DNA of 64,000 nt from an uncultured Dehalococcoidales bacterium. GTDB lineage: Bacteria > Chloroflexota > Dehalococcoidia > Lucifugimonadales > Lucifugimonadaceae. Position numbers and translations under genes: made by a program. Location: NCBI GenBank assembly GCA_964472915.1, contig CAYYMP010000002.1:240-64239 (forward strand), given 5' to 3'. The notes below the pieces were generated by a model. That model was given only the letters and a program-made list of their open reading frames with translations. It made no database searches and was not told the DNA's origin. Shown one piece after another: positions 1-64,000 of this stretch. Positions within the stretch are counted from its first letter, which is position 1, and the number at the start of each line of letters is the position of its first letter.

Positions 1-539
1 GTTCCGAACGCGAGCGCAATACCCTGTTTTCGCATTTTTCCGGGAAGCATGAGCGCTCCCTGGAGAATTAGTCCGATACCAAGCGATAACAGCACGTATG
101 AATATGCGCTGTGTACCCAGAACAGCGGCCCCGACTCGAAATCAACCCAATAACCAGTTCCTGTTTCATGAGTGACGATATCTGACCAGTAGAGACCGTG
201 GAATTCATTCGTCCAAACCGAGGCGAGGGTGACGATAGGGACCACCGTCAGAGTTGACATCAGCCTCTTGGACAACCAGCGATGTTTCCCGGTGTACGCA
301 AGGGCGAAAACGAACCATGATCCCGGTATCAGGACGATTCCGAAGTACGAAATCTTTGCCGCAGTGATCCTTGTGTCGAGTGACAGACCATCTAGTTCGA
401 AGATGTATGCGAAAGACCAGACGGCGAGGCCGACGAACAACGCAGTCATCGGGGCGATCCCGGCGCGACCTCCCAGCCGGCTCACGTAAGCAACCAGAGA
501 TACCGCGACTATTCCGGAAACTAGCAGAAGGAATGCCAT
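1..539 (-). CDS. Partial membrane sensor protein, HisKA_7TM-like N-terminal domain (runs off left edge)
   Basis: Manual translation from ATG 539: MAFLLLVSGIVAVSLVAYVSRL...LAVWSFAYIFEL...SYFGIVLIPGSWFVFALAYTG...WTNEFHGLYW...GPLFWVHSAYSY; open to window edge. Not in ORF track; start uncertain. Confidence 0.75.
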   Translation of the reverse strand, partial: MAFLLLVSGIVAVSLVAYVSRLGGRAGIAPMTALFVGLAVWSFAYIFELDGLSLDTRITAAKISYFGIVLIPGSWFVFALAYTGKHRWLSKRLMSTLTVVPIVTLASVWTNEFHGLYWSDIVTHETGTGYWVDFESGPLFWVHSAYSYVLLSLGIGLILQGALMLPGKMRKQGIALAFG

Positions 540-831
540 GCAATGATCTGACCATGCATTACAGGTGGGGTAACTAACAGTTGAGTCTATATTTCGATCT
601 ATAAAACGACTTGGTTACAACACTAAATCGGATATGCGGTTCCTACGTAATTTTTTGTGGAGGAGTGCAGCTCACGGAACAAGCGCGCTCATCGATCAAC
701 AACGCTTGCGCAGCAATTCTTGGTAGATTTACGTGTCTGATTTTTAATTGAGCCATCGTCAGTTTCAGATGACTGCCAGAAACGAGCAAATCCACTGCGA
801 TGGAATCCTAACGTAAAGCGGGAAGAACCAA

Positions 832-1638
832 ATGTTTGCTGATTTGAGTGGAAAAATTGCACTGGTTACCGGTGGTGGCCAGGGTTTGGGTCTCGGCATG
901 GTGATGAAAATGGCTGGTCAAGGCGCCGATATTGCTATTGCCGACCTCAGCGAAGAGAACGCAGCCGCTGCTGCAAAGCAGGTTGAAGAGCTCGGTCGCA
1001 AGGCATACACAGCCAAGATGGATGTGACCGATAAAGACTCTGTCATCGCTGCTGTAGACAAGATCACCGCAGAAGCAGGTCAGATCGACATCCTTGCTAA
1101 CAACGCAGGTGTAGCCGGTGCTCCTGGTTCAACTGGAACCGGATTCCGTGACGTTGACTGGGAGTTCACGTGGAAAGTGAACGTGAAAGGGCTTTCCGAC
1201 GTTACTGAAGCTGTTCTCCCGCAAATGCGAGCTCGCAAGGCAGGCAAGATCATCAACGTTTCTTCAGTAGCTGCCAAAGCTGCCAAGTACCAGACCGCCT
1301 ACTACGCAACGACCAAGATGGCGGTTGTTGCTTACACCCAGGCTCTTGCCAGGGAAGTTGCTGGCGAGAACATCAACGTGAATGCAGTTGCTCCGGGCCG
1401 AATTTGGACACAGTTCCACCAGGACTGGATGAAGGAGCGAGAAGCTCTCGGTGACAGTGCTGTTGTGGGTCAGGACAAATACGACGTCTTCATGAACTCG
1501 CTCAAGGAAGTAATTCCAATGCAGCGTCCACAGACACCTGAAGACATTGGTGCGTTGGTTACGTTCCTTGCTTCAGAAGAGGCTCGAAACATCACAGGTC
1601 AGACCATCCAGTGCGATGGTGGACAGGTAATGGTCTAG
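832..1638 (+). CDS. SDR family oxidoreductase
   Basis: TGGGQGLG Rossmann motif, NNAG, YATTK catalytic YxxxK. Confidence 0.92.
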   Translation: MFADLSGKIALVTGGGQGLGLGMVMKMAGQGADIAIADLSEENAAAAAKQVEELGRKAYTAKMDVTDKDSVIAAVDKITAEAGQIDILANNAGVAGAPGSTGTGFRDVDWEFTWKVNVKGLSDVTEAVLPQMRARKAGKIINVSSVAAKAAKYQTAYYATTKMAVVAYTQALAREVAGENINVNAVAPGRIWTQFHQDWMKEREALGDSAVVGQDKYDVFMNSLKEVIPMQRPQTPEDIGALVTFLASEEARNITGQTIQCDGGQVMV

Positions 1639-1666
1639 GCGACTAATCGCTTTTAGATTTTTGATC

Positions 1667-1694
1667 AACGGGCGGTATTTGAACCGCCCGTTTT
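1667..1694 (+). terminator. Intrinsic terminator after SDR gene
   Basis: AACGGGCGGT-atttga-ACCGCCCGTT followed by TT, between convergent genes. Confidence 0.75.
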
Positions 1695-1734
1695 CGCGTC
1701 CCGACCGGAGCGGAGGAACCTCACCGGTCGTCGC

Positions 1735-2307
1735 CTAAAACTCGATGCCTTTTTGCGCTCGGATGCCCTGTTCGGCGTATGGGTGTTTGATCTCTCGCAT
1801 TTCAGTCACAAGATCAGCGAATTCGACCAGAGCGGGATCTGCATCCCGACCCGTCATCACGACGTGAACCATTTCAGGTCGAGCTTTTAGAAACTCTAAG
1901 ACCTCTGAAACTTCAATCCAGCCGTATGAAATCGGGTATGTAATCTCATCAAGAACTACAACGTCGTAATCACCTGATGAAATCTTCTCTTTTGCGAGGT
2001 TCCAACCGTTTTGGGCGCGGGATTCGTCTTCAGAGAGATCTTTCGAGGTCCAGGTAAAACCACGACCAGAGGAAATGATTTCGATGCCCAGTTTTTCAGC
2101 AGCCATTTGCTCGCCGTACATCGATTTTTCACTCTTGATGAACTGGACGGCACAGGTTTTCATCCCACGCCCCCAGGCTCGGAGCATCACGCCGAAAGCC
2201 GCTGTACTTTTCCCTTTGCCGTTACCGGTATTGATCACAACCAGACCCTTGCGGTCGCGGGTCAGATTAGGAGGAGGAGTAAATGATTCAGGCGGCTTTT
2301 TCGGCAT
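1735..2307 (-). CDS. cobO: Cob(I)alamin adenosyltransferase
   Basis: TGNGKGKSTAAFG P-loop, QFIK, VVLDEI, VMTGR, KHPY...GIEF. Confidence 0.93.
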   Translation of the reverse strand: MPKKPPESFTPPPNLTRDRKGLVVINTGNGKGKSTAAFGVMLRAWGRGMKTCAVQFIKSEKSMYGEQMAAEKLGIEIISSGRGFTWTSKDLSEDESRAQNGWNLAKEKISSGDYDVVVLDEITYPISYGWIEVSEVLEFLKARPEMVHVVMTGRDADPALVEFADLVTEMREIKHPYAEQGIRAQKGIEF

Positions 2308-2313
2308 GAAGAA

Positions 2314-3087
2314 CTAAACTCCGTCTGCGATTCCACGCAATGCCCATCCGACCGTATATGCAAGCACCGCCGCAATTCCTCCAACGGCGACAGTTTCAAA
2401 TCCTGCCGTGAGCTTATTCATCGCCACGACCCTGGCTTTGTAAACGCCAATCAGGAAGAAGGTAATTGCAGTAGCGATTGAGCTCCACAGGAACGGAGAA
2501 CCAAGTCCGTCGTCTAGTACCAAATCGATGATGAAAGGTACGACTGGTACAAATCCTGCGAATAGGAACGAGATAAACGTGAACCAGGCAGCCCTTGTCG
2601 GCTCAGGACCTTCCAACAACATGCCGTGTTCTTCTTTGAGCATGGTGTCGATCCACACATTTTCGTCAGAAGTGATTATATCAACCACTTGTTCGAGCAA
2701 ATCACCTTCAAAGCCTTTGGCGGCATAAATTTGTCGGATTTCCTCTCGTTCGCCTTCGGGAATAAGGCGAATCTCTTCTGCTTCCTCTTCGCGAACCTTG
2801 CCGGTGAACTGCTGCTCGGCACGTGTGCCGAGGAAATTGCTGACCGCCATTGAGAAGCCATCGGCAACGAGGTTGGCAAGACCTAGGACTACCACAATGC
2901 CAGGCGCAAGTTCGGCACCAACAACACCGGACACAACTGCAAATGTCGTAATGGTGCCGTCAATACCGCCGTAGACAATGTCTTTCAGATAGCTCTGCGG
3001 CGATCCGTTCAACAGGCGTTCGCGAATTCCTTCAGGAGTGTGAGTCTCCTGTAGGTGATCTGGTGGTTCTATAAGACTTGTTCCCAT
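2314..3087 (-). CDS. VIT1/CCC1 family iron/manganese transporter
   Basis: VYGGIDG, ANLVADGFSMA, EEEAEEI/EREEI acidic metal-binding loop, EEHG. Confidence 0.9.
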   Translation of the reverse strand: MGTSLIEPPDHLQETHTPEGIRERLLNGSPQSYLKDIVYGGIDGTITTFAVVSGVVGAELAPGIVVVLGLANLVADGFSMAVSNFLGTRAEQQFTGKVREEEAEEIRLIPEGEREEIRQIYAAKGFEGDLLEQVVDIITSDENVWIDTMLKEEHGMLLEGPEPTRAAWFTFISFLFAGFVPVVPFIIDLVLDDGLGSPFLWSSIATAITFFLIGVYKARVVAMNKLTAGFETVAVGGIAAVLAYTVGWALRGIADGV

Positions 3088-3096
3088 TTTGACTTT

Positions 3097-3858
3097 CTAG
3101 AACCCGTGATCCGCCGCGCTGTCCTGTGGCACGAATCCCAAAACTTTGCGTGCGTGCTCAATGTCCCGGTATCGAGTTGGATTGTCCGAGCAGGCGAACA
3201 CCACGGCGTACTTGAGATCATCCGGCGCATGTACGGCTTTATCGATCATTTGAATGATGTCCCGATGACTGCACCAGACCGAAGCATTTCGGGCGTTCAG
3301 CGGTACATCGTCGATTTCGACTTTACCGATACGAATACAGATTACGGACATGTCGTGCTGCTCGGAATACATGCTCCCAAGGTTTTCCGTGAACATTTTG
3401 GAAACCGAGTACATGTTCCTCGGGCGAATTGGATCTTCAACGGTGATCATAGGTCGGGGAGACGGCATCTCGAAATCTGGATCGTGAACTAGCGATTTGA
3501 ACGGGTCATCTTTCTCGTAACCTGCGATCACCGCACCTGTGCTTGCCGCAACAATTCGCTTTACACCAGCAATTCGACAAGCCTCAAACAGGTTGTACAC
3601 GCCGGTCACGTTGGCTTTGATGTGAGTCTCTGCTGGCACATCACCTCTCGAAGCTGCCATGTGGACAACCGTATCTACGCCTTCCAGTGCCGGGAGAATG
3701 TCGTCGATCCCCTCACCAATGTCAGCGACGGTTGTTGGGAAGCCAGCGACTTCACTCCTTCCGAGTGCTCCTACCTCGTAGGACTCGGCAAATTTCCTGC
3801 CGGCGAGTCCGCCAATGAGTCCACTCATACCAGTAACGAGAATTTTCGAAGGTGTCAT
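3097..3858 (-). CDS. NAD-dependent epimerase/dehydratase (uronate dehydrogenase-like)
   Basis: TGMSGLIG, VVHMAA, YSVSK, IRIG. Confidence 0.8.
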   Translation of the reverse strand: MTPSKILVTGMSGLIGGLAGRKFAESYEVGALGRSEVAGFPTTVADIGEGIDDILPALEGVDTVVHMAASRGDVPAETHIKANVTGVYNLFEACRIAGVKRIVAASTGAVIAGYEKDDPFKSLVHDPDFEMPSPRPMITVEDPIRPRNMYSVSKMFTENLGSMYSEQHDMSVICIRIGKVEIDDVPLNARNASVWCSHRDIIQMIDKAVHAPDDLKYAVVFACSDNPTRYRDIEHARKVLGFVPQDSAADHGF

Positions 3859-3861
3859 ATT

Positions 3862-6339
3862 TCAGGAAAAGTCCGTGATTTGTGTTGCCATCACCCGCTC
3901 AAGTTCGTTGGCGAGCTCAATGTGATCGTCCAACGAATTGGCGTTCGTAGACATTAATTCTGAAGCTTCCCGACGAGCAAGTTGAAGCAGTTCAACATCG
4001 TCGATAGTTGCCACTTTAAGCTCATCCCAGCCGCTTTGACGCGTGCCCATGTAGTCACCCGGACCGCGAATTCTGAGATCTTCTTCAGCAAGCTCGAAGC
4101 CGTCTGATTTTTGAACGACTGCCTCGATGCGTTCGCTCGTAGCGTTTTGCTCTGGATCGATCATGAGAACGCACTCGCTAGCGTGTTCACCTCGACCAAT
4201 ACGTCCTCGAAGCTGGTGAAGTTGAGCGAGACCAAATCGCTGTGGACTCATGATCATCATTACAGTGGCGTTTGGAATGTCGACTCCGACCTCGATAACC
4301 GGTGTTGCGACAAGTACATCGAGACCCCGATTACGGAAGCGATCCATAACATCCTGCTTTTCAGGCAGTGTCATCCGACCGTGAAGCAATCCGACTTTCA
4401 GAGTTTTGAACTCGCCTGACGACAGTCGTTCGAACTCGTCGATCGCCGATACCGCCTCGATGGCATCTGACTTATCGATGAGCGGACAAACAACGAAGGC
4501 TTGTCGTCCAGACGCCACTTCTCTCCGTACATGCTCGTAGGCGTGATTTCGAGCCATGTCGCCGTTTGCGAGTTTCGTAGTGATTGGTTTTCGACCACCA
4601 GGAGGCGTTTTAAGCGTTGTGACATCGAGATCACCATAAACGGTGAGCGCTAGCGTTCTAGGGATAGGAGTTGCAGACATCGCAAGTAGATGCGGACGAG
4701 GTGTTCGCTTGGTGAGAGCACTGCGTTGTTCAACTCCGAACCGATGCTGTTCGTCAACAACAGCAAGACCAAGCCGAGGTATGGACACCGCTTCCTGAAG
4801 CAGAGCGTGAGTTCCAATTACCAGGTCTACTTCACCATCAGCAATCATTTGCTGAAGTCGAGCTTTGATCGAACGCTTGTGACTGCCAATCAACAAAACA
4901 ATCGTGATTCGTCGGTTCTCAATGCCCGGCATGTTGGCGTAACGAACGCTATCTTCCGGTTCTCCAGGGAGCGAAACTGCGTCAAGTTGGGCTGAAATGC
5001 TCAAGAAGTGCTGTTCGGCGAGTACTTCGGTAGGAGCCATTAGTGCCCCGGTGTAACCGTTCGCAATGACAGTGAGAAGCGAGGCTAGTGCAACAACGGT
5101 CTTTCCGCTTCCGACTTCGCCTTGAAGCAGTCGTCCCATCGGCACGCCATCGTTCAAATCATCGATTATTTGATCCAATGCATCCGACTGGTCAGTTGTT
5201 AGATCGAATGGCAAAGTCGATTCCAGTGCTTGAACCACCGAGCGGGAATCCGATTTGCCAACAACTATTCCGTCGTTCCGGTTACGCCATTCATGCCGAC
5301 GTTTCAGCGCCGCGAGTTGGTACATAAACAACTCTTCAAACGCGAGACGATTACGCGCCTGGAATTGATGCCCGAACTCAGCTGGATAGTGCATGGCTTC
5401 GATTGCCGGGTAACGCCCAGGGAAGCCATTTCTGTTCAACAGATCAGAAGGCAGGAACTCTGGGAGCAACGCTTCTGAAATATCGAGCGCTTTGCGAGTA
5501 GACGTTCGAATCGATCGCTGAGCTAATCCTTCGGTCGATGGATAAACCGGAAGCAAGTTGCCGGCGTGAGTGCTTTGACCCGACGAATCACTTGATATCT
5601 CCTCGTACTCAGGATTCTGAAGTTGTGCACGTCCTTGGAACGCTCCGATTTCACCGCTAAATGCGACAGTTGAACCCTTCCTGAACTTGTTCGCTAGATA
5701 AGCCTGGCGGAAGAATGTTGCTTCGAGCAGCCCCGTGCCGTCATTGATCAGGATTTTGGCTGCGCCCGGCGGTGGTCCGATCCGCGCTCGTTCCGATTTC
5801 ACAACTCGACCGGCAACTGTGATTAGTTCACCGTACTCAACTTCGGCGATTTTCGTGACTTTTGAGTAGTCGACGTGACGGTGAGGGAACAGCCAGAGAA
5901 GATCACGAAGGGTTGAAATCTCCATCCGCGCGAGTTTTGGGCGCGTTTGCTTGTGAATGAACTTGAGTTCATCGAGCGGAGTTTCGAGCGTGTAATTAGT
6001 TCTTGAACTCGAACTGGTCTTCTTCGGAGCAGCAGGTTTTGCTCGTTTAGTCGGATTTTGGGTAGGTGCAGCTGGTGTTGCCCCGCCTTTGAGGCGAACC
6101 ATCACAGCTGAAGCCCAGCGATAACGCAGGCCCGGTGCCAGCGCGGCGTAGCTCGATCCTTTCAAAGGTTCTATTTCACGAATCCAGGGTAGATCTGTCG
6201 CTGTGCGCTCGATGAACTTATCGAGTCCGCCCATTACGGCGCGATCCGTGAACTCGAGCTTCTTTTCGAGTTCGAGGATGTTTTTTAGCGCTTCAACGGC
6301 GCGGTGTTGATTGTTTGTTCCGGTGGAGCTACCGGGCAA
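3862..6339 (-). CDS. recG: ATP-dependent DNA helicase RecG
   Basis: LLQGEVGSGKT, DEQHRFG, MSATPIPRT, QLRGRIGRG, DLRIRGPG. Confidence 0.97.
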   Translation of the reverse strand: MPGSSTGTNNQHRAVEALKNILELEKKLEFTDRAVMGGLDKFIERTATDLPWIREIEPLKGSSYAALAPGLRYRWASAVMVRLKGGATPAAPTQNPTKRAKPAAPKKTSSSSRTNYTLETPLDELKFIHKQTRPKLARMEISTLRDLLWLFPHRHVDYSKVTKIAEVEYGELITVAGRVVKSERARIGPPPGAAKILINDGTGLLEATFFRQAYLANKFRKGSTVAFSGEIGAFQGRAQLQNPEYEEISSDSSGQSTHAGNLLPVYPSTEGLAQRSIRTSTRKALDISEALLPEFLPSDLLNRNGFPGRYPAIEAMHYPAEFGHQFQARNRLAFEELFMYQLAALKRRHEWRNRNDGIVVGKSDSRSVVQALESTLPFDLTTDQSDALDQIIDDLNDGVPMGRLLQGEVGSGKTVVALASLLTVIANGYTGALMAPTEVLAEQHFLSISAQLDAVSLPGEPEDSVRYANMPGIENRRITIVLLIGSHKRSIKARLQQMIADGEVDLVIGTHALLQEAVSIPRLGLAVVDEQHRFGVEQRSALTKRTPRPHLLAMSATPIPRTLALTVYGDLDVTTLKTPPGGRKPITTKLANGDMARNHAYEHVRREVASGRQAFVVCPLIDKSDAIEAVSAIDEFERLSSGEFKTLKVGLLHGRMTLPEKQDVMDRFRNRGLDVLVATPVIEVGVDIPNATVMMIMSPQRFGLAQLHQLRGRIGRGEHASECVLMIDPEQNATSERIEAVVQKSDGFELAEEDLRIRGPGDYMGTRQSGWDELKVATIDDVELLQLARREASELMSTNANSLDDHIELANELERVMATQITDFS

Positions 6340-7182
6340 CTACTCTGCCCTCAAAAGTCCCAGACCGAGAACACCAGGTCCAAGGTAATTACCAACAACG
6401 GGACCCAACTGGGCTACCACAGGCTTGTTATCAGGTGCGTAGCTCGCTACCTCGTCGGCGATAGCTTGTGCTGCGTCAGGTTCGGTGGTGTACAAGATCG
6501 AAAGCTTGTCGAGTGGAGATGCGTCGGCAACCATTTGTTCGAGCATGACTACACCCTTTTTACGGTTGCGGGCCCTGCCTACAGGATGCGCTTCGCCTTC
6601 TTGAACAGTCAGGATCGGCTTTATTCGCAGGAGTGATCCAACGAATCCTTTTGCCTTACCAATACGCCCACCTCGGACCAGGTAATCAAGAGTGTCGACC
6701 ATCCCGACAAATGAGGCTCTTGTTGCAGCCTTCTGAGCAATCTCGACTGCTTCATCAATCGAAGCACCTGAGGCGATCTTTTCGGCTACATGGACAGCGA
6801 TCCATCCCAGAGCCATAGAAGCTTGCTCAGTATCGACAACTCGAATGTCCACTTTAGCGTCAGCCATCTCCGATACAGCGTTCACTGCGGAGATATAGGT
6901 GAGACTCAACTTCGCTGAAATGTGAATTGAAATGATCGCGTCGTGGTCTTTTGCCAGTCGCGTGTACACATCAACGAAGGTTCCAACCGGAGGAGCGGAA
7001 GTCGTTGGAATTTCTTTTGACTCGGGAAGGATTTTGTACATCTCGTCGGCCGTAATCGTTTGACCATCGAGAAATGTGTCATCACCAATGTGCACGTTTA
7101 GAGGGACAACCTCGATTCCGTGTTGTTTGGCTATTTCTGGCGGGAGATCAGAAGTGCTGTCGGTAACTACGGCGATCGTCAT
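6340..7182 (-). CDS. DegV family fatty acid-binding protein (FakB-like)
   Basis: VTDSTSDLP, PTTSAP, LVRGGRIG, LGPG. Confidence 0.93.
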   Translation of the reverse strand: MTIAVVTDSTSDLPPEIAKQHGIEVVPLNVHIGDDTFLDGQTITADEMYKILPESKEIPTTSAPPVGTFVDVYTRLAKDHDAIISIHISAKLSLTYISAVNAVSEMADAKVDIRVVDTEQASMALGWIAVHVAEKIASGASIDEAVEIAQKAATRASFVGMVDTLDYLVRGGRIGKAKGFVGSLLRIKPILTVQEGEAHPVGRARNRKKGVVMLEQMVADASPLDKLSILYTTEPDAAQAIADEVASYAPDNKPVVAQLGPVVGNYLGPGVLGLGLLRAE

Positions 7183-7243
7183 TTAGGCGCTCCGAGTAGA
7201 AGTCCGGTGGTGATCTGTCGAACATTAATTGTTCGTGCGCAGC

Positions 7244-8914
7244 TTACTCTACTGCAACGAGATAGTCGTAATGGGGCTGTCCTCCCCACACAACTTCAAT
7301 TTCCAGATCACCGAACTTCTCTGCCAATTCGTTAGACAAACGCTCAATCACATCCGCACCTGTACCGTTCCCGGTATACACGGTGATGATTTCGGCGTCT
7401 GATGCCTTTGACTCTATTAGTTTCGTCAATACGAAATCACTATCTCGCCCAACTGCGATGATCTCGTCATCGAAAGTTGCGAACGTCATTCCTGCTTTTA
7501 TGTCGTGCCCGCCAATCGACACGTCACGGTTCGCCTTGCAAACGCACCCTTCTCCAATTTCTCCCGCAATATCCGACATTTCATCAACGTTGGCGTCTAA
7601 CGATTCATCGAGATTGAAGGCTAGAAGGGCGGCAACTCCGGTCTGAACCGATCTCGTTGGGACCACTCGTACCGTTTTGTCGGTCAGTTCATCAACGTGT
7701 TCGGCTGCGGCAATTATGTTTTTGTTGTTAGGAAGGAGGATCACCTGATCTGATGGAACTTTCTCAACTGCCTCTAACAACTCAGCCACCGAAGGATTCA
7801 TCGAATCACCACCTTCGATGACGTATGTCGCACCCAATCCGGTGTTTTCGATTAGATCCGACATCCCTTCGCCAGCTGCAACGGCAACTACAGCGATTGG
7901 AGGAGAGTCCAACTTCTCTGGGCCGGTACGCTGAATGTCATCTCTACGATCAGAGGCCCAATCTGCAGCTTGCGTGTCCATGTTGGAGATTTCGATATTT
8001 GAGAGCGCCCCGTACTTAATTCCAGCGCTTAGTGCCTGGCCGGGATCTTCCATGTGGACATGCACCTTTGCGAGCCCAGGTGCCCCATCGACGATTGGCG
8101 ATCGACCGATCTTGGCCATGTGGTCACGTATTTGATCTAAATCGAGGTTCTCTGCTTCGATAGAAAATACTGTGCAGTAACCCCAGTCAGTTTCTTCTGC
8201 TTCGGAAACGAAATCCGAATCGACCGAGCCAGAGAATTTTCGACCCGATGGCATCGGCACTTCGATTTCTCGGGCGACAGGTTCGATGCCATTGATCGCC
8301 CGGACCATCCCGTCGAACATGACCGCTAGTCCGAAACCTCCCGAGTCAACGACTTCCGCTTCCGCCAGCACATCGAGCATTTCGGGTGTGCGGCGAACTG
8401 CGTCGATTGCGTTGTCTAGCAGCGCTTCGAGAGCCTCGGTTGCAGTACCGACTTCTCGCTCTGAAGCCTTCTCTGAGCATTCCCGGTAGATGGTGATCAT
8501 CGTCCCTTCGACGGGATTGGGAACCGATTGCTGTGAGAACTCATAAGCTCTTCCGAGGGCCTCTCCGAGAGCAGATGGGGGGATGCTGTCGGAGTCTTTC
8601 GCAACTTCAGCGAATCCCTTGAAAAGTTGTGCGAGAAGAAGCCCTGAGTTGCCGCGAGCTCCAAGCAACGATGCTCTCGCCATCTTGGAAGCGAGGTCTC
8701 CGGCACTCTGAGTGGATGCGTTTACGTCCTCGGATTCGACAATTGAGCGAAGAGTGAGAGACATGTTCGTGCCGGTATCGCCATCGGGAACCGGGAACAC
8801 GTTTAGCGCGTTGATCGTTGGGCGATTGGCAATCAGCGCGTCAGATGCCGCTTTTACCAATTTGAGCAGTAGTGCTCCATCGATTGATGCTGTTGATGAA
8901 GGTTGGGCGATCAT
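7244..8914 (-). CDS. DAK2-domain fatty acid kinase (FakA/YloV-like)
   Basis: INALNVFPVPDGDTGTNM, GARGNSG, VVDSGG, GGQPHY. Confidence 0.93.
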   Translation of the reverse strand: MIAQPSSTASIDGALLLKLVKAASDALIANRPTINALNVFPVPDGDTGTNMSLTLRSIVESEDVNASTQSAGDLASKMARASLLGARGNSGLLLAQLFKGFAEVAKDSDSIPPSALGEALGRAYEFSQQSVPNPVEGTMITIYRECSEKASEREVGTATEALEALLDNAIDAVRRTPEMLDVLAEAEVVDSGGFGLAVMFDGMVRAINGIEPVAREIEVPMPSGRKFSGSVDSDFVSEAEETDWGYCTVFSIEAENLDLDQIRDHMAKIGRSPIVDGAPGLAKVHVHMEDPGQALSAGIKYGALSNIEISNMDTQAADWASDRRDDIQRTGPEKLDSPPIAVVAVAAGEGMSDLIENTGLGATYVIEGGDSMNPSVAELLEAVEKVPSDQVILLPNNKNIIAAAEHVDELTDKTVRVVPTRSVQTGVAALLAFNLDESLDANVDEMSDIAGEIGEGCVCKANRDVSIGGHDIKAGMTFATFDDEIIAVGRDSDFVLTKLIESKASDAEIITVYTGNGTGADVIERLSNELAEKFGDLEIEVVWGGQPHYDYLVAVE

Positions 8915-9137
8915 TCCGTAGAAGTTGGCGAAGCCGTTGAAATTAGCGCGCCGCGTATTCCGACACTCCAGTCAAAACTCTCCTCTACAGGCATTAATTC
9001 CTGTTGTTCGCGCTAATACTGCATGTTAATCTAAATAGCTGGAATTCGACACGTAACCGATCTGGTCAACTGATCCAAAGTTATGAGAATTGAGTTCTTT
9101 CCCTACATTCAGGAATATTTCGAAAGTATCTGAAGTC

Positions 9138-9362
9138 ATGCCAAGCGCTGATCAAATAAGAGCAAAACTGGGTCTTGGGCCACGACCCAAGCCGATGTTC
9201 GGTCAAAACCGATCACACGCACTTAACGCAACTCGAAAAATCTCGAAGCCAAACCTGCAGAACCGTTGGGTTGTTATCGATGGACAGCGATACCGAGTAA
9301 AGCTGACCGCCCGTGAGCTTCGAACGCTCGACAAGCGCGGAGTTTCTCTGACCATCGACTAA
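9138..9362 (+). CDS. rpmB: 50S ribosomal protein L28 (cysteine-free)
   Basis: FGQNRSHA...PNLQ...LRTLDK; ATG 9138 preferred over TTG 9090; divergent from DAK2 as in the conserved locus. Confidence 0.88.
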   Translation: MPSADQIRAKLGLGPRPKPMFGQNRSHALNATRKISKPNLQNRWVVIDGQRYRVKLTARELRTLDKRGVSLTID

Positions 9363-9383
9363 ACGATGGTCGAATATGCGTTG

Positions 9384-9412
9384 AAACCCTTCTCGACCGA
9401 GAGGGGTTTTTT
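9384..9412 (+). terminator. Intrinsic terminator after rpmB
   Basis: AAACCCTTCTC-gacc-GAGAGGGGTTT then T run. Confidence 0.8.
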
Positions 9413-9430
9413 GTTGCCTAAAATTTCCTC

Positions 9431-10096
9431 ATGATGATCAATCCGAAATTCGCCGCCGCCTTTTTTGACCTTGATGGCACGTTGGTCGACACAGGTCCGC
9501 CGCATAGACAGGCAGAGTTGCAAACCCTGAACGCTTACGGCATACCTGAGATTGCACCTGATCACCCTGTCACATTCGGAAAAGGAGTGATGCCTGGAGT
9601 TCAGCTCGTTGCTGAACACTACGGAATCGAGGATCAAGAAGCGCTCCTCGCTGAATACGTAAAGCAGTGGCACATCGTGACAGCCAATGGCATTGAGATG
9701 CTGCCCGGCGCCCGGGATGCCGTGACCAGCGCGGTCATTTACGGTGCTTCTGTGGGGTTGGTCACATCAGGCGACAGCAAATACGCCAATACTTTCATTG
9801 AAAAATCTGGACTTGCTGAATCTTTTTCAACCGTCGTGACGCTGGATGACGTTGCAAACATGAAACCGCATCCCGAGCCGTATTTGACCGCCGCAGAGAA
9901 TCTGGGCATTCAGCCCGGGCACTGTCTTGTGTTTGAGGATTCAGAAACCGGGTTCGTATCAACACGAGCTGCCGGTATGACGAGTGTCGGAGTTGGTCCA
10001 GTAGCCATCGAATTATCTGAATCTGAAGAACGTGGACCAGATATGGCGATCGAGTCGTTCGTGGGCTTCGATATTTGGGGTGTTCGACCTAGATAG
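9431..10096 (+). CDS. HAD family phosphatase
   Basis: FDLDGTLVDT, KPHPEPY, VFEDS. Confidence 0.9.
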   Translation: MMINPKFAAAFFDLDGTLVDTGPPHRQAELQTLNAYGIPEIAPDHPVTFGKGVMPGVQLVAEHYGIEDQEALLAEYVKQWHIVTANGIEMLPGARDAVTSAVIYGASVGLVTSGDSKYANTFIEKSGLAESFSTVVTLDDVANMKPHPEPYLTAAENLGIQPGHCLVFEDSETGFVSTRAAGMTSVGVGPVAIELSESEERGPDMAIESFVGFDIWGVRPR

Positions 10097-10097
10097 G

Positions 10098-10763
10098 CTA
10101 CGAGCCGGCTGATCGAATCGCCTCGATACCGATCCTCATTCCGTCCGGGTAATTGAACACACCGGTGCCTGATATGAGCGTCGTCGCTCCAGCATCGATA
10201 ACCGCGCCCGCAGTATCGACCTTGATACCACCGTCTACTGCGATTTCTAGTTCGTGGCTTGCCAGTTGTGCCATATCCTTTAGCTCTTCGATCTTTGGGA
10301 GCATTTCCGGCATGAACGACTGACCGCCAAATCCGGGCTCGACAGTCATAACGAGCACACGCTCAATCAGTGGCAGTGCCGACTGAATTACCGAAGCAGG
10401 TGTGTCAGGTTTGAGAGACACCGCTGCCGACATACCAGCTACACGGGCATCTTCAAGAGACGCTTCGAGGTCATCGCACGCTTCAACGTGCATCGTGAAA
10501 ATGTTTCCGCCAGCTTCCGCAAATTCTCGAACGTAACGGGCAGGTTCGATGACCATCATGTGAACGTCGATAGGGAGCTTCGTGAGTGGACGAATTGCTT
10601 CAAGAACCGGAATTCCAACGGTGATATTCGGCACGAAAGTTCCATCCATCACGTCAAAGTGCAGTTCATCTGCGCCAGCCTCTTCAACAGCCGCAATTGA
10701 ATCCGCCAAATGTGCGAAGTCGGCAGCAAGGAGAGATGGAGAAACTTTGATGTGTGGTGCCAT
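10098..10763 (-). CDS. rpe: Ribulose-phosphate 3-epimerase
   Basis: PSLLAADF, HFDVMDG, MTVEPGFGGQ, VDGGI. Confidence 0.96.
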   Translation of the reverse strand: MAPHIKVSPSLLAADFAHLADSIAAVEEAGADELHFDVMDGTFVPNITVGIPVLEAIRPLTKLPIDVHMMVIEPARYVREFAEAGGNIFTMHVEACDDLEASLEDARVAGMSAAVSLKPDTPASVIQSALPLIERVLVMTVEPGFGGQSFMPEMLPKIEELKDMAQLASHELEIAVDGGIKVDTAGAVIDAGATTLISGTGVFNYPDGMRIGIEAIRSAGS

Positions 10764-10769
10764 GACGAG

Positions 10770-11504
10770 TTATCCGAGTCGTTCAGCGAGTGCGTCGGGA
10801 TGATACGACATGATCGTGTCAGCTCCAGCGTTAGCTGCAGCAACCATTGCGTCCACGTCGTCCATGATTCCAGGACCCGAAGCGATTATCTTCTTGCCAG
10901 CTTCGTGAGCTTGAGAAACTTCCTCTACGGTGATCGGGTATCGAACATATATCCAGTTCGAGTACGGGTCTGAAATCGCCATCGGTAATTCAGGCGCAGT
11001 GTTTGCAACAGTGGAGCACTGGAAATCTGAGCTTCCTTCGTAGAAACGCCTTCGAACGTCCACCGAAAGGTGAATAAGCCCGAAACCAACGGTGTTACCC
11101 ATTAGTCCTCGTTCTTCAAGCGCCCGGCAAATCTTGTTGATGCTTCCGGGAGGAAGAGTTTTTAGTTCAATCGCGAGTGTCGTGTCCGCAGTACCGTGAT
11201 CTCGAACGACATCCAGCGTTTCTTCCAGAGTAGGGATCTTTTCACCTGCGAATTTTTCGCCCCACCAGCTACCCGCATCTAGCTCTCGCAGTTCGGCGAG
11301 TGTCATCCCTTCAACCCGGCCTGACCCGTTTGTGGTGCGATCAACGGTGTCGTCGTGAACGACTACGAGTTCGTCATCCGACGTTCCCCGCAGGTCGATC
11401 TCTATCGCCATGCCTTTTTCAAGTGCCGCTTTGAACGCTACGAGCGTGTTTTCCGGATACACCTCGTCGAGACCGCGGTGCGCAATGATTACTGGTGAGC
11501 TCAT
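10770..11504 (-). CDS. Glycerophosphodiester phosphodiesterase family protein
   Basis: IAHRG, PENTL, EIDL, VHDDTVDRTT, IPTLEE. Confidence 0.9.
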   Translation of the reverse strand: MSSPVIIAHRGLDEVYPENTLVAFKAALEKGMAIEIDLRGTSDDELVVVHDDTVDRTTNGSGRVEGMTLAELRELDAGSWWGEKFAGEKIPTLEETLDVVRDHGTADTTLAIELKTLPPGSINKICRALEERGLMGNTVGFGLIHLSVDVRRRFYEGSSDFQCSTVANTAPELPMAISDPYSNWIYVRYPITVEEVSQAHEAGKKIIASGPGIMDDVDAMVAAANAGADTIMSYHPDALAERLG

Positions 11505-11560
11505 GTTTCTTAGTTGGGATTACTTGATCAGGAAAAGTTTTCGACGGACAAAATATCCGA

Positions 11561-12952
11561 TTAATCAGCGCCAGACAGCAGTTCTTTCGCCTCTTTGATA
11601 GCTTCTCTGACCTGGTTAGGAGCTGTTCCACCCGGTACATCGCGTGCAGCTACGGCTGATTCGAGAGTAATTTCCAGCACGCCCTCATCGAACAGGTCAG
11701 AAGCACGCTGAAAGTCCTCCAGAGTCAACTCACTAAAGCCGATTCCGTCGGCGATGCACTGTTTTGAAAGCTCAGATACGGCAATGTACGCCTCGCGGAA
11801 CGGAACTCCCTTGCCAACCAGATAGTCGGCAATATCCGTTGCCAGCACGAAGCTCTTTTCAGCTGCCTGACGCATACGATCAGTGTTCACAGTCATGCCC
11901 GAGATCATGCCGGCGGCAGATTCAAGTGATGTGATTACTGTGTCGGCCGCGTCAAACAATCCTTCCTTGTCTTCCTGCAGATCGCGGTTGTACGTGAGCG
12001 GTAGTCCTTTGATCGTGGTCAGCAGACCCATCAACGATCCGTACACACGGCCTGTCTTTCCGCGAACCAACTCAGCGAAGTCAGGATTTCTCTTCTGAGG
12101 CATGATGCTTGAGCCGGAGGTGTATTCATCCGAAAGTTTGATGAATCCAAACTCGTCTGAAGACCAGATGATCAGTTCTTCAGACAGGCGTGATAGGTGT
12201 GCCATTGCCAATGAGGCTGCGGTGAGGAATTCAACGATGAAATCACGGTCGGAAACCGCGTCCATCGAGTTGCGAGATATCTCGCTGAAGTCGAGTTGTT
12301 CCGCGACCCAGTCACGGTCGATCGGGTACGGCACGCCCGCCATCGCTCCTGAGCCCAGAGTCATGACGTCGGCGGACTCTGCAGCTTGAGCAAAGCGAGT
12401 TGAGTCGCGGTCGAACATCTCGAAGTACGCCATCAGGTGATGTGCAAGAACGACTGGTTGCCCACGCTGCAGGTGTGTGTATCCGGGAAGGATTGTGTCG
12501 ACATGCTTTTCAGCGAGATCAACGAGAGCGTGCTGCAGTTCAACGCAGGCATCAAAAGCACGACCACAGGCGACCTGCGTCCATAGGCGCGTGTCTGTAG
12601 AAACCTGGTCGTTGCGTGAGCGGGCGGTGTGCAGACGTCCCGCTGCCTCACCGATCAATTCATAGAGACGCGATTCCACGTTCATGTGGATATCTTCGAG
12701 TTCGAACTTCCACTCGAACTCACCCGCATCGATTTCGTCGCTGATCTTGGTTAGGCCTTCGACGATTTTCTCTGCTTCGTCCTGCTCAATGATGCCCTGG
12801 CGGCCCAGCATTCGAGCGTGCGCGATCGATCCCATGATGTCTTCCCTGTACATGCGGGAGTCGTAATGGACCGATACGGTGAAGTCGCTTGCCAGCTCGC
12901 TTCCGCGAGCCGCTGCGGCGGGATTGTTCTTATTGTTCGAATTACTGGACAT
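11561..12952 (-). CDS. argH: Argininosuccinate lyase
   Basis: EDIHMNVE, RSRNDQ, GSSIMPQKRNPD, YNRDLQEDKE. Confidence 0.97.
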   Translation of the reverse strand: MSSNSNNKNNPAAAARGSELASDFTVSVHYDSRMYREDIMGSIAHARMLGRQGIIEQDEAEKIVEGLTKISDEIDAGEFEWKFELEDIHMNVESRLYELIGEAAGRLHTARSRNDQVSTDTRLWTQVACGRAFDACVELQHALVDLAEKHVDTILPGYTHLQRGQPVVLAHHLMAYFEMFDRDSTRFAQAAESADVMTLGSGAMAGVPYPIDRDWVAEQLDFSEISRNSMDAVSDRDFIVEFLTAASLAMAHLSRLSEELIIWSSDEFGFIKLSDEYTSGSSIMPQKRNPDFAELVRGKTGRVYGSLMGLLTTIKGLPLTYNRDLQEDKEGLFDAADTVITSLESAAGMISGMTVNTDRMRQAAEKSFVLATDIADYLVGKGVPFREAYIAVSELSKQCIADGIGFSELTLEDFQRASDLFDEGVLEITLESAVAARDVPGGTAPNQVREAIKEAKELLSGAD

Positions 12953-12972
12953 TTTTTACTCAGAAAAGAATA

Positions 12973-12995
12973 GGGCGCAGTGGAGTTCTGCGCCC
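12973..12995 (-). terminator. Hairpin with U-rich tail between argG and argH
   Basis: GGGCGCAG/CTGCGCCC stem, followed on - strand by TATTCTTTTC. Confidence 0.5.
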
Positions 12996-13044
12996 ATCAT
13001 TATCGTTGTAGTCGGGAAAGAGGTTCTTAGCTCTATCTCAACAC

Positions 13045-14268
13045 TTATCGGGCGTCGTGGAAGGTCTGCTTTCGTGCCTGGGTTCGAGCCGACAGTGAGT
13101 AAATGTCAATAAACCCGGTTGCTGCAGCGTGATCGAATGCATCTTCCGACGAGTACGTGGCGAGGTCGAAGTCGTACAACGAGAACGGCGAACGGCGTCC
13201 GACAACAATGCACGATCCCTTGTGCAGGCGAACGCGAACGTCTCCGGTCGAGAATTCGTGTGCCGAGTCCATGAATGCATCAATGTTTACCCGCAGTTCT
13301 GTGAACCAGCGTCCGTCGTAGACCATGTCGGAGTAAAGCTGAGAAAGATTCTCTTTAACCCGCTGTTGCTCACGAGACATTGTCGATGTTTCGAGCGCCT
13401 TGAGGGCGGTGTGAAGAACGACCGCAGCAGGAGTCTCGTAAACCTCGCGAGACTTGATTCCGACCAAGCGGTTTTCAACGTGGTCAATCCGACCAACGCC
13501 ATGCTCGCCAGCAAGGTCGTTCAAAGTCGCGATTAGTTCAACACCAGACTTTGCCGAACCATCAAGACTGACAGGAATTCCCTTTTCAAAGCCAATAGAA
13601 ATTTCAACTGGTTCGTCCGGGGTGTCTGAGATTTGCCTGGTCCACGAGAAGGCGTCTTCCGGTGGAGCCAACCATGTGTCTTCGAGGTCTTCGCCTTCGA
13701 TTGCTTGACCCCACAAGTTGCGGTCGATTGAGTAGACGCGTTGGTCGTCACCGACTTCACGAAGTTCAAGACCTGCCTTCTGGGCGTAGAGCTTTTCTTC
13801 GTCACGAGTCATGCCCCATTCGCGTGCAGGAGCAATGATCTTCAGTGGATCACCGTGGGCAGCGAGCGTCATGATTCCTGCGTCGAAACGAACCTGGTCG
13901 TTACCTTTTCCAGTACAACCGTGAGCAACTGCTGTAGCTCCAACCTGGCGCGCTGCTTCAACAAGCTTTTTAGCCATCAGAGGGCGACCGAGAGCCGTTG
14001 AGAGGGCGTAAACACCTTCATACATTGCTCCGGCTTTCAGACCCGGCCAGATGTACTCGTTGATGAACTCCTCTCGTACGTCCCAGATCAAAGAGTCGAG
14101 TGCCCCTGCTGTGGCAGCTCGTTCTTTAACTCCAACGATTTCTGGTCCAGCGCCGAGGTCGACGGTGAGCGTGACGACGTCCATGTCGTACTGCTCCTGG
14201 ATCCAGACGGTTGAGATTGTGGAGTCCATGCCCCCGCTGTATGCGAGAACACACTTTTCTCTGGCCAT
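13045..14268 (-). CDS. argG: Argininosuccinate synthase
   Basis: LAYSGGMDS, HGCTGKGNDQVRF, ENRLVGIKSREVYE. Confidence 0.97.
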   Translation of the reverse strand: MAREKCVLAYSGGMDSTISTVWIQEQYDMDVVTLTVDLGAGPEIVGVKERAATAGALDSLIWDVREEFINEYIWPGLKAGAMYEGVYALSTALGRPLMAKKLVEAARQVGATAVAHGCTGKGNDQVRFDAGIMTLAAHGDPLKIIAPAREWGMTRDEEKLYAQKAGLELREVGDDQRVYSIDRNLWGQAIEGEDLEDTWLAPPEDAFSWTRQISDTPDEPVEISIGFEKGIPVSLDGSAKSGVELIATLNDLAGEHGVGRIDHVENRLVGIKSREVYETPAAVVLHTALKALETSTMSREQQRVKENLSQLYSDMVYDGRWFTELRVNIDAFMDSAHEFSTGDVRVRLHKGSCIVVGRRSPFSLYDFDLATYSSEDAFDHAAATGFIDIYSLSARTQARKQTFHDAR

Positions 14269-14411
14269 GGTTGAGTTCGATTCCTGTTTAGATGATCTTG
14301 AGTTGCCGCCTCACGCGAACGGCAACCAATCCATTCTCTCGCCAGAAGGCGCGAATGTCATCCCGTTCTGAAAAATCGGTTCCCGTTCCGGACTGGAAAG
14401 GGTATGGATCG

Positions 14412-14765
14412 TTACAAGTCCACCCGCGCAGGCATCCATTTCTCAGCCCACTCTTGGAGAGCGTCGAAAACAGGTGAAAGCTCGCATGCCATTTCAGTTG
14501 CGGCGTATTCGACAAGAACTGGACGAGAGGAAGAGTCGACTTCGCGCTCGATCAACCCAATGTCTTCGAGTTCTGCGAGTCGTTGCGAAAGAACCCGGTC
14601 GGATATTCCCTCAACTGCCGTTTTGATCTCAGAAAAGCGACCTGGTTTCTCCATCAATGAAGTCAAGATCAATCCAGACCAACGGCGCGCAAGCAACTCC
14701 ATCGCTGCTTCATAGTGCGGACATAGTGCGGAACTACTGGAATGTTCAACTGAGGGATTGGGCAT
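14412..14765 (-). CDS. HxlR family winged-helix regulator
   Basis: CP...LLARRWSGLIL, RFSEI, ISDRVLSQRLAELE, VEY. Confidence 0.88.
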   Translation of the reverse strand: MPNPSVEHSSSSALCPHYEAAMELLARRWSGLILTSLMEKPGRFSEIKTAVEGISDRVLSQRLAELEDIGLIEREVDSSSRPVLVEYAATEMACELSPVFDALQEWAEKWMPARVDL

Positions 14766-14833
14766 CGTGCAATTCAGTGTACACGCACAGGAAGTAACTA
14801 ACTATTAGTTAGTGTTCCGCCAGCGATGTCAAC

Positions 14834-14864
14834 AAAAAGCCCGAGGCGTCATCGCCTCGGGCTT
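14834..14864 (-). terminator. Intrinsic terminator after argD
   Basis: AAGCCCGAGGCG/CGCCTCGGGCTT stem with A5 on + (U-tract on -). Confidence 0.8.
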
Positions 14865-14890
14865 CATTTTCTTATTTGGTCAGATGCTGA

Positions 14891-16114
14891 CTAAGCGCCA
14901 GTCTCTTCGAGAACACGATCGAGAATGTCGACCGCTTCATCGATCTCCTCGCGAGATACGTTCAACGGTGGCATGAACCTGATCATGTTCGGACGAACTG
15001 CGTTGATCAGAAGTCCCTCGTCGAGAGCCTTCGCCACGGTTGCCCCAGAGATTTCCTTGTTCATTTGCAGAGCAATTAGCAATCCCATCCCACGCACTTC
15101 AGTGATGAAGTCATGCTTTTCTGCCAGAGCTTGCAGCTTTCCACGGAAGTAAATACCAGTCTCTTCGGCGAGCGCAGGGATGTCCTCATCCACCATGACC
15201 TTTGCTGCGGCAGAACCTGCAGCGGTAGTCAAAGCATTTCCACCGAACGTAGAACCGTGATCACCCGGTTCTAGAACCGAGCAAAATTCCTTGGTTGTGA
15301 ACGCACCAAGCGGTGCACCTGATCCGAGTGCCTTCGCAAGCGTCATTACATCGGGCTCAACACCAGGGAATTGCTGGTAGCCAAACAACGTTCCGATTCG
15401 ACCCATCCCGGTCTGAACTTCATCGAGCATGAACAAGATGTTCTTCTCATGACAGAAGTCCATTATTTCCTTGAGATAGTTCTCGTCTGGGATGTTGACT
15501 CCACCTTCACCTTGAACAGGCTCAAGTAGAACGGCACAGGTTTTACCTTCAACGTAGGCATCTTTGATTGCCTGAACATCGTTGTAGGGCACGTTCACGA
15601 AGCCGGGCATAAGTGGCTTCCAGTTGTCCTGGTAATGAGGCTGACCGGTGGCCGCCATCATTGCCTGCGTGCGACCGTGGAACGAGTCGAGCGCCGTGAT
15701 GATTTCGTACGCGCCGTTCAACTTCAGCTTGCCCCACTTGCGAGCAACTTTGCATGCGCCCTCGTTTGCCTCTGCTCCTGAATTGCAGAAGAACACACGA
15801 TCAACATCTGAGTTGTCGACGATGATTTGTGCGAGCGGAAGCTGCGGTGTCGTGTAGAAAAGGTTCGACATTTGCAGGATTTTTCCTGCCTGATCGCGAA
15901 TTGCCTCGGTTACAGCCGGGTGGTTGTGACCCAAATTGAGGACTGCCCAACCCGCGGTGAAATCGAGGTAGCTCTTGCCGTCGTTGTCGAATACTCGAGT
16001 ACCTTCGCCTCGTACCAGGACCGGTGGCATTCGGTTAACCACCTGCATGTAGTACTTGGATTCAAGGTCCTTGTATTCAGCTGAGCTAGTCATCTTTCTC
16101 TCCATGGGCTTCAT
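14891..16114 (-). CDS. argD: Acetylornithine aminotransferase
   Basis: NSGAEANE, SFHGRT, EPVQGEGG, DEVQTG, LAKALG, HGSTFGGN; arg cluster. Confidence 0.93.
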   Translation of the reverse strand: MKPMERKMTSSAEYKDLESKYYMQVVNRMPPVLVRGEGTRVFDNDGKSYLDFTAGWAVLNLGHNHPAVTEAIRDQAGKILQMSNLFYTTPQLPLAQIIVDNSDVDRVFFCNSGAEANEGACKVARKWGKLKLNGAYEIITALDSFHGRTQAMMAATGQPHYQDNWKPLMPGFVNVPYNDVQAIKDAYVEGKTCAVLLEPVQGEGGVNIPDENYLKEIMDFCHEKNILFMLDEVQTGMGRIGTLFGYQQFPGVEPDVMTLAKALGSGAPLGAFTTKEFCSVLEPGDHGSTFGGNALTTAAGSAAAKVMVDEDIPALAEETGIYFRGKLQALAEKHDFITEVRGMGLLIALQMNKEISGATVAKALDEGLLINAVRPNMIRFMPPLNVSREEIDEAVDILDRVLEETGA

Positions 16115-16246
16115 TCAAATTCGGTGAAGTCCCCAGTAATCCCTCTCGCGACCTGCGAAAAGATGTTCGAACTCATCCAGTTCGAACGCCGCCTAAAAAA
16201 AGCGGAACGAGAAATATATCGCAGTGGTGACTGGTTTGGGTTGAAT

Positions 16247-16822
16247 TCAGCTTTTTCTGCCGGGTCGCCAACCTCGAGCAGTTGCCTTAGCGAGCAGAAC
16301 GGCGGCGAGCACGATCGATCCAATCGCAAGCTGCCAGCTGTAGCCGAGTGGAGTTGCAAGTACCACCATTACAGCGAGTCCAACTGCAGCACCGTGTCCG
16401 CTGCTTTTGAACTTCGCGATCACAAGCGCGCCACTGGCGAATCCGAGAATTCCTACTAACGGCATGAGAGCGAACACACCGCCAGAACCGGTTGCAAGCC
16501 CCGCGCCACCCCTGAAGCGATTGAATACTGGATACCAGTGACCAATGATCGCTGCCGCGAGAGTTGCAATCCACACCATTTCGTTGTCGGTGACTATGCG
16601 TGCGATAACGACGGGTGCCGCACCTTTGACCGCATCTCCTACATAAACGGCAATCCCGAGCCTTTTGTCGACCTTACGGAAGACATTTGCCGCACCAGGA
16701 TTGCCTGTTCCAGTTGCGAAGAGATCAACACCCTTGTTTCGGGTCAGAATTTGTGCAAACGAGATTGAGCCGAGGAGATACCCGGCGAGTAACAACGCAA
16801 TTATTTCGCCGGTCTCAGTCAC
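16247..16822 (-). CDS. plsY: Glycerol-3-phosphate acyltransferase PlsY
   Basis: YLLGSI, GTGNPGAANVFR, DAVKG, GHWYPV...FRGG. Confidence 0.85.
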   Translation of the reverse strand: MTETGEIIALLLAGYLLGSISFAQILTRNKGVDLFATGTGNPGAANVFRKVDKRLGIAVYVGDAVKGAAPVVIARIVTDNEMVWIATLAAAIIGHWYPVFNRFRGGAGLATGSGGVFALMPLVGILGFASGALVIAKFKSSGHGAAVGLAVMVVLATPLGYSWQLAIGSIVLAAVLLAKATARGWRPGRKS

Positions 16823-16834
16823 GATGGTTCCTGT

Positions 16835-17635
16835 CTATATGATGCGAGTGCCGATGTCTTCACCACGAGCGCATGCAAGCAGTGCTCCAGCGAGACGTCC
16901 GTCGATAATGTGACCTGAACCGGCAACCGTGACAGCGTCAACACACGCTTCGATTTTCGGGATCATTCCGCCCGCAGCAATGCCACCTGCAATTAGGTCG
17001 AGTGCCTGCTGACTGGTCATTCGTGGAATTAGTCGTTTTCGTGCATCCAGAACACCTTCAACATCGGTTTGGAACACGAGTCGGTCGGCTTTTACGGCCT
17101 TTGCAATGTGACCTGCCGATGTATCGGCGTTGACATTCAATATGCGGTCGTGGCCAGATTCAGACGGGTAGAGATGAAGAGCCGTTGGAGCAATCACCGG
17201 GATGGCACCAGAATTCAGCACGGCATCAACGGGGGCCGAGTTGGCTTTGACGATCTTTCCGACATATCCGAGCTCAGGATCAAGAACCTCGGCTTCAAGA
17301 AGACCACCTGAAACCCCGGAAATGCCTACCGCGTTGGCACCTGCCGCCTGGAACTCCGCAACAATTTGAGAGTTGACCAGTCCGGCGAGAACAGCAACCG
17401 CAACATGGAGGGTAGCTTCGTCGGTCCGCCTGAGACCACGAACGAATTCAGGTTGGATTCCCTGTTTGGCAACCCAATCACTGATTACTTTTCCGCCACC
17501 GTGAACGACGACGGGTTTAGCACCTTGTTTCCAGAGCCCCACGATGTCTGGAACTGTGGAGTCACCTTCACCAAGCGTACTGCCGCCGATCTTGATGACG
17601 ATCTTTTTACCGGCAACCGAAGATGAGGTCGTCAT
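16835..17635 (-). CDS. argB: Acetylglutamate kinase
   Basis: VIKIGG, VVHGGG, GLRRTD, NVNAD, GGMIPK. Confidence 0.95.
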   Translation of the reverse strand: MTTSSSVAGKKIVIKIGGSTLGEGDSTVPDIVGLWKQGAKPVVVHGGGKVISDWVAKQGIQPEFVRGLRRTDEATLHVAVAVLAGLVNSQIVAEFQAAGANAVGISGVSGGLLEAEVLDPELGYVGKIVKANSAPVDAVLNSGAIPVIAPTALHLYPSESGHDRILNVNADTSAGHIAKAVKADRLVFQTDVEGVLDARKRLIPRMTSQQALDLIAGGIAAGGMIPKIEACVDAVTVAGSGHIIDGRLAGALLACARGEDIGTRII

Positions 17636-17737
17636 AGCGCGATCTCCAGGTTGTATGACTCGCTCGAGTTCATCGGATTAAAAAGCTGATCATGTGGATT
17701 CTTGTGATCCACTCGAATGAAAATTCCTGAATGACTT

Positions 17738-18958
17738 CTAGGTGGTGTAGGCAGAGTTGAATACGACGTACTCTTCAGTGAGATCACATCCCCAGGCTTG
17801 TCCGTATCCGTCCCCGATATTGAGGGATATACGAAGCCGCACCTCGTCGCCTCCAAGCGCACTTACAACACTTTGGACGTTGTAAGAAATTGCCTTGCCT
17901 TCGGCGACTATCTGAATGTCGTTTATATAGCAGTCGATCTTCGACTCATCGAGCTCGATTCCACTCTTTCCGACTGCCATGAAAATACGACCCCAGTTAG
18001 GGTCACGACCGTACACAGCGGTCTTTACAAGTAGAGAAGCAGCACATTCACGAGAACTTACGAGAGCATCATCGTCACTCTTGGCGCCATCGACGGTCAC
18101 TTCGATGAGCTTGGTCGCCCCTTCACCGTCACGTGCAATTTCAATTGCAAGATGCCTGCAAACCTGTTGAACAGCCTCAGCGAAAGCTTCTGATGCTTCA
18201 TCACCGCCGGATATTTCAGGTCCGCCTGCTGCTCCGTTCGCCATTAGCAATACGGTGTCGTTTGTGCTTTGGTCGCCATCAACGTCGATTTGGTTGAAAC
18301 TGAGTTTTACAGCCTCCGAGAGGGTTTCTTGCAAGAACTTTGGCTCGACTTTCGCATCGGTCGATGCAAATGCAAGCATCGTTGCCATGTTCGGGTGAAT
18401 CATTCCCGAACCCTTCGACACTCCACCAACGGTATGAGTAACACCATTTGCTTCGAAGGAAACGGCTATTTCCTTGGTGCGCTTGTCTGTTGTGAGAATC
18501 GCTTTTGCGAATTCGTTTCCACCATCGTCGGTCACAGTTATTTGAGGGACGTATTCGCGAAGCAGAGCCATCGGTAGTTCAACACCGATCACGCCGGTTG
18601 AAGCAACCAGGGTTTCTTCTGCTGAAACACCGATGTGTGCAGCAGCAATGTCGGTCATTTCCTTAGCGTCGATGTAACCCTGTTCGCCGACTGCGCAGTT
18701 TGCACACCCGCTGTTGGCAACTACAGCGCGAACACGTTTTTCAACTCCAACGCGCTCTCGAGACAGTGTGGCTGAAGGTGAAATCACGGAATTCTGAGTA
18801 AATGTCCCGGCAACCGTGCACGGAGAGTCGGAAACGAGTATTCCGATATCTCGCTTGTCAGCACCTGGTGTTTTGATACCGGCAAAGACTCCGCCGGCTG
18901 AAAAACCCTTTGCTGAGGTAACGGTTCCGTTTTCTACCGGACGAATCTCAAGTGTCAT
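17738..18958 (-). CDS. argJ: Ornithine acetyltransferase / N-acetylglutamate synthase
   Basis: STGVIG, KGSGMIHPNMATML, DGDQSTND, ARDGEGATK, DPNWGR. Confidence 0.97.
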   Translation of the reverse strand: MTLEIRPVENGTVTSAKGFSAGGVFAGIKTPGADKRDIGILVSDSPCTVAGTFTQNSVISPSATLSRERVGVEKRVRAVVANSGCANCAVGEQGYIDAKEMTDIAAAHIGVSAEETLVASTGVIGVELPMALLREYVPQITVTDDGGNEFAKAILTTDKRTKEIAVSFEANGVTHTVGGVSKGSGMIHPNMATMLAFASTDAKVEPKFLQETLSEAVKLSFNQIDVDGDQSTNDTVLLMANGAAGGPEISGGDEASEAFAEAVQQVCRHLAIEIARDGEGATKLIEVTVDGAKSDDDALVSSRECAASLLVKTAVYGRDPNWGRIFMAVGKSGIELDESKIDCYINDIQIVAEGKAISYNVQSVVSALGGDEVRLRISLNIGDGYGQAWGCDLTEEYVVFNSAYTT

Positions 18959-19158
18959 TTTGTTCGCTATTCCAGATCAGTTGATCGCTAGGTGAAATAT
19001 CACGGCGTTGATCGTATTCCAAAAACAATAAAACCGCACGATTCACGCTGTGGAAAATTCCACATGGTCGGTCGATATCTCGACAAGACCTGCGTTTTGT
19101 GCGGTAGATTCAGTTCGATTTGGAGTATACAGCAGCTACTTAGCTGCTTTGTGCACGT

Positions 19159-19374
19159 TTACGCGGCGGAGTCGAAGTCGGTTGCATCGTGCATTCGCCG
19201 GAAGGCGTTGGCAGCGTTCTTCCCAAGCCGGTCGAGTGACTCGCGAGAACCGCCTCGTTCTTGCGCAACGGCCAGTTCACCGAGGGCTTCGAGGAGTTCG
19301 CTTGCGATTGTCATGCCGGTGTGAGTCACAGGTTGATCCTTCCCTGTTGAGAATTTCAGTATTTCAGCTGCCAT
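19159..19374 (-). CDS. Small hypothetical protein (71 aa)
   Basis: ATG-started ORF in an intergenic gap, amphipathic helical composition; no recognised family. Confidence 0.5.
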   Translation of the reverse strand: MAAEILKFSTGKDQPVTHTGMTIASELLEALGELAVAQERGGSRESLDRLGKNAANAFRRMHDATDFDSAA

Positions 19375-19649
19375 TAGTTCGAAGTTACCCGGTAACGGAA
19401 TTCATTGCGTTGAGATTTTTGAACGTCTTTTAGGAAGTTTGTCCTATCTATGAATCCGAGTCAGTGGCGTCGAAAACCACATTAAGTTTCAGGGTTGCGG
19501 TATTACCGATGTGTTTGTTCGACCAGTGCCTTGTGTGTGATCTCACTACTGTGGACAGGCGCGACCCGGGCGAAACTGATGTGAAGCAATGGGTACCCGT
19601 AATAGGTATGGTTGCGCGTGGATTGCGCGCGCATAGATCTGCTGACCAA

Positions 19650-21992
19650 ATGACCACAGGCGCACTACAAATAGATTTCAACCCGCAACCGAAAGGGATT
19701 GCGGTTGTTTGCTCTACGTCGATCTCCGAAATAACCGGAAACGGCAACTATTCCGCGCTCCAGGATCTTTTGGATGGGTACGCGACCGAATTCCAACAGG
19801 TTCACGTATTCGCTCCCGGCAAACCAGAATCTCTGAATTCGAGGATGGATCACAGGATCAACTGGATTCACGGCAGGAAATTCGGTTCGTCGCTAACTGC
19901 GCTTTCACTTAGCGGTGTGGCTAATCGAAAACTGCTCAAGGATGTCGAATTAATTCGAACATTCGGTCCTGCTGCGGGACTTGCAGGACGACTTTATGGA
20001 CGTATTGCCAAGGCACCGGTGGTTTCGTCACTCGATGATTTGGCGGGTAACCGTTGGCGCGAGTCGCGGAAATTACGATCAAAACTTCTGAACGGCGAAA
20101 ACAAGTTCGGACCCTTCAGTGCCGAATATATCTCTGCAAAACATTCCTGGGAGACCGAGCTGCTTTCGGAGATGTCGCCTGCAGGTCAAATTCTGATTGG
20201 ACCAGTTGGCATTCAGACAGATATTTACTCGCCGTCCAAGCTAATTGATCCTGCCAGAAACCCAATTGTCTTATGGGCGATTCCTCTAAATACCGATGAA
20301 AACCTGAATGCCTTGTTCACGACGGCTGAACGAGGATCGCAGCTGATTCCAGACATCAACTTCGTAGCAATTGGCGACGACAGCCAGGTGCAGGTGGCGC
20401 AAAACATCGCATCCGAACGAGACTTGCCTGTCACTGCACTGAAGTACGAGGAAGTCGAACCGCTCGTCGACCTGATTGAGCGCAGTTGGGCATGTGTGAC
20501 CGCAGCCGACAACGGCTTCCCCTCAGGGCTTGCAATGTTGTCGTTCTCGGCTGGAATACCCGTAATTTCAACCGATCAAATCGACGAGGCGTACGGGTTC
20601 AAAAACCATTTGAACTACGTTGAAATCACCGATGACTCTACTGATGGCGTCGCTTTCGGCTTGAACATGCTTCGCAACTGGAACTCGTTCGCACTCAGAG
20701 TAGCTCGCAGTGGTCAAAGCCTGATCGAATCTCGCTATTCAACTCTTGCAGTTGCTCGCCGCGAGGCTGAACGACTCGCAGATATTGCAAACGGGATTGA
20801 GTTTGCTGCTGCCGTCTCAACTCCGGTTGAGAGCCAGGACGATGTTTCAGCGCAGTCCGTAGCCGAGCAGCATGACACAGAGTTGACAGACGATGCAGGT
20901 GGTTCAGATGGATTTGATTTGGTCGCTGCGGCCCTGTCCGACCTGCACGGCGGCACGAGCAGTGACACATCTATTCCATCGGACTCAGTCGCTGAAGCTG
21001 GTTCTGAAGAACCAATGGCCGAACAAACTCCGATGCAGGATGCTGAACTGAGTCAGGACGCTATATCAGCGTTGTTCGCTGAGCCAGAGTCGCCTGAATC
21101 CGAACCGGCTCCCGACACATCCAGCAACGAGCAAATGAGTCAGGACGCTATTTCTGCCCTTTTCGCTGGTACTTCTGCAGATGAAGAAAATGTCGAGTCG
21201 AATGGTGAACCGCTCGTGACTGAAAGCTCGGGAGTTCAGGTTCTAAGCCAGGATCTGATCTCAGCACTCTTTGCTGCAGACGAGTCGTCTGATGAGAATT
21301 CAGAACCCGCTCCAGAAACACCGGTCGATGAAGGCACCGGAGAGATGGATCAGGACGCGATCTCGGCGCTGTTCGCCGCCAATAGCGATTCCTCTGATGG
21401 AAACGAGGACACCTCTCCCTCAACTCCGAACGATGAAGACTCAGGCGTTGTGAACCAGGACGCAATTTCTGCATTGTTCGCCGGCGACGAACTAACTGAA
21501 GAATTAACTCCTGAACCTGAGAGCACAGAGCCTGAGACGTCATCGGATATGGGTCAAGACGCCATATCCGCGCTTTTCGAGACGGAAAGTTTCACGCTTG
21601 AATCTGATGATTCAGAGCCTGCCGCATCATCAGAGATGGGTGAGGACGCGATCTCGGCACTATTCGAAGAATCGGCATCAGACGCGACAAACGAACCTGC
21701 AGATTCGGGTGAAATGGATCAAGACGCCATATCAGCGTTGTTTGGCACAGATGGAGATCTCAACGATTCCATAAGTTCAGATGTGATCGACGAACCTGTC
21801 GAAGATGCCCCTGGTGCGGACCTGGAAGACTTGGAAGAAGATGTTCAAGTTGTCCAGGTGACGATTGGTGATGAGGATGAAGAGGTTGAACCGGAGTTCA
21901 TGGTTGAGTCTTTTGATGAGATCGAAGTAGAAGATGAACTCGACGTTGATGCCCTCATCGAAGCTGCAAAGCACGACGAAGAACTCGTTTAG
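19650..21992 (+). CDS. GT-B (GT4-like) glycosyltransferase-like protein with long acidic repeat tail
   Basis: GT4-like segments (QVHVFAP, GPVGIQTDIYSP, GFPSG...AGIPVIST, GQSLIESRYS); D/E/S-rich C-terminus. ATG 19650 preferred; frame open from 19464. Confidence 0.75.
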   Translation: MTTGALQIDFNPQPKGIAVVCSTSISEITGNGNYSALQDLLDGYATEFQQVHVFAPGKPESLNSRMDHRINWIHGRKFGSSLTALSLSGVANRKLLKDVELIRTFGPAAGLAGRLYGRIAKAPVVSSLDDLAGNRWRESRKLRSKLLNGENKFGPFSAEYISAKHSWETELLSEMSPAGQILIGPVGIQTDIYSPSKLIDPARNPIVLWAIPLNTDENLNALFTTAERGSQLIPDINFVAIGDDSQVQVAQNIASERDLPVTALKYEEVEPLVDLIERSWACVTAADNGFPSGLAMLSFSAGIPVISTDQIDEAYGFKNHLNYVEITDDSTDGVAFGLNMLRNWNSFALRVARSGQSLIESRYSTLAVARREAERLADIANGIEFAAAVSTPVESQDDVSAQSVAEQHDTELTDDAGGSDGFDLVAAALSDLHGGTSSDTSIPSDSVAEAGSEEPMAEQTPMQDAELSQDAISALFAEPESPESEPAPDTSSNEQMSQDAISALFAGTSADEENVESNGEPLVTESSGVQVLSQDLISALFAADESSDENSEPAPETPVDEGTGEMDQDAISALFAANSDSSDGNEDTSPSTPNDEDSGVVNQDAISALFAGDELTEELTPEPESTEPETSSDMGQDAISALFETESFTLESDDSEPAASSEMGEDAISALFEESASDATNEPADSGEMDQDAISALFGTDGDLNDSISSDVIDEPVEDAPGADLEDLEEDVQVVQVTIGDEDEEVEPEFMVESFDEIEVEDELDVDALIEAAKHDEELV
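21048..21746 (+). repeat. Eight intragenic peptide repeats xx(Q/E)D(A/L)ISALF
   Basis: LSQDAISALF, MSQDAISALF, LSQDLISALF, MDQDAISALF, VNQDAISALF, MGQDAISALF, MGEDAISALF, MDQDAISALF, separated by acidic linkers; codons differ between copies. Confidence 0.93.
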
Positions 21993-22175
21993 ATTCCCGA
22001 GACTCGCGGCGATTGCATCTCACGTGCATCTAAATATTTGAGCGCACCAAATCACTAGCAATGCGTAGTGTTTTTAACCGAACAGTCGCCCCGTACATGT
22101 CGACACAGGTAAAACAGGGTTTTAAGCTGTGGGTGAACGTTCGAACGGTTAACACCGATTCAGAACAGAGGGAAT

Positions 22176-23168
22176 ATGACCGAAACAAAACAAGTCGATG
22201 TACTGATTGCAGGTCAGGGGGCAGCAGCGTTCGCTGCGGGTCTGTATTCGGCTCGATACCAGGTGAACACCCTTCTAGTGGGTGAACAATTCGGTGGTGA
22301 GACGGCCATCGGTGGAACCATCGAAAACTATCCAGGTCAGCCAGACATAGATGGCTTCGACCTGATGATGAAATTTAAAGAACAGGTCGACAACCTAGAT
22401 ACTCCAACTGAGTATTCGAATTTGGTTTCCGTTGAGAAAAAGGGAGATGCGTTTCACTGCGTGCTCGAAAACGGAACCGAGGTTGAAGCAATCTCCGTGA
22501 TTCTCGCCGTTGGAAGGGAACGCCGAAAACTTCACCTTCCGAAAGAGGAAGAGTGGACCGGGCGTGGAGTCTCGTACTGCTCGACCTGTGACGCACCGCT
22601 GTACCGGAACAAGGCTGCAGCTGCTGTCGTAGGTGGCGGAAACGCTGCTGTTGAAGGTGCGGTTCTTCTCGCCAAGTACGCTGAAACTGTTTACTTGATT
22701 TACCGAAGAGGCGAATTCACCCGACCGGAGCCAATTCTTCTCAAGGTCCTCGATCAAACTCCGAACGTCAAGGTGCTGTTCAACACCGAGGTTTCCGAGC
22801 TTGTCGGTAGCGATGACGCTGGACTTACCGCCATCAGGGTGAACAACCCATGGGAAGGTAAGGACGTGCTCGAAGTCGACGGTTTGTTCGTCGAAGCAGG
22901 TGCAGATCCTCGACTCGACATTCCGAACCAACTTGGACTTGAGATAAACCAGAACACCGGTGAAGTACACGTCGACAAGGGTTTGAATACCTCAGTCGAA
23001 GGCGTTTACGCTGCTGGCGACCTGACCGACGGTACGGAATTGAAGCAGACGATTACTGCGGCTGCGCAAGGTGCAATTGCTGCACTGTCTTCCTACCAGC
23101 ACATCATGGAAGTGAAGGCAGAACGAGAAGATGCGAACACCTCGCAACCTGCGGCGGTAGGCAACTAA
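22176..23168 (+). CDS. trxB: Thioredoxin reductase family protein
   Basis: ENYPG, GRGVSYCSTCD (CxxC), VGGGNAA, GVYAAGD. Confidence 0.88.
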   Translation: MTETKQVDVLIAGQGAAAFAAGLYSARYQVNTLLVGEQFGGETAIGGTIENYPGQPDIDGFDLMMKFKEQVDNLDTPTEYSNLVSVEKKGDAFHCVLENGTEVEAISVILAVGRERRKLHLPKEEEWTGRGVSYCSTCDAPLYRNKAAAAVVGGGNAAVEGAVLLAKYAETVYLIYRRGEFTRPEPILLKVLDQTPNVKVLFNTEVSELVGSDDAGLTAIRVNNPWEGKDVLEVDGLFVEAGADPRLDIPNQLGLEINQNTGEVHVDKGLNTSVEGVYAAGDLTDGTELKQTITAAAQGAIAALSSYQHIMEVKAEREDANTSQPAAVGN

Positions 23169-23183
23169 CCGAAACCTGAAACA

Positions 23184-23222
23184 AAAAAAGGGCATCCTCG
23201 ATCGACGAGGGTGCCCCTTTTT
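23184..23222. terminator. Bidirectional intrinsic terminator
   Basis: A-run, GGGCATCCTCG/CGAGGGTGCCC stem, T-run; between convergent genes. Confidence 0.82.
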
Positions 23223-23235
23223 CGTTGAGGAGGAT

Positions 23236-23865
23236 CTAGATGAGGTTGATCACCCGGTCGCCGAAAGTCGCTCCTACGTATCCGATTACGATCGACTGAG
23301 TCAGCTTCCCTAGAAACGTTCCCAGCAAGAAACGCCTTGGGTTGAAGCGACCCGCACCTGCTGCATACCCGGCGTAATCGAAGATCGGATTCGGTGTGGC
23401 GGCAAGCAAGAACGATGAAACGACAACGTTGTTTCGAGACCAGTCATATGCGGTGAGAGCTTTGTCAGGAATCACAGGTGATACGGATTCTGACCGAGAG
23501 AAGCGACTGAGCCCTTTTCGTCCAAGGTAGTAGCAAACAGCCATGCCCAATGTGATTCCGAATGCAGCTGCCAGTGCCGGAGCGAACGGATTGACCACTG
23601 CAGCAGCACTGAAAACTATCGAAAGGACCGGCACTGGAAGCAGAACCGCCACGCTGCCGAGAAATCCGAGAACGACAATCGCCGGGATCCCGATTGCAGT
23701 GATGACTCCCGGATCGATGTGCATGTAACGCTGGATAGCGAGCGGAGCGATGCAAGCGATTGCGAGCACCAGTAGCATGAATGCTCTACTGATCGCTGGT
23801 GAGAGGACCGCGGAAGGTCTGTTGGCACTGATGATCGATTGTTGCATCCTTGCACCCCTTGGCAC
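23236..23865 (-). CDS. DedA/VTT (SNARE-associated) family membrane protein
   Basis: LPVP, YYLGR, TPNPIFD...AG, RFLLGTFLGK. Confidence 0.82.
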   Translation of the reverse strand: MPRGARMQQSIISANRPSAVLSPAISRAFMLLVLAIACIAPLAIQRYMHIDPGVITAIGIPAIVVLGFLGSVAVLLPVPVLSIVFSAAAVVNPFAPALAAAFGITLGMAVCYYLGRKGLSRFSRSESVSPVIPDKALTAYDWSRNNVVVSSFLLAATPNPIFDYAGYAAGAGRFNPRRFLLGTFLGKLTQSIVIGYVGATFGDRVINLI

Positions 23866-23963
23866 TCCTGGTCATCTACGCATTCGCTTTTCCAAATACT
23901 GGACAGGGGATGCAAGATCGTGGGATTGCCTCGGGATTGCATTCCGCGAGGGATGCGATTTCT

Positions 23964-25247
23964 TTAAACGGCTCCGAGTTTTCTCAGGATGTCTCCAGCA
24001 ATCAGGAAGCATCCTGCGTGAAAGCCGATGACGCTCAGACCCGTCCCTTGTGCTGTATAGCCAGCCGGGTACAACCCTGGGACATCGACGGATTCAAACG
24101 TTGCCTGGTCGACCACGAGTTGTTTCAGCTGGAAGCGATAGTTGTCACGTTTGTCATGAAAAGTGAACGGTCCTAGCGGGTCGATGACCGAGTAATCAGG
24201 ATCGCCACCGATTTCCACAACAACGTGATCAACCTGTACCTGCACCTGTCCTTCCGGTGTGTCGATAGTCACAACACCTTCGTCACCAAAATCCCTCAGG
24301 TGAGACTCGTACAGCAAGCCCATGCGTGCCTGGTCACCTTGCAAAATCTCTGCCCAACGTTGGTAGTAAGGCAAGAACTGCGATTCACCGATGAGTCGAA
24401 GGTGAGAATCGGGTTGCTGTCGCATGACATATACAACCGTCCGACCGTCGTCGTGGAGTTCTTGCGCAGCCCAGTCGGCCGAGCGACCTCCGCCAATGAC
24501 CATTACCCGCTCACCCGGATAATCCTCGACCGACGTGTAGGCATCCGTGACATACGGTTTTTCGGTGCCGTTGGCATCCAGTGTTCTTAGTTCTGATCGA
24601 GGCCCGATCGCAAAGACAAAGTAGTTGCAGGAGTACTTGACTGGCTTTCCTGTTTCAGACGACAAAGCTGTTACAACGAACCGAGCGTCAGAGTCCGATT
24701 TCTCAACTCGTGTGACTTTCATCCCTTCCTGGATGTACGGAGACAGACCAAGTTTGTTGGCATACGCCTGGTAATAATCGACGAGATCGTCACGGTGTAC
24801 CAGGGCGTTGAGGTCGCGATCACGTCCTGCATCTTTGTAGAACTGACCTATCGGGTAGTGGGCAAGTTCCATCCAATGCGCTGGACCGAGCGTCATCTGG
24901 GTCTTAGGTACGTGATTCCACAGTCCGCCAGCGCCATCAGTCGACAGTAACTTCCAATTGATTCGGTCTTTCTTCGTGAACTCTAGAGTCCAGTCATCGA
25001 GAGGAACGGCGTCTTGCTCGGGGTGATGTCTCATCCGAAAGAACTCGATTGGTCGATTGCCTTGCTCGAGGAGTTCGTGGAGGTCTAACGCGAGAGGATT
25101 GGCACGATTTACGTCAGCGGCGACCTGGACCTCGTCAGACGGAAATTCAAACTTTCCTGTGAATCTCGGGTGCCATCCCTCGAGGGTGGCGGCTACCCCA
25201 AGTCCTCCTGGACCTGCTCCAGCAATGATTACTTCGTGGTGTTCCAA
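23964..25247 (-). CDS. FAD/NAD(P)-dependent oxidoreductase, OSGIN/FMO-like
   Basis: GAGPGG FAD motif, GGLW, second Rossmann VIGGGRSAAD, PGLYPAG. Confidence 0.8.
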   Translation of the reverse strand: MEHHEVIIAGAGPGGLGVAATLEGWHPRFTGKFEFPSDEVQVAADVNRANPLALDLHELLEQGNRPIEFFRMRHHPEQDAVPLDDWTLEFTKKDRINWKLLSTDGAGGLWNHVPKTQMTLGPAHWMELAHYPIGQFYKDAGRDRDLNALVHRDDLVDYYQAYANKLGLSPYIQEGMKVTRVEKSDSDARFVVTALSSETGKPVKYSCNYFVFAIGPRSELRTLDANGTEKPYVTDAYTSVEDYPGERVMVIGGGRSADWAAQELHDDGRTVVYVMRQQPDSHLRLIGESQFLPYYQRWAEILQGDQARMGLLYESHLRDFGDEGVVTIDTPEGQVQVQVDHVVVEIGGDPDYSVIDPLGPFTFHDKRDNYRFQLKQLVVDQATFESVDVPGLYPAGYTAQGTGLSVIGFHAGCFLIAGDILRKLGAV

Positions 25248-25300
25248 AATTTCGCGCGTTGACAGTGAATTGAATGAATAACTGAGATCCGACCGGGTAC

Positions 25301-25887
25301 CTAGCTACGAGCCATTGCCCATGTGCGGACGGTTGAGTCTACCGTGAACTCCATCAGTATGTTGAATCCGCGACGTTCATAAAATCCAACGTTTTCTTCC
25401 GTCATCGTTTCTAGGTGCAGAGGTAGAGAGGAGTCCTCAGCGATTCTTACGGTCTGACCGAGGATCGTGGAACCAAGCCCTGTTCCTTGCGCTTCAAGAG
25501 GTGTTCCGAGGGCAGCAAGTACCAGTGAGGATCCGGCATGAGTTCCTTGTGGATCTTTTCAGCCTCATCAGAAAATCTACCGAATCGAGCGAAAGCACCC
25601 ATACCGAGTACAAACGGAGCTTTCCAGAATCCGATTTTGAGAAGTCGCCAGGACGTCATTGCAGTTTCGTTTGGAGGAAGTAGGCCTGCCAAACTCTTCA
25701 ATTCTGGATCAGAGACGACTCGACCCCACCTGTGACAGTAGGAATTGGTGAGTCGGAAGAACCACTGCAGTTGTTTCAGACGCTTTGAGGCGTCCTGCAT
25801 CAAATAGGCCGCCATCGGGTCGTTGAAGAAAGCCGGAGCGACATTTTTAGCTGCGCGAACTATTTGCGGTTCGGAAAGATTCTCCAA
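25301..25887 (-). pseudogene. GNAT acetyltransferase split by a frameshift near 25514
   Basis: 5' frame ...AFFNDP...PHWYL; the shifted frame continues ALGTPLEAQGTGLGS...LHLETMTEENVGFYERRGF...WAMARS* (stop 25301-25303). Confidence 0.8.
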
Positions 25888-25951
25888 ATTTGTCCTGACC
25901 TTCTGCTTGGCTCGGTCTGGTGAACAAATCGAGTCTAGCAACGATGAGGAT

Positions 25952-26893
25952 TTACGAAGCAGCGGCCGACATTTCACACAACGCCTGTAGGGAGTCCCAC
26001 TCTTCGTCGACGCGTCGTTGAATTTCATCGACCATTGACGGGTCGTCACCGTTCAGGATGTGCGAAAAACGCTTTTGCATCTTGAGTGCATCGACGACGG
26101 GCCGTCGCTTCCTAGATCCGGACGACATTTTCCACACACCATCGATGACTTCGTAGAGTGGCCACATTCCCGCCTCGACCATGACCTTTGAGACTTCCAT
26201 GGTCTTGTCGGTGTCGAAACGCCAACCACGATCACAAGGAGTTAGAACATTGATGAATGCCGGTCCGTCAGCCTGCTCAGCCTTGCGAACCTTTGTCATC
26301 AGGTCTTTCCAGTTGTGAGTTGCCGCCTGGGCCACATACGGAATGTTGTGAGCAGCAACAATACGGGTCATGTCCTTGTGCCACTCGGTCTTTCCTGTGA
26401 CCTCGTCACCTGATGGCGTAGTCGTAGTCCATGCTCCAAGAAGTGTTGCACTACTTCGTTGAATTCCGGTGTTCATGTAGCCCTCGTTGTTGAGGCACAC
26501 GTACACGAACTTGTGACCACGTTCGAGGGCACCACTTAGCCACTGGAAACCAATGTCGTACGTCGCTCCGTCTCCTGCGAAGACAACAAACGTCATTGGT
26601 CGATCTTCGAGCTTTCCTTTTCGGACCAAAGCTTTGTAAGCCGCCTCAACACCAGAAATGGTGGTCGCTGAGTTTTCGAACGCGCTATGTATGACCGGAA
26701 CTTTCCACGCAGTATTTGGGAACCTGGTTGTTGCTACTTCAAGACAACCCGTTGCGAGCGCTACGACCGGTGGGTTTTCGAGTGCGGCAAGTATTTGCCG
26801 TACCGAAATCGGTTCAGCACAACCGGCGCACAACGCGTGCCCGTTTCCGAATCGATCAGGCTGGAGACTTAGTTCTCTGAGTTTCAGTGTCAT
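25952..26893 (-). CDS. porB: 2-oxoacid (pyruvate):ferredoxin oxidoreductase beta subunit
   Basis: CAGC, GCLEV, GDGATYDIG...NNEGYMNTG TPP motif. Confidence 0.92.
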   Translation of the reverse strand: MTLKLRELSLQPDRFGNGHALCAGCAEPISVRQILAALENPPVVALATGCLEVATTRFPNTAWKVPVIHSAFENSATTISGVEAAYKALVRKGKLEDRPMTFVVFAGDGATYDIGFQWLSGALERGHKFVYVCLNNEGYMNTGIQRSSATLLGAWTTTTPSGDEVTGKTEWHKDMTRIVAAHNIPYVAQAATHNWKDLMTKVRKAEQADGPAFINVLTPCDRGWRFDTDKTMEVSKVMVEAGMWPLYEVIDGVWKMSSGSRKRRPVVDALKMQKRFSHILNGDDPSMVDEIQRRVDEEWDSLQALCEMSAAAS

Positions 26894-26903
26894 TTCCAGC
26901 CTC

Positions 26904-28115
26904 CTACTTCAAGCCCAGATATTCGGGTTTCATTGGTTCTTGTCCCGTTTCAGCGACCTTCACGACGTCAGAAATTGCTTCTCGGAATTGCTGTTTAGGT
27001 GTTGCACGTCCACCAAGCCCATACACGTAGTTGGCGAGTAACGGTCGGGGATTCATAGTCCTGGTTGCTGTGCTTACATCGAGCACCAATCCGTTGCCGG
27101 GTGCTCCAAAAGCGATTGCTCGATCGAGGACACCAACAGCACTTATTCCAGCGAGAATTGCGCGCAGGTCGTGAACAGGGAATGGGCGCAGTAAGCGGAT
27201 TCGAACCATCCCGACCTTGATCCCGTCTTTACGTGCCAGGTCGATAGCCGCTCGCACCATTCCTTCGGAGGAACCAAGTACAAGCATTGCTATTTCAGCA
27301 TCGTCCATCTGGTAAGTCTCGATGACCGACATTTTTCTGCCGGAAATTTCACTGAACTTCGACAGCTGAGCTTTTACGACCAGTTCAGCCTGATCAAGTG
27401 CTTCTACCTGTTGGCGTTTGTGTTCGAAGTAATAGTCGTTTGCGTCCAGTGCCCCGAACGTAGCCTGGCTGCCCGGCTCAAGTGCCCATTGATCGGGTTC
27501 CCATTCTCCGATGAATTCTTTCGCCACTTCATCGGGAAGTGAGTCGACCCGCTCAACGGAGTGCGTAACGGTAAAACCATCAAGAACATTCGTCGTTGGC
27601 AGCTTTACCCTCGGGTTCTCAGCGATCGTGGGAGCAATTAATGCCTGATCATAAGCCTCTTGAGGATTTGAGCCGGCGAGCATCACCCAAGATGCTTCTC
27701 TCATCGCCATCACATCTGAATGGTCACAGAGAATGTTGATTGGAGCCGAGAACGACCGTGAACACAGGTGCAAGACAATTGGAAGCCTCATTCCCGAGGC
27801 GATCCATAGCGTCTCGTACATTAGTGCTAGACCCGGTCCTGAGGTTGCCGTTTGTGCGCGACCGCCAGCTGCGCATGCGCCAATACATGCACTCATAGCC
27901 GCGTGTTCACTCTCGACGTTGATGTATTCGGTGTTTACCTCACCGTCGGACACATACTCCGAGAATTTTTCGATGATGAATGTCTGCGGAGTAATCGGGT
28001 ATGCCGCTACTACTTCGGGGTCTGTTTGCCGCATCGCTAGGGCAACTGCTTCACCGCCGTTAATAGCCGAGGCAGTCGATTTAGCAACAATGTTCTTCTT
28101 CTCGACAGTTGTCAC
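26904..28115 (-). CDS. porA: 2-oxoacid:ferredoxin oxidoreductase alpha subunit
   Basis: AYPITPQT, VESEHAA, ATSGPG, GLGGR; GTG 28115 overlaps the delta-subunit stop. Confidence 0.92.
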   Translation of the reverse strand: MTTVEKKNIVAKSTASAINGGEAVALAMRQTDPEVVAAYPITPQTFIIEKFSEYVSDGEVNTEYINVESEHAAMSACIGACAAGGRAQTATSGPGLALMYETLWIASGMRLPIVLHLCSRSFSAPINILCDHSDVMAMREASWVMLAGSNPQEAYDQALIAPTIAENPRVKLPTTNVLDGFTVTHSVERVDSLPDEVAKEFIGEWEPDQWALEPGSQATFGALDANDYYFEHKRQQVEALDQAELVVKAQLSKFSEISGRKMSVIETYQMDDAEIAMLVLGSSEGMVRAAIDLARKDGIKVGMVRIRLLRPFPVHDLRAILAGISAVGVLDRAIAFGAPGNGLVLDVSTATRTMNPRPLLANYVYGLGGRATPKQQFREAISDVVKVAETGQEPMKPEYLGLK

Positions 28116-28414
28116 TTCACACCTCCGGCACCTGGTGTGTCGGGAACCATTTCGATGCACTTGGTCGGGCAAACTTCCACACAGATCCCACAGCCCTTGC
28201 AGTGATCCAGGTCAATTCCCACGAGCTTCGACTCTGCGACCTGGAAACTGGCGTCCGGGCAGTCGATCCAACAGATCATGCAGTGGGTACAGCGCTCTAT
28301 TTCCAATACCGGAACTTCCGATCGCCAGTCACCGGTTCGAACCGAACTAGTGCTCCCTGGTTGCTCGGAGTATCCGCCTGTAGGAATTTGTTTCCAGAGT
28401 TCCCGTTTACCCAT
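28112..28414 (-). CDS. porD: 2-oxoacid:ferredoxin oxidoreductase delta subunit (2x[4Fe-4S])
   Basis: TGDWR, CTHCMICWIDCP, CKGCGICVEVCP. Confidence 0.93.
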   Translation of the reverse strand: MGKRELWKQIPTGGYSEQPGSTSSVRTGDWRSEVPVLEIERCTHCMICWIDCPDASFQVAESKLVGIDLDHCKGCGICVEVCPTKCIEMVPDTPGAGGVK

Positions 28415-29009
28415 TTGCTATCACCTCAAGAACTTTTAACTGGTTGAATCCTGCTTTTAAGGCCTTCAGGTTCGCTTCGATAATCGGTGGAGGGAAGGTC
28501 TCGGACATTAGCTCTATAAGAGCCTTGTCTATTGATTCCAGTTCCATGACCGGAACTACCTGAGCGAACGCACCGAGTATTGGTGTGTTCGGGAGATTTC
28601 GATTGAGCAACTCCATACCGATGCCGCTCGCATCGAGGGTTGCCAGCCGTTGATCACCGAGCAACTCGATGCCCAACCCATCTGGATCAGGATCGAGCGG
28701 AGAATTCAGAATGAGAGTGCCCGACTGAGAAAGCCCGGAGCTGAAATCAACCTGGCCGATGAGTGAAGAATCTAGGACGATCACCACGTCGGGTTCGTAA
28801 ACCGGTCCCCTATCTATGGGCGGTTCGTTGTCGATTCGTGTGTATGCAGATATTGGCGCGCCAGAACGTTCGGCTCCAAAGTCTGGAAGCGACTGCATAT
28901 AAAAGCCGGAATTGAGGGCTGCCGATGCCAGAATTCGGCTCGCAGTGACTACACCCTGACCACCGCGTCCATGCCACCTCACTTCGATGGGTGCTTGAGG
29001 ATTCACCAA
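28407..29009 (-). CDS. porC: 2-oxoacid:ferredoxin oxidoreductase gamma subunit
   Basis: HGRGGQGVVT, FGAERSGAP, PNTPILGA. Confidence 0.92.
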   Translation of the reverse strand: MVNPQAPIEVRWHGRGGQGVVTASRILASAALNSGFYMQSLPDFGAERSGAPISAYTRIDNEPPIDRGPVYEPDVVIVLDSSLIGQVDFSSGLSQSGTLILNSPLDPDPDGLGIELLGDQRLATLDASGIGMELLNRNLPNTPILGAFAQVVPVMELESIDKALIELMSETFPPPIIEANLKALKAGFNQLKVLEVIANG

Positions 29010-29129
29010 TCAGCCCTCCCTCAAAATCGATCAGTTCACATGGGGAACTTCGAAGCAGACGGAGTTCCCTGCTAATTACGTGTTGGATCGATTCTGCGCG
29101 GGGGCGCGGGAAGAACTTGTGAGGCGACG

Positions 29130-29156
29130 AGAATACGCGTGTTAAACGCGTGTCAA
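29130..29156 (-). promoter_or_regulatory. Candidate sigma70 promoter with palindromic spacer, upstream of por operon
   Basis: - strand TTGACA-15 nt-TATTCT; contains ACGCGT-N5-ACGCGT. Confidence 0.35.
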
Positions 29157-29169
29157 TTTGCGGTTATGA

Positions 29170-29571
29170 CTAGGGTTTTCTGCTGAAGTATTCAGTCATC
29201 GGATCAAAATAATTTTCGATCCAGCCTTGTTCGTAGTGAGCACCGTCGTCAGGTAGATTCGAATGTGTGAGGGTGAGTTTGGTACCAGTGCCAGTGTTGC
29301 TCGGTTCCAGCTTTACCTCGAGCGTCGAGTCAGGTTCTGACGGATCGAACTGCACAGTTCGCCATGTCTGAACTATCAGTTTTCCTGCTTCAAGTTCCAA
29401 ATTCGTTCCGTAAATGTATTCGTCCCAAGCTGTGAACTGATTGCTGACCTGATCGTCACACGAGGCTTGTCCGCCAGTCATTTGAGTGTGTTCGTCGGAG
29501 TCCAGCCATGCCTCGTAGACCTGTTGTGGTGATGCGGGAATCTCACAAGATATCGAAAACTGGATCGTCAC
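29170..29571 (-). CDS. SRPBCC/AHSA1-like protein
   Basis: ASPQQVYEAWLD, GKLIVQTWR, TKLTLTH, GW. Confidence 0.85.
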   Translation of the reverse strand: MTIQFSISCEIPASPQQVYEAWLDSDEHTQMTGGQASCDDQVSNQFTAWDEYIYGTNLELEAGKLIVQTWRTVQFDPSEPDSTLEVKLEPSNTGTGTKLTLTHSNLPDDGAHYEQGWIENYFDPMTEYFSRKP

Positions 29572-29685
29572 GCCTCTGCTCCTAACCCGTTGCTAAAAAT
29601 CTAATTGTCTGGACAGGTCTTTCAACATTCCCTTGCGTCCAGTATGTTGTCGCAAAACTGAGTAGATTGCACGGAGCGCAACTTC

Positions 29686-30687
29686 ATGACCATCAGAATT
29701 GGTACTCGAATCAGTAAGGACTGGCTTGATCGACCAGACGATCTGAGCTTCATCAAGCAAATTGGCGTGGACTACGTGGATATCGTTCTCGATATGGTTC
29801 CTGGTTTTGATGAAGCTGGTGGTCGTGCATCTAAAGAAGGCTTATCCGAGGTCATGGAGACGCTCGACAAGGCCGGTCTTGAGATCGAGCGTGCCAATAC
29901 TTCCGGTCCCGACTATATAAATGCCTTTCTCGGTCGGGAAGGTGGCGACCGTGAGATAGAGAATCTTCAAGTCAACGCCGAAATTTGCGGTGAAGCTGGG
30001 ATTCCACTGTTCGGAATCCAGTGTTTCCAGGCAGCAACGCTCCACCCGTTTCGAGACCAGCTCCACAGCTGGGTAAAAGGCCGAGGTGGTTACCAGCACC
30101 ACCACATGAGAGTCAAAGAACTAGCAGAGATGCCACTGCGTGACGACGCTCCGACACACGAGCAAGTGTGGGATGGCACTTTGAATATCTATCGCAACGT
30201 TATCCCAATTGCTGAGCAGTACAACATGGACATTGGGATGCACGGCAACGACCCTCCACAACCGAAGCTCAACGGCGTCCCGCAGGTGCTCCACAACTTC
30301 GATGCGTTCGACCGGTTGTTCTCGGAAGTTCCGTCTAAGAACAACAAGATGACCTTCTGTGTCGGAACTCGTTATGAGTCAGGTGAAAACATCTTTGAAG
30401 GCATAAAGCGGTTTGGGGACAAGATTGTCCATGTGCACTTCCGAAATGTAAAAGGCACGATTCCTACTCACGGTGAGTACGAAGAGGTGATGCCCGATGA
30501 GGGCGATCTGAACATGTACGACGTCGCCAAGGCGCTCGATGATGTCGGTTATGACGGCGTGATCGACTACGACCACCTGAACCGAATCACGACAGACAGT
30601 CCGCAAGGCCGCGAGTACATGGCCTATTGTGTTGGGCACATGCGAGGAATTCTGAACTCAATCGAGGGGCAGAAAAACTCTAACTAG
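29686..30687 (+). CDS. Mannonate dehydratase (UxuA) family protein
   Basis: KQIGV, HGNDPP, TFCVG, VHFRNV, DEGD, DH. Confidence 0.8.
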   Translation: MTIRIGTRISKDWLDRPDDLSFIKQIGVDYVDIVLDMVPGFDEAGGRASKEGLSEVMETLDKAGLEIERANTSGPDYINAFLGREGGDREIENLQVNAEICGEAGIPLFGIQCFQAATLHPFRDQLHSWVKGRGGYQHHHMRVKELAEMPLRDDAPTHEQVWDGTLNIYRNVIPIAEQYNMDIGMHGNDPPQPKLNGVPQVLHNFDAFDRLFSEVPSKNNKMTFCVGTRYESGENIFEGIKRFGDKIVHVHFRNVKGTIPTHGEYEEVMPDEGDLNMYDVAKALDDVGYDGVIDYDHLNRITTDSPQGREYMAYCVGHMRGILNSIEGQKNSN

Positions 30688-30833
30688 CCGATTCTCACAC
30701 ACCGTTCATGGAACCGGCGTGATTGCTCACGCGCCTGAGTTCCAGAATTAACCCAACGACACCAGTCGAGGTGTATCGGAGTGCACCGAAACCCAACTCG
30801 GGATTCGGTGTTTGGGGGCAGGACGGTCTGGCT

Positions 30834-31505
30834 ATGGGAATTCGCCAAACGGTTCAAGGCGTGCCTGGAGCGGTAGTTGATCCGCGCTCGCCCGCGTCGC
30901 CCAAACTCATCGTCTACTCCGAGCTTGCACTAACGGTTTCAGGCGTGCTGCTGTCCATATTCATGGTCATGCATTTGTCACTCTTGTTCACCGTAGTTAT
31001 TTCCGCGGAAACGATGGACGAGCTTGCCCATTTCCTTGAGCGTTACTACTTGCTGCAAATTGGAGTAGCTCCGGTCATCTTCTTACTCGCGTTCCACACC
31101 GTGTTAGCGAGTCGACGAATCCCATTCTCGCTGGCACGGCAGAAGGTGATATTTCAGCACGCACGGTCGGTAAAGCACATCGATACCTGGACCTGGATCA
31201 TCCAGATCGCCACAGGCGCAGCAATTGTTGTTCTTGCATCAATTCATATTTGGGTTGTCGTTACCGATCTTCCGGTAGAAGCTTCGAAAAGTGCTGCTCG
31301 TGTTATCGGCAACTACTTGTGGGTTTACATCCCGTTTGTTGCAATCGTTGAGAGCCACATTGCGTTCGGACTCTTCAGAGTGCTTATCAAGTGGGGAGTC
31401 ATGTCGCGTAAACGAGCGCACATTGTTTTAGTTGTGTGCTCGGCTGGGATTCTGGCAATCGGTTACTTGATTCTTGCGAACTTCTACTGGTTGGGGGCTG
31501 ACTGA
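30834..31505 (+). CDS. frdC: Fumarate reductase/succinate dehydrogenase diheme cytochrome b subunit
   Basis: Five TM segments with four His (VMHL, AFHT, SIHI, ESHI), GLFRVLIKWG; ATG 30834 preferred. Confidence 0.85.
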   Translation: MGIRQTVQGVPGAVVDPRSPASPKLIVYSELALTVSGVLLSIFMVMHLSLLFTVVISAETMDELAHFLERYYLLQIGVAPVIFLLAFHTVLASRRIPFSLARQKVIFQHARSVKHIDTWTWIIQIATGAAIVVLASIHIWVVVTDLPVEASKSAARVIGNYLWVYIPFVAIVESHIAFGLFRVLIKWGVMSRKRAHIVLVVCSAGILAIGYLILANFYWLGAD

Positions 31506-31506
31506 T

Positions 31507-33351
31507 ATGCACACCAGCGAAGTACTTGTAATTGGTGCCGGACTTGCCGGCGAGCGTGTAGCAATTGAGCTTGCTACCCGGGGACACGATGTCACGATCC
31601 TGTCGCTAGTTCCTCCCCGTCGATCACACTCGTCTGCTGCACAGGGAGGTATGCAGGCAGCTCTTGGAAACATGGCAAGGAGTGCTGAAGACAGTGTCGA
31701 TGTTCATTTTGAAGACACGGTCAAGGGCTCCGACTGGGGAGCAAACCAGGACGTAGTCCGACTCTTTGCTGAATCGGCTCCCATTGCAGTTCGAGAAGCC
31801 GCGTATTGGGGTGTTCCGTGGTCTCGAGTCGTTGCTGGACCTCGCACTTTGGCAGGTGGCGATGTGGTCGTTGAATCGGAAGACAAAGAAGGGCTGATCG
31901 CACAACGAGACTTTGGCGGAACTAAGCAGTGGCGAGCGTGTTACGCAGCCGATGGAACCGGTCATGCCTTGATGTTCGCAATCGATAACGAAGTCGTTCG
32001 ATTGGGAATTACCGTTCACGAACGGATGGAAGCCGTCTCGTTGATCCACGACGGCGAATCTTGCCACGGTGCAATCGTTCGCGATCTCGAAACCGGTGAT
32101 CTCCACGAGTACACGGCACACGCCACGGTGATTGCGACGGGCGGACACGGTCGAATCTACGGACAGTCGACAAACGCCGTAATCAACACTGGATCCGGCA
32201 TGGAAATAGCACTTGAAACCGGTGTTGTACCGCTCGGAAACATGGAAGCCGTGCAGTTCCACCCGACAGGTGTCGTACCTGGTGACATTCTCGTATCAGA
32301 AGCGTGTCGCGGCGATGGCGGTTACCTGCTCGACGTGAACGAGCACAGGTTTATGCCGGAATACGAACCCGACAAAAAAGAGCTGGCTTCTCGTGATGTT
32401 GTGAGCCGACGGATGACCTTGCACATGCGCAAAGGTTTAGGCGTCGAAACAGCGTACGGTAGTCACCTCTGGCTCGATATTCGGCATTTGGGTCGTGAGC
32501 ATATTGAGCGTAATCTCCAGGAAGTTGCTGATATTACGAAGAACTTCCTTGGCATCGATCCCGCTGACGGGCTCGTTCCGGTGAGGCCTACCCAGCACTA
32601 CAGCATGGGAGGGATTCGGACGAGCATTGACGGCGCAGCCTACGGTCTCAACGGGTTGTACGCAGCCGGAGAAGTTGGATGCTGGGACATGCACGGCTTC
32701 AATCGGCTAGGTGGTAACTCAGTCGCCGAAACCCTCGTAATGGGACGAGTCGTGGGGCGCGCAATTACGGATCGACTCGAACAGGGCGATGACGTGGGCA
32801 ACCCGGGACGCGTACGACGCCAGTCACGAGAAGCATTGCTGGAAATGGAAGCTCGAGTCGAGCGAATCGCATCGAGTGGTAACAATGGTGCTGCTGTTCA
32901 CCAGATCGAACAGGAAATCGGGCGCATATTGCGTGACGGTGTTGGGGTTTTCAGGGACGAAGCGGGTTTGCAAAGCGCATCTGCCGAACTGGCTGAATTA
33001 CAAGCGCCGGTCGATGAAATTGGTCTAAAAGCAGCTGCTCACAAATCGTCTCCAGAAGTTGCTTCAACTCTGCGCTTGAGCGGGAGATTGAAGCTGGCGA
33101 GAACCATTGCTGAAGGTGCGCTGGCTCGAAAAGAGAGTCGTGGAAGTCACTATCGAGAGGATTTTCCGAATCGTGACGACGAGAACTGGCTGAACCGCAC
33201 TCTTGCCTACTGGCCCGATGGTGCAAGCAGTCCAAAGCTCGAATACGAATCGGTCACGATCACCGAAATCCCGCCTGGAGATCGCGGCTACGGAGAAGGT
33301 GCTTCGAAACCGCCAACAAATCATAGTCGATTGAGGTCAGAAGATGAGTGA
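31507..33351 (+). CDS. frdA: Fumarate reductase/succinate dehydrogenase flavoprotein
   Basis: GAGLAG, RSHSSAAQGG covalent-FAD His, QFHPTG, HYSMGG, HGFNRLGGNS. Confidence 0.94.
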   Translation: MHTSEVLVIGAGLAGERVAIELATRGHDVTILSLVPPRRSHSSAAQGGMQAALGNMARSAEDSVDVHFEDTVKGSDWGANQDVVRLFAESAPIAVREAAYWGVPWSRVVAGPRTLAGGDVVVESEDKEGLIAQRDFGGTKQWRACYAADGTGHALMFAIDNEVVRLGITVHERMEAVSLIHDGESCHGAIVRDLETGDLHEYTAHATVIATGGHGRIYGQSTNAVINTGSGMEIALETGVVPLGNMEAVQFHPTGVVPGDILVSEACRGDGGYLLDVNEHRFMPEYEPDKKELASRDVVSRRMTLHMRKGLGVETAYGSHLWLDIRHLGREHIERNLQEVADITKNFLGIDPADGLVPVRPTQHYSMGGIRTSIDGAAYGLNGLYAAGEVGCWDMHGFNRLGGNSVAETLVMGRVVGRAITDRLEQGDDVGNPGRVRRQSREALLEMEARVERIASSGNNGAAVHQIEQEIGRILRDGVGVFRDEAGLQSASAELAELQAPVDEIGLKAAAHKSSPEVASTLRLSGRLKLARTIAEGALARKESRGSHYREDFPNRDDENWLNRTLAYWPDGASSPKLEYESVTITEIPPGDRGYGEGASKPPTNHSRLRSEDE

Positions 33352-34075
33352 TCGACAGTTGAAATTCGAGGTGTTCCGATTTAACCCGAACACGCCTGAA
33401 GAAAAACCTCGAACCGACGTTTTTGAATTCGACGAAGTTCCTCGGATGACTTTGTTTACAGCTCTAACGCACATTCAGGAAAACCTTGATCCATCCCTGA
33501 AATTCGATTTCGTCTGCCGCGCTGCTGCTTGCGGTGCCTGCGGAATTATGGTCAACGGAAAGCCGAGACTTGCTTGCAAAACCAGGGTTGCCGAGTTGCC
33601 ATCGTCTATTTCGCTGATGCCAATGCCATTTTTCAGGATGGTTGGTGATCTTTCGGTCGACACTGGCACCTGGTTCCGGTCGATGGCTGAGCGGCTTGAA
33701 GGCTGGATTCACAGCGAAGAGCCGTTCGACGAATCTGCCGAAGAAGAGCGAATGTCGAACGCTGAAGCGGAGAAAATCTACGAACTCGACAGGTGTATCG
33801 AGTGTGGATGCTGTGTTGCTGCCTGTGGAGCCGCACAGGTGAATCCTCGGTACCTAGGACCTGCAGGAATGCTCAGAATGGCACGCTTCGCGATCGATCC
33901 AAGAGACGGAAGAAGCGATGCTGCCGTTTACGAGACTGTCAGCACAGATGATGGTGTGTTCGGATGCATCGGGCTAGCCGCCTGTGACGACTACTGCCCG
34001 AAAGATCTTCCAATCGTCACCCAAATGGCGTACCTCAGACGTAAGTCAGCATCGGTCGCCTGGAAGGGTAGCTAG
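33344..34075 (+). CDS. frdB: Fumarate reductase/succinate dehydrogenase Fe-S subunit
   Basis: CRAAACGAC...LAC, CIECGCCVAAC, CIGLAACDDYCP. Confidence 0.94.
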   Translation: MSDRQLKFEVFRFNPNTPEEKPRTDVFEFDEVPRMTLFTALTHIQENLDPSLKFDFVCRAAACGACGIMVNGKPRLACKTRVAELPSSISLMPMPFFRMVGDLSVDTGTWFRSMAERLEGWIHSEEPFDESAEEERMSNAEAEKIYELDRCIECGCCVAACGAAQVNPRYLGPAGMLRMARFAIDPRDGRSDAAVYETVSTDDGVFGCIGLAACDDYCPKDLPIVTQMAYLRRKSASVAWKGS

Positions 34076-34172
34076 GCACACTGACGAAAAATTAACCTTC
34101 GTTTCAACGGGTTTTAACCATGATCCCCGACTATGCGATCAACAGCTCACACTACTTCGTGGAGAAACGATC

Positions 34173-34364
34173 GTGAAACGAATCTGGCATAAGGTCATGG
34201 ATCAGATTTCAGAAATTCTCGAGTCTGGTGTTCTAATAACAGATGATTTCGAGAACAGCATTCTGATGGACGAACTTAGACGTCATCCCGATGAGTCAAA
34301 TGAATCTGTAAAACATTCGTCGGTTGCTGTAGAACCTGCCAAAAAGAAAACCCCAGCCAAGTGA
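34173..34364 (+). CDS. Small hypothetical protein (63 aa)
   Basis: GGAGA RBS then GTG 34173: MKRIWHKVMDQISEILESG...KKKTPAK. Confidence 0.45.
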   Translation: MKRIWHKVMDQISEILESGVLITDDFENSILMDELRRHPDESNESVKHSSVAVEPAKKKTPAK

Positions 34365-34368
34365 AAAC

Positions 34369-34433
34369 TCCAACTGGGGCTTAGTTTGCGAAAAGTGGTC
34401 GAGGAGCCGGGATTTGAACAAACGACCTCTTCG
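34369..34433 (-). repeat. Degenerate direct repeat of tRNA-Pro 3' half plus downstream flank (att-like)
   Basis: 56/65 ungapped identity to 36551-36615. Confidence 0.88.
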
Positions 34434-34472
34434 CTCAGAATGCCCCAGCTACACTTCCATCGTCCAAAGCTG

Positions 34473-34913
34473 CTAATTCAGTGTTGCCTCGACACTGAGT
34501 GACACATTTCCGGTCATCATTTGCGAGATCGGGCAACCGTCTTTTGCTGCCTCAGCGGCCGACTGAAAACCAGCGGCGTCAAGACCGGGCACATTCCCCG
34601 ATACTTTGAGTGCGCTGGACGTGACCTTCCATCCACCGTCGACATTGACGAAAGTGACCGTTGCATCAACCTCAAGTTTCGTGGGAGGTGTGCCACCGCC
34701 GCTCAGACCCGCCGAGAGTGCCATCGAGAAGCAACTAGCATGTGCCGCCGCCACCAGTTCTTCAGGACTCGTCGAACCGCCGGGTTCCTCAGTACGTGCC
34801 TTCCACGACACCGAAAGGTCGTTGAATGTCCCCGAGGTACTCGCGCTGACTACGCCGTTCCCTTCCATCAGATCTCCGGTCCAAACTGCGTGTGCTGATC
34901 GAGTTGCTGCCAT
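34473..34913 (-). CDS. osmC: OsmC family peroxiredoxin
   Basis: SPEELVAAAHASCFSMAL, AKDGCPIS. Confidence 0.92.
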   Translation of the reverse strand: MAATRSAHAVWTGDLMEGNGVVSASTSGTFNDLSVSWKARTEEPGGSTSPEELVAAAHASCFSMALSAGLSGGGTPPTKLEVDATVTFVNVDGGWKVTSSALKVSGNVPGLDAAGFQSAAEAAKDGCPISQMMTGNVSLSVEATLN

Positions 34914-35105
34914 GCTTCACCTTCCCTGTAACGAATCCAATTGCCCAAATTTTTGATCGGCCTGTACTAGAGTGACACCGACCGAATAACCGATGTGCCA
35001 ATCTCACTTCAAGATTATTGCGAGTCCTTTATAGTCATTGAGGTTTTACACCTCAACACGTTGTTTATTGCGTACTTTGTCGATAATCGCTGAATCATGC
35101 ACAGT

Positions 35106-36404
35106 TCAATCATTCTCATCAGGCGAAAACTCTGGTGTGATCTTGATTCGTCTGACCTGGTTACGAAACATCGACTGAACCTCGAAAGTCAATCCATTCC
35201 ACGTGAACGAATCTCCGACGGTTGGCATGCGATCAAGACGGGTCATCACAAAGCCGCTCAAAGTGTTGTAGCGACCAGTTTCGCCGGAAGGCACCCTGAC
35301 CGGCGCTTCCAGTAAATCACTTAGCTGCTCAATTCCTACCCGTCCGTCAGCTATCCACGAATCCCCTTCTCGGATTGGCTTTCGTATGTCTTCACCGACG
35401 ATTTCGTCCAGAATGTCGTCGATGGTCACAAGACCTTCAACCGCGCCATTCTCATCGATCACCATCCCAACGTTGTTGTCGACCTCAAGAAATCGGTTGA
35501 GCACCTCTGATCCGGTGACGGTCTCCAGGATAAAAAGTGCTGGTCTGGCTACGTCTCTAAAGTCCGCATCGTTGTCGTGGAGCATCCAATCGAGAAGATC
35601 TTTTGCAGACGAGACGCCTATCACGTTTTCTAATCCCCCGTCGCAAACAGGGAATTGCGAATGCTTTGCCTGACGGATTTTCTTCTTCACTTCGTCAGGT
35701 GTAGCGTTCACGTCGAGCCAGACAATTTCGCTTCTTCGCGTCATGAATGCGCCAACTGTTCTGTCGTGCAAACGGAATACACCCGAGACCATCCTTTGCT
35801 CACCGGATTCGATTGAGCCGGCCTGAAGACCTTGTCGCATCAGCGCGTTTATTTCATCTTCTGTCACAGGTTGGTCAACGGCTGTACGCATGTTTATAAG
35901 TCTCAAAACAGCGTCTGTAGACCAACTGAGCAGGGCGACGATTGGAGTCGCCAGATTGGAAAGGAGTCGCATTGTCGGGGCAACTGAGGATGCAACCCTT
36001 TCTGGGGATCTAAGGCCGAGTCTTTTTGGAACTAGCTCACCAAAAATCACCGTGAGAAAAGCAATGCCTATCACAACTACGGCGAAAGCAAGTGCTTCGC
36101 TGAATCTCTCAATAGCCGGTACACGGGCAAAAGAGTCTGCCAGGCGACCAGCTAGCGTCGCTCCACCGAATGCACCTGCGATGATTCCGACGAGAGTAAT
36201 GCCTATTTGGATCGTGGAAAGAAAACGATTTGGATCGTTGGCTAGCGACAGAGCGGTTGAGGCTCCTGATTGTCCCTGGCTGACTAGATTTTGCAGCCGC
36301 TCCTTTCGAGCAGCGACGATTGCGATCTCAGCCATTGCGAACATCCCGTTCGTCAGGATCAGGGCCAGGATTATCAGGATTTCAACGAATGGGGCCGACA
36401 TCAT
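35106..36404 (-). CDS. Hemolysin/CNNM-CBS-CorC family protein
   Basis: [29 protein letters not shown] pair, YNTLSG; GAGGA RBS before ATG 36404. Confidence 0.9.
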
Positions 36405-36528
36405 GTTCCTCAATCGATCGCTGTGTTCGTAGTGCTTCTTTCGCCACCAGGCTTAGAACAAATCGGTTAACTGTTCTGTTCGTTCCGAGCGTTCCAGAAT
36501 GCTTCGAGGACACCCTAAATCTGCTGTC

Positions 36529-36564
36529 AAAAAGCCCAAGTTGGAAAAATTCCAACTGGGGCTT
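36529..36564 (-). terminator. Terminator downstream of tRNA-Pro
   Basis: AAGCCCCAGTTGGAA/TTCCAACTTGGGCTT stem followed by T-run on - strand. Confidence 0.75.
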
Positions 36565-36577
36565 AGTTCGCGGTAAA

Positions 36578-36654
<77 letters not shown>

Positions 36655-36803
36655 ATTTTCGAGCTAAACGATTATAGACGCCGGTAACAGTCGCCCTTCG
36701 ACAAGCTCAGGATGACGGATGGATAAATCTGTCACAAACGCTGTCTAGGTCCCTCCGCTCAGGTAGGGACGCGTCATGCATCTTCCTGTGATGCCTGATT
36801 GCC

Positions 36804-37796
36804 CTAGACCGGTTTTACGATCCAGTCTGCGCCTTCACCTCGAACAACACGACCTGCATTTTCCATCGTGAATTGGGAAGCATTCAGCTCGGATTCAAGA
36901 GCTCGGGTCGCCAGGTGAGGAGTAACCACAACGTTGGTCATCGTTGGCAATGGGTTGTCAGGCTCGATCGGCTCAATTTCGGTGACGTCGAGACCGGCAG
37001 CGAAAATTTCACCTGACTCCAGTGCCCGTATCAATGCGTTCTCGTCGACAACTGGTCCTCGACAGGTGTTGATGAGAATGGCGGTTGATTTCATCAATCC
37101 AAACTCACGGTCGGAAATCATGTGAGTAGTGACTCGGTCAAGCGGAACGTGAAGTGTGATGATGTCGGACGTTGAGAGAAGCTCGTCGAGATCGACCTTC
37201 TTTGCGCCGGTTGCAGCGACGTAATCATCGTCGTGCTCAACTACATCGTGGTAAACCAGTTCACATTCCCAACCAGCAAGACGCTTTGCGACGCGTGATC
37301 CGATTCTGCCTAGGCCAATGATTCCGACCCGCTTGCCAACGAGAGTGTGGAACTCAGTTCGGTCACCTTCAACTCCCGCCATCCAAGTGTTGTTTTTCAC
37401 ACTCTCAATTTGAACGTCAAGCTTGCGGTTTACCGAGAACATGAGACCAATGGCGTGCTCGGCAACTGCGACAGCGTTTGCACCACCGTTGTTCGCAACA
37501 TCAACTCCCATTTCTGCGAGTCCAGCCTTGTCGATCCAGTCGGTTCCTGCACTGAAGGTTTGAACCAGCTTGAGAGTTGAAATCTTGCCAGCAAGTTCAG
37601 TTAGCTGATCGTATTTACCCTGCGGGAGAATGACTGCTGCGCCTTGCGCCTGCTCAACAACTTCGTCGAACGATAGGTCGCTGTTCACGAAACGAAGGTC
37701 GATACCACCGACCTTGTCAGCAGCCTCCTGGGTCTCTCTCATTCGGATTTCTGATCCCTCGTTCTGGGGACCGAGGATTACAACGATGTTCGACAT
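36804..37796 (-). CDS. D-isomer-specific 2-hydroxyacid dehydrogenase
   Basis: VAEHA, GIIGLGRIG, LHVPL, INTCRG, GLDV, TPHLA. Confidence 0.92.
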   Translation of the reverse strand: MSNIVVILGPQNEGSEIRMRETQEAADKVGGIDLRFVNSDLSFDEVVEQAQGAAVILPQGKYDQLTELAGKISTLKLVQTFSAGTDWIDKAGLAEMGVDVANNGGANAVAVAEHAIGLMFSVNRKLDVQIESVKNNTWMAGVEGDRTEFHTLVGKRVGIIGLGRIGSRVAKRLAGWECELVYHDVVEHDDDYVAATGAKKVDLDELLSTSDIITLHVPLDRVTTHMISDREFGLMKSTAILINTCRGPVVDENALIRALESGEIFAAGLDVTEIEPIEPDNPLPTMTNVVVTPHLATRALESELNASQFTMENAGRVVRGEGADWIVKPV

Positions 37797-38029
37797 TTCT
37801 ACAACTTTTCCGTCGTGCTGCGATTCGGCCGATAAATTTATCCGCCGTGAGGGCTGCCGTCTTGGTCTGAATTAGTGATGAAAACTGGGCGAATTTACAC
37901 CCGACGGCGGATTATACTTGCAAGGTTGGTTTGAAAATCAACTGAATATTTCACATCTGTCGCTTCGAGATCGACCGTTCAATTTGCGGTCCCTCTCGAA
38001 CAATTCAAAATCAAGTTGAAACAAGCATC

Positions 38030-38935
38030 TTGAACTCAGTAACAGTAAGAGCACCAGCAACAACCGCCAATATGGGACCAGGCTTCGACAGCATTGGCAT
38101 GGCGTTAGACCTTTGGAACGACCTGACAGTTACCAAAGGCGAGTTCAGCGTGTCCACTACCGGAGAAGGTGCTGATCTGCTTCCGCAGGACACCCGTAAC
38201 CTGGTTGTCACCGGTCTTGAAGCTGTCTACAACTACATCGACGAACCTGTACCGCAGTTGCAGTACACGTGTGTGAACAGAATTCCATACGCCCGCGGAC
38301 TCGGAAGCAGTTCCACGGCAATAGTGAGCGGTCTAGTTGCAGGTTCGGCAATATCCGGCGCGAATTTGAGCCTGGAAGAACTAACCGTTCTCGCTGCTGA
38401 CATCGAAGGTCACCCGGACAACGTCGCACCGGCGCTTTACGGTGGTTGTACGGTCGGTGTTAGAAACGGCGATGACAAATGGATCGTCGACCAGGTTGTA
38501 TTCCCTGAGGGGCTTTACGCGGTTCTCTACGTACCGGAAATGCAAACCAATACCCACGAATCACGAGCCGTGTTGCAAGACCAGATTTCTCGATCTGATG
38601 CCGTATTCAACATTGGCCGCGCTGCGCTGCTTGTGAACGCACTTTCATCCGGGCGCCTCGAAAACCTGAAGTACGCAACTCAAGACAAGCTGCATCAGCC
38701 GCAGCGAACGCAGTCGTTCAAGGCAATGCCACATTTGATCAACGCTGCCCTCAAAGGTGGAGCACACGGTGCATTCCTTTCAGGAGCCGGTCCTTCGGTC
38801 ATGGCGCTTTCGACAGGTCGTGAAGTAACTATTAGCTACGAAATGGCAGAGACAGCTCGCACGTTCGGTGTCCTGGGTAAACCGATGATCATGCCCATTT
38901 CAGCCGAAGGTGCGTCTGTGGTGGATCAATCGTGA
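38030..38935 (+). CDS. thrB: Homoserine kinase
   Basis: PATTANMGPGFD, PYARGLGSS, EGHPDN, LSGAGP. Confidence 0.96.
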   Translation: MNSVTVRAPATTANMGPGFDSIGMALDLWNDLTVTKGEFSVSTTGEGADLLPQDTRNLVVTGLEAVYNYIDEPVPQLQYTCVNRIPYARGLGSSSTAIVSGLVAGSAISGANLSLEELTVLAADIEGHPDNVAPALYGGCTVGVRNGDDKWIVDQVVFPEGLYAVLYVPEMQTNTHESRAVLQDQISRSDAVFNIGRAALLVNALSSGRLENLKYATQDKLHQPQRTQSFKAMPHLINAALKGGAHGAFLSGAGPSVMALSTGREVTISYEMAETARTFGVLGKPMIMPISAEGASVVDQS

Positions 38936-40176
38936 CTGCCGAATCACAACACCGCCCAATAGTCGTCCAGAAGTACGGTGGCAGTTCTCTTGCCGACGCT
39001 GAACTCATTCACAATGTCGCGTCGCGGATTAGCGCTCGAAAAGACGCAGGAGTCGACGTAATTGCTGTCGTTTCAGCAATGGGCGACTCTACTGATGAAC
39101 TGATCGCCTTATCCGAAGCCGTGACCGGCGGAAAAACACCCGACGCCCGTGAGATGGACACCCTCCTATCCACAGGCGAGTTGGTGAGCTCAACACTCAT
39201 GGCAATGGCGTTGAAGTCTCGCGGCTACGACGCAATTAGTTTGAGCGGTGTTCAGGCAGGAATAAAAACCGACCTGGTGCATGGCTCAGCTCGAATTGCT
39301 GATATCAACGCTGATCGATTGCATCGAGAGCTTGATGCGGGGCGCATCGTGATAGTCGCTGGCTTCCAAGGACTCGCAGAATCGGGTGACATCACTACTC
39401 TGGGACGTGGCGGCTCTGACACAACTGCAGTCGCGCTTGCAATTGCAGCAGGCGCAGAGCGATGCGAGATTTACACGGATGTCGAGGGAATTTACACAAC
39501 CGATCCACGACTCACCCCGAAAGCCCGAAAACTCGCTGAGATCGGATTCCAGGAAATGCTGGAAATGGCAGTTCTCGGCGCAAAAATGAACCCTCGATCA
39601 ATTGAACTTGGTGCTGTCTACGACATGCCGGTGTATGTCGCATCTTCGACTTCTGACGCACCGGGAACACTTATCCACGGAGGAGAACCCACAATGGAAG
39701 TCCGAAAGGCAGTGACCGGAATTGCTGTCGACCGCAACGTTGGAAAAATCACCGTCCGAGGCGTCATCGACCGTCCCGGAGTTGCAGCCGGACTTCTTGA
39801 GCCTCTCGCATATGCAGGTGTGAGCGTTGACGTAATCGTGCAGAACGCCAGCGCTGACGGCACGACCGACTTTACGTTCACAGTCGCGCAGGCAAGTGTT
39901 GAGCAAGCAGCGGAAATCATTCGGTCACAATCCGACGTTGAATTCAGCGAAGTCGTAACTGGAACAAACCTTGCAAAGGTGAGTATTGTCGGGACCGGGA
40001 TGGAGAACGCCCCCGGTTACGCTGCCAGGATGTTCTCGACCTTGTCGAGCGTCGGTGTGAATATCGACATGATCACGACATCAGAAATTCGAATCACGAC
40101 GATTATCGAGAAAGATCAGCTTCAAACGGCAGTCCAGGCATTGCACGATGCTTTCGAACTCGAGAAGACGGAGTAA
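38932..40176 (+). CDS. lysC: Aspartate kinase
   Basis: VQKYGGSS, VSAMG, TLGRGGSDTT, two ACT domains. Confidence 0.96.
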   Translation: MTAESQHRPIVVQKYGGSSLADAELIHNVASRISARKDAGVDVIAVVSAMGDSTDELIALSEAVTGGKTPDAREMDTLLSTGELVSSTLMAMALKSRGYDAISLSGVQAGIKTDLVHGSARIADINADRLHRELDAGRIVIVAGFQGLAESGDITTLGRGGSDTTAVALAIAAGAERCEIYTDVEGIYTTDPRLTPKARKLAEIGFQEMLEMAVLGAKMNPRSIELGAVYDMPVYVASSTSDAPGTLIHGGEPTMEVRKAVTGIAVDRNVGKITVRGVIDRPGVAAGLLEPLAYAGVSVDVIVQNASADGTTDFTFTVAQASVEQAAEIIRSQSDVEFSEVVTGTNLAKVSIVGTGMENAPGYAARMFSTLSSVGVNIDMITTSEIRITTIIEKDQLQTAVQALHDAFELEKTE

Positions 40177-40229
40177 ACTTCTTACTTCTATGGGGATCTG
40201 ACCCCGAATAAACGACCACGAAGTATCCA

Positions 40230-40976
40230 TTGGAAAATCCGTACCTAAGCGTCGTAATTCCTGCTTTCAACGAGCAAGTACGAATCGCGTCGACGGTTAA
40301 CTCGCTGGTCGAGTTTCTGAGCGGTTGGCTCCCCGCAGAACGCCAATGGGAGTTACTTGTGATCGATGACGGTTCAAGTGACGATACTGCCAGCATTGTT
40401 AGCGGGATTAGTCAGAACGAACCACGTGTACGGGTGATCAACTCTGAGCACGGTGGCAAAGGATCTGCCGTACGTAGAGGGATGAGCGAAGCCAACGGTG
40501 ATTGGCGATTCATTTGCGATGCCGATCTGTCGATGCCTGCCGAACACCTGGGCAGGTTCTTCGCTGGTGAAGACTCCTCTCCTAGGTATGACATTTCTAT
40601 TGCCTCGAGAGAAGCACCTGGCGCCGTCAGGTACAACGAACCACGCAGCCGACACGTAAAAGGACGCCTTTTCAACTATGCCGTCAAAGTTCTGGCGTTG
40701 CGAGGTATCGAGGACACTCAGTGCGGGTTCAAGTTGTTCTCGAAAGATGCCGCCGAAAAGTTATTTCCGAAACAATCACTCGAAGGCTGGGCGTTCGATG
40801 TTGAGTTGCTCGTGATGGCGAAGAATGCCCGCTACTCCATCGGTGAGATTCCGATTGATTGGTACTACGGCGAAGGTTCGAAGATGACCTTGACTAAGGG
40901 TGTTCTTGCAGTATTAGATGTCGTAAAGGTCGGCCTAAATAACGTGCTCGGTAAGTACCGATTGGAGCGAGACTAG
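40230..40976 (+). CDS. GT2 polyprenyl-phosphate glycosyltransferase (Dol-P-Glc synthase-like)
   Basis: VIPAFNE, DDGSSD, GKGSAVR, DADLS, DTQCGFKLF, FDVE. Confidence 0.88.
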   Translation: MENPYLSVVIPAFNEQVRIASTVNSLVEFLSGWLPAERQWELLVIDDGSSDDTASIVSGISQNEPRVRVINSEHGGKGSAVRRGMSEANGDWRFICDADLSMPAEHLGRFFAGEDSSPRYDISIASREAPGAVRYNEPRSRHVKGRLFNYAVKVLALRGIEDTQCGFKLFSKDAAEKLFPKQSLEGWAFDVELLVMAKNARYSIGEIPIDWYYGEGSKMTLTKGVLAVLDVVKVGLNNVLGKYRLERD

Positions 40977-40980
40977 CCCG

Positions 40981-41400
40981 ATGTTCACCAACCCTGGTAC
41001 CGCGCAAATTCGAGAAATTCTTGGCGCCGCGAAGAAAGTTGCGGTGGTCGGCATTTCAAATCGAGACGACCGTGCAAGCCGGTATGTATCCGAATACTTG
41101 CAGCGAGAAGGGTACGAGATATTTCCAGTCAACCCTGACATTTCAGAATGGCAGGGAATACCAACGTTCAAGAGTGTGTCGGAAATCCCTGAGCCGGTAG
41201 ACGTAGTTGATGTTTTCAGGCGTTCAATCGCTACAGTCGACGTGGCAAAAGACGTTGCCGGAACTGGAGCAAAGGTCCTGTGGCTGCAACAGGGGATTTA
41301 CAACGAAGAAACTGCCCAGATTGCTCAGGATGCAGGAATGACCGTTGTGATGGACAAGTGCATTATGGTTGAGCACAAAGGTATGAAGCTCGGTCTATAG
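40981..41400 (+). CDS. CoA-binding protein (YccU-like)
   Basis: VAVVGIS, PVNP, DVVDVFR, WLQQG, VMDKC. Confidence 0.9.
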   Translation: MFTNPGTAQIREILGAAKKVAVVGISNRDDRASRYVSEYLQREGYEIFPVNPDISEWQGIPTFKSVSEIPEPVDVVDVFRRSIATVDVAKDVAGTGAKVLWLQQGIYNEETAQIAQDAGMTVVMDKCIMVEHKGMKLGL

Positions 41401-41402
41401 AT

Positions 41403-42146
41403 ATGACTTCAGAATCCGACAACCTGACCGAATCTCCGTTTAAGGTCGCGATCGTAATTCCCACGTACAACGAGGCGGAAACACTTCCGGCTCTAGTGGA
41501 GAAAATCCGTTCGTTGGAAATCGATGGGTTGGGTTTTGTAATCGTTGATGACGGCTCACCAGATGGTACTGGTGGCATCGCCGATGGCCTAGCTGACGAA
41601 TTTCCTAGTGTTTTCATCGTTCTGCACCGAGAAGGGAAACTGGGGCTCGGTACTGCGTATATGGCAGGGTTCCAAACTGCCCTTGATGCTGGTGCAGAGA
41701 AGATTATCGAGATGGACGCTGACCACTCACATCCGCCCGAAGAACTGCCAGCGATCGTAGAAAAGCTCAACTCCTCGGACGTAGTCGTGTCTTCTCGTTA
41801 CACCAAAGGTGGAGGCGTAGATCCTAATTGGAGTTGGGGGCGCAAGCAGATCAGCTACTGGGGCAATGTGGGTATCCGGCTGATTCTAGGCTTAAAGGTC
41901 AAGGATGCAACTGCAGGCTTCAAGGGATTCCGTCGATCTGCCCTCGAAGCGATTGGGATTGACCGGCTGAAACTATCAGGGTTCGGATTTCAGGCAGAAG
42001 TTGCCTACCGGTGTCAGCAAGCGAAGTTGAAGACTACTGAACATCCGTACGTGTTCATGGAGCGCACCGCGGGTAAATCGAAGATGTCCTTCGCAATCGT
42101 CGTCGAAGCATTCTTCAGCCTTTCCTGGCTGCGCATTCGAGGCTAA
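41403..42146 (+). CDS. Polyprenol monophosphomannose synthase (Ppm1/DPM1-like)
   Basis: IPTYNE, DDGSPDGTG, KLGLGTAY, MDADHSH, GKSKM. Confidence 0.88.
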   Translation: MTSESDNLTESPFKVAIVIPTYNEAETLPALVEKIRSLEIDGLGFVIVDDGSPDGTGGIADGLADEFPSVFIVLHREGKLGLGTAYMAGFQTALDAGAEKIIEMDADHSHPPEELPAIVEKLNSSDVVVSSRYTKGGGVDPNWSWGRKQISYWGNVGIRLILGLKVKDATAGFKGFRRSALEAIGIDRLKLSGFGFQAEVAYRCQQAKLKTTEHPYVFMERTAGKSKMSFAIVVEAFFSLSWLRIRG

Positions 42147-42148
42147 CG

Positions 42149-43159
42149 GTGCGAGTCGAAGGACGAGACTACCGTGCTGTCTGGTGGTCGAATGATTCGA
42201 TCAACTACGTCGACCAGCGACTCATTCCCTACAAGTTTGAAATCGCTACCGCTTCGAATCTAGAAGAGGTCGAAGATGCCATCATTTCCATGGGAGTCAG
42301 AGGCGCCCCGACGATTGGCGTTATGGCGGCGTATGGACTGGCTATGGCGATCAGGGCCGGAGTAGATGCTCAAGTCGCTTACGACCGTCTACTGGCGACT
42401 CGCCCAACTGCTGTGAACCTCAAGGTTGGGTTAGACCGGATAATCTCGTCAAACGACGACCCTCTCAAATCTGCCAAAGATTTCGATGACAGCGAAGTCG
42501 ACGCAGCAGAGCGCATCGGTGAACACGGTAACTCGGTGGTCGAGACGAATGCGAGTATTCTTACCCACTGCAACACAGGTTGGCTTGCTGCTCAGGACTG
42601 GGGCACCGCTGCAGCCGTCATCTTCAAATCCCAGCGAGCTGGAAAGAATCCATTTGTGTACGTGAGTGAAACACGTCCTCGTCTCCAGGGCTCGCGTCTA
42701 ACCGCTTGGGAGATGGCGAATGAATCGGTTGATCACGCGGTTATTGCCGATGGAGCTTCAGCGCAGCTGATGCGCCAGGGCAAAGTCGACATGGTGGTGG
42801 TTGGAGCGGATCGCATAGCGGCAAATGGCGACACTGCCAACAAAATTGGGACTTATGCTCACGCCGTTGCCGCAAAAGCACATGGAGTCGATTTCTACAT
42901 CGCTGCTCCGGTTTCGACGATCGACGTGACCACACCTTCTGGAGATCAGATCGAAATTGAAGATCGTGATCCAGATGAAGTGCTCTCGATTCGAGGCATC
43001 GCCCAGACTGGGCAGATCGAAACCGTGCGGATCGCTTCGGATCGGTCAACGGCAATCAATCCTGCTTTCGACGTCACACCAGCAGATCTCATTACCGGGA
43101 TTATCACGGACCAGGGAATAATCGACCCCACAACCGAAGCAATAGCTTCCCTTTTCTGA
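42149..43159 (+). CDS. mtnA: Methylthioribose-1-phosphate isomerase
   Basis: MGVRGAP, RPTAVNL, THCNTG, ETRPRLQG, GADRIAANGDTANKIG, NPAFDVTP. Confidence 0.95.
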   Translation: MRVEGRDYRAVWWSNDSINYVDQRLIPYKFEIATASNLEEVEDAIISMGVRGAPTIGVMAAYGLAMAIRAGVDAQVAYDRLLATRPTAVNLKVGLDRIISSNDDPLKSAKDFDDSEVDAAERIGEHGNSVVETNASILTHCNTGWLAAQDWGTAAAVIFKSQRAGKNPFVYVSETRPRLQGSRLTAWEMANESVDHAVIADGASAQLMRQGKVDMVVVGADRIAANGDTANKIGTYAHAVAAKAHGVDFYIAAPVSTIDVTTPSGDQIEIEDRDPDEVLSIRGIAQTGQIETVRIASDRSTAINPAFDVTPADLITGIITDQGIIDPTTEAIASLF

Positions 43160-43381
43160 GTCACTCTGGTCCTACCCTGGTTACCTGGCCTCCGGTCGGT
43201 ACTTACCTTCCCTGCAAACCAAAATCACAAGTTCAGCACACCGAAAACCTACGTGTTAACTCACAGCAAAAGTCTGTGTACGCACGAGGTGACCGCACTT
43301 TTTCTCGATGTATCACGTCTATAGCGAAAAAGTTGAGCGCTACATACGGGCATAAAGAACCCAATTCGAGACGAAGTAGAA

Positions 43382-44209
43382 ATGGTTACACAGCGACAGA
43401 TATACACCTCCGCAAAATCCTTCAAAGCGATTGAATCAGAGGCCATTGATCATGCCCTTGAAGGACGATGGGATGAAGCTGTTTCCAGCAATCTAGCTGG
43501 TCTGGGAATCAACACTAATGACGTTGGTTGCCATAACCGACTTGCTAAGGCTTACATTGAACTCAGCAGGTATACCGAGGCTCGCAAGCATCTCAAGTAC
43601 GCGCTGTCAGTTGATCCGATCAACCGGGTAGCCAAACGCCAACTAGAGCGCCTTTCAAACTTGGACAGCAACGGCGTCACACGTCGCACATCCGGTGGTG
43701 GCGCGACCAACTCAGCTTTGTTTATCTCTGACCCTGCAGTTGCGACGGTGAGCGAACTCAAGAAAGTCGCCGAGCCGGATGTTTTGGCTTCGGTTTCGCC
43801 TGGCGACAAGCTCAAGATGAGCATCGACCGGGTAATCACGCTAAGCACTAAAGTAGGTGACTACGTCGGCACCATGGAAGTCAGACTCGCTACTCGACTT
43901 TCAAATCTCATCGCTACGGGCAACAAATACGAAGTGCTGGCGGCAAAACTTTCTGACTCAGAAGTAATCGTGGTTGTTCGAGAAACTAAGCGTTCCGCTG
44001 ACAACGAGCGGACCGCATCTTTCCCGTCTTATCTCCAGAAGAAGATTGGTGACTTCGATATTGATGATCCAATGGACATCAACGACGAAGTTCGCATGGA
44101 AGACGACATGGACGAAATGCTGCCTGAGCCAGGCGAAGGCGACGCCATGAAGTCGATCCTACGCGGTGACTTCGGCAACTCAGGGCAGGACGCAAGCCTG
44201 AATTTCTAG
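43382..44209 (+). CDS. TPR protein with putative HIRAN-like domain and acidic tail
   Basis: TPR helices (NRLAKAYIEL...ALSVDPIN); PGDKL...VGTM...LSNLI pattern. Confidence 0.65.
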   Translation: MVTQRQIYTSAKSFKAIESEAIDHALEGRWDEAVSSNLAGLGINTNDVGCHNRLAKAYIELSRYTEARKHLKYALSVDPINRVAKRQLERLSNLDSNGVTRRTSGGGATNSALFISDPAVATVSELKKVAEPDVLASVSPGDKLKMSIDRVITLSTKVGDYVGTMEVRLATRLSNLIATGNKYEVLAAKLSDSEVIVVVRETKRSADNERTASFPSYLQKKIGDFDIDDPMDINDEVRMEDDMDEMLPEPGEGDAMKSILRGDFGNSGQDASLNF

Positions 44210-45546
44210 GCGTATCCGTTTCGTTCAAGGACCGTTCGAACCGCTGTAACGAAACGGTCGACATCTTCAGTGGTGTGCTGCGTCGATACGTTGCCGGCAC
44301 ACCTGTTGGACATCACAAATCCCTCGTTCAACAACCCGATAAACATGATGTTGAGCAAGTTTTTATCGTTCGTCGCAAACGTGCGGTAGTCGATAACTTC
44401 CTCTGACGTGAACTGAAGTGCGAACAGTGAAGCTACCCCCGTAACTCCCATAGGCACTTCGAGTTCTGCGAACAAAGATCGCAACTGATCCCGAAGATAG
44501 TCTCCAAGAGAATCGAGGTACTCGTACTTATCTGGAGTCAGAGATTCGAGCGTCGCAACACCTGCAGCAGCAGTCATTGGATTACCGTTGAACGTGCCTG
44601 CGTGCTGAACCTTTGCACCGCCGTTCGATGGATCCCATAGCTCCATGATGTCATCTCTGCCGCCGAATGCTCCAACGGGCATGCCACCGCCGATTACCTT
44701 ACCGAAGCAGGTCAGATCGGGATTGATGTTGTAGTAATCCTGGGCTCCACCGTAGGCGATTCGGAACGCGATAACTTCGTCGAAAATCAAGAGGATTCCG
44801 AGTTCGTCTGTCACTCGTCTCAAGCCCTCGAGGAATTCAGGTTTGGCAGGAACCATTCCGCACTGACCGTTGACTGGCTCAACAATCACCGCAGCCAGTT
44901 CATCTGCGTGTTCACGGATGATGCGCTCTGCGACTTCAATGTTGTTGAACGGCGCGATGTAAATATCATCTACGGCAGCTTCAGAAATTCCAGGAAAGGC
45001 TGCAACTGATTCAGGAGAATCTGCTTCGCCTGCCTTGTCCAGAGGTGGCACGACGCTGATTTGGATCGCGTCATGATTGCCGTGGTAGGCACCCTCGCAC
45101 TTCACCAACTTCTGCTTCCCGGTGAAAGCCCTTGCTGCGCGAATTGCGTTCAAGGTCGCTTCGGTACCGGTGTTCACGAACCTGACCTTGTCGAGCGAAG
45201 GAACTCGCTCTGTCATCAACTCTGCCCAGCGTACGACCGGAGGGGTTGGTGCGGGGAATGAAAAGCCGTGTTCGACCTGTTCTCGAACTGCCTCGACCAC
45301 TTCTGCAGGTCGGTGACCGAGGATCAAAGTGGTCATGTTGTTGACGAAATCAGTACGTTCATTTCCATCAACATCTGTGAGAGTCGTGCCGTTGCCGTCG
45401 GTCATGTAGAGCGGGAACGGATCCCAAAAGATCGAGTTTCGACTGTCCCCACCCGGCATGTGCTGGGTTGCCTTTTCATGGAGCTCTTCCGATTTTGGGT
45501 TGGCAGCTACATAACTGGCTATTTCGCGTTCGAGTGGGGTTGTCAT
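44206..45546 (-). CDS. Class III aminotransferase (glutamate-1-semialdehyde aminomutase-like)
   Basis: MPGG, NTGTEA, GAYHG, IFDEV, GKVIGGGMPVGAFGG, GTFNGNP. Confidence 0.88.
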   Translation of the reverse strand: MTTPLEREIASYVAANPKSEELHEKATQHMPGGDSRNSIFWDPFPLYMTDGNGTTLTDVDGNERTDFVNNMTTLILGHRPAEVVEAVREQVEHGFSFPAPTPPVVRWAELMTERVPSLDKVRFVNTGTEATLNAIRAARAFTGKQKLVKCEGAYHGNHDAIQISVVPPLDKAGEADSPESVAAFPGISEAAVDDIYIAPFNNIEVAERIIREHADELAAVIVEPVNGQCGMVPAKPEFLEGLRRVTDELGILLIFDEVIAFRIAYGGAQDYYNINPDLTCFGKVIGGGMPVGAFGGRDDIMELWDPSNGGAKVQHAGTFNGNPMTAAAGVATLESLTPDKYEYLDSLGDYLRDQLRSLFAELEVPMGVTGVASLFALQFTSEEVIDYRTFATNDKNLLNIMFIGLLNEGFVMSNRCAGNVSTQHTTEDVDRFVTAVRTVLERNGYA

Positions 45547-45566
45547 TTCAATAGGTCTCGGTCTAT

Positions 45567-46361
45567 TCAGTTCAATTCAGCAGCGAGCGAAGTTAGTGCG
45601 ACTCCTGCTGTGGCGCGTAAAGATATCGCAGAAATATCGGTAATTTTCGTTACTGAGGGATTAATCTCGACGATTGTTGCTCCGGCAGCTTCGGCAATCC
45701 AGATCAAACCGCTCGCCGGTCGCACCGTGGCCGAGGTTCCAATGGCGAGCACGCAATCAGCTTTTTTTATCTCACCTTTTGCTGCATCCATCACATCGGG
45801 CGGGATCGGTTCTCCGAACATTACCGTGTCGAATTTGACCACCCCGCCGCAGTGTTCACACGGATCGGGGATGAACAAAGGCACGAAATCGCCAAGCGAA
45901 ACCCGATCGTTGCACTCGATGCACCTCAGTTTCTGCCGATTGCCGTGTATCTCAATTAGATTCTCGATACCAACTTTTTCATCGAGCCCGTCAATGTTTT
46001 GAGTGATAACCGCATCGATATCACCACCGTTTGCAAGCTCAGCCAGCGCGTAGTGACCGGAGTGCGGTTCAGCCTTGTTCAGTGCGTGACGCAACTCGTT
46101 GATATGTCCGTCGATTTCTTCGTTGACACGTTTAGACCACCACTTGGTCGGGTCCTTTTTGAACTGCGCGTACCCGTCCATTGGCGGAGTGCCGTGCTTG
46201 GTCCATAGACCTCCGGTTCCTCGGAAAGGTGGAATTCCGCTTTCGACCGACATACCGGCACCAGTCATTGCCACGACGTGTTCAGATGACCGAATTTGAT
46301 CTGCAATTTCGGCAAGCTGAGCTTGCTGCGTGCTGTTGAGCTGTGGTGCGACTTTATGCAT
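45567..46361 (-). CDS. cobB: NAD-dependent protein deacylase (Sir2 family)
   Basis: TGAGMSVESGIPPFRG, TQNIDGL, IHGN, CxxC/CxxC, GTS. Confidence 0.92.
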   Translation of the reverse strand: MHKVAPQLNSTQQAQLAEIADQIRSSEHVVAMTGAGMSVESGIPPFRGTGGLWTKHGTPPMDGYAQFKKDPTKWWSKRVNEEIDGHINELRHALNKAEPHSGHYALAELANGGDIDAVITQNIDGLDEKVGIENLIEIHGNRQKLRCIECNDRVSLGDFVPLFIPDPCEHCGGVVKFDTVMFGEPIPPDVMDAAKGEIKKADCVLAIGTSATVRPASGLIWIAEAAGATIVEINPSVTKITDISAISLRATAGVALTSLAAELN

Positions 46362-47583
46362 CTGAACCGACCGACTCTTCGCTCGTTACAACACCGTTCG
46401 TCACTTTGAACACGATTGCCTGTTTGAGGTATTCCTCCGGGACGATTCCGGGCTCTGTTGCAGTTAGTAGAACCTGCTGATGTTTGGTGGCTGATTCGAG
46501 GACTAGCTCTCGTCTCCTGGGATCTAACTCAGAAAGAATGTCATCAAGAGCAAGCACAGGCGAGCGACCTGTGACTTCGCGGACGAATACTGCTTCGGCG
46601 AGTTTCAACGACAGTGCGATAGTTCTCGACTGACCGCGAGATGCGTAGCTTTGCGCAGGTTTGCCATTCAAAAAGATTTCTAGATCGTCACGGTGCGGAC
46701 CAATAACCGTGATTCCCTGCGCAATCTCTCGTCTGCGCAACGCAGGTAGTGACTTCGCCATCTCACGTTCGATCATGTCTGCGTTCATTTCCGTGACATC
46801 TGGTGCATGATCCGACGACACAGATATCCGAGGTTTGTACCTGAGCGAAAGTTCATCACCATCCGTAAGTTCGCTGTGCGCCGGGACAGCGTGATCGTTG
46901 AGCCCGTCAACTGAACGTCTGCGAGCATCAATTACGCGGGAACCTTCGTAGGCAAGCCGTTCATCCCAGAAGGTGAGTTCGTCTTCCTCTGACACTCCTT
47001 CTCGCACACGTCGGAGCAGTTGGTTGCGCTGTGACACAACCTGGGAGTAGCGAGAAAGGGATTTGAGGTACGTCGGATCGGACTGCGAGATGAGAATGTC
47101 CAGGTATCGACGGCGGTTGCCAGGCGAGCCGTGAATAATTTCGAGATCGTCGGCTTCGAAGAACACGATATTCATGTTTCCGACGAAGTCGATTGCAGAG
47201 CGCTTTATGCCATTAACCCGCAGGCCTTTTCGGAAGCCTTTTGATCCCCCGGTTTCTGCGATGCCTGTGACGTCGACGTCGATTTGAGCTTGAACCGTCG
47301 AGTCATCCTCGCGACCGACACCGAGTATTTGCATGTGTCCACCGGAGTCGGACAGACCCCAGTTCACGAGTTCACGCTCGTTCGATGATCGAGGAGATTT
47401 CGCTATGGCAAGCATGTACACAGCTTCGAGCAAGTTGCTCTTGCCGTGACCGTTTTGACCGTAGAACAGCGTTAGACCGGGACGCAGTTCGAGCGATGTT
47501 TCCGTATGGTTACGGAATCCAGTTAGTGAGAGTCTCGAAAGGTAAATCGGTTGACCTACTACTCGTAAAAGCTGCCAGTGCAA
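46354..47583 (-). CDS. recF: DNA replication/repair protein RecF
   Basis: FRN, GQNGHGKSNLLEA, GPHRDD, SRGQ, LDDILSELD; start codon uncertain. Confidence 0.95.
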   Translation of the reverse strand: MHWQLLRVVGQPIYLSRLSLTGFRNHTETSLELRPGLTLFYGQNGHGKSNLLEAVYMLAIAKSPRSSNERELVNWGLSDSGGHMQILGVGREDDSTVQAQIDVDVTGIAETGGSKGFRKGLRVNGIKRSAIDFVGNMNIVFFEADDLEIIHGSPGNRRRYLDILISQSDPTYLKSLSRYSQVVSQRNQLLRRVREGVSEEDELTFWDERLAYEGSRVIDARRRSVDGLNDHAVPAHSELTDGDELSLRYKPRISVSSDHAPDVTEMNADMIEREMAKSLPALRRREIAQGITVIGPHRDDLEIFLNGKPAQSYASRGQSRTIALSLKLAEAVFVREVTGRSPVLALDDILSELDPRRRELVLESATKHQQVLLTATEPGIVPEEYLKQAIVFKVTNGVVTSEESVGSDA

Positions 47584-47715
47584 CTATGCTGACGCGGCTT
47601 TTTGACAGTTCAGATGGCAGGAGATTTTAGCAGTCAGTAGCGTCGAAACCGGTCGATATGGCATCAAATATTCGTGCGCGGGTAAATGTGAGATCAATTG
47701 GAGTTGAACGGGTAG

Positions 47716-48792
47716 ATGCACAAGGTTGTCGCGTTGGTGATAACGGCACTTCTTCTTTCGTACCTGGGGTGGCTCGCATTCCGAGGAACTCCACCTGGCT
47801 TCCGAACGATTGTAGTGTTGGAGAGATCTTCCGAGTCCGGCGAACTCCCAACCGAACTCGAAATTGTGACGCTGCTCGGGTTTGACGCAATTCCTTCGAT
47901 TGAAGATCCACGGTTCGTCGATGCTCTTCATGCAGATGAGACTTACGACCCGGAGGAGCTCGTGCTTGGTGTTGAGATTGATGGTGACGCGCGTGCTTAT
48001 TCAGTCCCAGTGTTGAGTCGGCACGAGATCGTGAACGATGTTGTAGGTGGTAAGCCCATCGCAGTTACCTGGTGACCTCTTTGCTTTACTGGAATTGGAT
48101 ATTCCAGAGAGATCGATGGTCAGGTGGTCGAGTTCGGAGTTTCGGGCAAACTCATCATGAACGCGCTCGTTATGTATGACCGCGCAACGGAATCCTTGTG
48201 GTCGCAATTCCTGTCTCGCTCCGTCGATGGTGAGTTTGCGGGAACAGAGCTTGAAATCGTCCCTCTCACTCTTACAACGTGGGAGGCATGGAAATCGGCG
48301 TATCCCGAGACGATCGCAATGCGTAAAACTCGTCGGACTACAGATCCATACGTTGGTTATTACGCCGGACGGTCAGTTGGTGTGATCGGAGAAACCAACG
48401 TAGATATTCGTCTACCAACCAAAGAACTCGTCCTCGGGATTGGATTCGACGATGCACCTCTCGCGTTTCCACACTCTGTCCTCAGATCCGAAGAACTGCT
48501 GAATCTGCAGCACGCCGGAAGCCCAACGTTGGTTTACTTCGATCCAGCAACGGATACAGCTATTGCTTACAAAGCAGAAGTTGGTGATGTGTCGCTGGAG
48601 TTTGAGCTGGTTGAGGCGAACGGACGGATCATGATGAGTGATACACAAACCGGTTCTTTATGGGTTCCATTTACCGGGCAAGCAATTTCGGGTGAGTTGG
48701 CTGGGGCGTCGCTCGATCGAACTCACTCTGTAAATGCCTTCTGGTTTTCGTGGAGCGATTTCTATCCGAACACCGAAATATGGTCTTCCTGA
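47716..48792 (+). CDS. DUF3179 family selenoprotein (UGA 48073-48075 read as Sec, UPLC motif)
   Basis: ORFs 47716-48075 and 48124-48792 are in frame across one TGA: HEIVND...VTW-U-PLCFTG...FGVSGKL...MYDRATESLWSQ; hairpin after the UGA. Confidence 0.88.
48077..48111 (+). promoter_or_regulatory. Candidate SECIS of DUF3179 gene
   Basis: CTGGAAT-tggat-ATTCCAG stem (48089-48107), loop 20 nt after UGA; lower CTCT/AGAG pairing. Confidence 0.7.
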
Positions 48793-48863
48793 GAAGTTAT
48801 CTCGGGACATCGAAATCGCGATGACGGGCGTAAAATGGAATACCTGAAACAAGCTCGCTCGCG

Positions 48864-49388
48864 GTGGCAACATTGGATATCAAATCACTCATACGGGATG
48901 TACCTGATTACCCAACTGATGGGATCCTGTTCAAAGACCTGACTCCAGTAATGGCCGACCCTTCAGCAATGAAGCACATTACTTCGGCAATGGCTGATCA
49001 CCTGGCTTCCAAAGATACGCAGGCGGTAGCGGCAATTGATGCCAGGGGTTTTATTTTTGGAGCTCCGGTTGCTGCTGAACTCGATGTTCCATTCGTGCCT
49101 CTCCGAAAGGAAGGAAAACTGCCACCTCCGGTAGTCGGCACGGATTACGAACTTGAGTACGGGACTGCTCGACTCGAAGCCAGTGCTAATTCTCTGACTT
49201 CTGGGTTGAACGTAGCTGTTTTGGACGATCTACTTGCGACGGGCGGGACGGCAGCTGCTGGCGCGAAGCTGCTCGAATCCCAAGGCGCCAACGTTGTAAC
49301 GATGGCATTCCTGGTGGAACTGACGTTCCTCGACGGACGATCTGTGCTCCCGAACGGTGTCGATGTTTATTCAATGGTGCAGTACTAG
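48864..49388 (+). CDS. apt: Adenine phosphoribosyltransferase
   Basis: GILFKD, ARGFIFG, RKEGKLP, YELEYG, DDLLATGGT. Confidence 0.96.
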   Translation: MATLDIKSLIRDVPDYPTDGILFKDLTPVMADPSAMKHITSAMADHLASKDTQAVAAIDARGFIFGAPVAAELDVPFVPLRKEGKLPPPVVGTDYELEYGTARLEASANSLTSGLNVAVLDDLLATGGTAAAGAKLLESQGANVVTMAFLVELTFLDGRSVLPNGVDVYSMVQY

Positions 49389-49391
49389 ATC

Positions 49392-50168
49392 GTGGGCATC
49401 GCAGAGCCTTTTGGCGTCACGCTTGATCTGTGGCAAACATTGATCTTTGAAGCCGATGGAAGCGCGAATTCGGGAGTTCGTCGAGATCTGCGAACCGAGC
49501 GTACGGTCAAAGGACTTGCAGAGCACGGAATTGACGTCGATCGAGAAGCGGTCAAGACCCAGTTCACCAAACTGTCGGTCGAAATCACCTCGGGTCACGA
49601 CGACGGTGTAGACAGGCATTTTGAGAAATGGATTCGACTCCTTATTGGTCGGTTAGTTCCAGGAGCGGAAGAAAAGATCGGTCTGGAAGCGATCGACGCA
49701 ATAGGTGTGGAAATTGATCGGACATTCGTGGTTTCACCGCCGCATTTTCTCGATGGAACACATGAGGTATTGCGACAGTTGCGAGATCGAGGAGCGAAGG
49801 TCGGCCTAATTTCGAATACCGGATTGACCAGTCAGGACATGTACCGAGAGTGGTTCGAGGTCACCGGAGTTCTCGATCTGTTCGACACCACCACATTCTC
49901 GAACGAGCAGGCAGTATCCAAGCCCAACCCGGCGATTTTTGAAGCGTGCATAGACGGACTGGGTACGAAATCAGCGAACACCTTGCACGTTGGCGACAAC
50001 ATGCACACTGATGTTGCTGGCGCAGCCAGGTTAGGGATGTCGACAGTATGGGTCGAAGGCGGGACCAACTCACCGGTCCAGACTGACGTATCGCCGGACT
50101 ACTCAGTAGCCTCCATCTTGGAACTTCCCGAGATTCTCGATCGATGGCTGAAAGACAGCAGCGACTAG
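49392..50168 (+). CDS. HAD family hydrolase
   Basis: LDLWQTL, ISNT, KPNPAIF, HVGDN..TDVAGA. Confidence 0.88.
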   Translation: MGIAEPFGVTLDLWQTLIFEADGSANSGVRRDLRTERTVKGLAEHGIDVDREAVKTQFTKLSVEITSGHDDGVDRHFEKWIRLLIGRLVPGAEEKIGLEAIDAIGVEIDRTFVVSPPHFLDGTHEVLRQLRDRGAKVGLISNTGLTSQDMYREWFEVTGVLDLFDTTTFSNEQAVSKPNPAIFEACIDGLGTKSANTLHVGDNMHTDVAGAARLGMSTVWVEGGTNSPVQTDVSPDYSVASILELPEILDRWLKDSSD

Positions 50169-50890
50169 CTGTAACGCCGTCTAAGGAGTCTGGTGATTCC
50201 GAAGATCAGTGCGAAATCCACGATCGTCAGCGCACCGATGAACAGTGTCGCCTCGAAGAAGAACTGCTGCGGGAACATGATCACCAGGTAGTCGGTGCGC
50301 GGGTCTAACAGCCAAAGGTCGTTGGCAAAACTAAGGAAGTGGAACTGGGTGAATACCCATCCGAAGTTAATTAGCGACGCGATTCCAAAGACCAGCAAAA
50401 ACGCACCTGTCCCGATTGCTGACCACCTGAGTGATCTTGCAAGCAAATCTGGGAATTCTTTCCTTAGTAGAAGTGCCCCTGCGACAGCCAATACAAGAAT
50501 CGATAGTCCAGACCACACGACGATCGAGAAAACACCTTTCATTAGTGCTTTGACGTCGATCATGTGAAGGATTTCGCGCTCGTTGTACAGCGAAACCTCG
50601 GTGTTGCCAAAATTCACCCGCAAGTCGAGACGTTCGGAATCATCCCGGAAATATTCCTTTATCTGGTTAGCACCACGATTTAACTCGCTGGCGGGCAGAC
50701 CAGTGCGATTTTCAATGTCGTTTCGCCACCACCCGTAGCTGTAGAGCCATTCGCTGTGGGTGATGTAGGTGACGTTGAAGAGGATCAGGAAAAGTGGGAG
50801 CAGGATGGCGAACAAAACACCGCCGCCGATTAAAAATCTTTTCGACGTTGATGAGGAACCCGGGGAATTTGGTGACCTTGAAATTGCCAT
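50165..50890 (-). CDS. TIGR01906/DUF1461 membrane protein (lipoprotein intramolecular transacylase Lit-like)
   Basis: EILHMIDVK, FTQFHFLSFANDLWLLDP...MFPQQFF; four TM segments. Confidence 0.82.
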   Translation of the reverse strand: MAISRSPNSPGSSSTSKRFLIGGGVLFAILLPLFLILFNVTYITHSEWLYSYGWWRNDIENRTGLPASELNRGANQIKEYFRDDSERLDLRVNFGNTEVSLYNEREILHMIDVKALMKGVFSIVVWSGLSILVLAVAGALLLRKEFPDLLARSLRWSAIGTGAFLLVFGIASLINFGWVFTQFHFLSFANDLWLLDPRTDYLVIMFPQQFFFEATLFIGALTIVDFALIFGITRLLRRRYS

Positions 50891-50979
50891 GGCTCGTTAG
50901 GATACGTGCCATTGAATAGTTAGGCTCGGTGTGAAAAGGCTCAACATCGGAGGGTTAAGTGGATAACAATCCCGTAAAA

Positions 50980-51753
50980 ATGACTGAATCGGCGAAATTA
51001 GCCGGAGAGGCGTTTGCTGAGCTCGTTGCGACGATTGAGACGTTACGTGACCCCGGAGGCTGCCCCTGGGACGCCGAACAAACCCATGAATCCCTTCGTC
51101 CGAATCTCCTCGAGGAAACATACGAGGCGTTAGAGGCGATTGAATCCGGTGACCCGTCCGGTATCGAAGAAGAGCTAGGCGACATTGCCACCCAAATTGT
51201 CTTCCATGCCGACATAGCTCGAAGAGTTGATGGATTTACCTCAGCGACGTTGATGAATGCTGTGCGCGAAAAACTGATCCGGCGCCACCCTCATGTTTTC
51301 GGAGATGAGGACTCAGCGGAATCCTCAGGGGATGTTGTGGATCGATGGGAAGCCTTGAAGCGCGCGGAGTCAGGTGGCAATAGATCAATAGTTTCGTCGC
51401 TCCCTTCAGCTATGCCAGCGCTGGCTTACTCATCGTCTGTGCAAAAGCGTGTGATGCGTGCTGGACTTCCGTGGCCCGAAAAACACGCGATTCCTCAAAT
51501 GTTCGGTACGGATCTTGAAGAGTCGGACGAAGAAAAGGAAATTCGGGCAGGCGAGCTGCTCATGGCTATGGTTCGACAAGTCCAGGCTGTTGGGGTTGAT
51601 GCGGAAACTGCGCTTCGCAAAGCGACGCTCGGGCTTCGTGATCACGTTTTACGGGCGGAAGAACTAGCAGGCGATACTGCACTGGCAGATCTAAAGCCAG
51701 ACGAACGCACCCGAGTCTGGGATCAGACGGAATTAGCTTCTACCGACGAATAA
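50980..51753 (+). CDS. mazG: MazG family NTP pyrophosphohydrolase
   Basis: LRDPGGCPWD.EQT, EETYE, EELGD, KLIRRHPHVF; second domain degenerate; start 50959 or 50980. Confidence 0.9.
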   Translation: MTESAKLAGEAFAELVATIETLRDPGGCPWDAEQTHESLRPNLLEETYEALEAIESGDPSGIEEELGDIATQIVFHADIARRVDGFTSATLMNAVREKLIRRHPHVFGDEDSAESSGDVVDRWEALKRAESGGNRSIVSSLPSAMPALAYSSSVQKRVMRAGLPWPEKHAIPQMFGTDLEESDEEKEIRAGELLMAMVRQVQAVGVDAETALRKATLGLRDHVLRAEELAGDTALADLKPDERTRVWDQTELASTDE

Positions 51754-52792
51754 CCACGCTGGTGCCGGACTGCGTTGTTACTTTCCCGATTACTGAACTA
51801 TGAAGTGAACTATTAGTAACTAATTGCTTGATTAATGCATTCGAACGTTCTTCAGGGACTGAGATGAGTAGTCCTCCAGAAGTCTGAGCGTCGGCGAGCA
51901 ACGAGAACTCAACGTCCGTGATTCCATCATCGACATTCACAGACGACTTGACCGCTTCTGTATTTCTCGCCGTTCCACCTGAGATGTAGCCATCTTCTGC
52001 GAGTTGTTTTGCTCCAGGCAGTAGCGGGATCGAGTCCACATTGATTTCCGCTGTGGTCCCGCTTGCTTTCATCATTTGAGACAAGTGACCAAGCAAGCCA
52101 AAACCAGTGATATCCGTGGCGGAATTAACACCGACCTCGATCATGGCTTCGGAAGCTCCCTTGTTCAAGGCCGCCATTGATCGGACGGCTTCATCAACTA
52201 CCTCTGCGGGAACGGTTCCAGCTTTTCCAGCTGTCGTAATTACGCCCGAACCGATTGCCTTGGTGAGTATGAGAACATCGCCAGGTTGAGCGTTTGCGTT
52301 GGTGATTTCTTCACCGGGAGTCACGATGCCCGTCACAGCCAAACCATACTTAGGTTCTTTGTCATCGACGGTGTGACCACCAACGATCAGGATCCCGGCT
52401 TCCTCTGCTTTTGCCTGTCCTCCTTCGAGAACCTTCGCAATTACATCTGACGGAAGTTCTCGCGGGAATGCAGCGATGTTCAACGCCGTAATAGGACGTC
52501 CGCCAACTGCGTAGACGTCACTTAGAGCGTTTGCCACTGCTATTCGACCGTATTCAAACGGGTCGTCGACTATGGGAGCGAAGAAATCTACCGTCAGAAC
52601 GAGAGCGACGCGATCGTCTAACCGGTAGATCGCGGAATCATCTCCGGTTTCATTTCCGACCAGGACATTGGGGTCCTTCAAGGTCGGTTTTGGCAGCTTG
52701 CCCAAGACCTGGGCAAGTTCACTCTGACTGAGCTTGCCAGCTCAACCAGCGCATGATGCCAGTTCAGTTAGGCGAATTGGTTTGTCGCTCAT
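51740..52792 (-). CDS. selD: Selenophosphate synthetase, Sec-containing
   Basis: ATG 52792: MSDKPIRLTELASCAG-U-AGKLSQ, in frame with ORF 51740-52705 (DDSA, TVDFF, NALSDVYA, GGHT, TDITGFGLLGH, QTSGGLL). Confidence 0.93.
52697..52717 (-). promoter_or_regulatory. Candidate SECIS of selD
   Basis: CTTGCCCA-ggtct-TGGGCAAG perfect 8-bp stem, loop 32 nt after the UGA at 52744-52742. Confidence 0.65.
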
Positions 52793-53030
52793 AGCCCTAG
52801 AATCGTGTCATATCCTAGTTGCGATGCAAATGGCATGACATTGCGTAAGTGGCATGCCCGTATGCGGATTCTCAGCTAACTGCTTCGCTACGTTTGATGT
52901 GCGCACTAACAAATTGATGCCAAACAAATTGACGGTACGAAGCGCACCATCGACAATTGACTCTTCCGAACATTTCCACCGCGACAAAGTCGCGGCGTTT
53001 CAATCTATAAGACCTAGAAACTTCGCTCAG

Positions 53031-54356
53031 ATGACCAGTATTCCTGAATCCGATCTACTACCAATCACAGCTGAACTTGGCGATTCAGGGCGACTGAACA
53101 TCGGCGGATGCGACGTACGTGATCTCGTAGCTGAGTTTGGTAGTCCGCTGTATATCTACGACGAGGCAACGCTCAGGCACATGTGCCGAGATTTTGTAGG
53201 CAGCTTCACCAATGAGTACGAACGTTCCCACATCGAATACTCCTCTAAAGCCTTTGCAAACCCGGCAGTGTCAAAAATCGTCGAAGAAGAAGGACTCGAA
53301 ATGGATGTCGTCACGGGCGGAGAACTCGCCGTGGCGATCGCGGCCAACTTCCCGTCCGAGCGGCTGAATTTCCATGGAAACAACAAAGGGCGAGAAGAAC
53401 TAACCGAAGCAGTGAAGTACGGGATTGGTCGAATAACGATCGACTCGTTTGCTGAGATAGATCTACTCGATGAAGTCGCGCAGGAGTTGGGGGTGAAGCA
53501 GACAGTCATGCTTCGCCTCTCACCGAGCATTGACCCGCACACGCACTTGCTTACTACGACCGGGATCCTCGATTCAAAGTTTGGTTTCTCAATCGAGACC
53601 GGAGACGCAGAAAAAGCTGTTGAGCAAGCTATGTCTCGCGAGGGTTTGGATGTGGAAGGCCTGCACTTCCATCTAGGTTCGCCAATATTCGAATTGGAGC
53701 CTTATTCGGAAGCTATCGACTATGTACTAGGTTTCGCCGCCCAAATGCGAGACAAGTACGGACTTGAGTTGAAGAGGTTTAGTCCCGGTGGTGGTTTCGC
53801 TATTGGGTACGTAAACGATCAGCTACCGCTCGAGATGGCCGACTACGCACGTGAAATTGCTACATCCCTGCGAGAAGGGTGTGACAAGTACGGCTTAGAC
53901 GAACCAGAGTTGGTTGTTGAGCCGGGCAGGGCCATTGTTGGTCGTTCCGGCGTTGCCGTGTACACGGTGGGCGGAATCAAGACCATCCCGGGGGTCCGGA
54001 CATACGTCAGCGTCGATGGCGGGATGGGTGACAACATTCGCCCTGCGCTTTACGAATCTGAGTATGCCGTGGTACCTGTGGACAACCCGCTTGCAGATCG
54101 AGACGTTACCGTCACGGTTGCCGGAAAATTCTGCGAATCTGGTGATGTACTCGCTCGCGACGTTGATTTACCCGATCCGCAAACTGGCGATTTGCTGGCA
54201 TTGCCAGCCTCTGGTGCCTACTGCCTGATGATGGCAAGCAACTACAACATGCAGACTCGACCCGCAGTTGTCATGGTCAACGACGGACAAGCCAGGTTGA
54301 TTAGGCGACGAGAAACATATGCCGACCTACTCGCTTCGAGCATGGGGCTCGACTAG
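53031..54356 (+). CDS. lysA: Diaminopimelate decarboxylase
   Basis: FGSPLYIYD, YSSKA, SKFG, HFHLGS, EPGRAIV, KFCESGD, GAY; ATG 53031 preferred. Confidence 0.95.
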   Translation: MTSIPESDLLPITAELGDSGRLNIGGCDVRDLVAEFGSPLYIYDEATLRHMCRDFVGSFTNEYERSHIEYSSKAFANPAVSKIVEEEGLEMDVVTGGELAVAIAANFPSERLNFHGNNKGREELTEAVKYGIGRITIDSFAEIDLLDEVAQELGVKQTVMLRLSPSIDPHTHLLTTTGILDSKFGFSIETGDAEKAVEQAMSREGLDVEGLHFHLGSPIFELEPYSEAIDYVLGFAAQMRDKYGLELKRFSPGGGFAIGYVNDQLPLEMADYAREIATSLREGCDKYGLDEPELVVEPGRAIVGRSGVAVYTVGGIKTIPGVRTYVSVDGGMGDNIRPALYESEYAVVPVDNPLADRDVTVTVAGKFCESGDVLARDVDLPDPQTGDLLALPASGAYCLMMASNYNMQTRPAVVMVNDGQARLIRRRETYADLLASSMGLD

Positions 54357-54359
54357 CGA

Positions 54360-55475
54360 ATGGTGACCGATCTAAAAGCTCCTGTTGTTGGATGGCAAAC
54401 GTTCGGTCACCCCGGCGCGACTAATTTTCTTTCGCGGTCCAGCCAAATTGGACGAACGTCCCACGCGTACCTGATCACCGGTCCAGACAAGGTTGGAAAG
54501 ACCACCCTGGCATTAGATATCGCCGGGATGGTGAACTCTGAACCGGTTGTCGACATGTTCGGCACTGCCGACAACATCGATTTACAAAGTTCGCACCAGG
54601 CTGATCGAATACGACGGGGATTGCACGCTGATGTTCGGTTGATCAATCCCAAAACCGAACTTGATGGCGACAAGAAATCGGACATCGATAGGCGCACGAT
54701 GATTTCGATCGATCACGTTCAGGATGTGATCGAAAAGTCGTATATAACTCCGTTCGAAGGCAACAAGAACGTATTTATATTCGAAGGTGCCCACCGAATG
54801 GTTGAGGCTGGCTTTAACGCCATTCTCAAAACTCTCGAAGAACCTTCCGATGACACGGTGCTCATACTCACGTGCCAGTCGCCCGACCAACTACCCGAAA
54901 CTATCGTATCGAGGTGTCAACGGATAGAACTGAGACCAGCGACGTCGGAAGTCATCGCCAGTTCTCTGATCGAAAGATACGAAGTTGAACCTGAGTTAGC
55001 AGACAAGATCGCTCGACTTTCAGCCGGAAGACCGGGATGGGCAATCGATGCGGTTAATGATTCAACAATCCTCGACGCCCACAACCAGGCTGTACTTCGA
55101 TTTGCTGAAGTGACAGTAGGGAACGTCGAAGAACGGTTTAGATACGCCCGCCAAACAGGTGGACAGTTCAGGCGAAACCGTGAAGAAGTGCTGCTTGAGA
55201 TGGATCGCTGGTTAGAGTGGTGGCGAGACGTCGCTATGATCAGTCACGGCGTAGGCGAAAGTGTCGTCAACCTCGAATGGTCGGAGTTGTTAAGGCAAAT
55301 AGCAAAGCCGCTCAAAAAAACTCAGGTTGCACAGGCTGTGCGCGTCATTCAGGACACGAAGAAAGCACTCGTTGCAAACGCAGCGGCACAACTCACATTT
55401 GAGGTAATGATGCTCGATATGCCGTGGGTAGATCCGTCAGGCGTACCAGCGCTCAAATTTGACGACGACGAGTAG
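54360..55475 (+). CDS. holB: DNA polymerase III delta' subunit
   Basis: HAYLITGPDKVGKT, HAD, NAILKTLEEP, TIVSRC. Confidence 0.9.
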   Translation: MVTDLKAPVVGWQTFGHPGATNFLSRSSQIGRTSHAYLITGPDKVGKTTLALDIAGMVNSEPVVDMFGTADNIDLQSSHQADRIRRGLHADVRLINPKTELDGDKKSDIDRRTMISIDHVQDVIEKSYITPFEGNKNVFIFEGAHRMVEAGFNAILKTLEEPSDDTVLILTCQSPDQLPETIVSRCQRIELRPATSEVIASSLIERYEVEPELADKIARLSAGRPGWAIDAVNDSTILDAHNQAVLRFAEVTVGNVEERFRYARQTGGQFRRNREEVLLEMDRWLEWWRDVAMISHGVGESVVNLEWSELLRQIAKPLKKTQVAQAVRVIQDTKKALVANAAAQLTFEVMMLDMPWVDPSGVPALKFDDDE

Positions 55476-56042
55476 CTAGTCGCCCGCCGCCATAACCATT
55501 CCGTTCATCGCAGCCGGGCTGGAGTCTGGAGCCATCCACGGCACGTACGGGAGCCATGTGTCCTTCAGTGAACTCAATTTCAGGAACGAATACGGGTTCG
55601 GTCGTGGCTCGTAAGGCTTGTTACGAAGCTTCATTCCAGCTTCTAGAGGGGTGCGTCCGGCTTTGCGGTGGTTGCACGGCTTACAGGCGCTAACCACATT
55701 CGTCCAGGTGAACTCTCCGCCTTTGCAGCGCGGTTCAACATGGTCGATGGTCATATCTTTCGGGCGGGATCCACAGTACTGGCAGGAAAAATTGTCTCTC
55801 GAAAAAACCTCGTACCGAGACATTTTTCTTCGCTGCACAGGGCGCTTCACCATGTAGACGAGTCGAATGACTTCCGGCTTCTCGAAAATGTCGCTCACAG
55901 TGTGAACGTAGTCACCCGACTCGTGCAGAGATTCAGCTTTGCCTTTACCCACGAGCTTAACTGCCCTGCGAATGTCGCAGATATTGAGCGGTTGGTAGTT
56001 CTGATTGAGCACCAGTACTGGTGCTCGGGTGCTATCGCTCAT
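55476..56042 (-). CDS. Stand-alone HNH endonuclease
   Basis: VLVLNQNYQPL, RDNFSCQYCG, TIDHV.P...GG...NVVSACKPCNHRK. Confidence 0.9.
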   Translation of the reverse strand: MSDSTRAPVLVLNQNYQPLNICDIRRAVKLVGKGKAESLHESGDYVHTVSDIFEKPEVIRLVYMVKRPVQRRKMSRYEVFSRDNFSCQYCGSRPKDMTIDHVEPRCKGGEFTWTNVVSACKPCNHRKAGRTPLEAGMKLRNKPYEPRPNPYSFLKLSSLKDTWLPYVPWMAPDSSPAAMNGMVMAAGD

Positions 56043-56087
56043 ACCGCCTCATAGCAGTTGCGGCATTCCAGCCGCGTTAGTTACTCG

Positions 56088-56732
56088 TTAAGCGTCATCA
56101 TGATCAATTGCCTGCTCCAACCGGTCGAGCGCAAGCCCAAACTCTTCTGGGGCATAGTCAATTACGAAACTTCGAAGGTTCAACAACGTTGGAACCAGCT
56201 GAGACTCTACCAACCACGTGCGACCATTCTCACGTCCGAGATTTTCAGCGTAAGCTATGGTTCGTCCGGTGATTTCGTCCTGGAGTCCCTGAATTCCGTC
56301 AGTAACGATGTCGTTCACGGATATCTCAGATGCTGCAGATGCTTCGTTCTCAACGAACGAGTATCGAGCGAGCACTGTGGTGATTCCGCCGGCAATCAAT
56401 ACACCGGCGACCAGACCAATGACCAGTCCACCGAGACTGTCGGTCCAGCCGAGCATGGTGACTTTGAGAGCTCGCTTGATGATCCCAGCGACAATTCGTC
56501 CGGCGATAAACACACCGACAAAGATGATCACGTACCCAATTGCAGTGGAGAGTGCTTCGCTTTCAACACCGTCCCAGATTGTTGCAAGCACCCTGCCAGC
56601 GAACAATCCGCTGAGGAACAATCCGACGTAGATAACGACGGCGTTTACAACCGCGTTCACGAGTCCGGTTTTGTAGCCCCAAAGCGCGCCAATGACGATT
56701 GCAGCTACGAGTACCCAATCGAGTACGTTCAT
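56088..56732 (-). CDS. CvpA family membrane protein
   Basis: MNVLD...GYKTG, DSLGGLVIG; four TM segments. Confidence 0.82.
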   Translation of the reverse strand: MNVLDWVLVAAIVIGALWGYKTGLVNAVVNAVVIYVGLFLSGLFAGRVLATIWDGVESEALSTAIGYVIIFVGVFIAGRIVAGIIKRALKVTMLGWTDSLGGLVIGLVAGVLIAGGITTVLARYSFVENEASAASEISVNDIVTDGIQGLQDEITGRTIAYAENLGRENGRTWLVESQLVPTLLNLRSFVIDYAPEEFGLALDRLEQAIDHDDA

Positions 56733-56943
56733 ATTTATAAGCTCTCCACTAAGCCGTACGAATCACACGATTTATAAGTGAATATCACTCGTCTAGTGTT
56801 ACTAAATCGGTAATAACTCGTATTTTTCGGGTGAACGGGATTCTAGCAGTACGTAATTAAGCTATGCATCAAGACGGAGTTCTAGTCAGGTGCTCATCAG
56901 ATGACTCCGAACTGTTTCGCGCAACTAACTAACCTGGGTAAAT

Positions 56944-57624
56944 ATGACAGCTGACGTTCCAACAATAGCCATTGATGGTCCTGCCGGATCAGGCAAAACG
57001 AGCGTTGGAAAAATGGTCGCTGACCGTCTTGGATATAAATTTCTCGATACGGGCCTCATGTACCGCGTCGCAACTTGGATTGCTCTAGAGGCAGAAGCAA
57101 ATCTGAATGAGCAAGACTCGATTATTTCTGTGGTCGAATCATCGTCGATAGATGTGGGTGTCAATTCAGAAGGACAATCCACGATTTCGGTTGACGGAAC
57201 TGATCTAACTGACCATTTGCACACTGTTGAGATAGACAGCTCAGTTTCTACCGTTTCGGCGATTCCAAGAATCAGGGAAATAATGGTTGCCGAGCAGAAA
57301 AAAATGGCGGGAAACGGTGGAATTGTGATGGTCGGGCGGGATATCGGCACGGTTGTGGTACCTGACAGCCCAATCAAGATTTTCCTAACCGCTTCTGCCG
57401 CAACACGTGCAAAGAGGCGATTCGAGGAGTTCGGATCGGCGGGAGAACAGGTTGAGTTCAACGAAATCCTTGCATCAATCGAACAACGTGACAAGGTCGA
57501 CACTTTGAGAACGGACTCGCCTCTCCGCCCCGCGGACGATGCTGACGTCATTGAAACCGACGACATGAGCCTGGAGGAAGTGGTTGCCAGGGTGATGGAA
57601 CTCGCCACGGAGATGATGTCTTGA
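56944..57624 (+). CDS. cmk: Cytidylate kinase
   Basis: IAIDGPAGSGKT, LDTGLMYR, GRDIGTVV, RAKRR. Confidence 0.96.
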   Translation: MTADVPTIAIDGPAGSGKTSVGKMVADRLGYKFLDTGLMYRVATWIALEAEANLNEQDSIISVVESSSIDVGVNSEGQSTISVDGTDLTDHLHTVEIDSSVSTVSAIPRIREIMVAEQKKMAGNGGIVMVGRDIGTVVVPDSPIKIFLTASAATRAKRRFEEFGSAGEQVEFNEILASIEQRDKVDTLRTDSPLRPADDADVIETDDMSLEEVVARVMELATEMMS

Positions 57625-58322
57625 AGCAGTGGCTTTTTAGACCATGTAACTTCGGATTCAGGACCACCCTCAAATGGTTTTCCGATTTCAAGATCGAAGG
57701 GAAAGAAAACCTACCTTCCGATGGTCCGCTGCTTGTTGCTCCCAATCACCTGTCGAACCTGGACCCTGCAATTGTTGCTTCGGTGGTCCCAAAGCCGCCG
57801 GTATTTCTTGCCAAAAAGGAGCTGTTTAAAGTTCCGCCAGCGTCATTTCTCCTTCGCTCGTACGGGGCGTATCCAGTGGACCGTAGAAGTGCGGATATGC
57901 GTGCATTGAACTGGATTACTAACAAATTAGTTAACGAAGACCGTATTGCGATCATGTTTCCTGAGGGAACTCGTAGCAAAGAAGGTGGACTGTTGCGAGG
58001 TCAACCTGGCGTTGCTTTGTTGGCGATAACGACGGGTGTGCCGGTAGTGCCGTTCGCATTGACGGGTTCTGAGAATCTGCAAAATGTGATGCGAGTATTC
58101 AAACCGACCGCTGACATGACGCTCAGGATCGGCAAGCCTTTCAAGGTGAACGAAAAATGCGAGCGACCTTCCAGGGCGGGTATCGCGAGGGTGACCGAAG
58201 AAATAATGATTCGGATTGCTCGATTGATGCCTGAAGACAAATGGGGGCACTACACTGATACTGCCGATAAAGAGTTCGTAGTGACTTCTGAGCACGTGCC
58301 AGAAATTGGAAGGTCCAATTAA
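57621..58322 (+). CDS. plsC: 1-acyl-sn-glycerol-3-phosphate acyltransferase
   Basis: NHLSNLD (HxxxxD), AKKEL, FPEGTRS. Confidence 0.9.
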   Translation: MKQWLFRPCNFGFRTTLKWFSDFKIEGKENLPSDGPLLVAPNHLSNLDPAIVASVVPKPPVFLAKKELFKVPPASFLLRSYGAYPVDRRSADMRALNWITNKLVNEDRIAIMFPEGTRSKEGGLLRGQPGVALLAITTGVPVVPFALTGSENLQNVMRVFKPTADMTLRIGKPFKVNEKCERPSRAGIARVTEEIMIRIARLMPEDKWGHYTDTADKEFVVTSEHVPEIGRSN

Positions 58323-60175
58323 TGTGCGGAATATTTGCCTATTCAGGTGACGAAAGTGCCGTTCCGCACTTGCTCGCAGGATTGAAAGCGGTTGAATACC
58401 GCGGCTACGACTCTGCTGGAATATCAGTAATCGACGAAACGGACGCCATTCGCACGATCAAGCACGGCGATCATAAGGCTTCACTTTCGAATCTTTCAAA
58501 AACCGCGACTGACTCCCAACTTGAGGGCAATTGTGGGATTGGGCATACGCGATGGGCCACTCACGGTGAGGTAAACGATCAAAACTCTCACCCTCATCAG
58601 TCGAGCGACGGCAACGTTTCGATCGCCCACAACGGGATTGTCGAGAATTACATCGAGCTGAAAGACAGCTTGGCCAGTCGAGGTGTCGAGTTTTCTTCTG
58701 AAACTGATTCTGAAGTAATTGCTCACTATGTTGGCGAAGCAGTTTCTGAAGGTCGTTCATTGAGAGAAGCAGTTCTGGAAACTGCCAGAATTATTCGAGG
58801 AAACACGGCGATCGTAGCTGTTTCCAGCAAGGAACCGGGGCAGATCGTAGGACTCAGGGTCGGTAACGCTGGTGGGATTGTTGCCGGCACTGGGGATGGC
58901 GTGTCGGTAATGGCATCAGATCCGATAGCACTTCTACCTCACGTATCAGAAGTTGTGTACCTCGAACCGGGTGAAGTGATCGAAATCAACAAGGGAACGT
59001 TGTCGATATTTGATCTAGACGGAAATGAAGTCTCGAAGACTGCAGTTCAGCTAAACCAGGATTTTGAAGCTGCTCAGAAGGGGAATCATCCCCACTTCAT
59101 GTCGAAGGAGATAGCCGAGCAACCAGATGCTGTCCATGGTTCTCTTCGTGGACGAGCTGATTTCACGAGATCTCAACAGACACTTCCAGAATTTGGTCTT
59201 AGTGAAGCCGCAATCCTGAAACTAAACCGTGTGGTGCTTACCGGGATGGGCACTTCGCTTCATGCCGCCATGTTCGGTGCGCAGGTCATTGAGTCACTTG
59301 CTCGCATTCCAACAACCGCAGAAAACTCCTCGGAGCTGCGGTACAGGAATCCTGTACTCGACAAAAACACTCTTGTGATCGCGATTACACAGTCTGGTGA
59401 AACGGCCGACACTCTTGCAGCAATGGAATCGGCTCGCGAAGCCGGCTGTCCGCAAGCGGTTGTTCTCGAAGCTGAAGGCACGCAGGCGACTCGAGTTGCC
59501 AATTTCACGCTTCCGGTAAGAGTTGGACAGGAAATAGGAGTTGCCTCAACCAAAACGCTCGTCGGAAGTATGACGGTCCTGCTTCAACTTGCGATCGTGC
59601 TGGCGAAAGCGCGTGGCGAGATATCTCGAGAAGAAGAAGCTGGGTATGTACAAAATCTAGCAGAACTTCCAGCGCTAGTGGCAAATGTTCTCGACCTTGA
59701 AGAGCAGATCAAAGAGCTTTCAAGTTGGCTTTGCGATTTTGATGATTTGCTCTATCTCGGCCGAGCTGCCCAACTACCGATCGCAATGGAAGGCGCTCTC
59801 AAGATGAAAGAGCTGGCCTACATTCACGCAGAAGGGTACGCGGCTGGCGAAATGAAGCATGGGGTCAACGCACTACTCGGCCCAGACATGGCAACGGTAG
59901 TTTGTGCGCCCCAGAACGGACTCAACGAAAAGATGGTGTCAAACATCTCGGAAGTCAAAGCGCGTGGTGGTGAAGTACTGGCTTTGGCAACAACGGGGGA
60001 CACTGTTATCGACCGTGTCGCCGATCACGTTCTATATGTGCCGGAATGCCCGGAGCTACTTCAGCCATTTGCCACACTTATTCCGTTACAAATGCTTGCT
60101 TATCACACGGCGCTCGCCCTTGGTCGAGATCCGGATAAGCCACGCAATCTGGCGAAAACGGTCACTGTCGAGTAA
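58322..60175 (+). CDS. glmS: Glutamine-fructose-6-phosphate transaminase
   Basis: MCGI, EYRGYDSAG, HTRWATHG, QSGETADT, PRNLAKTVTVE. Confidence 0.97.
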   Translation: MCGIFAYSGDESAVPHLLAGLKAVEYRGYDSAGISVIDETDAIRTIKHGDHKASLSNLSKTATDSQLEGNCGIGHTRWATHGEVNDQNSHPHQSSDGNVSIAHNGIVENYIELKDSLASRGVEFSSETDSEVIAHYVGEAVSEGRSLREAVLETARIIRGNTAIVAVSSKEPGQIVGLRVGNAGGIVAGTGDGVSVMASDPIALLPHVSEVVYLEPGEVIEINKGTLSIFDLDGNEVSKTAVQLNQDFEAAQKGNHPHFMSKEIAEQPDAVHGSLRGRADFTRSQQTLPEFGLSEAAILKLNRVVLTGMGTSLHAAMFGAQVIESLARIPTTAENSSELRYRNPVLDKNTLVIAITQSGETADTLAAMESAREAGCPQAVVLEAEGTQATRVANFTLPVRVGQEIGVASTKTLVGSMTVLLQLAIVLAKARGEISREEEAGYVQNLAELPALVANVLDLEEQIKELSSWLCDFDDLLYLGRAAQLPIAMEGALKMKELAYIHAEGYAAGEMKHGVNALLGPDMATVVCAPQNGLNEKMVSNISEVKARGGEVLALATTGDTVIDRVADHVLYVPECPELLQPFATLIPLQMLAYHTALALGRDPDKPRNLAKTVTVE

Positions 60176-60252
60176 CCGGTGCTGGCTACAGGCATTTATC
60201 GGGCGTAATATGCCCGCCTGCCAGTAACTCTCCTCAAGGCGCCACGTAGCTT

Positions 60253-61524
60253 TTGCAACCACAATCTGACTCCCAGTCCTCCTCTGTTCTTAAGCAACGC
60301 CTTATCGTAAAACTCGGAGCACTCTCCAACCCTGTCTATCGTCGTTACTGGCTCGGATCCCTGGCTTCTGTTGGTGCAATTCAGATCGCCCAAATGGCGC
60401 AGCAATGGCTGATCGTAGACGGACTGGGTGGTTCGGCACTCTCACTGGGCTACCTCGGAGCCGCAACTTCGATCCCGACCATCATCGTCACTTTGTTCGG
60501 CGGTGTACTTGCTGACAGGTTTGATCGCCGACTGTTGATGATCGGGGTGTCAGTCGCCTCGACGGCTCTTTTGCTGGTACTTGCGATTCTTGACTCAACA
60601 GGCGTGGTCCAAATCTGGCACGTCGTTGTAATTGCCTCGATTCATGGTCTGGTGATGGGCTTTGACGGACCTGTGCGAAGTTCGTACTTTCCGTTACTGA
60701 TCGACAAACATCACATGATGAGCGCAGTCGCACTTGGTTCAGTAATGTGGCAATTCAGTCGACTGGTCACCCCGATTCTGGGTGGTCTGCTTATTACCTA
60801 CGGTGGCACTGAGTCAGTGTTCTACGTTGGTGTGCTCGGTTGGCTGAGTATGTTGGTGGTGATTATTTCGATTCGTCTTTCGACCCCGGCTCCATCCACC
60901 CAGAGAAACGTTGTTCGAGACATGAAAGAGGGGATTCTGTTCATCCTCGGACGCAGAGACTTTGTTCTGTTGATAGGCCTCACCTATTGCACGCATTTCT
61001 TTGGCATGCAGTACCTGCAGTTGATGCCGCTGTTTGCTCAACGATTAGGCAGAGATGCCGACGGATTCGGAATCATGCTCTCTGCACTTGGGCTAGGAGC
61101 TCTCACTGGTACATTCATCGTAGGGCGAGTTCGTAACCATCCGAGAGTCGGACTCATCATGATCTTCGGCTCACTGAGCTTCACGGTGCTGATCGCCACG
61201 TTTGCGTATACCGGGATATTTAGTCTTGGCCTGGTATTCCTGTATTTCGCAGGGCTGGCAAACACGATTTACTTTGTGATTGCCATGACTGTGCTTCAGT
61301 TGCGGGTGCCTGAGCAAATGCGCGGTCGGGTAATGGGCATTTACACAATTACGTTCAGTCTCATCCCTCTGGGTGGAATGATGGGTGGATTTGTGGCATC
61401 GATTTACGATGAACGCATAGCTGTCGTAGTTGGTTCAAGCATCCTTGCCGCTATTTTCGTACTTGTTGCCGTAACTCAACCTGTCGTACGCAACCTTGAT
61501 GGACGCCGACTCGCTGAGAGCTAA
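60253..61524 (+). CDS. MFS transporter
   Basis: About 12 TM segments, GGVLADRFDRR, RGRVMG. Confidence 0.9.
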   Translation: MQPQSDSQSSSVLKQRLIVKLGALSNPVYRRYWLGSLASVGAIQIAQMAQQWLIVDGLGGSALSLGYLGAATSIPTIIVTLFGGVLADRFDRRLLMIGVSVASTALLLVLAILDSTGVVQIWHVVVIASIHGLVMGFDGPVRSSYFPLLIDKHHMMSAVALGSVMWQFSRLVTPILGGLLITYGGTESVFYVGVLGWLSMLVVIISIRLSTPAPSTQRNVVRDMKEGILFILGRRDFVLLIGLTYCTHFFGMQYLQLMPLFAQRLGRDADGFGIMLSALGLGALTGTFIVGRVRNHPRVGLIMIFGSLSFTVLIATFAYTGIFSLGLVFLYFAGLANTIYFVIAMTVLQLRVPEQMRGRVMGIYTITFSLIPLGGMMGGFVASIYDERIAVVVGSSILAAIFVLVAVTQPVVRNLDGRRLAES

Positions 61525-61527
61525 GCA

Positions 61528-62745
61528 TTGACCACTTCCAGCGCCCTCAAGGTTCCAAAATTCAGGATCTACTTCCTTGGAACCTCGCTTGCAATGAACG
61601 CCCTACGGCTCGGGGCGGTCGCACAGGCGCTTCTGATTTGGGATCTTACCGGCTCGACGCTCAGTCTCGGCGTGGTCGCCGCGGCCTCGGCACTACCAAT
61701 GATGCTCATCAATGTTTTCGGTGGGGTGATGGCGGATCGATTCGAAGCAAAGAACTTATTGTCATTTACGTCACTGGTAGGCGCTGCGCTCCTGATCGTG
61801 CTTGGGGTTCTTGATGCAACTAACGTGGTTCGACCGTGGCACGTGTTCGTTATCGCAATTTTGACCGGGCTGATATCTGGCGCAGACCCTCCCGCTCGTC
61901 AGGCGTACTTTCCATCTCTCGTCCCGAGTTCTGCGTTGAAAAGCGCTGTCACGATAAATGGCTCATTGCTCGCATCGGCGTCGATCGTTGCACCCACTTT
62001 AGGTGGGCTTTTAATCGCTGTCACAAATACTTCGATAGGTTTTTTCGTCGCAGCAATCGGCTGGTTCTCGATGTTCTTGGTGACTCTTGTCCTGCCAGGT
62101 CGTGGGACGATTGATCGCCAACGAAGTGTTCTCAAGGAATTGACCACAGGATTTGTTTTCATTCGCTCTCACCGAGTGCTGCTCGTGTTGGCAATTCTTG
62201 TGTTTTCGAACATGTTGATGGGCTTCGGTTGGATTGGTGTTCTACCTGCGTACGTTGACCGATTTGGAGGTGGTGAACGTGAAGTAGGGTTTGTGTTCTC
62301 GTCGGCAGGAGTAGGGGCGTTTACAGGCATCCTTGTTGCCGGGCGGTTATCTCTAGGCAAGCACTATGGTCGTGTCACTCTTGCCGCTGCTGCTTTGTTC
62401 TCATCAGTGATGCTTGCCGTTTCGGTTTCTCCCATACTCGCTCTCGGAATGGCTCTCGCGCTCATAGCCCACTTTGGGAACGGGTTTTTCAATATTTCAG
62501 CAGTAGTGGCGGTACAACTGAGAGTTCCTGAAGACATTCGAGGTCGAGTGATGGGCGTTTTCGCCATCTCTCAGAGTGTTGGATTGCTTGGAGGATTGTG
62601 GACCGGAACACTGGCGGACCTGTTCGGCATTAAGACCGGCATGCTGGTCGGGCCAATTATTCTGCTCACGATGATTTCGTTGATTTTTGTCACTCAGAAG
62701 TCGGTCAGAATGCTCCACGAAAACCCTGAGTTGGATGCCACATAA
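61528..62745 (+). CDS. MFS transporter (tandem paralog)
   Basis: GGVMADRF, PARQA, RGRVMG. Confidence 0.9.
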   Translation: MTTSSALKVPKFRIYFLGTSLAMNALRLGAVAQALLIWDLTGSTLSLGVVAAASALPMMLINVFGGVMADRFEAKNLLSFTSLVGAALLIVLGVLDATNVVRPWHVFVIAILTGLISGADPPARQAYFPSLVPSSALKSAVTINGSLLASASIVAPTLGGLLIAVTNTSIGFFVAAIGWFSMFLVTLVLPGRGTIDRQRSVLKELTTGFVFIRSHRVLLVLAILVFSNMLMGFGWIGVLPAYVDRFGGGEREVGFVFSSAGVGAFTGILVAGRLSLGKHYGRVTLAAAALFSSVMLAVSVSPILALGMALALIAHFGNGFFNISAVVAVQLRVPEDIRGRVMGVFAISQSVGLLGGLWTGTLADLFGIKTGMLVGPIILLTMISLIFVTQKSVRMLHENPELDAT

Positions 62746-62775
62746 CAATCTGGCTCGAATATAGTTTTTAAGCCG

Positions 62776-63876
62776 ATGGCAGCAACTCCCGAGAAGACAA
62801 AACCCGACCTACATAGCATCCGAATACGACTGGAAGATCGTGAAAAGATGCTGTCCCCGTTCGCGTCGAAATCTATCGACGCGGTTCGAGCGATTGATGA
62901 GGAACCTGCTCCAACTCGAACGGCGTTCCAACGAGACCGGGACCGGGTGATTCACACCAACTCATTTCGACGTCTTAAGCACAAAAGCCAGGTATTCGTT
63001 GCTCCACAAGGTGACCATTTCACGACCCGCCTGACACACGTGATCGAAGTGGCGCAGGTTGGTCGTTCGATCGCCCGTGGGCTGAATCTGAACGAGGATC
63101 TAGTCGAAGCTATCGGGCTTGGCCACGATCTTGGTCACACCCCATTCGGACATATAGGTGAGAGCGTTTTAAACCAGGTCTTGACGGATGGATTCCATCA
63201 CAGTCGACACTCTGTCCGTCTTATCACTCAACTTGAAAAAGACGGCAAGGGACTCAACCTCACTGAGCACGTAGTTGACGGAATTCGAAAACACTCAAAG
63301 CCAGAAGGAAAATTCCTTTCAAAAGAAGCTGTCGAGAATCTGACTCTCGAAGCACAAATTGTCCGAATTTCTGATGCCCTGGCGTACCTTGCTCACGACA
63401 TTCAAGATGCCCTGCGTTCTGATTTTTTTACCGTTGACGAGCTGCCGAGCGACGCCATAGACGCACTTGGATTTCGGCACTCTCAACGAATCGACGCCGT
63501 GGTCAAAGACGTGATCGAGTCATCATGGGACTGCACTGGTGAAGTTGATCTCCCTGAGGGTGAAACACCGTGGATTCGGATGTCAGGTGAGTTAGGAAAG
63601 ATCGTCACGGATCTTCGAGTGTTTATGTTCGAGCGTTTCTACCACCCGATCAGCAACTCAGTCGAAGGTAGAAAAGCAGCCGCGATCGTTGGAGTGTTGT
63701 TCGAACATTTCACACGTAACCCGGATGAAATACCTGCCTGGATTCGTGAACTTTCTGGTTCGATCGACCGATCTGCTGCCGACTACGTTTGCGGAATGAC
63801 CGACAACTACGCGTTGCTCAAGGCAGAAGAAATTCGCCCCGGTCTTAGTGCTGGCGTATTTCAGGGTCGCATCTAA
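62776..63876 (+). CDS. dgt: dGTP triphosphohydrolase (HD domain)
   Basis: FQRDRDRV, FRRLKHKSQV, RLTH, GHDLGHTPFGH, DYVCGMTD. Confidence 0.93.
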   Translation: MAATPEKTKPDLHSIRIRLEDREKMLSPFASKSIDAVRAIDEEPAPTRTAFQRDRDRVIHTNSFRRLKHKSQVFVAPQGDHFTTRLTHVIEVAQVGRSIARGLNLNEDLVEAIGLGHDLGHTPFGHIGESVLNQVLTDGFHHSRHSVRLITQLEKDGKGLNLTEHVVDGIRKHSKPEGKFLSKEAVENLTLEAQIVRISDALAYLAHDIQDALRSDFFTVDELPSDAIDALGFRHSQRIDAVVKDVIESSWDCTGEVDLPEGETPWIRMSGELGKIVTDLRVFMFERFYHPISNSVEGRKAAAIVGVLFEHFTRNPDEIPAWIRELSGSIDRSAADYVCGMTDNYALLKAEEIRPGLSAGVFQGRI

Positions 63877-64000
63877 AAGTCACCAAAAAATACCCCCGGA
63901 AAAATCCCACGGGGAAATGATCGCCCTTATACTCGGTGTACCGTTCGCCTATCCGAATCCGTGTGGTCGTGAACGAGTGACATCGACCCTGGGATTTCTA

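What the first reader, a model, noticed from the sequence alone, without database searches (positions are those of the whole stretch)
21048..21992. Eight FliM/CheZ-like docking motifs on an acidic tether fused to a GT-B domain
Seen: eight xx(Q/E)D(A/L)ISALF motifs spaced about 24-38 aa apart by non-repetitive D/E/S-rich linkers, plus a terminal LDVDALI. The motif is conserved while codons and linkers diverge, which implies selection on the peptide rather than recent slippage. Established: the FliM N-terminal LSQxEIDALL and CheZ C-terminal SQDQVDDLL helices bind phosphorylated CheY-type receiver domains. Inference: a multivalent scaffold or sink for activated response regulators (or another groove-bearing partner), coupled to a sugar-nucleotide-binding fold. 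No chemotaxis or flagellar genes are in this window. Best candidate for an undescribed system.
Basis: partly seen in the sequence, partly recalled or inferred. Interest (0 to 1): 0.75.

Follow-up and report, generated by a model that had tools for sequence, protein, structure and literature searches.

The report
Dead glycosyltransferase with eight-fold docking tail
A marine SAR202 bacterium encodes a probably inactive sugar-transferase-like domain fused to an extremely acidic floppy tail with eight copies of a strictly conserved short helix (QDAISALF), most likely a multi-site docking strip whose partner, possibly the chemotaxis signal protein CheY, is still unknown.

Summary
The gene (window 19650-21992, +, 780 aa) has eight QDAISALF-type motifs with scrambled synonymous codons and unrelated linkers. 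Orthologs at 35-45% identity keep the same 8-mer in 0-10 copies.

The N-terminal 383 aa fold as a GT4 GT-B domain (pLDDT 86.5; Foldseek E 5e-16). All canonical donor-binding motifs are replaced, so it is probably a pseudo-enzyme.

The tail has 115 D/E and 1 K/R. The motif appears to be an amplified form of a single C-terminal helix in a sister family that sits at the same chromosomal slot beside a glycan-assembly cluster.

The family is confined to a few marine SAR202 Chloroflexota, including Ca. Lucifugimonas marina. Every holder has archaellins and CheA/CheW but no FliM or CheF.

The motif shares only half of the FliM 'EIDALL' signature. A CheY-plus-peptide fold gave weak support (0.37 against a best control of 0.00). 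Most chemotactic relatives lack the protein.

Verdict: a real, undescribed multivalent docking scaffold. The CheY partner is possible (about 0.2) but unproven.

The parts
19159..19374 (-). Conserved 71-aa ORF transcribed divergently from the main gene. It contains a helix-turn-helix-like segment (SRESLDRLGKNAANAFRRM), ends in -AA, and is a possible regulator.
   Evidence: There are 27 homologs, on the same contigs as the main gene's orthologs. It lies adjacent to the main gene or its sister family in G001, G355, G402, G393 and G368. No Pfam match.
19650..21992 (+). Whole coding sequence (780 aa plus stop) of the GT4-like / acidic-tail protein.
   Evidence: ORF. The start at M63 of the maximal ORF comes from ortholog alignment A1 and the sequence itself.
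19650..20798 (+). N-terminal GT-B (GT4-like) domain, aa 1-383, with degenerate donor-binding motifs. Probably non-catalytic.
   Evidence: AF2 pLDDT 86.5, pTM 0.83. Foldseek top hits are HepE, MshA, PimB', BshA and GlgM, E down to 5e-16. The Gly loop, His, GRLxxxKG and LEAMA are replaced. Pfam Glycos_transf_1 scores only 13.4 bits against a cut-off of 26.4.
20910..20942 (+). Conserved helix GFDLVAAALSD in the linker after the GT-like domain. It follows the same acidic-then-hydrophobic-xx-hydrophobic-hydrophobic pattern as the repeats.
   Evidence: D423, V425, A426 and A428 are invariant across 20 orthologs. Coordinates.
21054..21743 (+). Array of eight QDAISALF-type motifs. Cores lie at 21054-77, 21141-64, 21249-72, 21351-74, 21456-79, 21555-78, 21642-65 and 21720-43, separated by D/E/S/T/P-rich linkers.
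21744..21989 (+). C-terminal acidic module. It includes DVQVVQVTI (21840-21866), EPEFMVESFDEIEVED (21888-21935) and the terminal helix LDVDALIEAAK (21939-21971). The terminal helix is equivalent to LIAAILEGKDVDP of the orthologs and EAEKLAxMLExLGV of the sister family.
   Evidence: Alignment A1 columns 960-1051, sister family sequences, coordinates.

Best explanation
The gene encodes a cytoplasmic two-part scaffold found only in a small group of marine SAR202 Chloroflexota.

Part one is a GT4-type GT-B domain. It has kept its fold and a strongly conserved family-specific surface, but it has lost the residues that bind and activate a nucleotide sugar. It therefore acts as a binding or anchoring module rather than as an enzyme (shown: fold and motif loss; inferred: no catalysis).

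Part two is a roughly 400-residue polyanionic disordered tail. It displays eight copies of a short amphipathic helix, (G)D(M/L)xQDAISALFA, at intervals of about 30 residues, plus three related helices. Each helix is inferred to insert its Ile/Leu/Phe face into a groove on a partner protein. One molecule could then capture or concentrate many partner copies by avidity, with copy number (0-10 among orthologs) setting the capacity.

The array arose by amplification of a single C-terminal helix. That helix is still present once in the sister family, which sits at the same chromosomal slot.

The partner is not identified. The best single candidate, at about 0.2, is phosphorylated CheY of the F1 chemosensory system, which in these archaellated bacteria has neither FliM nor CheF to dock on.
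For: Motif conservation:
- Selection acts on the peptide. Synonymous sites are scrambled, linkers are about 34% identical, and there is no DNA tandem repeat.
- The same 8-mer is found in orthologs of 35-45% identity, in 0-10 copies, mostly spaced 24-36 aa.
- The motif occurs in no other gene of the MAG. The exact back-translated QDAISALF pattern hits no other gene of the complete Lucifugimonas genome. In a 5.8-billion-protein search it occurs only with this N-domain.

Domain and tail:
- GT-B/GT4 fold.
- The Gly loop, His, Arg/Lys pair and first Glu of EX7E are replaced in all members, while true GT4s in the same alignment keep them.
- The tail has 115 D/E against 1 K/R, and there is no hydrophobic N-terminal segment.

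Origin:
- Sister proteins P0035, P0036 and P0053 carry one C-terminal helix, EAEKLAxMLExLGV. P0053 lies at the same argJ-to-trxB-like slot.

Motility context:
- All six holder genomes examined have archaellins and CheW/CheA.
- FliM is not found in any of the six. CheF is not found in the five other holders tested.
- In a 61-genome sample of the same GTDB family, 22 have archaellin, 13 have CheW (all among the 22), and 5 have the superfamily (all among the 13).
- Lucifugimonas CheY keeps the T. maritima-type MGQQ...AGAKDF alpha4-beta5 segment.

Complex prediction:
- ESMFold2 on CheY plus a 36-aa motif peptide scored ipSAE 0.37 (runs 0.39, 0.37, 0.36); the best of 3 controls was 0.00. The verdict was weak support.
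- The mark was reached by 58 of 80 solved complexes and 2 of 110 mismatched pairs. At 0.60 or under it was reached by only 7 of those 80 and by both mismatches that passed.
- The runs agree in at least 75% of contacts and the partner pLDDT is at least 52.
- My own alignments were used, so these counts hold only roughly.

Literature:
Against: - No binding partner is shown by any experiment or strong prediction.
- Loss of canonical motifs does not prove loss of all catalysis or ligand binding.
- Against CheY specifically: 8 of 13 CheW-positive, archaellin-positive relatives lack the whole superfamily.
- Three of those eight, with CheY 74-78% identical to the Lucifugimonas CheY, were identified.
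- In Lucifugimonas the gene is about 1.7 Mb from the che cluster and 2.7 Mb from the main archaellin cluster.
- The motif lacks the E and D of EIDALL.
- The ancestral helix belongs to a protein beside a GT4 / Bac_transf / GT2 glycan cluster, which points to a glycan-related origin.
- The nested co-occurrence may simply reflect one clade that kept many genes. Relatives are not independent.
- The weak complex score may come from the model's memory of solved CheY-FliM peptide structures.
Confidence: 0.55

Rival explanations
1. CheY-P dock. The eight helices are FliM-N-like binding sites for phosphorylated CheY. The protein would act as a sink, buffer or adaptor for the F1 chemosensory output in archaellated SAR202, which lack both FliM and CheF.
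For: - The Q-x-x-I-x-A-L-hydrophobic pattern is shared with the EIDAL(L) motif that binds CheY-P (PMC9126983, PMC6946799).
- Holders all have che genes and archaellins; FliM is absent in all six examined and CheF in the five other holders tested.
- The CheY alpha4-beta5 segment is of the bacterial type.
- Complex fold: weak support, 0.37 against a best control of 0.00. The mark was reached by 58 of 80 solved complexes and 2 of 110 mismatches, but at 0.60 or under by only 7 of 80 and by both mismatches. At least 75% of contacts agree between runs and the partner pLDDT is at least 52.
- An adaptor is explicitly missing in Chloroflexota (PMC12488501).
Against: - Most che-positive relatives lack the protein.
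- E and D of EIDALL are absent.
- The gene is not linked to che or arl loci.
- The motif derives from a helix of a glycan-cluster protein.
- A weak pass is 'more often wrong than right unless the guess was likely beforehand', and it may reflect memory of solved CheY-FliM complexes.
Confidence: 0.2
2. Glycan-machinery scaffold. The pseudo-GT4 domain pairs with an active glycosyltransferase or its substrate, in the manner of non-catalytic GT-B partners. The helices would bind that enzyme complex or fold back into the protein's own inter-domain cleft, organising or regulating envelope or archaellin glycosylation.
For: - The sister protein P0053 lies immediately after GT4, Bac_transf and GT2 genes at the syntenic slot.
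- The family-specific residues of the GT-like domain are highly conserved: 75% mean column identity with many invariant positions. This implies a ligand or partner site.
- Chloroflexota archaellins appear O-glycosylated (PMC12488501), which would also explain co-occurrence with archaellins.
Against: - In the holders the neighbouring glycan genes are gone; the order is argJ, then a small ORF, then this gene, then the trxB-like gene.
- Nothing links the helices to any glycosyltransferase.
- Archaellin-positive genomes mostly lack the protein: 17 of 22 in the sample.
Confidence: 0.17
3. Dock for a MinD/FlhG/ParA-type ATPase or other positioning factor. The protein would be an acidic-repeat polar hub, analogous in role to HubP, that places chemosensory arrays or archaella.
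For: - The EIDAL motif of FliM is also necessary and sufficient for binding the MinD-like ATPase FlhG (10.1101/2022.04.21.489128).
- Archaellated Chloroflexota encode MinD-like proteins (PMC12488501).
- The architecture, acidic repeats on a folded anchor, is hub-like.
- There is co-occurrence with motility genes.
Against: - No MinD/ParA gene is near the locus.
- There is no membrane or peptidoglycan anchor.
- This was not tested by any computation here.
Confidence: 0.07
4. Active, atypical glycosyltransferase whose tail is its own substrate or product carrier. The invariant Ser/Thr of each motif would be O-glycosylated, as SdgB does on acidic Ser-Asp repeats.
For: - SdgB with a bound SD peptide is among the structural neighbours (rank 47).
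- The motif's fifth residue is Ser, sometimes Thr, and rarely Asn.
Against: All four canonical GT4 donor-binding elements are replaced in every member. The whole 8-mer is conserved, not only the Ser.
Confidence: 0.06

Closest known systems
FliM / FliY N-terminal EIDAL(L) motif (binds CheY-P and FlhG)
   Same: A short acidic amphipathic helix on a flexible segment. It shares Q-x-x-I-x-A-L-hydrophobic spacing. It occurs in organisms with an F1-type CheY whose alpha4-beta5 segment is T. maritima-like.
   Different: Here there are eight internal copies rather than one N-terminal copy. E and D of EIDALL are replaced by A and S, and the last residue is F. There is no CheC-like or SPOA domain, and the host has no flagellum. 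Binding to CheY is not shown; in-silico support is weak only.
CheF, the archaeal CheY-to-archaellum adaptor (PF04283)
   Same: It would fill the same gap, a CheY-P receiver at an archaellum, in organisms that lack it.
   Different: There is no sequence or fold relation. CheF has two PH-like domains and a helical C-terminal tail domain (PMC9126983). PF04283 is absent from the five other holder genomes tested. Most archaellated, chemotactic relatives lack the present protein.
Retaining GT4 glycosyltransferases (HepE 4xsu, MshA 3c48, PimB' 3oka, BshA 3mbo, GlgM 6tvp)
   Same: Two-Rossmann GT-B fold with the C-terminal helix crossing back; Foldseek probability 1.00. A profile links it to true GT4 sequences (P0037, E 9e-12).
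   Different: 10-16% identity. It scores below the Pfam cut-off. The Gly loop, His, GRLxxxKG and the first Glu of EX7E are all replaced. It also carries a 400-aa acidic tail.
Non-catalytic GT-B partners such as GtfB of the accessory-Sec GtfA/GtfB pair (from my own knowledge, not tested here)
   Same: A GT-B fold that has lost donor binding and serves as a binding or scaffolding subunit. The sister family is encoded beside an intact GT4.
   Different: No partner glycosyltransferase has been identified for this protein, and no such tail is known in GtfB.
Acidic-repeat polar hubs (HubP/FimV) and multivalent linker proteins (EPYC1, CsoS2) (from my own knowledge)
   Same: Short conserved helices repeated at regular intervals in a disordered chain, with variable copy number, acting through multivalency.
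   Different: No LysM, transmembrane segment or FimV domain. The anchor domain is different, the motif sequence is unrelated, and the client is unknown.

Membership tests
GT4 glycosyltransferases (Pfam Glycos_transf_1 / CAZy GT4) | GT-B fold of two Rossmann-like domains | tested here: met
   AF2 pLDDT 86.5. Foldseek hits to HepE, MshA, PimB' and BshA, E 5e-16 to 1e-11.
GT4 glycosyltransferases (Pfam Glycos_transf_1 / CAZy GT4) | Score above the Pfam gathering threshold | tested here: not met
   13.4 bits against a cut-off of 26.4, E 0.058. No NCBIfam match.
GT4 glycosyltransferases (Pfam Glycos_transf_1 / CAZy GT4) | EX7E motif: first Glu in the 'LEAMA' segment before G-x-P-V | tested here: not met
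   The family reads GLAM or GFGM where aligned GT4s read LEAM.
GT4 glycosyltransferases (Pfam Glycos_transf_1 / CAZy GT4) | Arg/Lys pair binding the donor diphosphate (GRLxxxKG after the first strand of the C-domain) | tested here: not met
   The family reads LWAGPxxxDDS, with a mostly non-basic residue in place of Arg and Asp/Glu in place of Lys.
GT4 glycosyltransferases (Pfam Glycos_transf_1 / CAZy GT4) | N-terminal Gly-rich loop and the His after strand 4 of the N-domain | tested here: not met
   The family reads TSAPIS instead of a GG loop and VRTFG where GT4s read xHxH.
FliM/FliY-type EIDAL(L) CheY-binding motif | Sequence signature E-I-D-A-L-L | tested here: not met
   The motif reads A-I-S-A-L-F. 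I, A and L are kept, E and D are absent, and the last residue is F (signature from PMC9126983 and PMC6946799).
FliM/FliY-type EIDAL(L) CheY-binding motif | Located at the N-terminus of a flagellar C-ring protein (CheC-like / SPOA domains) | tested here: not met
   The copies are internal, in the C-terminal tail of a GT-like protein. FliM and FliMN_C families were not found in the MAG, and FliM was not found in five other holders.
FliM/FliY-type EIDAL(L) CheY-binding motif | Activation-dependent binding to CheY | tested here: inconclusive
   ESMFold2 scored 0.37 against a best control of 0.00, a weak-support verdict. Phosphorylation dependence cannot be tested in silico.
CheF (PF04283) archaeal adaptor | Match to the CheF-arch family | tested here: not met
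   Pfam finds no such domain in the protein. PF04283 is absent from the five other holder genomes tested.
Non-catalytic GT-B scaffold (GtfB-like) | GT-B fold lacking donor-binding residues, and forming a complex with an active GT | tested here: inconclusive
   The fold and the motif loss are shown. Complex formation was not tested. Only the sister family has an adjacent GT4.

The most novel reading that the evidence does not exclude
The protein is the bacterial answer to the missing CheF. It would be a multivalent CheY-P receptor that couples the F1 chemosensory pathway to the horizontally acquired archaellum, or buffers that coupling, in Lucifugimonas-type SAR202. It would have arisen by amplifying a pre-existing acidic helix into FliM-like docking sites on a retired glycosyltransferase.
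Probability: 0.15. Interest if true: 0.85.

Novelty: new variant of a known kind. Interest (0 to 1): 0.6.

Why it matters
SAR202 are among the most abundant bacteria of the dark ocean, and one member, Ca. Lucifugimonas marina, is now in culture.

These bacteria run an archaeal motor, the archaellum, from a bacterial-type chemosensory pathway. Two recent papers state that the adaptor between CheY and that motor is unknown in Chloroflexota (PMC12488501, PMC13747009).

This protein carries up to ten copies of a strictly conserved helix that partly resembles FliM. In the genomes sampled it is found only where both che genes and archaellins are present. That gives a concrete, cheap bench test: peptide plus CheY, with and without BeF3-.

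Even if CheY is not the partner, the protein is a clean natural example of two things. One is a short linear motif array evolving by amplification, with copy number varying between close relatives. The other is a glycosyltransferase fold retired into a scaffold.

Tried and rejected
- **Recent slippage.** Tandem Repeats Finder found only two trivial 9-nt repeats outside the motifs, so this is not recent slippage.
- **Family databases.** Pfam and NCBIfam on the whole protein gave nothing usable.
- **PDB by sequence.** The N-domain profile gave only a spurious SopD match at E 0.14. The motif profile gave no match at E up to 10.
- **First AF2 run.** With 18 close orthologs the model reached pLDDT 58.9 and was discarded. 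It was refolded with 41 sequences including distant GT4s.
- **Literature strings.** DAISALF, QDAISAL and ISALFA gave no relevant paper.
- **Earlier scan notes by sequence.** Nothing found.
- **Nearby stand-alone receiver gene.** One lies about 4-7 kb downstream in two orthologous loci. The matching stretch of the window, 25247-25952, holds no receiver gene, so the neighbour is not conserved.
- **Relaxed EIDAL-like motif scan of the MAG.** It returned only this gene plus six scattered hits. The closest, on C36, lies in a low-complexity, evidently non-coding frame.
- **Own CheY.** The MAG's cheA contig ends inside cheA, so its cheY is not assembled. The complex test therefore used the Lucifugimonas CheY and ortholog peptide.
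- **Small divergent ORF as relative or partner.** hhalign against the sister family gave probability 0.2%. PDB matches are insignificant, the best being KorA-type HTH at E about 1.
- **Archaeal ribosomal P-stalk tail.** I recalled a resemblance (acidic linker ending in LSALFG). I considered it and set it aside because the host is a bacterium with no such stalk. It was not tested.
- **Order-level search.** The family was found in only 1 of 201 genomes, and in 1 of 151 around Lucifugimonas. This shows narrow distribution but adds no functional clue.
Full report
**Observation.** The region lies in one long ORF on the + strand (19464-21992). Alignment with twenty relatives shows that all begin at MT(E/G)EALQIDF, so the real start is the ATG at 19650 and the product is 780 aa. 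The tail holds seven QD(A/L)ISALF and one EDAISALF, with starts 26-36 residues apart, and a terminal LDVDALIEAAK. Tandem Repeats Finder sees no repeat array across the motifs. The motif DNA copies are only 63-78% identical over 41 nt and 58-88% over the 24-nt core. Within the core, Ala, Ser, Ile and Leu each use three to five different codons. The linkers are 18-28 aa long and about 34% identical to each other. The tail of 397 aa has 115 Asp+Glu and one Lys+Arg.

**Conservation and distribution.** A search of 5.8 billion proteins found 20 relatives, all unnamed metagenome proteins of 35-98% identity. Nearly all carry the same 8-mer, in 0 to 10 copies, mostly 24-36 residues apart. A second search seeded only from the tail recovered the same family and nothing else.

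An exhaustive profile search of 1.84 billion cluster representatives found 16 family entries at E 3e-20 or better, many of them fragments. Beyond those came a handful of distant relatives and then ordinary GT4 enzymes. The motif is unique to this gene in the window's own MAG, which is 2.03 Mb and 68% complete. The exact back-translated QDAISALF pattern hits the complete genome of Candidatus Lucifugimonas marina JH545 only in the orthologous gene.

The organisms are marine Chloroflexota of class Dehalococcoidia, the SAR202 group. Within the GTDB family that holds both the MAG and Lucifugimonas, only 2 of 61 sampled species have the protein. In the order, 1 of 201 has it. Gene order is conserved wherever it occurs: argD, plsY, argB, argJ on the minus strand, then a small ORF, then this gene, then a thioredoxin-reductase-like gene, a DedA/VTT protein and a flavin monooxygenase.

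**The N-terminal domain.** Sequence methods barely recognise it: Glycos_transf_1 scores 13.4 bits against a cut-off of 26.4, and the PDB search by sequence gave nothing. With an alignment extended by distant relatives, AlphaFold2 gave a confident model (pLDDT 86.5, pTM 0.83). Its best structural matches are all GT4 GT-B enzymes: HepE, a mannosyltransferase, GlgM, MshA, PimB', BshA and sucrose-phosphate synthase, with E from 5e-16 and probability 1.00.

The same alignment includes genuine GT4 sequences, and four differences stand out:
- The GT4s show GRLxxxKG where this family has LWAGPxxxDDS.
- The GT4s show LEAMAxGxPV where the family has GLAMxAASAGIPL.
- The GT4s show xHxH where the family has VRTFG.
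- The GT4s show a Gly-Gly loop where the family has TSAPIS.

The residues that hold the donor's diphosphate and sugar are thus replaced in every member. Meanwhile the family's own residues are strongly conserved, with 75% mean column identity. I read this as a retired enzyme fold that still binds something. An earlier first-stage note on this window reached the same view from the EX7E segment alone (e1-5452763); my alignment-based test agrees.

**Origin of the motif.** The nearest outgroup proteins (P0035, P0036, P0039, P0053) share the family's TTDP-xxP segment. Three of them end in a single acidic helix, (F)D-x-x-EAEKL-x-x-ML-x-x-LGV. P0053 sits at the same argJ-to-trxB-like slot, but there it is preceded by an intact GT4, a Bac_transf phosphoglycosyl transferase and a GT2.

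The long members of the present family end in FDxIDVDxxLIAAILEGKDVDP, which in the window is FDEIEVEDELDVDALIEAAK. The short members (P0016-P0021) have one QDAISALF close to the C-terminus. All these helices share an acidic run followed by hydrophobic-x-x-hydrophobic-hydrophobic. The simplest history is that one ancestral C-terminal helix was duplicated many times in the Lucifugimonas-type lineage and then fixed as QDAISALF.

**Context in the cell.** These bacteria have an archaellum and a bacterial-type F1 chemosensory system.
- The MAG has an archaellin, a CheW and a truncated cheA.
- Five other holder genomes all have archaellins (3-15 hits) and CheW/CheA.
- Lucifugimonas has cheA-cheC-cheD-cheY-cheB-cheR.
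- FliM and FliN are not found in the MAG. FliM and CheF are not found in the five other holders.

Two papers state that Chloroflexota with archaella lack the archaeal adaptor CheF and that another component may have evolved (PMC12488501, PMC13747009).

In the 61-genome family sample, 22 have archaellin and 13 have CheW, all 13 among the 22. Five have this protein or its sister form, all five among the 13. By a simple hypergeometric count, 5 of 13 against 0 of 48 has p of about 2e-4. But the genomes are relatives and the five may form one clade. The CheY of sister-family holder G402 is the closest to the Lucifugimonas CheY at 88% identity. The number therefore overstates the case. Eight chemotactic, archaellated relatives lack the whole superfamily, so it cannot be a general requirement for coupling CheY to the archaellum. 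Three of them, with CheY 74-78% identical, were identified.

**Is the motif FliM-like?** The published signature is EIDAL(L) at the N-terminus of FliM and FliY. It binds CheY-P (PMC9126983, PMC6946799) and also the MinD-like ATPase FlhG (10.1101/2022.04.21.489128). AISALF keeps I, A and L, and a preceding Gln that I recall from FliM sequences. It lacks both acidic residues and ends in Phe, so membership in that motif class fails on sequence. The likeness is to an acidic amphipathic helix in general, and the ancestral EAEKLAxML helix shows the same pattern.

On the receiving side, Lucifugimonas CheY is about equally close to Pyrococcus and Thermotoga CheY overall. In the alpha4-beta5 segment, however, it reads like Thermotoga, with MGQQ...AGAKDF, and Thermotoga CheY has a solved FliM-peptide complex (4IGA).

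The result was:
- ipSAE 0.39, 0.37 and 0.36, against a best of three controls of 0.00. The verdict was 'weak support'.
- The mark is reached by 58 of 80 solved complexes and 2 of 110 mismatches. At 0.60 or under it is reached by only 7 of the 80 and by both passing mismatches.
- Contacts agree at 75% or more between runs, and the partner pLDDT is at least 52.
- My own alignments were used, and the pass may come from the model's memory of solved CheY-FliM structures.

This raises the CheY reading a little but does not establish it.

**Mechanism proposed.** The protein is a cytoplasmic scaffold; I see no signal peptide or membrane segment in the sequence. The retired GT4 domain anchors it to some ligand or partner. 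The polyanionic tail offers eight equivalent helical docking sites plus three related ones. Regular spacing of about 30 residues, and a copy number that varies even between close relatives (8 copies here, 9 in an 83%-identical relative), fit a capacity- or avidity-setting array.

Shown: the architecture, the selection on the motif, the loss of catalytic motifs, the lineage restriction and the nested co-occurrence. Inferred: non-catalysis, docking, and any particular partner.

My odds for the partner are:
- CheY-P, about 0.2.
- Glycan-assembly enzymes or the protein's own cleft, about 0.17.
- A MinD/FlhG-type ATPase, about 0.07.
- The tail as glycosylation substrate of an atypical active enzyme, about 0.06.
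- The remainder is an unanticipated partner.

**A further part.** A 71-aa ORF (19159-19374, minus strand) lies between argJ and the gene in every locus examined. It has 27 homologs on the same contigs as the orthologs. It is adjacent to this gene or to its sister form in all five holders in the family sample. It has no Pfam family. Its second half looks like a helix-turn-helix, so it may be a divergently transcribed regulator. I could not fold or dock it.

**Novelty and verdict.** The fold is known, and the principle of multivalent short motifs on a disordered chain is known. The motif, its array, its fusion to a degenerate GT4 domain and its restriction to archaellated, chemotactic SAR202 are undescribed in Pfam, NCBIfam, the PDB and the literature searched. 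I rate it a new variant of a known kind, with interest 0.6. The finding is real and clean, and a cultured relative exists. A simple binding assay would address an openly stated question about how bacteria steer an archaellum. The present evidence for that specific link is weak and partly contradicted by the protein's distribution.

Noticed in passing
window 19159-19374 (-): Conserved 71-aa ORF transcribed divergently from the GT-like gene. It is present beside that gene or its sister family in every locus examined. It has an HTH-like second half, no Pfam family, and ends in -AA. Weaker paralogs occur in other genomes, mostly archaellin-positive ones.
   Followed up: partly
G355 (DUCO01000046, locus L007) C46:73445-74495: The ortholog in MAG UWMA-0331 is split into two reading frames at profile position 211. 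This is either a frameshift or pseudogene, or an assembly error.
   Followed up: no
L013 (own genome C50) 8571-11338: The MAG's archaellin gene is followed on the opposite strand by two proteins that each carry two receiver domains (307 and 271 aa). They are possible motility-linked response regulators.
   Followed up: no
L017 4585-9446: In a relative with a 3.5-Mb contig, the syntenic slot holds GT4, Bac_transf, GT2 and then the sister pseudo-GT4 (P0053). This suggests that a glycan-assembly cluster was lost from this slot in the Lucifugimonas-type lineage.
   Followed up: partly
P0016-P0021, P0035/36/39/53, window 19159-19374: The short family members, the sister family and the small neighbouring ORF all end in Ala-Ala (…DDQAA, …EVAA, …DSAA). 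This may be a shared C-terminal signal such as a protease tag, or it may be coincidence.
   Followed up: no
G001 (Ca. Lucifugimonas marina) C1:2983996-2992834 and elsewhere: There are up to 15 archaellin-family hits, including a run of six tandem full-length copies. That is an unusually large archaellin repertoire for a 3.1-Mb genome.
   Followed up: no
window 23964-25247 (-) and 47716-48792: First-stage notes flag a flavoprotein said to resemble OSGIN and a possible DUF3179 selenoprotein. I only saw that the former matches Pyr_redox_3 / FMO-like families, and that another DUF3179 gene lies on contig C50.
   Followed up: no
motif position 5 across orthologs: The Ser of QDAISALF is occasionally Thr (QDAITALF) and rarely Asn (QDAINALL). 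It aligns with the Asp of EIDALL. A phosphorylated or glycosylated hydroxyl at this position would be worth checking.
   Followed up: no
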